DNA of 20,000 nucleotides from an uncultured virus (IMG/VR IMGVR_UViG_3300046096_000178). Taxonomy: Duplodnaviria > Heunggongvirae > Uroviricota > Caudoviricetes. The notes below the pieces were generated by a model that saw only the letters and a program-made list of their open reading frames with translations, was not told the origin of the DNA and ran no database searches. Shown here in pieces: positions 1 to 20,000 of the stretch (its first letter is position 1; each line of letters opens with the position of its first letter). A program made the position numbers and the translations under genes. The stretch lies in IMG/VR virus record IMGVR_UViG_3300046096_000178; one strand, given 5' to 3'.

Positions 1-2
1 AC

Positions 3-974
3 GCTCTGCGTGGTTTGTACTTTGATGGCGTAGTGGCCGACGAATATGGAGATTGGAAGCCGAGCGTATGGGGTTACGTTATTCGCCCTGCATTAGCTGA
101 TAGACAAGGATGGGCGGTAATCATTGGCACACCCAAGGGGCGTAATCAGTTCTGGGAGACATACGAGCACGCCAAGGTCAATGATGAATGGCTGGCACTT
201 TGCATTAAGGCAAGTGAGTCAGGACTGTTGCCAGAGTCAGAGCTTGATTCTCTGCGCCTTGAACTAACCGAAGATGCGTGGCGGCAAGAGATGGAGTGCG
301 ACTTTGATGCTGCATTGCCAGGCGCTATCTATGGCAAGGAAATATGGCTTGCAGACCAGCAAGGGCGAATCAAGGCCGATTTGTATGACCCTGCGCTTAA
401 AGTTCACGCTGTGCTTGACTTGGGGTGGTCAGACGATACGGCTATTTGGTGGTTCCAAGTTGGCAAAGAATTACGACTGATTGACTGCTACAGCACGCAC
501 GGCATGCCAATATCGCATTACAACGAAGTGTTGAAGGCAAAGCCGTACGCATATGGTGATTGGCTATGGTTGCCGCATGATGCAAGGGCTAAGAGCTTGC
601 AAACTGGTAGAAGTATCGAGGAGCAGTTTAGGGGGCTTGGATGGAAGCCTCGCATCGTTCCGCAGCTTGGCTTGATTGACGGTATACAGGCATCGCGCTT
701 AACATTGTCAGATTGCTTTATTGACACTAAATGCGCCGACGGAATAGACGCTCTGAAACAATATCAACGTGAATATGACGAGGATAAGAGAGCGTTTAGA
801 GATAAGCCGCGACATGATTGGACAAGCCACTACAGTGATGCATTTAGATATGCTTGTTTGGTATGGCGAGAGGAAATGAAACCAAAACCTGCTGAGCCGC
901 CTAAATTTTCCCAACAGCAAACCATTTCTGAGATAATACGAGCGAATTCCAAGAGAAAGCGAGATTACGAATGA
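3..974 (+). CDS. terL: Terminase large subunit, C-terminal part (5' end lies outside the window)
   Basis: Frame is open from the window edge (ALRGLYFDGVVADEY). Contains Walker B-like GVVADEY, coupling motif IIGTPKG, and RNase H-like nuclease motifs DLGWSDDTAIW and HDWTSHYSDAFRY. Lies upstream of the portal. Confidence 0.95.
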   Translation, partial: ALRGLYFDGVVADEYGDWKPSVWGYVIRPALADRQGWAVIIGTPKGRNQFWETYEHAKVNDEWLALCIKASESGLLPESELDSLRLELTEDAWRQEMECDFDAALPGAIYGKEIWLADQQGRIKADLYDPALKVHAVLDLGWSDDTAIWWFQVGKELRLIDCYSTHGMPISHYNEVLKAKPYAYGDWLWLPHDARAKSLQTGRSIEEQFRGLGWKPRIVPQLGLIDGIQASRLTLSDCFIDTKCADGIDALKQYQREYDEDKRAFRDKPRHDWTSHYSDAFRYACLVWREEMKPKPAEPPKFSQQQTISEIIRANSKRKRDYE

Positions 975-1219
975 TTTACGGCCAGCCAGTCACCCTTACC
1001 GCTACGGGCACTATTTCCCCACGTCAAGGGAAAATATCAGGCTTTTACGTCAACTCGACAACCGTCGGGACTATCGCACTCGCAGATTCAAATGGCGCAA
1101 TTGGTGGCACGATTACCCCCGCAGTTGGATGGCACTTTTACCCAATCGGGTTTCAAGGTGCTTTATCCGCTGTGATTGGCGGCACATTGAACGTAACATT
1201 CATCGTTCAGCCCACCTAA
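971..1219 (+). CDS. Small beta-strand-rich hypothetical protein (82 aa), possibly a capsid vertex or decoration protein
   Basis: ATGA overlap with the terL stop and ends 3 nt before the portal. G/T/V/I-rich with an alternating pattern. Function is inferred only. Confidence 0.7.
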   Translation: MIYGQPVTLTATGTISPRQGKISGFYVNSTTVGTIALADSNGAIGGTITPAVGWHFYPIGFQGALSAVIGGTLNVTFIVQPT

Positions 1220-1222
1220 GTT

Positions 1223-3520
1223 ATGGACTACGAATCAGGCGCACTGGAAAAGCCGGAAGATGTTGGAGTAGACCAAGCGGGCATAGTTCGCCGTTGGCTA
1301 TTGGAACTAAAGCTCGCTGATAAAAGAGAATCTCAATGGCGCGAAAAGGGTGACAAGGTTCTTAAACGCTATCGGCAAAAAGAGATTAAGAAACACAGCT
1401 TTAACATTCTTTGGTCGAATACCGAGACCATGCGCCCGGCAATCTATAACAGCTTGCCAAAACCTGATGTACGCCGTCGGTTCAAAGATGAAGACCCAGT
1501 GGGAAAGGCTGTGAGCGAAGTTATTGGCCGCTGCCTTGAATATGGCATGGACACGACCCAGTTTGATTCTCAGATTCGGTTCTGCGTGATTGACATGCTA
1601 TTGCCTGGCCGTGGATTGGCTCGCGTGCGCTATGTTCCAACCATCAACAAAGTGCAGGAAGAAACCGACACCGAGCCAACAGAAGCGTTAGATGGAGACT
1701 TTGAGGAGCTTGCTTGGGAGCAGGCACCTATTGAACACGTTCAATGGAAAGACTTCCGCATATCCGCAGGTGAATCATGGGAGTCTGTGACATGGGAAGC
1801 GTTTCGCCACCGATTGACACGCGACGAACTTGAGGAACAGTTCGGAGAGATTGGCGCATCCGTTCCATTGGACAAGACAGATGACCCTGATGTTGAAGGC
1901 GAAAAGGACATGGACGTTGCTGAAGCGTTCAAGACTGCCGAGGTATGGGAGATATGGGACAAGGAAGAGCGCGAAGTAATCTTTATCGCCCCTGCCTATA
2001 AAGATAGCCCACTAAAGACGTTACCAGACCCGCTCGGACTAACTGGCTTCTATCCTAACCCTCGCCCTTTATACGCTTGCGAAGATAGTGGCACACTGAT
2101 ACCTACGCCGCTGTTCGAATACTACCGAGAACAGGCAGACGAACTCGACACTGTAACCCGTCGCATTAACATCTTGGTCAAGGGATTGAAGATGCGCGGC
2201 ATCTATGACTCCACGCTGTCCGAGTTGTCTGAATTGATGCGCGGCGAGGATAACGACCTGATTCCGGCTTCAAACGTCACCGCATTGTTAGAGCGTGGCG
2301 GATTGGAAAAGGCCATCTGGTTCATGCCTATCGAGCAGGCTGCCAAAGTATTGCAGATATTGCAAGTGCAGCGAGAATCATCTAAGCAGGTGATCTACGA
2401 GATTACGGGTATCAGTGACATTTTGCGCGGCTCAACCAATGCCAACGAAACACTTGGCGCTCAACAGATTAAGGCCCAATGGGGTAGCGCACGATTGAAG
2501 CGCATGCAGACCGACTGTGCTTTGTTCATTCGTGACTTGCTTCGCTTGCAATCCGAGATCATTGGAGAGCGCTTTCAGCCTGAGACATTGGCCAGTATGA
2601 CGGGGCTTAAATTCCCCACTGGTGAGGAAAAGCAGCAAGCCATGATGCAATGGCAAATGCAGTCACAGCAAGCCCAGATGCAAGGCCAACAGCCTCCACC
2701 GCAGCCCGACTTACCACCAAGCTGGGATGAGATCATCCAGGTGATGCGTGATGATAAGTTGCGCACATTCAAGGTTGACGTTGAGACTGATTCGACTGTT
2801 GCCGCATCGGTTGAGTCTGACATGAAGGGATTGAGCGACACAATGAACGCTCTAAACCAAGTCATTCAAGGTTTCATGCCAGCGGTGCAAATGGGTGCTT
2901 TGCCTGTTGACGCATTGAAAGAGATGCTATTGACCGTGACACGCCGGGCAAAGATGGGCAATGCCGTGGAAGATGCTATCGACAAGATTAAGCAGCCCCC
3001 ACCGCCTCCACAAGAGCAGCAACCGCAGGACAACAGCTTGCAAGTCAAGCAAATGGAACTGCAACACAGCCAGCAAGTGGAGCAGGGCAAGTCTCAATTG
3101 GAGCAGGCCAAGCTACAACAGTCTGCCCAGATCGAGCAATTCAAGGGTGAGCAGGCTTTGCAGTTGGAGCAGGTTAAACAGCAATTCGCGCTACAGTTGG
3201 AGCAATTGAAGCAAGACGCAGAAACGCAACGCGCACAAATGAAGGCCCAGATTGATAGCGAAACCAAGTTGCAGATTGCCGGAATGAATGCTCAAGCGGC
3301 TGAGAAACCCGCCGTAAATATAGACACCGGGGCACTTACTGAGCAAGTAAAATCTCACTCTGAAAAGAGCGACGCAAGCATGATGCAAGCGATGCAGAAT
3401 TTTGGGCAGATTGCACAGGCTCTGGTAAAAACAATCGAACAAATGAACAAGCCTAAAAAACGTATGCTGCAACGTGGGCCGGATGGCAAGGCAGTTGGCA
3501 TGATTGAGGTATCAGAATAA
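1223..3520 (+). CDS. Portal protein (P22-like, 765 aa) with long Gln-rich C-terminal helical extension
   Basis: Follows terL. Portal-like segments FNILWSNTETMRPAIY, IYEITGISDILRG, ETLGAQQIK and FKVDVETDST. The last ~170 aa are Q/E/L-rich and heptad-like. Confidence 0.92.
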   Translation: MDYESGALEKPEDVGVDQAGIVRRWLLELKLADKRESQWREKGDKVLKRYRQKEIKKHSFNILWSNTETMRPAIYNSLPKPDVRRRFKDEDPVGKAVSEVIGRCLEYGMDTTQFDSQIRFCVIDMLLPGRGLARVRYVPTINKVQEETDTEPTEALDGDFEELAWEQAPIEHVQWKDFRISAGESWESVTWEAFRHRLTRDELEEQFGEIGASVPLDKTDDPDVEGEKDMDVAEAFKTAEVWEIWDKEEREVIFIAPAYKDSPLKTLPDPLGLTGFYPNPRPLYACEDSGTLIPTPLFEYYREQADELDTVTRRINILVKGLKMRGIYDSTLSELSELMRGEDNDLIPASNVTALLERGGLEKAIWFMPIEQAAKVLQILQVQRESSKQVIYEITGISDILRGSTNANETLGAQQIKAQWGSARLKRMQTDCALFIRDLLRLQSEIIGERFQPETLASMTGLKFPTGEEKQQAMMQWQMQSQQAQMQGQQPPPQPDLPPSWDEIIQVMRDDKLRTFKVDVETDSTVAASVESDMKGLSDTMNALNQVIQGFMPAVQMGALPVDALKEMLLTVTRRAKMGNAVEDAIDKIKQPPPPPQEQQPQDNSLQVKQMELQHSQQVEQGKSQLEQAKLQQSAQIEQFKGEQALQLEQVKQQFALQLEQLKQDAETQRAQMKAQIDSETKLQIAGMNAQAAEKPAVNIDTGALTEQVKSHSEKSDASMMQAMQNFGQIAQALVKTIEQMNKPKKRMLQRGPDGKAVGMIEVSE

Positions 3521-3681
3521 TGGCTAATCTTGGCGGAAACCTTGGCGAATTACGCTTAGTGGTTGAAATTGTTAGAAAAGAAACGGGCAAGACTGATACC
3601 GTCGAGCTAGTTGGTTTTATTGACGAAGATAAATTGAAAGAGGCATTGAATGGCACTGACACACAGCACAGCGGCACGTAA
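3520..3681 (+). CDS. Hypothetical protein (53 aa), not in the ORF track
   Basis: TAATG overlap with the portal stop, GAGG upstream. Translates MANLGGNLGELRLVVEIVRKETGKTDTVELVGFIDEDKLKEALNGTDTQHSGT. Fills the gap and overlaps the next gene by 32 nt. Confidence 0.75.
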   Translation: MANLGGNLGELRLVVEIVRKETGKTDTVELVGFIDEDKLKEALNGTDTQHSGT

Positions 3682-4039
3682 CGCTGCTACGGACGCAGTA
3701 ACGGCGCTTATAGGAGCTTCTGGCAGGCTTCGTTTCCGATTGTCTGGCACGGTTGCAGCGCCTGGCACTTCGGTGGCTAACTTGGCCCTGAGTGCTACGG
3801 CATTCGGCGCGTCTGCTACTGGAACCGCTACGGCTAACGCGATTACAAGCGACACCAACGCCGCAGGCAATGCTTCCCCAGTGGCTACGGCTACGCTAGA
3901 AACATCCGGCGGAACTGTGGTCATTCATTGCGCAGTAGCTGCAAGTGGCTCTGATATCAACATGACCAACGGATTGACAGTGACTGCGGGCGATACTGTG
4001 TCGTGTTCTAGTCTGACATACACTGCACTTTCAGCCTAA
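3650..4039 (+). CDS. Putative virion structural protein (129 aa, Ala/Thr/Ser/Gly-rich beta protein)
   Basis: GAGG Shine-Dalgarno. Composition and pattern (ARNAATDAV ... GSDINMTNGLTVTAGDTVSCSSLTYT) are typical of small phage fibre-base or structural proteins. Confidence 0.7.
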   Translation: MALTHSTAARNAATDAVTALIGASGRLRFRLSGTVAAPGTSVANLALSATAFGASATGTATANAITSDTNAAGNASPVATATLETSGGTVVIHCAVAASGSDINMTNGLTVTAGDTVSCSSLTYTALSA

Positions 4040-4042
4040 ACA

Positions 4043-4423
4043 ATGGCAACCTACGCAGACCGCGTTCTAGAAACCTCGACTAGCACAGGTACGGGCAATA
4101 TAACGCTCGCTGGTGCTGTGACGGGTTTCCGTGCATTTAGCCCTGCTATGTCGCTCAATGTAATGACTGATTACGTCATAGAGGCGGTTGATGCATCCAA
4201 CGTGCCAACAGGCGAATGGGAGACGGGGCGTGGATACTTGTCGGCATCTAACACGCTTGTCAGGTCAAGGCCAAACGCAGGCAGTGCAGCTACTCCCGTG
4301 TCATTCAGTGCTGGGACTAAGCGGGTATTTATCTCTCCCAACACAGCGTCAGCATTTACACGCGACAACAATCTGAGCATTGGCAGGCAAGTTGCCATCT
4401 CTTTAAAGCAATATCAAGGGTAA
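4043..4423 (+). CDS. Putative fibre-associated structural protein (126 aa) with DRVxET...GTG N-terminal motif
   Basis: N-terminus ADRVLETSTSTGTGNITLAGAVTGFRAF plus WETGRG and FSAGTKRVF. I recall this motif set from uncharacterised phage fibre-associated proteins (not searched). Confidence 0.7.
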   Translation: MATYADRVLETSTSTGTGNITLAGAVTGFRAFSPAMSLNVMTDYVIEAVDASNVPTGEWETGRGYLSASNTLVRSRPNAGSAATPVSFSAGTKRVFISPNTASAFTRDNNLSIGRQVAISLKQYQG

Positions 4424-4426
4424 AAC

Positions 4427-4876
4427 ATGAGCACGACTACTGGAAACGTACAGCCAATCTGGATAGCAAAAGGCGACCTGTCCAAGGATGGCACGACTGG
4501 TATGAACCAAGCCATTACACTCGCCGCTGCTGACTACACTGGCATTAGTGCAAATACTTCGCTGGTGTTTACCGCAGGTGCGGACGGCGCACGTATCGAG
4601 CGTTTGAAGTTCACACCTGCGGGTACGAACGTGCAAACCGTTGCGCGAATCTTTATCAATAACGGCGCAGTCAACACGACTGCCGCCAACAATACTTTTA
4701 TTGGTGAGATCACCTTACCCGCAACGACTGCAAGCGCAACGGCTGCACTTGTTTCGCCTGAGTTTGTTATGTCAGGCGGTGCGCTGGCTATCCCGGCTGG
4801 GTTCAAAATTTACGTCGGCCTAGGCACGGCTGTGGCTGCTGGCTGGGTGATCACTCCAATCGCTGGGCAATACTAA
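4427..4876 (+). CDS. Putative virion structural beta-sandwich protein (149 aa)
   Basis: Tightly packed in the operon (3-nt gap, TAATG overlap with the next gene). Beta-rich, T/A/G-rich, ends in GQY. Confidence 0.65.
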   Translation: MSTTTGNVQPIWIAKGDLSKDGTTGMNQAITLAAADYTGISANTSLVFTAGADGARIERLKFTPAGTNVQTVARIFINNGAVNTTAANNTFIGEITLPATTASATAALVSPEFVMSGGALAIPAGFKIYVGLGTAVAAGWVITPIAGQY

Positions 4877-5760
4877 TGTTCGGCACTCCCCAAGGCGCGG
4901 AAGTAACTGACTTTTTCGGCAACAGCATAACTGCGGGTGGGGCGTGGCATACATGGACTAAGCGCAAGACCGCATCAATGGTGCATATCTTGTTGCTGGG
5001 TGCTGGTGGCAATGGTGGCACTGGTGCGGTGGGTGCAAATAGTACAGCGGCTGGCGGCGGTGGTGGTGGCTCTGGTGGCCAGACCTCGGTGCTTATCCCT
5101 GCTTACATGCTACCGGATGTGTTATACATCAGCTTGGCCTATGGCGGCGCTGCGGTAGCGTCTTACGTTTCGTTTGACCGTACAACTACGGCTCAAAGCG
5201 TACTTGCCATTGCTAACGCTGGTGGAAACGGCGGCAATGCTACTGGCGCTACGGCTGGCGCGGCTGGTGCTGCTGGTGCAATCGCAACCATTGCAACTAT
5301 GCCTCGGGCGGGTGGTGGCTTTTACAACTTACTTGCAGGTCAAGCTGGCATTATCGGAGGCACCACGGTTGCCGCCGCTGCCTTGACGGCTCCCACTACT
5401 GGATTGATCGTAGCTGGAGGTACTGGCGGCGGTGGTCTTCCTGCTGCGGCTGCTGTGGGTACGGCTGGTGGGGCGTTTACAGCGACTGGCGTGTGGTTAA
5501 CCCGTGCGGCTGCTACATCGGGTGGAGCATCAAGCGCGGGAACCAATGGCGGTTCTGGTGTTGAGTATTACAACAACATCTTCCTGCCAACGCCGGGATG
5601 TGGCGGGTCTTCTGGTGGCGGAACTACTGGTGCATCCGGTGGCGGTGGTCATGGTTCCGTCGGGTGTGGTGGTGGTGGTTCCGGCGGTAGAATCACTGGT
5701 CAATTAGATGGCAGAATAGGCGTTGGCGGTACTGCTAATTGCATCATCACACAATGGTAA
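4876..5760 (+). CDS. Glycine-rich protein (294 aa), putative polyglycine-II adhesin or fibre tip
   Basis: WTK...VHILLLGAGGNGG...GGGGGGSGG start, many GGxGG runs, and a C-terminal GVGG-x-x-x-CIITQW strand: the layout of phage glycine-rich domains. Confidence 0.8.
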   Translation: MFGTPQGAEVTDFFGNSITAGGAWHTWTKRKTASMVHILLLGAGGNGGTGAVGANSTAAGGGGGGSGGQTSVLIPAYMLPDVLYISLAYGGAAVASYVSFDRTTTAQSVLAIANAGGNGGNATGATAGAAGAAGAIATIATMPRAGGGFYNLLAGQAGIIGGTTVAAAALTAPTTGLIVAGGTGGGGLPAAAAVGTAGGAFTATGVWLTRAAATSGGASSAGTNGGSGVEYYNNIFLPTPGCGGSSGGGTTGASGGGGHGSVGCGGGGSGGRITGQLDGRIGVGGTANCIITQW

Positions 5761-5763
5761 ACC

Positions 5764-6219
5764 ATGCAGTATTTCAACATCCTTTATGAAGACGGCACAT
5801 TACTTCTACAAGAGGTCTTTGCTGGTCAAGTAATCCGCTATTGCGACGAACTTGGCAATACGGTCACACCTCCATTGCTTGGCTCGCAAAACATGGGAAC
5901 GGTAATTCCAGCGTTTCCAATTCCACCAGACCCAATCGTTATCCCTGAAGTAGTTGCACCGGTGGAAGTTGCGCCCGAAGTGGTAGCGACTCCAATTAAT
6001 TACACCGACATTCTTGGCGCACCGCTGCGCACTATGACGTATGACGACAAAGGCCAATTAGTACGCATAGACTACCCCGGCTCAAGCACTTATCAGATTC
6101 TTGAATATGACGCTGGTCGTTTGCGCAAGATCACCGAAGTGTCTCCTATTGGAATATGTTTCGAGCGCCATTACTACTACGACAACTGGGGTCGGTGGGT
6201 GGAGGAAACCCAACTATGA
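5764..6219 (+). CDS. Hypothetical protein (151 aa) with Pro/Val-rich linker and C-terminal YD/RHS-like repeats
   Basis: TYDDKGQLVRIDYP, EYDAGRLRKITE and YYDNWGRWVEE match the YD-repeat pattern YDxxG[RQ]L. Confidence 0.7.
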   Translation: MQYFNILYEDGTLLLQEVFAGQVIRYCDELGNTVTPPLLGSQNMGTVIPAFPIPPDPIVIPEVVAPVEVAPEVVATPINYTDILGAPLRTMTYDDKGQLVRIDYPGSSTYQILEYDAGRLRKITEVSPIGICFERHYYYDNWGRWVEETQL

Positions 6220-6392
6220 ACGAATTAGAGGAAAAGTTGCAATGCGTCATGATTGACGCAGGCGCTCAGATTGGCGAGTTACTGCGCTGCATTATTGAAG
6301 CGGAAGTAAACGCGCAACTCTCAAAAATTCAACAATTGCAAGCTGTGCTTAACGGTACGGACTGCTGTGGTGACGTAACCCCGACCACGTAA
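6216..6392 (+). CDS. Small Cys-containing helical protein (58 aa); start re-assigned from 6156 to 6216
   Basis: ATGA overlap with the upstream stop and GGAGG at 6201-6205. MNELEEKLQCVMIDAGAQIGELLRCIIEAEVNAQLSKIQQLQAVLNGTDCCGDVTPTT. Confidence 0.75.
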   Translation: MNELEEKLQCVMIDAGAQIGELLRCIIEAEVNAQLSKIQQLQAVLNGTDCCGDVTPTT

Positions 6393-6406
6393 GCGTCGGT
6401 TTTTTT
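6381..6406 (+). terminator. Weak intrinsic terminator or attenuator
   Basis: CCGAC-N9-GTCGG stem followed by a T7 run, overlapping the stop codon of the 58-aa gene. Confidence 0.45.
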
Positions 6407-6418
6407 AAGGGCTTTTTA

Positions 6419-7300
6419 ATGTCATCTCATGATTTTCACGACCCATTAGTGGGTACTTATAACGACAACTTGACCTCTTTGGTCACTTGCTTGGCTACTA
6501 CCTTCGGTGACGAAGTTGGCTTGGCGGTAAACGAAAAGATCAATGCTGTATTGCAACTCGAAGGTGTTGATATTGCTGCTGTCACGGCACAGATCGCTAC
6601 CCTCAATGCTTTGATGCAGTCTGACAATGCATCTGATGCTGCTACTGCACAGGCTATCGTCAGCCAACTGACGGCACTGTCAAGCCGCATCACTTCGCTT
6701 GAGGCATCTACCGCTGTAGCTGACCTGACCGCTGCTGTTGCTGCTATTCAAGACGCTATCACCGCTGAAGCCGCTGCCCGTGTTGCTGGCGATGCTGCCA
6801 ACGCTGCTGCTATTGCATCCGTAGCTGCCAGCGTTACAACTCTGCAAACAACCATTGCAACACTGGAGGCATCCGTTGCCGCTGGTGGTGGTGGTTCTTG
6901 CGATTGCACTGCAATCAATACCGCTATCGCTGCCGTTGTTAGCGATGTAACTGCACTCAAGTCTAGCGATGCTGCTCAAGCTACCGCCATTGCTGACCTA
7001 ACATCACGCATCCAAACGCTGGAAGTCAAGGCTGGTGACATCACTGCTGCATCCGCCGCCGCCGCTGCTGCATCTTTGGCCGCTGCCGCCGCATCCGTCA
7101 AAGCTGACGCTGCTTCTGTCAAGGCCGACGCTGCTACAGCCGCTGCTGCGGCTAACGCTGCCGCCATCCGTGAGCTGGACGACCGCAACGAAGAACAGCA
7201 TGGTCGCTTCATCCATAAGAACGAGATCAAAGACATTGATTGCGCCGCTATCGGTAGCGCATTCCGTGCTGCGATGCGTTCTAAAATGAACCTGAGCTAA
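6419..7300 (+). CDS. Ala-rich coiled-coil protein (293 aa), putative fibre shaft
   Basis: AAGG Shine-Dalgarno. Heptad pattern (LTALSSRITSLEA, VTTLQTTIATLEA, IADLTSRIQTLEV), GGGGSCDC hinge, heavy GCT/GCC codon use. Confidence 0.8.
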   Translation: MSSHDFHDPLVGTYNDNLTSLVTCLATTFGDEVGLAVNEKINAVLQLEGVDIAAVTAQIATLNALMQSDNASDAATAQAIVSQLTALSSRITSLEASTAVADLTAAVAAIQDAITAEAAARVAGDAANAAAIASVAASVTTLQTTIATLEASVAAGGGGSCDCTAINTAIAAVVSDVTALKSSDAAQATAIADLTSRIQTLEVKAGDITAASAAAAAASLAAAAASVKADAASVKADAATAAAAANAAAIRELDDRNEEQHGRFIHKNEIKDIDCAAIGSAFRAAMRSKMNLS

Positions 7301-7306
7301 TCAATT

Positions 7307-7332
7307 GGGGCGGTTTAATCGCCGCCCCTTTT
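7307..7332 (+). terminator. Rho-independent terminator
   Basis: GGGGCGG-TTTAATCG-CCGCCCC (perfect 7-bp GC stem) followed by TTTT, directly after the 293-aa gene. Confidence 0.75.
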
Positions 7333-7335
7333 ACT

Positions 7336-7518
7336 ATGAACATCATCACTACCAAAGTGCAGCGCGAAAAGAGACTGGAAACTTGCAAAGAGTGTCCGGA
7401 AAAAGTTGTGCGCTTTGGTAGTGACGTATGTGGACTGTGTAACTGCCCATTGGCGGGTAAGTCAATCCTAATAGCCGCAAAATGTCCCGCTGGTAGGTGG
7501 GAGTTACTGCCTTGCTAG
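7336..7518 (+). CDS. Small Cys6 protein (60 aa), DUF6171-like putative metal-binding protein
   Basis: RLETCKECP ... CGLCNC ... KCPAGRW matches the RLxxCxxC..CxxCxC..CPxxxW pattern recalled for DUF6171. Confidence 0.75.
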   Translation: MNIITTKVQREKRLETCKECPEKVVRFGSDVCGLCNCPLAGKSILIAAKCPAGRWELLPC

Positions 7519-8495
7519 GTATAAATACACTAGGCTCGCAGCCTATATCGGCACTTAGCTCGGGAGCTTCTACCCCTCCAACTACGGTTACGCACGATAC
7601 AAGCGGGGCGATCGTTGGCGTTATTGGGTCTGTATCTGGCTCTGCGGCGCGGCTTCATGCTTTCAGCACGTCTGGTGCTTTATCTGGACAGATTGGTGCT
7701 GTATCAGGCACTGCAACACGCATACACGCATTCTCTGCCACTGGTGCATTGATTGGCCCTGGCGGTTCTTTGGCTGGAACTGCTAACAGAATCCGCTCGA
7801 TGGCAACGTCTGGCGTATTGGCGGGGCAGTCTTCATTGCTGGCAGGCTCTGCGGCTCGCTCTGGTGCAGTTTTGAGCCATGATACAACAGGTGCTATCGT
7901 TGGTCCTGGCGCATCAATCTCTGGTGCATCGAATCGGACTAGAGCAATATCGTCTTCTGGCGCGTTAATTGGCCAAAGCGCATTGCTTGCTGGTTCTGCT
8001 ACTCGATCCGGTGCAGTCGTAAGTCATGCTACTAGCGGCGCTCTTGTTGGTCAAATAGGCTCAATTGCAGGCGTTGCAGTCCACCAATCACTGCACACAT
8101 ATAGCGGCGCTATCGTTGGACAATTGGGTTCAATATCCGCGATTGCCACTCGCACGTCGTCGGTCTTAACTCCTACCAAATTGGGAGGCGATGATGCGTT
8201 TCACCACAATAAGCATACTGGCTGGAATAAAAAGACGTGGCAGAAAAAGCAGCTTCGCGAAGATGCTATTGAATCAACCATCGAGGCCACTTATCAACAA
8301 TTGATGGGGTTTGCGCCAGCGCCTGCCGTGGTGGCAGAGATTAAGCGCGAAGCAAAGGCCGAGATACCTCGAATCGATTACACGCAAGAGCGCAAGTTCA
8401 TTGATTGGTTATCGGCTGAAATACAATCTATCCGCAATATTGAGCGAGATATTGAAGACGACGACGAAGAAGCAATGATGCTTTTAATGGGGTAA
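7512..8495 (+). CDS. Repeat-containing putative virion fibre or anchor protein (~327 aa); TTG start at 7512 preferred over GTG at 7497
   Basis: GGGAG lies 8 nt upstream of TTG 7512. Eight 23-26-aa Gly/Ser/Ala repeats, then a charged helical C-terminus ending EDDDEEAMMLLMG. Confidence 0.75.
   Translation: MLGINTLGSQPISALSSGASTPPTTVTHDTSGAIVGVIGSVSGSAARLHAFSTSGALSGQIGAVSGTATRIHAFSATGALIGPGGSLAGTANRIRSMATSGVLAGQSSLLAGSAARSGAVLSHDTTGAIVGPGASISGASNRTRAISSSGALIGQSALLAGSATRSGAVVSHATSGALVGQIGSIAGVAVHQSLHTYSGAIVGQLGSISAIATRTSSVLTPTKLGGDDAFHHNKHTGWNKKTWQKKQLREDAIESTIEATYQQLMGFAPAPAVVAEIKREAKAEIPRIDYTQERKFIDWLSAEIQSIRNIERDIEDDDEEAMMLLMG
7593..8162 (+). repeat. Eight tandem, degenerate 23/26-aa protein repeats (consensus xxTSGAL/IxGxxGSL/IxGxAxR)
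   Basis: HDTSGAIVGVIGSVSGSAARLHA / FSTSGALSGQIGAVSGTATRIHA / FSATGALIGPGGSLAGTANRIRS / MATSGVLAGQSSLLAGSAARSGAVLS / HDTTGAIVGPGASISGASNRTRA / ISSSGALIGQSALLAGSATRSGAVVS / HATSGALVGQIGSIAGVAVHQSL / HTYSGAIVGQLGSISAIATRTSS. Confidence 0.9.
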
Positions 8496-8497
8496 AT

Positions 8498-8896
8498 ATG
8501 AACTATTCAAAGATACAAGAGCAATTGGGATTTTCAGAATCTGATAAAGCTACATGGATAGCAAACAACGGCAAGTATTACCAAGACCCAGAGCAGGGAT
8601 GGATTGACAAACTAATAATGCACGCTTACCCAACGCGCACAGCTTCCGTTTATGTAATGCCGTCTTATCAATCGCCTATTAGTGGAAAATGGATTGACAC
8701 ACCATCGCAGCGCCGTGACGATATGGCCCGTAATAACTCCCGCCCTTGGGAGGGTATGGAATCAGAGCGCAAAGCTGCAAGCGAACGAGTTAAAATCGAG
8801 GAAAAGCAAAAAGATACTGCCATTGAAAACGCAGTAGTTGGCGCTTATCATTCACTCAGCGATGATAAGAAATCAATATTATCTAACGCTTTGTGA
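8498..8896 (+). CDS. Conserved phage hypothetical protein preceding the scaffold (132 aa)
   Basis: Motif YQSPISGKWIDTPSQRRDDMARNNSRPWEG resembles proteins I recall between portal and scaffold in this podovirus type. Confidence 0.75.
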   Translation: MNYSKIQEQLGFSESDKATWIANNGKYYQDPEQGWIDKLIMHAYPTRTASVYVMPSYQSPISGKWIDTPSQRRDDMARNNSRPWEGMESERKAASERVKIEEKQKDTAIENAVVGAYHSLSDDKKSILSNAL

Positions 8897-8917
8897 TATA
8901 ACCCTGCTATATAGCAG
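8894..8917 (+). promoter_or_regulatory. Candidate extended -10 element (TGnTATAAC) followed by a perfect 14-bp palindrome CTGCTATATAGCAG
   Basis: TG at 8894-8895, TATAAC at 8897-8902, palindrome at 8904-8917, then GGAG and the scaffold ATG at 8932. No -35 match. Confidence 0.4.
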
Positions 8918-8931
8918 AAATTGGAGTAAAA

Positions 8932-9966
8932 ATGCAAGATGATGCGGACCTCTCAACAGAGGAAATTGAAAAACCCGAAGCGCTTTCGATGGACGATACC
9001 ATCCGGCAAACTTTGGAGAATATCGAATCCCGTGCCGATGATCGAGACGAAAATGGCAGGTTCACATCAAAAGAAACTCCAACAGAGCCAACAGAGCCCA
9101 AACCCGCAGAGCCCGAGGCAAGCGAAGAAGTCGCACCAGAGATTGCCGCTACTGAGCCAGAGCAAGTAACTATCCCCACTGAATTGCAGCGATTGGGTTT
9201 ACGCAAAGAAGCGGCCAGCGCTATTGCAAAAGACCCCGTAGTGATGCAAGAGTTTATCCGTCGCTCGGATGAAATGCACCGTGGGTTAGAGCAGTACCGC
9301 GAAAAAGCACAATTCGGTGACACGATGCGCAATGCGCTATCGCCATACATGCGCAACATTGAAGCTACGGGCATGGCTCCCGATGTGGCGGTTCAAGGCT
9401 TATTACAAGCTGACTCTATGCTGCGCACTGGAAGCTCAGAGCAGAAAGTACAAATGCTGCACAAAATTGCAGCGGACTACGGAATTGACATTCTCCAAGC
9501 GGCGCAAACACAAGTCGCGCCATTTGATAGCAACTCATACGCACTCCAACAAAAGCTTACCCAAATGGAAAGCTGGATTGCACAACAAACCCAAGCACGT
9601 CAGCAGCAAGAGAGCGCAACGCTTAACAGCGAAGTAGAAAGATTCTCAAGCGACCCCGCTAACGTGCATTTTGCGGCAGTTCGGGACGACATGGCTGACC
9701 TCATACAGGTTGGAATGGCTGCCGACCTCCGAGACGCCTATGAAAAGGCAATCTATGCTAACCCGACAGTACGCGCTCAAGTGCTTGCCCAACAGCAAGT
9801 CAAAGCAGAGACTGAGAGGAAAGCGATTGCTACTCAGAAAGCGCAATCTGCCAAGCAGGCGGCTGCGGTTAATGTATCTCGCAAGGGTACTTTGCCATCA
9901 GCAAGAGCCGTTGGCAGCATCGACGACACCATCAGGGACACAGCTCGCGAGCTGGGTCTAATCTAA
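8932..9966 (+). CDS. Capsid scaffolding protein (344 aa)
   Basis: Directly upstream of the major capsid gene. Acidic, Pro/Glu-rich N-terminus with RDENGRF motif, helical Q/A-rich body and an AYEKAIYANP motif. Confidence 0.85.
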   Translation: MQDDADLSTEEIEKPEALSMDDTIRQTLENIESRADDRDENGRFTSKETPTEPTEPKPAEPEASEEVAPEIAATEPEQVTIPTELQRLGLRKEAASAIAKDPVVMQEFIRRSDEMHRGLEQYREKAQFGDTMRNALSPYMRNIEATGMAPDVAVQGLLQADSMLRTGSSEQKVQMLHKIAADYGIDILQAAQTQVAPFDSNSYALQQKLTQMESWIAQQTQARQQQESATLNSEVERFSSDPANVHFAAVRDDMADLIQVGMAADLRDAYEKAIYANPTVRAQVLAQQQVKAETERKAIATQKAQSAKQAAAVNVSRKGTLPSARAVGSIDDTIRDTARELGLI

Positions 9967-9983
9967 TCTTTTAGGAGTTAATC

Positions 9984-10961
9984 ATGGCCTCTCCCGGTCA
10001 AAGCACCCTTTTCAATACCTTCACCGAACTGGTGAGCACTACTTATCGCAACCACAAAAAAGAAGTTGCCGATAACGTTTCCAACCACAATGCACTGTAT
10101 CGCCGTATTACAGAGAAAGGTCGTATCCGCTTGGAAGATGGTGGCTTGTCTATCGTCACGCCTTTGGACTACGCAGCTAACAGCACATACCAACGTTACT
10201 CCGGCTTTGACGTTTTGAACGTCGGTGCTGTTGACGTTATCTCTGCCGCTGAATATGCATGGCGACAAGTTGCTGTTAACGTGGCCGCTTCCGGTTTGGA
10301 AATTCGCACTAACAGCGGCTCCAATCGCATCATCAACTTTGTGAAAACAAAGCTGAAAAATGCCCAGCGTTCGATGGCTAACGGCTTGTCTGGTGACTTG
10401 TACTCTGACGGTACAGCATCTAACCAGATGAACGGCATTCAAGCATTGGTTTCTGACCTTGGCACTGGTACTGTGGGTGGTATCAACTCCACCAACTTCC
10501 CATTCTGGCAAAACCAAGTAATCAGCGCTGCTACTCAGGCTGTCACCGTTTCCGCTGCAACTATCGAAGCTGGCATCATGCTGCCTTTGTGGCTGCAATG
10601 TACCCGTGGCAACGATACGCCTGACTTGATCGTTATGGACTCGAACTATTTCAGCTTCTATGAAGCCTCGCAATCGTCTTTGAAGCGTTACGCTCCTGCT
10701 GACGAAGGTAAAGGCGGCATGATCAGCATGAAGTACAAGACCGCTGACGTGTTCTTTGATTCAAGCGCATCCGGCATCCCTGCTAACCATATGTACTTCT
10801 TGAATTCCGACTTCCTAGAGTTGGTTGTTCATCAAGATGCAAATATGGAAATCATGCCAGAGCTGCGTTCTGTCAATCAAGACGCATTGGTTATTCCAGT
10901 GTTGTTCCAAGGTAACTTGGTATGTTCTAACCGCGCTCGCCAGGGCGTTGGTAAGGCGTAA
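9984..10961 (+). CDS. Major capsid protein (325 aa, presumably HK97 fold)
   Basis: Strong TAGGAG Shine-Dalgarno, biased codons, position after the scaffold. Capsid-like motifs STTYRN..EVADNVSNHNAL, LYSDGT...MNGIQALV, MYFLNSDFL and GNLVCSNRARQG. Confidence 0.92.
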   Translation: MASPGQSTLFNTFTELVSTTYRNHKKEVADNVSNHNALYRRITEKGRIRLEDGGLSIVTPLDYAANSTYQRYSGFDVLNVGAVDVISAAEYAWRQVAVNVAASGLEIRTNSGSNRIINFVKTKLKNAQRSMANGLSGDLYSDGTASNQMNGIQALVSDLGTGTVGGINSTNFPFWQNQVISAATQAVTVSAATIEAGIMLPLWLQCTRGNDTPDLIVMDSNYFSFYEASQSSLKRYAPADEGKGGMISMKYKTADVFFDSSASGIPANHMYFLNSDFLELVVHQDANMEIMPELRSVNQDALVIPVLFQGNLVCSNRARQGVGKA

Positions 10962-10967
10962 TTTATA

Positions 10968-10987
10968 GGGCCGGGGGAACCTGGCCC
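10968..10987 (+). other. RNA hairpin after the major capsid gene (GNRA loop, no U-tract)
   Basis: GGGCCGGG-GGAA-CCTGGCCC: 8-bp stem with one G-U pair. Confidence 0.7.
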
Positions 10988-11006
10988 ATAACTTAAAGGA
11001 ATCAAA

Positions 11007-11723
11007 ATGTTTTCAGCAATTTCCCCCACTCTGGGCACTCAACCATTCAATGACTGGTTCGCCCCTGACACCGTGCAACGTCACCCCCTCGGCATGACCG
11101 TTACCGCCGTGGATCCCTATTGGGGAACGGGCAAGTTTGTCTACATCAAATCAGCTGCAGCTATCCTCAAGGGTTCGCTGGTAATGTGGTCTGAACTCTA
11201 TGAAGGCGCTCTGTTGCCATCTACCGCTGGTCAAGGTTTCGCCTTTGGCGTGGCAATGGCTCCTACTGCCTCTGGCTCTTACGGCTGGGTTCAAACCGAA
11301 GGTTTGGCAGTGTACAAGACCAATGCAACCGTTGCGGCTGATACAGCCGTAGCAGTGGCAGCGGCTGGTATCGCTGGAACTTTAGCCGCTGGCAAACAAC
11401 TGCTAGGCACTCGCAACCGCATCGCTGCAACCGGTACAAAAACCGTTACTGCTGCGACTGTGCTGGGTTCTGGCAAGGTTGTCTGTGCATCCGGTTACGA
11501 TGGTTTCTTCCTCGGCATGGCATTGTCCGGCACTGGCATCCCCGCTAGTACCGTGGTAGCTGCTCTCGATCCCGATGGACGCACTATCTACACTGGCTCT
11601 GCTATCGGAACCACTGGCGATAAAAACGCGACTGCATCCGGTTCTATTACCCTCACGGGTACTTACACTGGCTACGGCGCTGGGGTTATCAACAACCCAT
11701 GCGCACAGGGCCAGATTCTCTAA
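11007..11723 (+). CDS. Capsid decoration (cement) or minor capsid protein (238 aa)
   Basis: AAGGA Shine-Dalgarno, follows the capsid gene, followed by a strong terminator. Motifs HPLG...GKFVYIK and SYGWVQTEG are typical of decoration proteins. Confidence 0.75.
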   Translation: MFSAISPTLGTQPFNDWFAPDTVQRHPLGMTVTAVDPYWGTGKFVYIKSAAAILKGSLVMWSELYEGALLPSTAGQGFAFGVAMAPTASGSYGWVQTEGLAVYKTNATVAADTAVAVAAAGIAGTLAAGKQLLGTRNRIAATGTKTVTAATVLGSGKVVCASGYDGFFLGMALSGTGIPASTVVAALDPDGRTIYTGSAIGTTGDKNATASGSITLTGTYTGYGAGVINNPCAQGQIL

Positions 11724-11735
11724 TCAGAATCTTGG

Positions 11736-11755
11736 AAGGGGCTTCGGCCCCTTTT
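11736..11755 (+). terminator. Rho-independent terminator with cUUCGg tetraloop
   Basis: AAGGGGC-TTCG-GCCCCTT-TT after the capsid/decoration pair. Confidence 0.9.
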
Positions 11756-11812
11756 ATTCCAGAGTGTACTAATCAGTGCATTCTGCAATAAATCCTAAAC
11801 AGGAAAGAGAAA

Positions 11813-12448
11813 ATGGAATTACATCAAGCACGCCCCCCATTCGTTGAATTCAAACGTGTCGCAATTCACGACAAACTTAGATCCGAAGAACTAGGTCGTC
11901 GGGTTACCAAAGACTTGGACATGGCATTTATCATGCAACCAGGCTCAAAAGATCAAGTCGAGCGTATTGCCGTTGATTGGCTGGCCATGCTAAAAATCAA
12001 GTCTGTGAACGGGTCTCCTGATGCTTACCCGCAAGAATGGATTGATGGATTCCACCGCAAGTTTGACTCTTGGAAAAATGGGCAAGATGCGCCATTGGAC
12101 GGCACATCCGTTAAAGAATGGCCAGTATTGTCACCGTCCCAAGCTGATAACTTTATCTCAATGCGCATATTGACAATTGAAGACGTTGCAGCTATGACCG
12201 AGGAAGCTATGCGCTCTTATGGCATGGGTGGCCGTGAGTTTAAGCAAAAGGCGCAAGAATGGTGCAAAGGCAAAGATTCTGCAACTCTTGAGAATGAGTT
12301 TCTCAAAAAGCAATTGTTAGAGCTAACGCAAAGGCTTTCACAATTGGAGCAAATCGCAGATAATACAGACGAACCTCTACAGGTTAAGCGAGGGCGCAAG
12401 CCTAAATCATTACTGCCAGATATGGCAGAGCGTCAATCTGTGGAGTAA
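11813..12448 (+). CDS. Conserved phage hypothetical protein (211 aa) with helix-hairpin-helix-like segment, short coiled coil and basic tail
   Basis: DGTSVKEWPVLS...ILTIEDVAAMTEE...GMGGREFKQKA, then LENEFLKKQLLELTQRLSQLE and KRGRKPK. Confidence 0.75.
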   Translation: MELHQARPPFVEFKRVAIHDKLRSEELGRRVTKDLDMAFIMQPGSKDQVERIAVDWLAMLKIKSVNGSPDAYPQEWIDGFHRKFDSWKNGQDAPLDGTSVKEWPVLSPSQADNFISMRILTIEDVAAMTEEAMRSYGMGGREFKQKAQEWCKGKDSATLENEFLKKQLLELTQRLSQLEQIADNTDEPLQVKRGRKPKSLLPDMAERQSVE

Positions 12449-12451
12449 TAC

Positions 12452-13162
12452 ATGGCGACCTGCCTTTCGATAGTTCAAGCAATAACTGGTAGATTGTCGC
12501 TGACAGTGCCTACGCAAGCCGTAGGAAATACTGATCAACAAATAACTACTATTCTCGCGCTATGTAACGAAGAAGGGCAGGAGCTTGCAGCACGCCACGA
12601 ATGGACTGGCCTGCAAACTGAGGCAACATTCACCACCTTGGCCGCTGAGAATCAGGGCGCAATGGAGACAATAGCCCCCGGTCTTGGTTACATCATCAAT
12701 GACACCATCTGGAACCGCACACTGCGTCGCCCTGTGTATGGTCCGAAGTCTGCCCAAGGCTGGCAACAAAACAAAGCCTTTGCAATCAATGGCCCTTGGT
12801 CAAACTTCCGTGTAAAGGGTGGCAGTCTTTACATGTACCCAACCCCTGTTGCAGGGCAAACATGCGTATTTGAATATACGACACGCAACTGGTGCAGTGA
12901 TTCCACTGGTGTAACTGGCTATGAAGAATGGTCCGCTGATACTGATATTCCGCGACTTGAATGGAATCTATTGGTATTGGGGACAATCTGGCGCTGGAAG
13001 AAGCTAAAGGGCTTTGAGTACGCCGAGGACTTCAACACCTACGAGCGGCGATGTATGGATGCGATGGGCAAGGATGGCTCTAAAGATTGGCTGAGTCTGT
13101 CCAACACTAAGTATGATATTTTCCCTGGCATCGTCGTTCCGTCAGGTAGCTGGAATATCTAA
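12452..13162 (+). CDS. Head-tail adaptor / tail tubular protein A-like (236 aa)
   Basis: GGAG Shine-Dalgarno. N-terminal helices (CLSIVQAI ... LCNEEGQELAARHEW), LYMYPTP strand, C-terminal LLVLGTIWRWK helix. Position before the nozzle gene. Confidence 0.8.
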   Translation: MATCLSIVQAITGRLSLTVPTQAVGNTDQQITTILALCNEEGQELAARHEWTGLQTEATFTTLAAENQGAMETIAPGLGYIINDTIWNRTLRRPVYGPKSAQGWQQNKAFAINGPWSNFRVKGGSLYMYPTPVAGQTCVFEYTTRNWCSDSTGVTGYEEWSADTDIPRLEWNLLVLGTIWRWKKLKGFEYAEDFNTYERRCMDAMGKDGSKDWLSLSNTKYDIFPGIVVPSGSWNI

Positions 13163-14718
13163 TGCGACAAGCTGCAAGAACAAAAGGGCGAAGAATAGCA
13201 GTATCAAACTCTGTTTCTTTGCCGTCTCCCGTCGGTGGGTGGAATGCTCGCGACACAATGACAAATATGAAGCCCGAAGATGCGGTGGTAATGGAAAATT
13301 GGTTTCCGCTGACGACAGAATGCCAACTGCGCAAGGGTTACACCAAAGAAACAACCGGAATAGTAGGTCAAGTAGAGAGTTTAATGGTCTATTCTGCTGG
13401 CACTAGCGAAAAGCTATTTGCAGTGGCTGGTGGTAGCTTCTACGATGCTTCAAACACTGGTGCAGTGGGAGCAGCGGTTGCAACTGGTAAGACTAACTCT
13501 CGCTGGCAATATACCAACATTGCAACGGCTGGCGGTAATTTTCTATACACTGCCAATGGTGTTGATAAACCAATGCTGTATGACGGCACTACATGGACGC
13601 TAATTGATGGCGCTTCTACCCCGTCAATCACAGGCGTGACAACGACCACACTTACAAGCCCGATAGTGTTTAAGAATCGCGCTTGGTTTATTGGTAAGAA
13701 CACCTTAAAAACATGGTATTTGCCAGTTTCATCCGTGGGCGGCGCTGCCAATCCGATTGATGTTTCATCGGTGGCTCAAAAGGGCGGATATATCGTCGCA
13801 CACTCTACTTGGACGATTGACGCAGGCACAGGCGTGGATGATTACTACGTCATCGTTACCAGTAATGGTGAGGTTATCGTGTATCAAGGGACTGACCCGT
13901 CAAGCGCTACAACATGGGCGCTTAAGGGCGTATGGGCATTAGGCGCACCGGTTGGAGAGCGTTGTTTATATAAATTCTCAGGCGACCTTTTTTATATCTC
14001 TCAGGACGGATTAGTCCCTATGGGCGGGGCATTGCAATCGTCGCGTGTAAACCCTAGGGTAGCTATAACAGACAAAATTCAATTTGCAATATCAAGCGCA
14101 GTTTCTAGTTATTCTGGGAACTTCGGTTGGGCGCTGGTTTATTATGCAAAAGAGAATATGCTGATTCTCAATGTGCCTACTGCTGAAGGTAATTTGCAAG
14201 AGCAATATGCAATGAACACCATAAGTAGGTCATGGGCTAAATTCACCGGATGGAATGCGAACTGTTGGGACTTATTTAACGACGAACCATACTTCGGCGG
14301 GGATGGTTTTGTAGGCCGCGCATGGAACGGGTTCGTTGATGACGTTTCAAATATCACCGGAACGTGCATACAGGCATTTTCAACCTATGGCAACCCAGGC
14401 AATCTAAAACGCTGGACGATGACTAGGCCAATATTGAGAGCGAGCGGAAGTCCAGTAATCAGCGGTGCAATGAATGTCGACTTTGATATGACGTTCAATA
14501 CTTCGCCGCTTTCATTCTCTCCTGTTGTTTATGGGGCATGGGATTCGTCTATATGGGACAGTGGTGTATTCGGCGCTGACTTCAACATCTACCAAGCATG
14601 GCAGGGTGTATCTGGTGTTGGGTATTACGGCGCACCTCAAATGAAAATCGCATCTAGTGGAATTGATGTTCGATGGGTATCTACGGACGTGGTTTATGAG
14701 TCAGGGTCTATTTTGTGA
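13162..14718 (+). CDS. Tail nozzle / packaged-DNA stabilisation protein (P22 gp10 / T7 gp12-like, 518 aa)
   Basis: TAATG coupling to the adaptor. PSPVGGWNARD...DAVVMENWFP N-terminus and W/G/T-rich beta-propeller-like composition. Confidence 0.85.
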   Translation: MRQAARTKGRRIAVSNSVSLPSPVGGWNARDTMTNMKPEDAVVMENWFPLTTECQLRKGYTKETTGIVGQVESLMVYSAGTSEKLFAVAGGSFYDASNTGAVGAAVATGKTNSRWQYTNIATAGGNFLYTANGVDKPMLYDGTTWTLIDGASTPSITGVTTTTLTSPIVFKNRAWFIGKNTLKTWYLPVSSVGGAANPIDVSSVAQKGGYIVAHSTWTIDAGTGVDDYYVIVTSNGEVIVYQGTDPSSATTWALKGVWALGAPVGERCLYKFSGDLFYISQDGLVPMGGALQSSRVNPRVAITDKIQFAISSAVSSYSGNFGWALVYYAKENMLILNVPTAEGNLQEQYAMNTISRSWAKFTGWNANCWDLFNDEPYFGGDGFVGRAWNGFVDDVSNITGTCIQAFSTYGNPGNLKRWTMTRPILRASGSPVISGAMNVDFDMTFNTSPLSFSPVVYGAWDSSIWDSGVFGADFNIYQAWQGVSGVGYYGAPQMKIASSGIDVRWVSTDVVYESGSIL

Positions 14719-15044
14719 TTGACAAATGGCGCTATCTGTTGGAGCCGCTAATAAATGAGTCTATGGCCCCTATTCCTTGGGAACAAGTAAAGCAGCAAGA
14801 CTATATTTTGTTTGAGTGCGGAGAATCTGTGTTAGTGGCAAATAGCAGTTTTATGTTTGGTAAAAAATCCATACAGATATGGCTAGCTGCTGGCATAATG
14901 GAGGAAATAGACGTTCTGGCTCAACAGGCAGAAGACTATGGCCGAAATAACGGATTTGAGCTTATTGCCTACTGCGGTAGAAAAGGCTGGATTAAATCAC
15001 ACGGCTATAAAGAGGTTGCAACTGTTGGAGTAAAGAATCTATGA
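14715..15044 (+). CDS. GNAT-like virion assembly protein (position of T7 gp13 / P22 gp14; 109 aa)
   Basis: GTGA overlap upstream and ATGA overlap downstream. IWLAAG...AEDYGRNNGFELI...GRKGW...GYK pattern. Lies between nozzle and ejection genes. Confidence 0.7.
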   Translation: MIDKWRYLLEPLINESMAPIPWEQVKQQDYILFECGESVLVANSSFMFGKKSIQIWLAAGIMEEIDVLAQQAEDYGRNNGFELIAYCGRKGWIKSHGYKEVATVGVKNL

Positions 15045-15859
15045 ACTCGATAAAAGACATATTTGGCATTCAAAGCGCACCCGCTGCACCAGACTACACT
15101 GGAGCTGCTCAAGCCACAGCGTCGGGGAATCTAGCGGCGGCACAACAGGCAACCCGCGCTAATCGAGTTAATCAATATACGCCTTACGGTTCACTGACAT
15201 ACCAAGAAAACCCGAATGGGACTTGGGACCAGAACATGAACCTGTCATCCACAGGGCAGCAACTTCTAAACGCAGACAACCAATCTGCACTAGGTTTAGC
15301 AGGACTGCAAAGCAACGCAATGCAAGGCGTAGCAGGTCAGCAGGGCCGTGGCTGGGATGACGCATCGCTGACACCCAGCGCAATCAACCCCGGACAAACG
15401 GCTCAAGATGCGATTATGTCGCGCCTAAATCCTCAGTTTGACCGTCGCCAGTCTGCACTTGAAACACAACTTGCAAACCAAGGCATCGCTCGCGGTACAG
15501 AGGCGTGGACTAACGGCATGACAGACCTAAACAACGCTCGCAACGATGCAACGTCTCAAGCTGCATTACAAGGTATCGGACTAGGCCAACAAGCCCGTCA
15601 GCAAGGCATTCAAGAGCAGCAATATTTCAACTCCCGCGACTTAAATAACCTCAACGCGCTGCGCACCGGTTCACAGGTGACAAACCCAACATTCAGCAAC
15701 TACAACCAACAGGCTACGACTGGAGGGGCTGACATGATGGGAGCTACTCAGGCAGGATATAACGCGCAACTAGGGCAGACCAACGCTAACAACGCATTCG
15801 GAAGCTCTGCCATGCAAGGCTTGTTTGGTCTTGGCGGCGCTTACATGGGGATGAAATAA
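15041..15859 (+). CDS. Internal virion / DNA ejection (pilot) protein 1 (272 aa)
   Basis: APAAPDY...ANRVNQYTPYGSLTY and LETQLANQGIARGTEAW motifs. Q/N/G/A-rich with a hydrophobic Gly-rich end. First gene after the GNAT-like gene. Confidence 0.75.
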   Translation: MNSIKDIFGIQSAPAAPDYTGAAQATASGNLAAAQQATRANRVNQYTPYGSLTYQENPNGTWDQNMNLSSTGQQLLNADNQSALGLAGLQSNAMQGVAGQQGRGWDDASLTPSAINPGQTAQDAIMSRLNPQFDRRQSALETQLANQGIARGTEAWTNGMTDLNNARNDATSQAALQGIGLGQQARQQGIQEQQYFNSRDLNNLNALRTGSQVTNPTFSNYNQQATTGGADMMGATQAGYNAQLGQTNANNAFGSSAMQGLFGLGGAYMGMK

Positions 15860-15860
15860 C

Positions 15861-17078
15861 ATGGCAGCCCCGATCATGGCCCCCGGTGCTTACGATGCAG
15901 AGTCGGAAGCTATCCGCCGTCGCCTAGCATTTGCAGAGGCGCTTAAATCCCCAACTGCGCAAGGTGGGCAGATGGTGAGTGGACATTACGTCCCCATGAA
16001 TCCATTAGCGGGACTGGCTGACTTGCTTCGCGCAAAGTGGGGTAAGGAAGAAAGTGAAGGCGCGACCAAAGACCAACAGGCACTAGCTGACCGAATCCGC
16101 AACAAACAGAGCGAAGAATGGGCGGGCGTATCGGGTATGTTGACCGGGAAACCCGCGCAGACTATGCAACCCCTTACGCCGAACGATGACGAAGGCAATG
16201 TAAACCCTGCTATCAACGTAGGCGCACAGGCCCCAGATATTGCAGCGGCATATGCACGCGCCTTGCAAGCAGAAGATCCAACATTGCGGCAGTTTGGTAT
16301 GCAGGGTATGGCGCAAATGCCACAACTAGAAGCGCAGAAACAAGAGCGCATCGACGCACGCACATTCCGTCAACAAGAGTCAGAGGCATCCCGCACAGCA
16401 CGCGCAGAGGAATTGCAGCAGCGGCTACAAGATGCACGCGCAAGCCAGACAGAGCGATTAGCGGCTCAAAAGGAATTGCGCGAGATGCAAATTCAGGCGC
16501 AGCGTGATAACGCTCGATTGGTTTCGTCTTTGCGTCAACCCGCACAAGCTCAGATCATCCAAACTGAAAATGGGCCAATGCAACTTATCGGCGGTAAAGC
16601 CGTGCCGATTACCGGGCCTGATGGTAGGCCAGTGCAAGGCACAAAAACAGGCGCTGCGGCTGACGTTACAAAGCAGAAAGATGCACAAGATGCTCTTACC
16701 CTGTTGGAACAAGCTGCGCCATTGGTTCGCGGTGCAACGGGTAGCACTATCGGCGCGGGATTGGATTGGATGGCTGGCGCTGTAGGTGCGGCTCCAAAGG
16801 GCGCACAAAACATCGCACAGCTAAAAGCAATATCCGGCATGTTGGTGGCGAAAATGCCGAAAATGTCCGGCCCTCAGTCTGACAAAGACGTGCAACTCTA
16901 TCGAGAGATGGCTGGAAATATTGGCGACCCGAGCGTACCGACAAAGCTGAAAGAGGAAGCAATGAAGACTATTGCAGAGATTCAGTCAAGATATGCAGGG
17001 ATGCAACCCCCTGAACTCTCATTCGCTGGAAAAGCCTCCCCGCAAGGTGGGTGGTCTATTGCACCTGTAGGCCAATAA
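15861..17078 (+). CDS. Internal virion / DNA ejection protein 2 (405 aa)
   Basis: GQMVSGHYVP N-terminal motif, central coiled coil, GPQSDKD motif. Synteny. Confidence 0.72.
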   Translation: MAAPIMAPGAYDAESEAIRRRLAFAEALKSPTAQGGQMVSGHYVPMNPLAGLADLLRAKWGKEESEGATKDQQALADRIRNKQSEEWAGVSGMLTGKPAQTMQPLTPNDDEGNVNPAINVGAQAPDIAAAYARALQAEDPTLRQFGMQGMAQMPQLEAQKQERIDARTFRQQESEASRTARAEELQQRLQDARASQTERLAAQKELREMQIQAQRDNARLVSSLRQPAQAQIIQTENGPMQLIGGKAVPITGPDGRPVQGTKTGAAADVTKQKDAQDALTLLEQAAPLVRGATGSTIGAGLDWMAGAVGAAPKGAQNIAQLKAISGMLVAKMPKMSGPQSDKDVQLYREMAGNIGDPSVPTKLKEEAMKTIAEIQSRYAGMQPPELSFAGKASPQGGWSIAPVGQ

Positions 17079-18863
17079 ATGCCAAAGTACCGCATCACAT
17101 CCCCTGACGGTAAGACTTTCGAGATTACCGCTCCCGAGGGCGCTACGCAAGAGCAGGTGCTGTCCTACGCTCAAAGCCAGTGGAAGGATCAACAAGCAGA
17201 AAAAGCCCCAGACCCTACCGAGGGCATGAGTGGTTTTGACAAGTTCGCAGCGGGTGCGGGTAAGGCTGTGTACGACATTGGGCGCGGTGCAGGTCAAATG
17301 CTTGGTTTGGTTTCAGATCAAGACGTTGCAGAATCTCGAAAGCGTGACGAAGCCCTAATGAATACGGGCGCGGGCATGGCTGGCAACATTGCCGGGAATG
17401 TAATCACTGCACTACCTACGGCGGCAATTCCAGGCGTTAATACGGTTCTGGGTGGCGCTGCTATCGGTGCTGGTATGGCAGCATTGCAACCCACGCTGAA
17501 AGACGAAAGCAGACTGCAAAACATGGCCCTAGGTGGCGTGGCTGGTGGTGTGTTGCCTGCGATTGTCGGTGGTGTGAAAACCGCCAAGGCAGCACTCTAC
17601 GACCCGTTAGCAGGGCAAGAGCGCATTATTGGCGGTGCATTGAAGCGCAGTGCAGGCGATAAAGCGGCAGAGATTGCAAAGGCGCTTAGAAGCCAAGGCG
17701 CGGCAACTCCCGGCGTGAGATTGTCAGCGGGGCAAGTTGGTACAAGCGAGGGACTATCAGCCCTTGAAGACGCGATTACATCCGCTTTGCCTTCGGGTGA
17801 ATTGGCTCGTATGGGGCAGACAAACCGCACAGCACTTGCTGATGCTTTGCGGGGTATCGCTGGCAGCCCTGAAGCGTTGGGCGCTGCAAAAACCGCACGT
17901 GGTGATACCGCTGAAAAACTCTACGACCTTGCTCGGACTCAAGGCGTTGATGTGGCATCTTTGGCCCCAGAGGCACAAGCCAATATTGCAGCATTCCAAC
18001 AGCGCATACCCGATGACATTTTGAACCGGGCAAAAGAGCTGGCAAAAATCAGCGGCGTGAATATGGATAACGAATCCGCTATCCAAGGCATGCATTGGGT
18101 GAAAAAATCCATTGATAGCAAGATTGGCCAGGCGGTAACTTCCGGCGACAAAGAGATTGCGCGCGCCTATCAAGGATTGCAGGATGATTTGATTGCAGGC
18201 ATGGGTGAAATAAGCCCCGCATACGACACGGCCCGAAAGACATTCCAACAAATGAGCGGCCCAGTCAATCAAATGGAAGTCGGGAAAGCCCTGGCTAATA
18301 AGCTGATACCCGCAACCGCTGGCGATGTTCCCGCAAGTTTGAACTATTCCAGCTTGGCAACTGCCATGCGAAACCCTGACCAAATAGCCCAACGTGCTAC
18401 GGGTTTCTCTGGTGCAAAGATGGGTTCTATTTTGTCACCTGACCAAATGGGAACCGTGCAAGGCGTTACGTCAGACGCAAGCCGTATTGCAGAAGCTTTG
18501 AAGCGTGGTAGCGGGAATAATTCCGCTACGCATCGCAGATTTACTCAGGGAGATATGCTGGCACAGCACTTCGCACAAGAGGCCCCATTCACATCCAAGA
18601 TATTGGAATTGGCCAGTAACTTACCCGGCGTTGGGTTTGTTGGAAAAGGCGTATCTCTTGCGGGTTCAGTCGTAGGCGATAAGGTCAAAGCGCAAATGCT
18701 AGGCCAGCTTGACGATATGCTGGCAAACAACCCGCAACAGGTCGCAAAGTTAATCGAGAAAGAACTCGCTCGAGTAGAACCATCGCAAAGACAGAAGATT
18801 ATTCGCGCACTGCCTCAGTCCGTGGTTTTATCTCTGCCTGCGGCTTACGTTTCGCAAAAGTAG
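17079..18863 (+). CDS. Internal virion / DNA ejection protein 3 (594 aa)
   Basis: MPKYRITSPDGKTFEITAPEGATQEQV N-terminus, Gly/Ala-rich hydrophobic segments, helical body. Last gene before the tail fibre region. Confidence 0.75.
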   Translation: MPKYRITSPDGKTFEITAPEGATQEQVLSYAQSQWKDQQAEKAPDPTEGMSGFDKFAAGAGKAVYDIGRGAGQMLGLVSDQDVAESRKRDEALMNTGAGMAGNIAGNVITALPTAAIPGVNTVLGGAAIGAGMAALQPTLKDESRLQNMALGGVAGGVLPAIVGGVKTAKAALYDPLAGQERIIGGALKRSAGDKAAEIAKALRSQGAATPGVRLSAGQVGTSEGLSALEDAITSALPSGELARMGQTNRTALADALRGIAGSPEALGAAKTARGDTAEKLYDLARTQGVDVASLAPEAQANIAAFQQRIPDDILNRAKELAKISGVNMDNESAIQGMHWVKKSIDSKIGQAVTSGDKEIARAYQGLQDDLIAGMGEISPAYDTARKTFQQMSGPVNQMEVGKALANKLIPATAGDVPASLNYSSLATAMRNPDQIAQRATGFSGAKMGSILSPDQMGTVQGVTSDASRIAEALKRGSGNNSATHRRFTQGDMLAQHFAQEAPFTSKILELASNLPGVGFVGKGVSLAGSVVGDKVKAQMLGQLDDMLANNPQQVAKLIEKELARVEPSQRQKIIRALPQSVVLSLPAAYVSQK

Positions 18864-18992
18864 ATTCTTAATGTATCCATTAGGAAAATACCGAATGACT
18901 GCAAAACGAATGCAAACTAAAAACGCAAGTATCAAAGCTATTGCCAATGGCTTGATTAGAATTGCAATCATCAATGATGTATTTTCTGTCAT
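18828..18992 (-). CDS. Small single-pass membrane protein (54 aa) on the opposite strand, not in the ORF track
   Basis: Hand translation MTENTSLMIAILIKPLAIALILAFLVCIRFAVIRYFPNGYIKNLLLRNVSRRQR. Fills the AT-rich gap between ejection protein 3 and the tail fibre. Hydrophobic helix followed by a basic tail. No clear Shine-Dalgarno. Confidence 0.7.
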   Translation of the reverse strand: MTENTSLMIAILIKPLAIALILAFLVCIRFAVIRYFPNGYIKNLLLRNVSRRQR

Positions 18993-19008
18993 AGATAAGG
19001 ATTAAAAA

Positions 19009-20000
19009 ATGTCACGTAACGGTTCAGGCACATATTCACTTCCGGCTGGTAATCCAGTCGTCAGTGGTTCAACTATAAGTTCAAATTGGGCAAATAATAC
19101 TCTTTCGGATATTGCCACAGCTTTGACTGGTTCGCTTGCAAAAGATGGGCAAACAGTGCCAACTGCCAATATTCCTATGGGTGGGTTTAAGTTGACTGGA
19201 TTGGCGGCGGCGACATCGAATGGCGACGCTCTAAGGTTTGAACAATTACCAACGCCTCCGACACTAGCTAGTTTAGGAGCTGCGGCATCCGGTGCAAACA
19301 GCGATATTACGTCACTTTCTGGCTTAACTACGCCTTTATCTCAGGCTCAAGGTGGCACAGGCTCAACGGCCGGTGTATCTAGCAAAATACAATCAATAAC
19401 GGCATCAGTTGCGGCTAATGCGCTAACGATTAGCTCTTCTGCCTTGGCGCTAGATTTTAGAAGCACGACATTAGGAACCGGAACCGCCACGACGGTATCA
19501 GGAACACCGTCCAATCTTGTGGTCCCTGCCTCTGCAACGCTTGGCACAGTATCAGCGCAGCAATCGCGCCTTGTCGTTCTCGCACTTAACAATGCAGGGA
19601 CGATTGAACTGGCAGTGGTGAACATCGCAGGTGGTAATGACCTGACAGAAACGGGATTGATTAGCACGACAGCAATCAGTGCATCGGCAACCTCTGCCAG
19701 CGTGGTATACAGCACAACAGCACGAACCTCAGTGGCTTATAGGGTGCTTGGTTACGTTGAATCCACGCAAGCAACGGCAGGAACATGGGACACTGCACCT
19801 AGTACGGTTCAAGGACAGGGTGGCAATGCGCTTGTAGGTTTGCCAATTATGCGTTCTTATACTGCTCAGGCCACTACATCAGGTACGTCTATTGACTTCA
19901 CTGGCATCCCTTCATGGGCGAAGCGGATTACTTTGATGCTAGGTGTTGTTTCCACAAGCGGCACCAGTGATTTGCTTGTTCAGGGGGGTGCTGGTTCTAT
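19009..20000 (+). CDS. Tail fibre / receptor-binding protein, N-terminal part (runs off the window), not in the ORF track
   Basis: AAGGA Shine-Dalgarno, ATG at 19009, frame open to the window end. MSRNGSGTYSLPAGNPVVSGSTISSNWANNTLSDIATALTGSLAKDGQ anchor, then GANSDITSLSGLTTPLSQAQGGTG and ATTSGTSIDFTGIPSWAKRITLML fibre-type motifs. Confidence 0.88.
   Translation, partial: MSRNGSGTYSLPAGNPVVSGSTISSNWANNTLSDIATALTGSLAKDGQTVPTANIPMGGFKLTGLAAATSNGDALRFEQLPTPPTLASLGAAASGANSDITSLSGLTTPLSQAQGGTGSTAGVSSKIQSITASVAANALTISSSALALDFRSTTLGTGTATTVSGTPSNLVVPASATLGTVSAQQSRLVVLALNNAGTIELAVVNIAGGNDLTETGLISTTAISASATSASVVYSTTARTSVAYRVLGYVESTQATAGTWDTAPSTVQGQGGNALVGLPIMRSYTAQATTSGTSIDFTGIPSWAKRITLMLGVVSTSGTSDLLVQGGAGS

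Follow-up and report, generated by a model that had tools for sequence, protein, structure and literature searches.

The DNA analysed here (the window, 20,000 nucleotides of an uncultured tailed virus) carries a block of ten co-oriented open reading frames, g1 to g10, between the portal gene (1223-3520; PHROG portal match, E 4.5e-174) and a conserved pre-scaffold gene (8498-8896). They lie at 3520-3681, 3650-4039, 4043-4423, 4427-4876, 4876-5760, 5764-6219, 6216-6392, 6419-7300, 7336-7518 and 7497/7512-8495, all on the + strand. Chance reading frames are ruled out because intact homologues of similar length are found in other contigs for each of the ten. The original prediction, made from the letters of the DNA, had placed ten co-oriented genes here, and all are present; its view that none carries an enzyme motif agrees with Pfam, PHROGs and NCBIfam, where no enzyme family was matched (0/10 block proteins matched anything in NCBIfam). 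Its protein descriptions stood for the polyglycine protein, the YD repeat, the Cys-bearing pair and the eight repeats, and failed for g9, which has seven Cys rather than six. The separate tail fibre gene that it placed at 19009 does start there, with weak matches, and the phage's own ejection-protein genes occupy 15041-18863.

The second gene, g2 (3650..4039, +; 129 aa), is likely to encode the bead subunit of a chain-like fibre, since its model, of moderate confidence (AlphaFold, pLDDT 72), shows the fold of such small subunits: a predicted N-terminal helix followed by an incomplete beta-sandwich. In a structural comparison with 48,161 chains the six best matches were phage neck or tail proteins. 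The whisker protein of Sf14 (9c39_K) and the garland protein of 7-7-1 (9rkv_A) reached Z 10.8 each (rmsd 2.4 over 107 aligned residues and 2.9 over 124 for the top matches) and GP4 8jou_a reached 6.7, with unrelated chains at 4.2 or less. Foldseek gave TM values of 0.64 to 9rkv_A, 0.56-0.60 to the whiskers of Bas63 and Sf14 and 0.56 to 8jou_a; none of its matches reached E 0.001 or better. The sequence profile of g2 matches 9rkv_A at E 0.023 and gp105 of 7-7-1 at 1e-11 (the latter in a set of 9 proteins), and identity to the 7-7-1 garland protein is 22% in the structural alignment. The g2-type bead comprises 3703 homologue clusters. It falls outside Pfam family PF23140 (Gp80), which g2 does not match at E 0.05 and to which the Atlas links it only as a lead (0.87); members of that family (1e-21) occupy the g2 slot of related cassettes in loci L028 and L058. 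No link between the g2 type and the other types of the first slot came out of profile-profile comparison; their kinship to g2 is drawn from their slot and size and, in the case of the Gp80 type, from the fold that the family shares. The small gene g1 (3520..3681, +; 53 aa) appears to be a partner of this bead, being found upstream of 62/69 g2-type genes versus 0/20 other bead genes, and its product may act as a cap or chaperone.

At the other end of the block, g10 most likely starts at TTG 7512 rather than at 7497, because its homologues begin there. An N-terminal motif (7512..7592, +), the candidate tip-binding end, is followed by eight repeats of 23 or 26 residues (7593..8162, +; successive spacings 23, 23, 23, 26, 23, 26 and 23) and by a C-terminal anchor region (8178..8495, +) that ends in an acidic and then hydrophobic helix. 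Repeats of this type keep strictly to the 23/26 period across loci, in 2-18 copies (median 8). They lie downstream of 39/40 g2-type genes, counting those with 3.5 kb of room, versus 1/11 other bead genes, and the locus of that single exception also holds a g2-type gene. The repeats are thus likely to form the rope of the fibre. In loci L025 and L042 the bead gene is accompanied by an anchor protein of 154 aa that has no clear repeats, and the cultured Sphingopyxis phage VSN-002 carries, among its neck genes, g1, g2 and a Gly-rich domain fused N-terminally to g10-type repeats. A PDB sequence search with the repeat profile returned chance matches only.

The genes in between encode a series of small proteins. 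The beta domain of g3 (4043..4423, +; 126 aa) occurs elsewhere as the N-terminal domain of fibre proteins of 296-705 aa, and proteins of the Gly_rich_2 and Peptidase_S74 families are among its structural neighbours in the Atlas; it is likely the joint between the rope N-terminus and a tip. The product of g4 (4427..4876, +; 149 aa) is modelled (pLDDT 80) as a single jelly-roll resembling cement, CBM and discoidin domains, with a best Z of 8.8 and many ties at 7-8 that single out no specific family. The polyglycine protein g5 (4876..5760, +; 294 aa, 27% Gly) has a weak PHROG tail-fibre match; it does not match Gly_rich_2 in Pfam, to which two of its homologues score below the cut-off (E 0.001-0.009), and it is likely a polyproline-II bundle adhesin. 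PDB sequence searches with the profiles of g3, g4 and g5 returned chance matches only. In g6 (5764..6219, +; 151 aa) a small N-domain and a Pro-rich linker precede an RHS/YD repeat domain (PF05593, E 3e-6, above the cut-off). The last three genes form a sub-module: g7 (6216..6392, +; 58 aa), helical, with 4 Cys and a 65% identical copy in like gene order in a second phage of the contig; g8 (6419..7300, +; 293 aa), Ala-rich and coiled-coil-like, with 4 Cys and no family match; and g9 (7336..7518, +; 60 aa), whose seven Cys suggest metal binding or disulfide linkage and which matches phrog_13558, of unknown function, at E 8e-9. A terminator-like hairpin after g8 (7307..7332, +; 8 pairs, 7 of them G-C, and a T run), which is a consensus match only, may lower the expression of g9 and the rope. 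With its jelly roll, polyglycine and coiled coil, the g3-g9 block is likely a host-contacting tip, the parts of g6 to g9 in it being suggested by position and composition.

The single ten-gene system of the original prediction is not borne out. In the gene neighbourhoods its parts recur in other loci, and the ten genes as one unit are confined to near-copies of this phage; a conserved ten-gene module was rejected. As judged from sequence comparison, the block consists of three separable modules, one made up of g1-g2 and the repeats of g10, one of g3-g9, and one of the C-terminus of g10. The g3-g9 block is also found beside other types of bead and rope and at other places in the genome; in L085, L087 and L088/L179 the bead and repeats have been exchanged while the N-terminal motif of g10 stays with g3-g9. 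DNA identity with L010/L011 resumes at 8184-8220, near the start of the anchor region. Distant relatives without the cassette sit in a Burkholderiales MAG and a Dongiaceae MAG. It is possible but not probable that the locus encodes two appendages, a g2/g10 fibre with a g3-g6 tip and a disulfide-linked coiled-coil whisker of g7-g8-g9, as would be suggested by the hairpin after g8, by the second phage of the contig, which has g7-g8-g9 and lacks g3-g6, and by L006, L025 and L053, which have g3-g5 and lack g7-g9. However, in about ten distinct loci g7-g9 always lie inside such a cassette, upstream of a rope or anchor gene. This arrangement is compatible with the reading preferred below and alters the tip only.

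The first structures of chain-like fibres date from 2023, and a handful are known. In those with a g2-like fold, the beads are dimers wrapped round a rope, which supplies what is missing from their beta-sandwich (PMC13730344, PMC12609058). The original prediction knew of no characterised system of this composition, but fibre I of GP4, the whiskers of Bas63 and Sf14 and the fibres of A1002 are comparable (PMC13730344, PMC12609058). According to these reports, fibre I of the Ralstonia podophage GP4 (PDB 8JOU) consists of gp80 dimers on a separately encoded rope, five dimers in all, with the rope locked into an Ig-like collar and the fibre genes placed after the neck genes (PMC13730344, PMC12609058). 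GP4 resembles the present block in its small bead of the same fold (Z 6.7, TM 0.56), its separate rope gene, likely gp79 (325 aa, low-complexity, with a short N-terminal motif, after gp80), and in being a podovirus. In contrast, the genes described here follow the portal; they comprise a rope gene with eight repeats, seven genes of a likely tip, and an anchor whose presence goes with that of the portal tail; g2 lies outside PF23140, and no collar gene was recognised in the window. GP4 gp77, taken as the probe for an Ig-like fibre-tail adaptor, found no match among the window proteins at sequence level (blastp), and a Gp80-type protein found none in a PDB sequence search.

The best structural match is the Felixounavirus whisker (Bas63 gp5, 9MT4; Sf14, 9C39; Z 10.8), which shares the N-terminal helix and the incomplete sandwich completed by the rope; it differs in having two dimers per rope, in using the N-terminal arm of a 12-fold collar as the rope, in lacking a tip module and in belonging to myoviruses (PMC12609058). 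Further bead relatives are found in the garlands of the Agrobacterium phages 7-7-1 (9RKV) and Milano (gp125/gp127) and in the beads-on-a-string connectors T4 gp8 and A511 gp105; they are closest to g2 in sequence (profile E 0.023) with Z 10.8, but are located at the baseplate (PMC10811340, PMC12796354). The Milano string is given as unidentified in its paper, whereas a type-matched rope gene is evident here. Phage 7-7-1 also has capsid-vertex head fibres, one per pentamer (PMC12796354). In the Pseudomonas podophage A1002, dimers (gp40/gp41) likewise augment their beta-sheets with an extended rope, 11 of them along a rope domain some 230-270 residues long, so that each dimer takes up roughly 20-25 residues; there, however, the rope is fused to nozzle parts (gp39), the bead proteins are two and the fibre runs down the tail (PMC13730344). 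The bead chain of A-1(L) consists of trimers and is another design (PMC10966104).

A feature without a counterpart in the literature searched would link this fibre to the portal. The portal protein ends in an extension (3353..3520, +) with a predicted helix and a basic beta-hairpin carrying invariant Pro, Arg and Gly, and this hairpin tail of 50 residues is present only in cassette-bearing relatives. Among the 41 relatives with the whole interval, tail and rope anchor are both present in 18 and both absent in 22, with the tail alone in 1 and the anchor alone in 0; the profiles were built from 13/18 of the positive loci. A quick tree of 45 portal cores requires at least 9 gains or losses of this state. 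Two deletion remnants retain the anchor in frame. Exceptions are L062, with tail and cassette and no scored anchor, and L122 and L142, where, as judged up to the rope gene, the tail is present and the rope ends otherwise; the anchors of L141/L164/L167 are barely acidic. A complex prediction for portal tail and rope C-terminus (score 0.02) weighs neither way. The tail profile gave chance matches only in a PDB sequence search, and tblastn matched no cultured phage and one uncultured record. The portal of 7-7-1 has no such tail, and the link thus does not account for the vertex fibres of that phage. The extension is a candidate docking site for the rope.

We consider it somewhat probable that the block is a repeatedly swapped three-part cassette: a chain-like fibre of g2 and g10, a g3-g9 tip and a rope docked on the portal tail. 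This reading builds on the genes and the boundaries of their mosaic, on the bead-like fold in which g2 is modelled and on the co-occurrence of bead with rope and of portal tail with anchor, all of which are observed. The second multi-subunit appendage of the original prediction gains support from the bead fold and from a co-occurring repeat protein that fits a rope; as to the capsid or neck attachment that it proposed, the sequence evidence points instead to the tail of the portal protein. In the present reading g2 dimers would be strung along the g10 repeats, one to each of the eight, giving about eight dimers and a fibre whose length depends on how many repeats there are. At the N-terminus of the rope the products of g3-g9 would make up the tip that contacts the host, and the C-terminal helix of the rope would dock on the tail with which the portal protein ends.

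The C-terminus of P22-like portals is located within the head. The same is expected from the barrel of A1002 (PMC13730344), and such a position is hard to reconcile with an outer fibre. The contact would thus be needed during prohead assembly, and the rope or the tail would have to cross the capsid shell, most simply at the portal vertex. This difficulty favours a beads-on-a-rope fibre anchored outside, on the adaptor of the neck or on the coat protein; the portal tail would then be no more than the conserved left edge of the mobile cassette, or would have a separate job (internal-protein binding, translation coupling). All solved chain-like fibres attach at the collar, adaptor, nozzle or baseplate, and the portal tail adjoins the cassette in the DNA, so that co-inheritance alone could link them. 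We nevertheless regard an outside anchor as rather unlikely. The three invariant residues are kept across three portal families (phrog_12082, 1216 and 156); exchange points lie beyond the stop codon of the portal gene, as in L006 and L015, where identity breaks off at 3524-3525, and the tail thus stays with its portal; and the tail-less portals of L109, L148 and L154 precede g2 cassettes whose ropes end differently. In seven loci, moreover, an acidic portal segment meets a net-basic anchor, a charge reversal that probably represents one lineage (L131 and L169 are sisters).

That the proteins are internal cargo on the portal barrel, ejected into the host, is very improbable. The linked portal tail is expected inside the head, and ejection proteins gather round the portal barrels of P22-like podoviruses; however, all known cases of the bead fold are outer structures, this phage encodes its own ejection proteins, the VSN-002 chassis sits among neck genes, and folded dimers would probably not fit through the portal channel. 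Non-virion accessory genes (morons), for instance host-surface modifiers, are suggested by the high mosaicism and the RHS-like repeat of g6 and are scarcely credible given the virion bead fold, the overlapping genes within a late operon, and the lack of enzyme families and of any promoter-like site seen inside the block. A relocated ordinary trimeric tail fibre was rejected, since g5 alone among the ten has a match of that kind, a weak one, and a separate fibre gene exists.

The likely fibre class is already known, and anchoring by a portal tail would be new. The beads-on-a-rope design is very common in uncultured phages, as the 3703 protein clusters of the g2 bead type alone indicate, and it follows what may be called a genetic code of the fibre: each type of bead goes with its own type of rope repeat, the repeats number from 2 to 18, tips are freely exchanged and the rope C-terminus varies with genome position. 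Bead/rope pairing offers a route to naming ropes such as the Milano garland string. The locus also suggests, unexpectedly, that an outer fibre may be tied to the C-terminus of the portal. An extended form of the cassette reading, to which we give a low probability, is that the tails of the portal dodecamer capture ropes during prohead assembly and thread the fibres through the shell, at the portal vertex or one per vertex; the numbers behind the latter variant are twelve portal tails and eleven free vertices. If true, it would give the portal a new role as positioner of outer appendages, common to podo- and siphoviruses of natural waters, and the plug-in grammar of tip, bead/rope and anchor would set fibre length and host contact independently.

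The parent contig (71.6 kb) consists of two phage genomes joined end to end, and the window is its final 20 kb. Judged from its gene order (terminase, portal, scaffold, capsid, adaptor, nozzle-like gene, ejection-type genes and tail fibre), the phage of the window is a P22-like podovirus. Its portal (1223-3520) belongs to phrog_12082, its capsid to phrog_9953 and its adaptor to phrog_6013 and, weakly, to PF24175 in the PHROGs and Pfam libraries. Identical and 98% identical copies are present in public viral contigs, so the block between portal and pre-scaffold gene (3520..8495) is not an assembly artefact. The gene at 13162-14718 carries the PHROG label 'amidase' (phrog_5107); its position and a relative's annotation instead favour a nozzle protein like P22 gp10. 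The terminase-portal interval, which contains an 82-aa beta-rich gene (971-1219), also varies among relatives, from 0 to 2.7 kb. The conserved 132-aa pre-scaffold gene (8498-8896), with no function assigned, is kept with or without the cassette, and zinc-ribbon-like N-termini occur in distant relatives.

All ten ORFs of the block (g1 to g10) were found with the features originally described, except that g9 (7336-7518), presented as a Cys6 protein, contains seven cysteines. The start of g10 (7497/7512-8495) is probably at 7512. Family-library matches across the block are sparse: an RHS repeat in g6 (5764-6219), phrog_13558 for g9 and a weak fibre match for g5 (4876-5760). Besides the hairpin after g8, a short stem-loop with a T run behind it (6379-6407) was seen by eye at the end of g7 (6216-6392) and is absent from the hairpin scan's output.

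Homologues of the g2 protein (3650-4039) fall into 3703 clusters, of which the best 120 show 87-94% identity. Its AlphaFold model (pLDDT 72) was compared with 48,161 chains, unrelated entries appearing from Z 4.2 down. The matches were the Sf14 whisker (Z 10.8, rmsd 2.4), the garland protein of phage 7-7-1 (Z 10.8, rmsd 2.9), a phi812 baseplate protein (Z 7.0), an HFTV1 tail protein (Z 6.8), GP4 fibre I (Z 6.7) and a Bxb1 tail-tip protein (Z 5.2). The identity of the garland structure (9RKV) as a 7-7-1 protein comes from PMC12796354 and from comparison with the 7-7-1 proteins. Foldseek recovered the same phage proteins, none of its matches reaching E 0.001. GP4 fibre I shares the fold of g2, although g2 lies outside Pfam Gp80. 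The kind of fibre is already known: dimers threaded on an extended rope have been described for the Bas63 whiskers (PMC12609058), the A1002 chain-like fibre (PMC13730344), the GP4 and VP1 fibres (as cited in PMC13730344) and the A511 and Milano proteins (PMC10811340). The small gene g1 (3520-3681) precedes 62 of 69 g2-type genes, against 0 of 20 of other types. In phage 7-7-1 (L173:4334-8740, gp105-gp109) the g2 profile matches gp105, gp107 ends in a domain with weak likeness to a bead, and repeat regions are found in gp108 and gp109, whose C-termini are basic; these genes are candidates for its capsid fibre or garland string.

The g10 protein contains eight repeats, each 23 or 26 residues long, in which small and hydrophobic residues alternate, and it fits the role of rope for g2 beads. 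With a repeat profile built from 42 of these ropes, and from none of the control genes, g10-type repeats were detected downstream of 39 of the 40 distinct g2-type genes followed by 3.5 kb of DNA, the exception being a 34% homologue; among 11 genes of other first-slot types they follow a single one, whose locus also has a g2-type gene. Sixty ropes contain 2 to 18 repeats (median 8). In GP4, gp79 (L170:12948-13925), encoded directly 3' of gp80, begins with a short motif, carries small-residue repeats and closes with a strand motif, resembling ropes found ahead of gp77-like genes (L110), and is likely to be the GP4 rope. A beaded-fibre chassis is, in our estimation, highly probable, and the rope would be loaded with bead dimers.

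Between bead and rope lie the presumed tip genes, g3 to g9. Elsewhere g3 (4043-4423) recurs as an N-terminal domain in long fibre-like proteins; the model of g4 (4427-4876) is one jelly roll, without a specific structural match; g6 to g9 could be given no structural assignment; and homologues of the polyglycine protein g5 weakly match Gly_rich_2, whose fold occurs in phage adhesins (PMC13243192). The short N-terminal motif of g10 is retained with g3-g9 where beads and repeats differ, which suggests that it may bind the tip. Between its adaptor and nozzle genes, the cultured Sphingopyxis phage VSN-002 carries g1, g2 (85%) and a natural fusion of a Gly-rich domain, g10-type repeats and a different C-terminus; the tip would therefore stand N-terminal to the repeats.

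The original prediction treated the ten genes as one module; the block is instead a hot spot whose parts are exchanged separately among relatives. In 79 portal relatives the distance from portal to pre-scaffold gene ranges from nothing to 5 kb, and in L006, whose portal is 92% identical, divergence begins at the portal stop codon. By DNA comparison, L011 has portal, g1 and g2 in common with the window and likeness restarts at 8184 (at 8220 in L010); for L085, L087 and L178 the shared stretch is limited to about 4040-7490. Four loci (L085, L086, L087, L090) keep g3-g7 or g3-g9 in unchanged order at about 60-85% protein identity, with a different small gene and a different first-slot protein; where the contig is long enough (L085, L087), repeats of another type follow, and in L087 the block lies 3' of the capsid gene. 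In a long-tailed phage (L088/L179/L182), repeats of a third type come after g5-g9 or g8-g9, and g7-g9 can travel without the rest of the tip block. In the second phage of the contig (G000:C1:1-34500, outside the window), also long-tailed, a cassette of 9.6 kb separates portal from protease and comprises a bead-like gene, homologues of g7, g8 and g9 (65, 53 and 51%) and large fibre-like genes; the tail fibres of both phages share a 98% identical stretch (residues 285-330), which suggests a shared host or recent exchange. At three loci (L026:6570-7988, L046, L054) the cassette includes a 472-aa protein whose N-terminal part is enzyme-like (nucleotide-binding), with a fibre-like gene on one side and the anchor gene on the other.

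Portals of cassette-bearing relatives have an extra C-terminal helix and a basic hairpin (3353..3520), Pro, Arg and Gly being invariant, and cassette-free portals end about 50 residues sooner. The comparison covered 41 distinct relatives in which the interval is complete, loci truncated by contig ends being excluded. Profiles that contained 13 of the 18 positive loci found this tail together with the C-terminal acidic-hydrophobic helix of g10, the anchor, in 18, neither in 22, the tail only in one (L062, where a cassette is present) and the anchor only in none; two MAG loci also had neither. A quick tree of 45 portal cores shows 12 changes of state, at least 9 of them forced by strong branches, which indicates repeated gain or loss. 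Portals of phrog_1216 and phrog_156, absent from the profile, also carry the tail ahead of g2 cassettes, and most of the ropes behind them finish with a helix of this kind; ropes at other positions or behind tail-less portals have different end motifs. Between terminase and a large next gene, g1-g2-rope cassettes of L143, L144 and L147 have ropes with Arg-rich ends, a further anchor class. In cassettes shrunk by deletion (L029, MW202573.1) the anchor remains in frame on the bead N-terminus. The charge table (45 rows, 39 after removal of 6 non-portals) has 32 rows with a net-negative anchor and 7 in which the portal segment is acidic and the anchor net-positive, these 7 being probably one lineage. 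In the second phage the portal end and last-gene end look similar by eye and fall below scoring in the profile search.

In the literature searched, which lacked most subscription journals, the GP4 and VP1 papers among them, no account was found of a fibre cassette linked to a C-terminal tail of the portal. Direct contact between portal tail and anchor has, in our view, about even chances, and an outer anchor, with the portal tail merely linked, is a serious rival. The most likely mechanism is a beaded rope whose N-terminus holds the tip and whose C-terminal helix fixes it in place; the portal tail is the best candidate partner of this helix. A difficulty for this reading is that portal C-termini extend into the head, as reported for A1002 (PMC13730344), so that the portal tail would have to capture the rope during prohead assembly. 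None of the papers cited here (among them PMC12609058, PMC13730344, PMC10811340 and PMC12796354) shows receptor binding by chain-like fibres; on the strength of the tip domains and of the roles that these papers propose for such fibres, we infer that the cassette may provide the phage with an auxiliary adsorption device.
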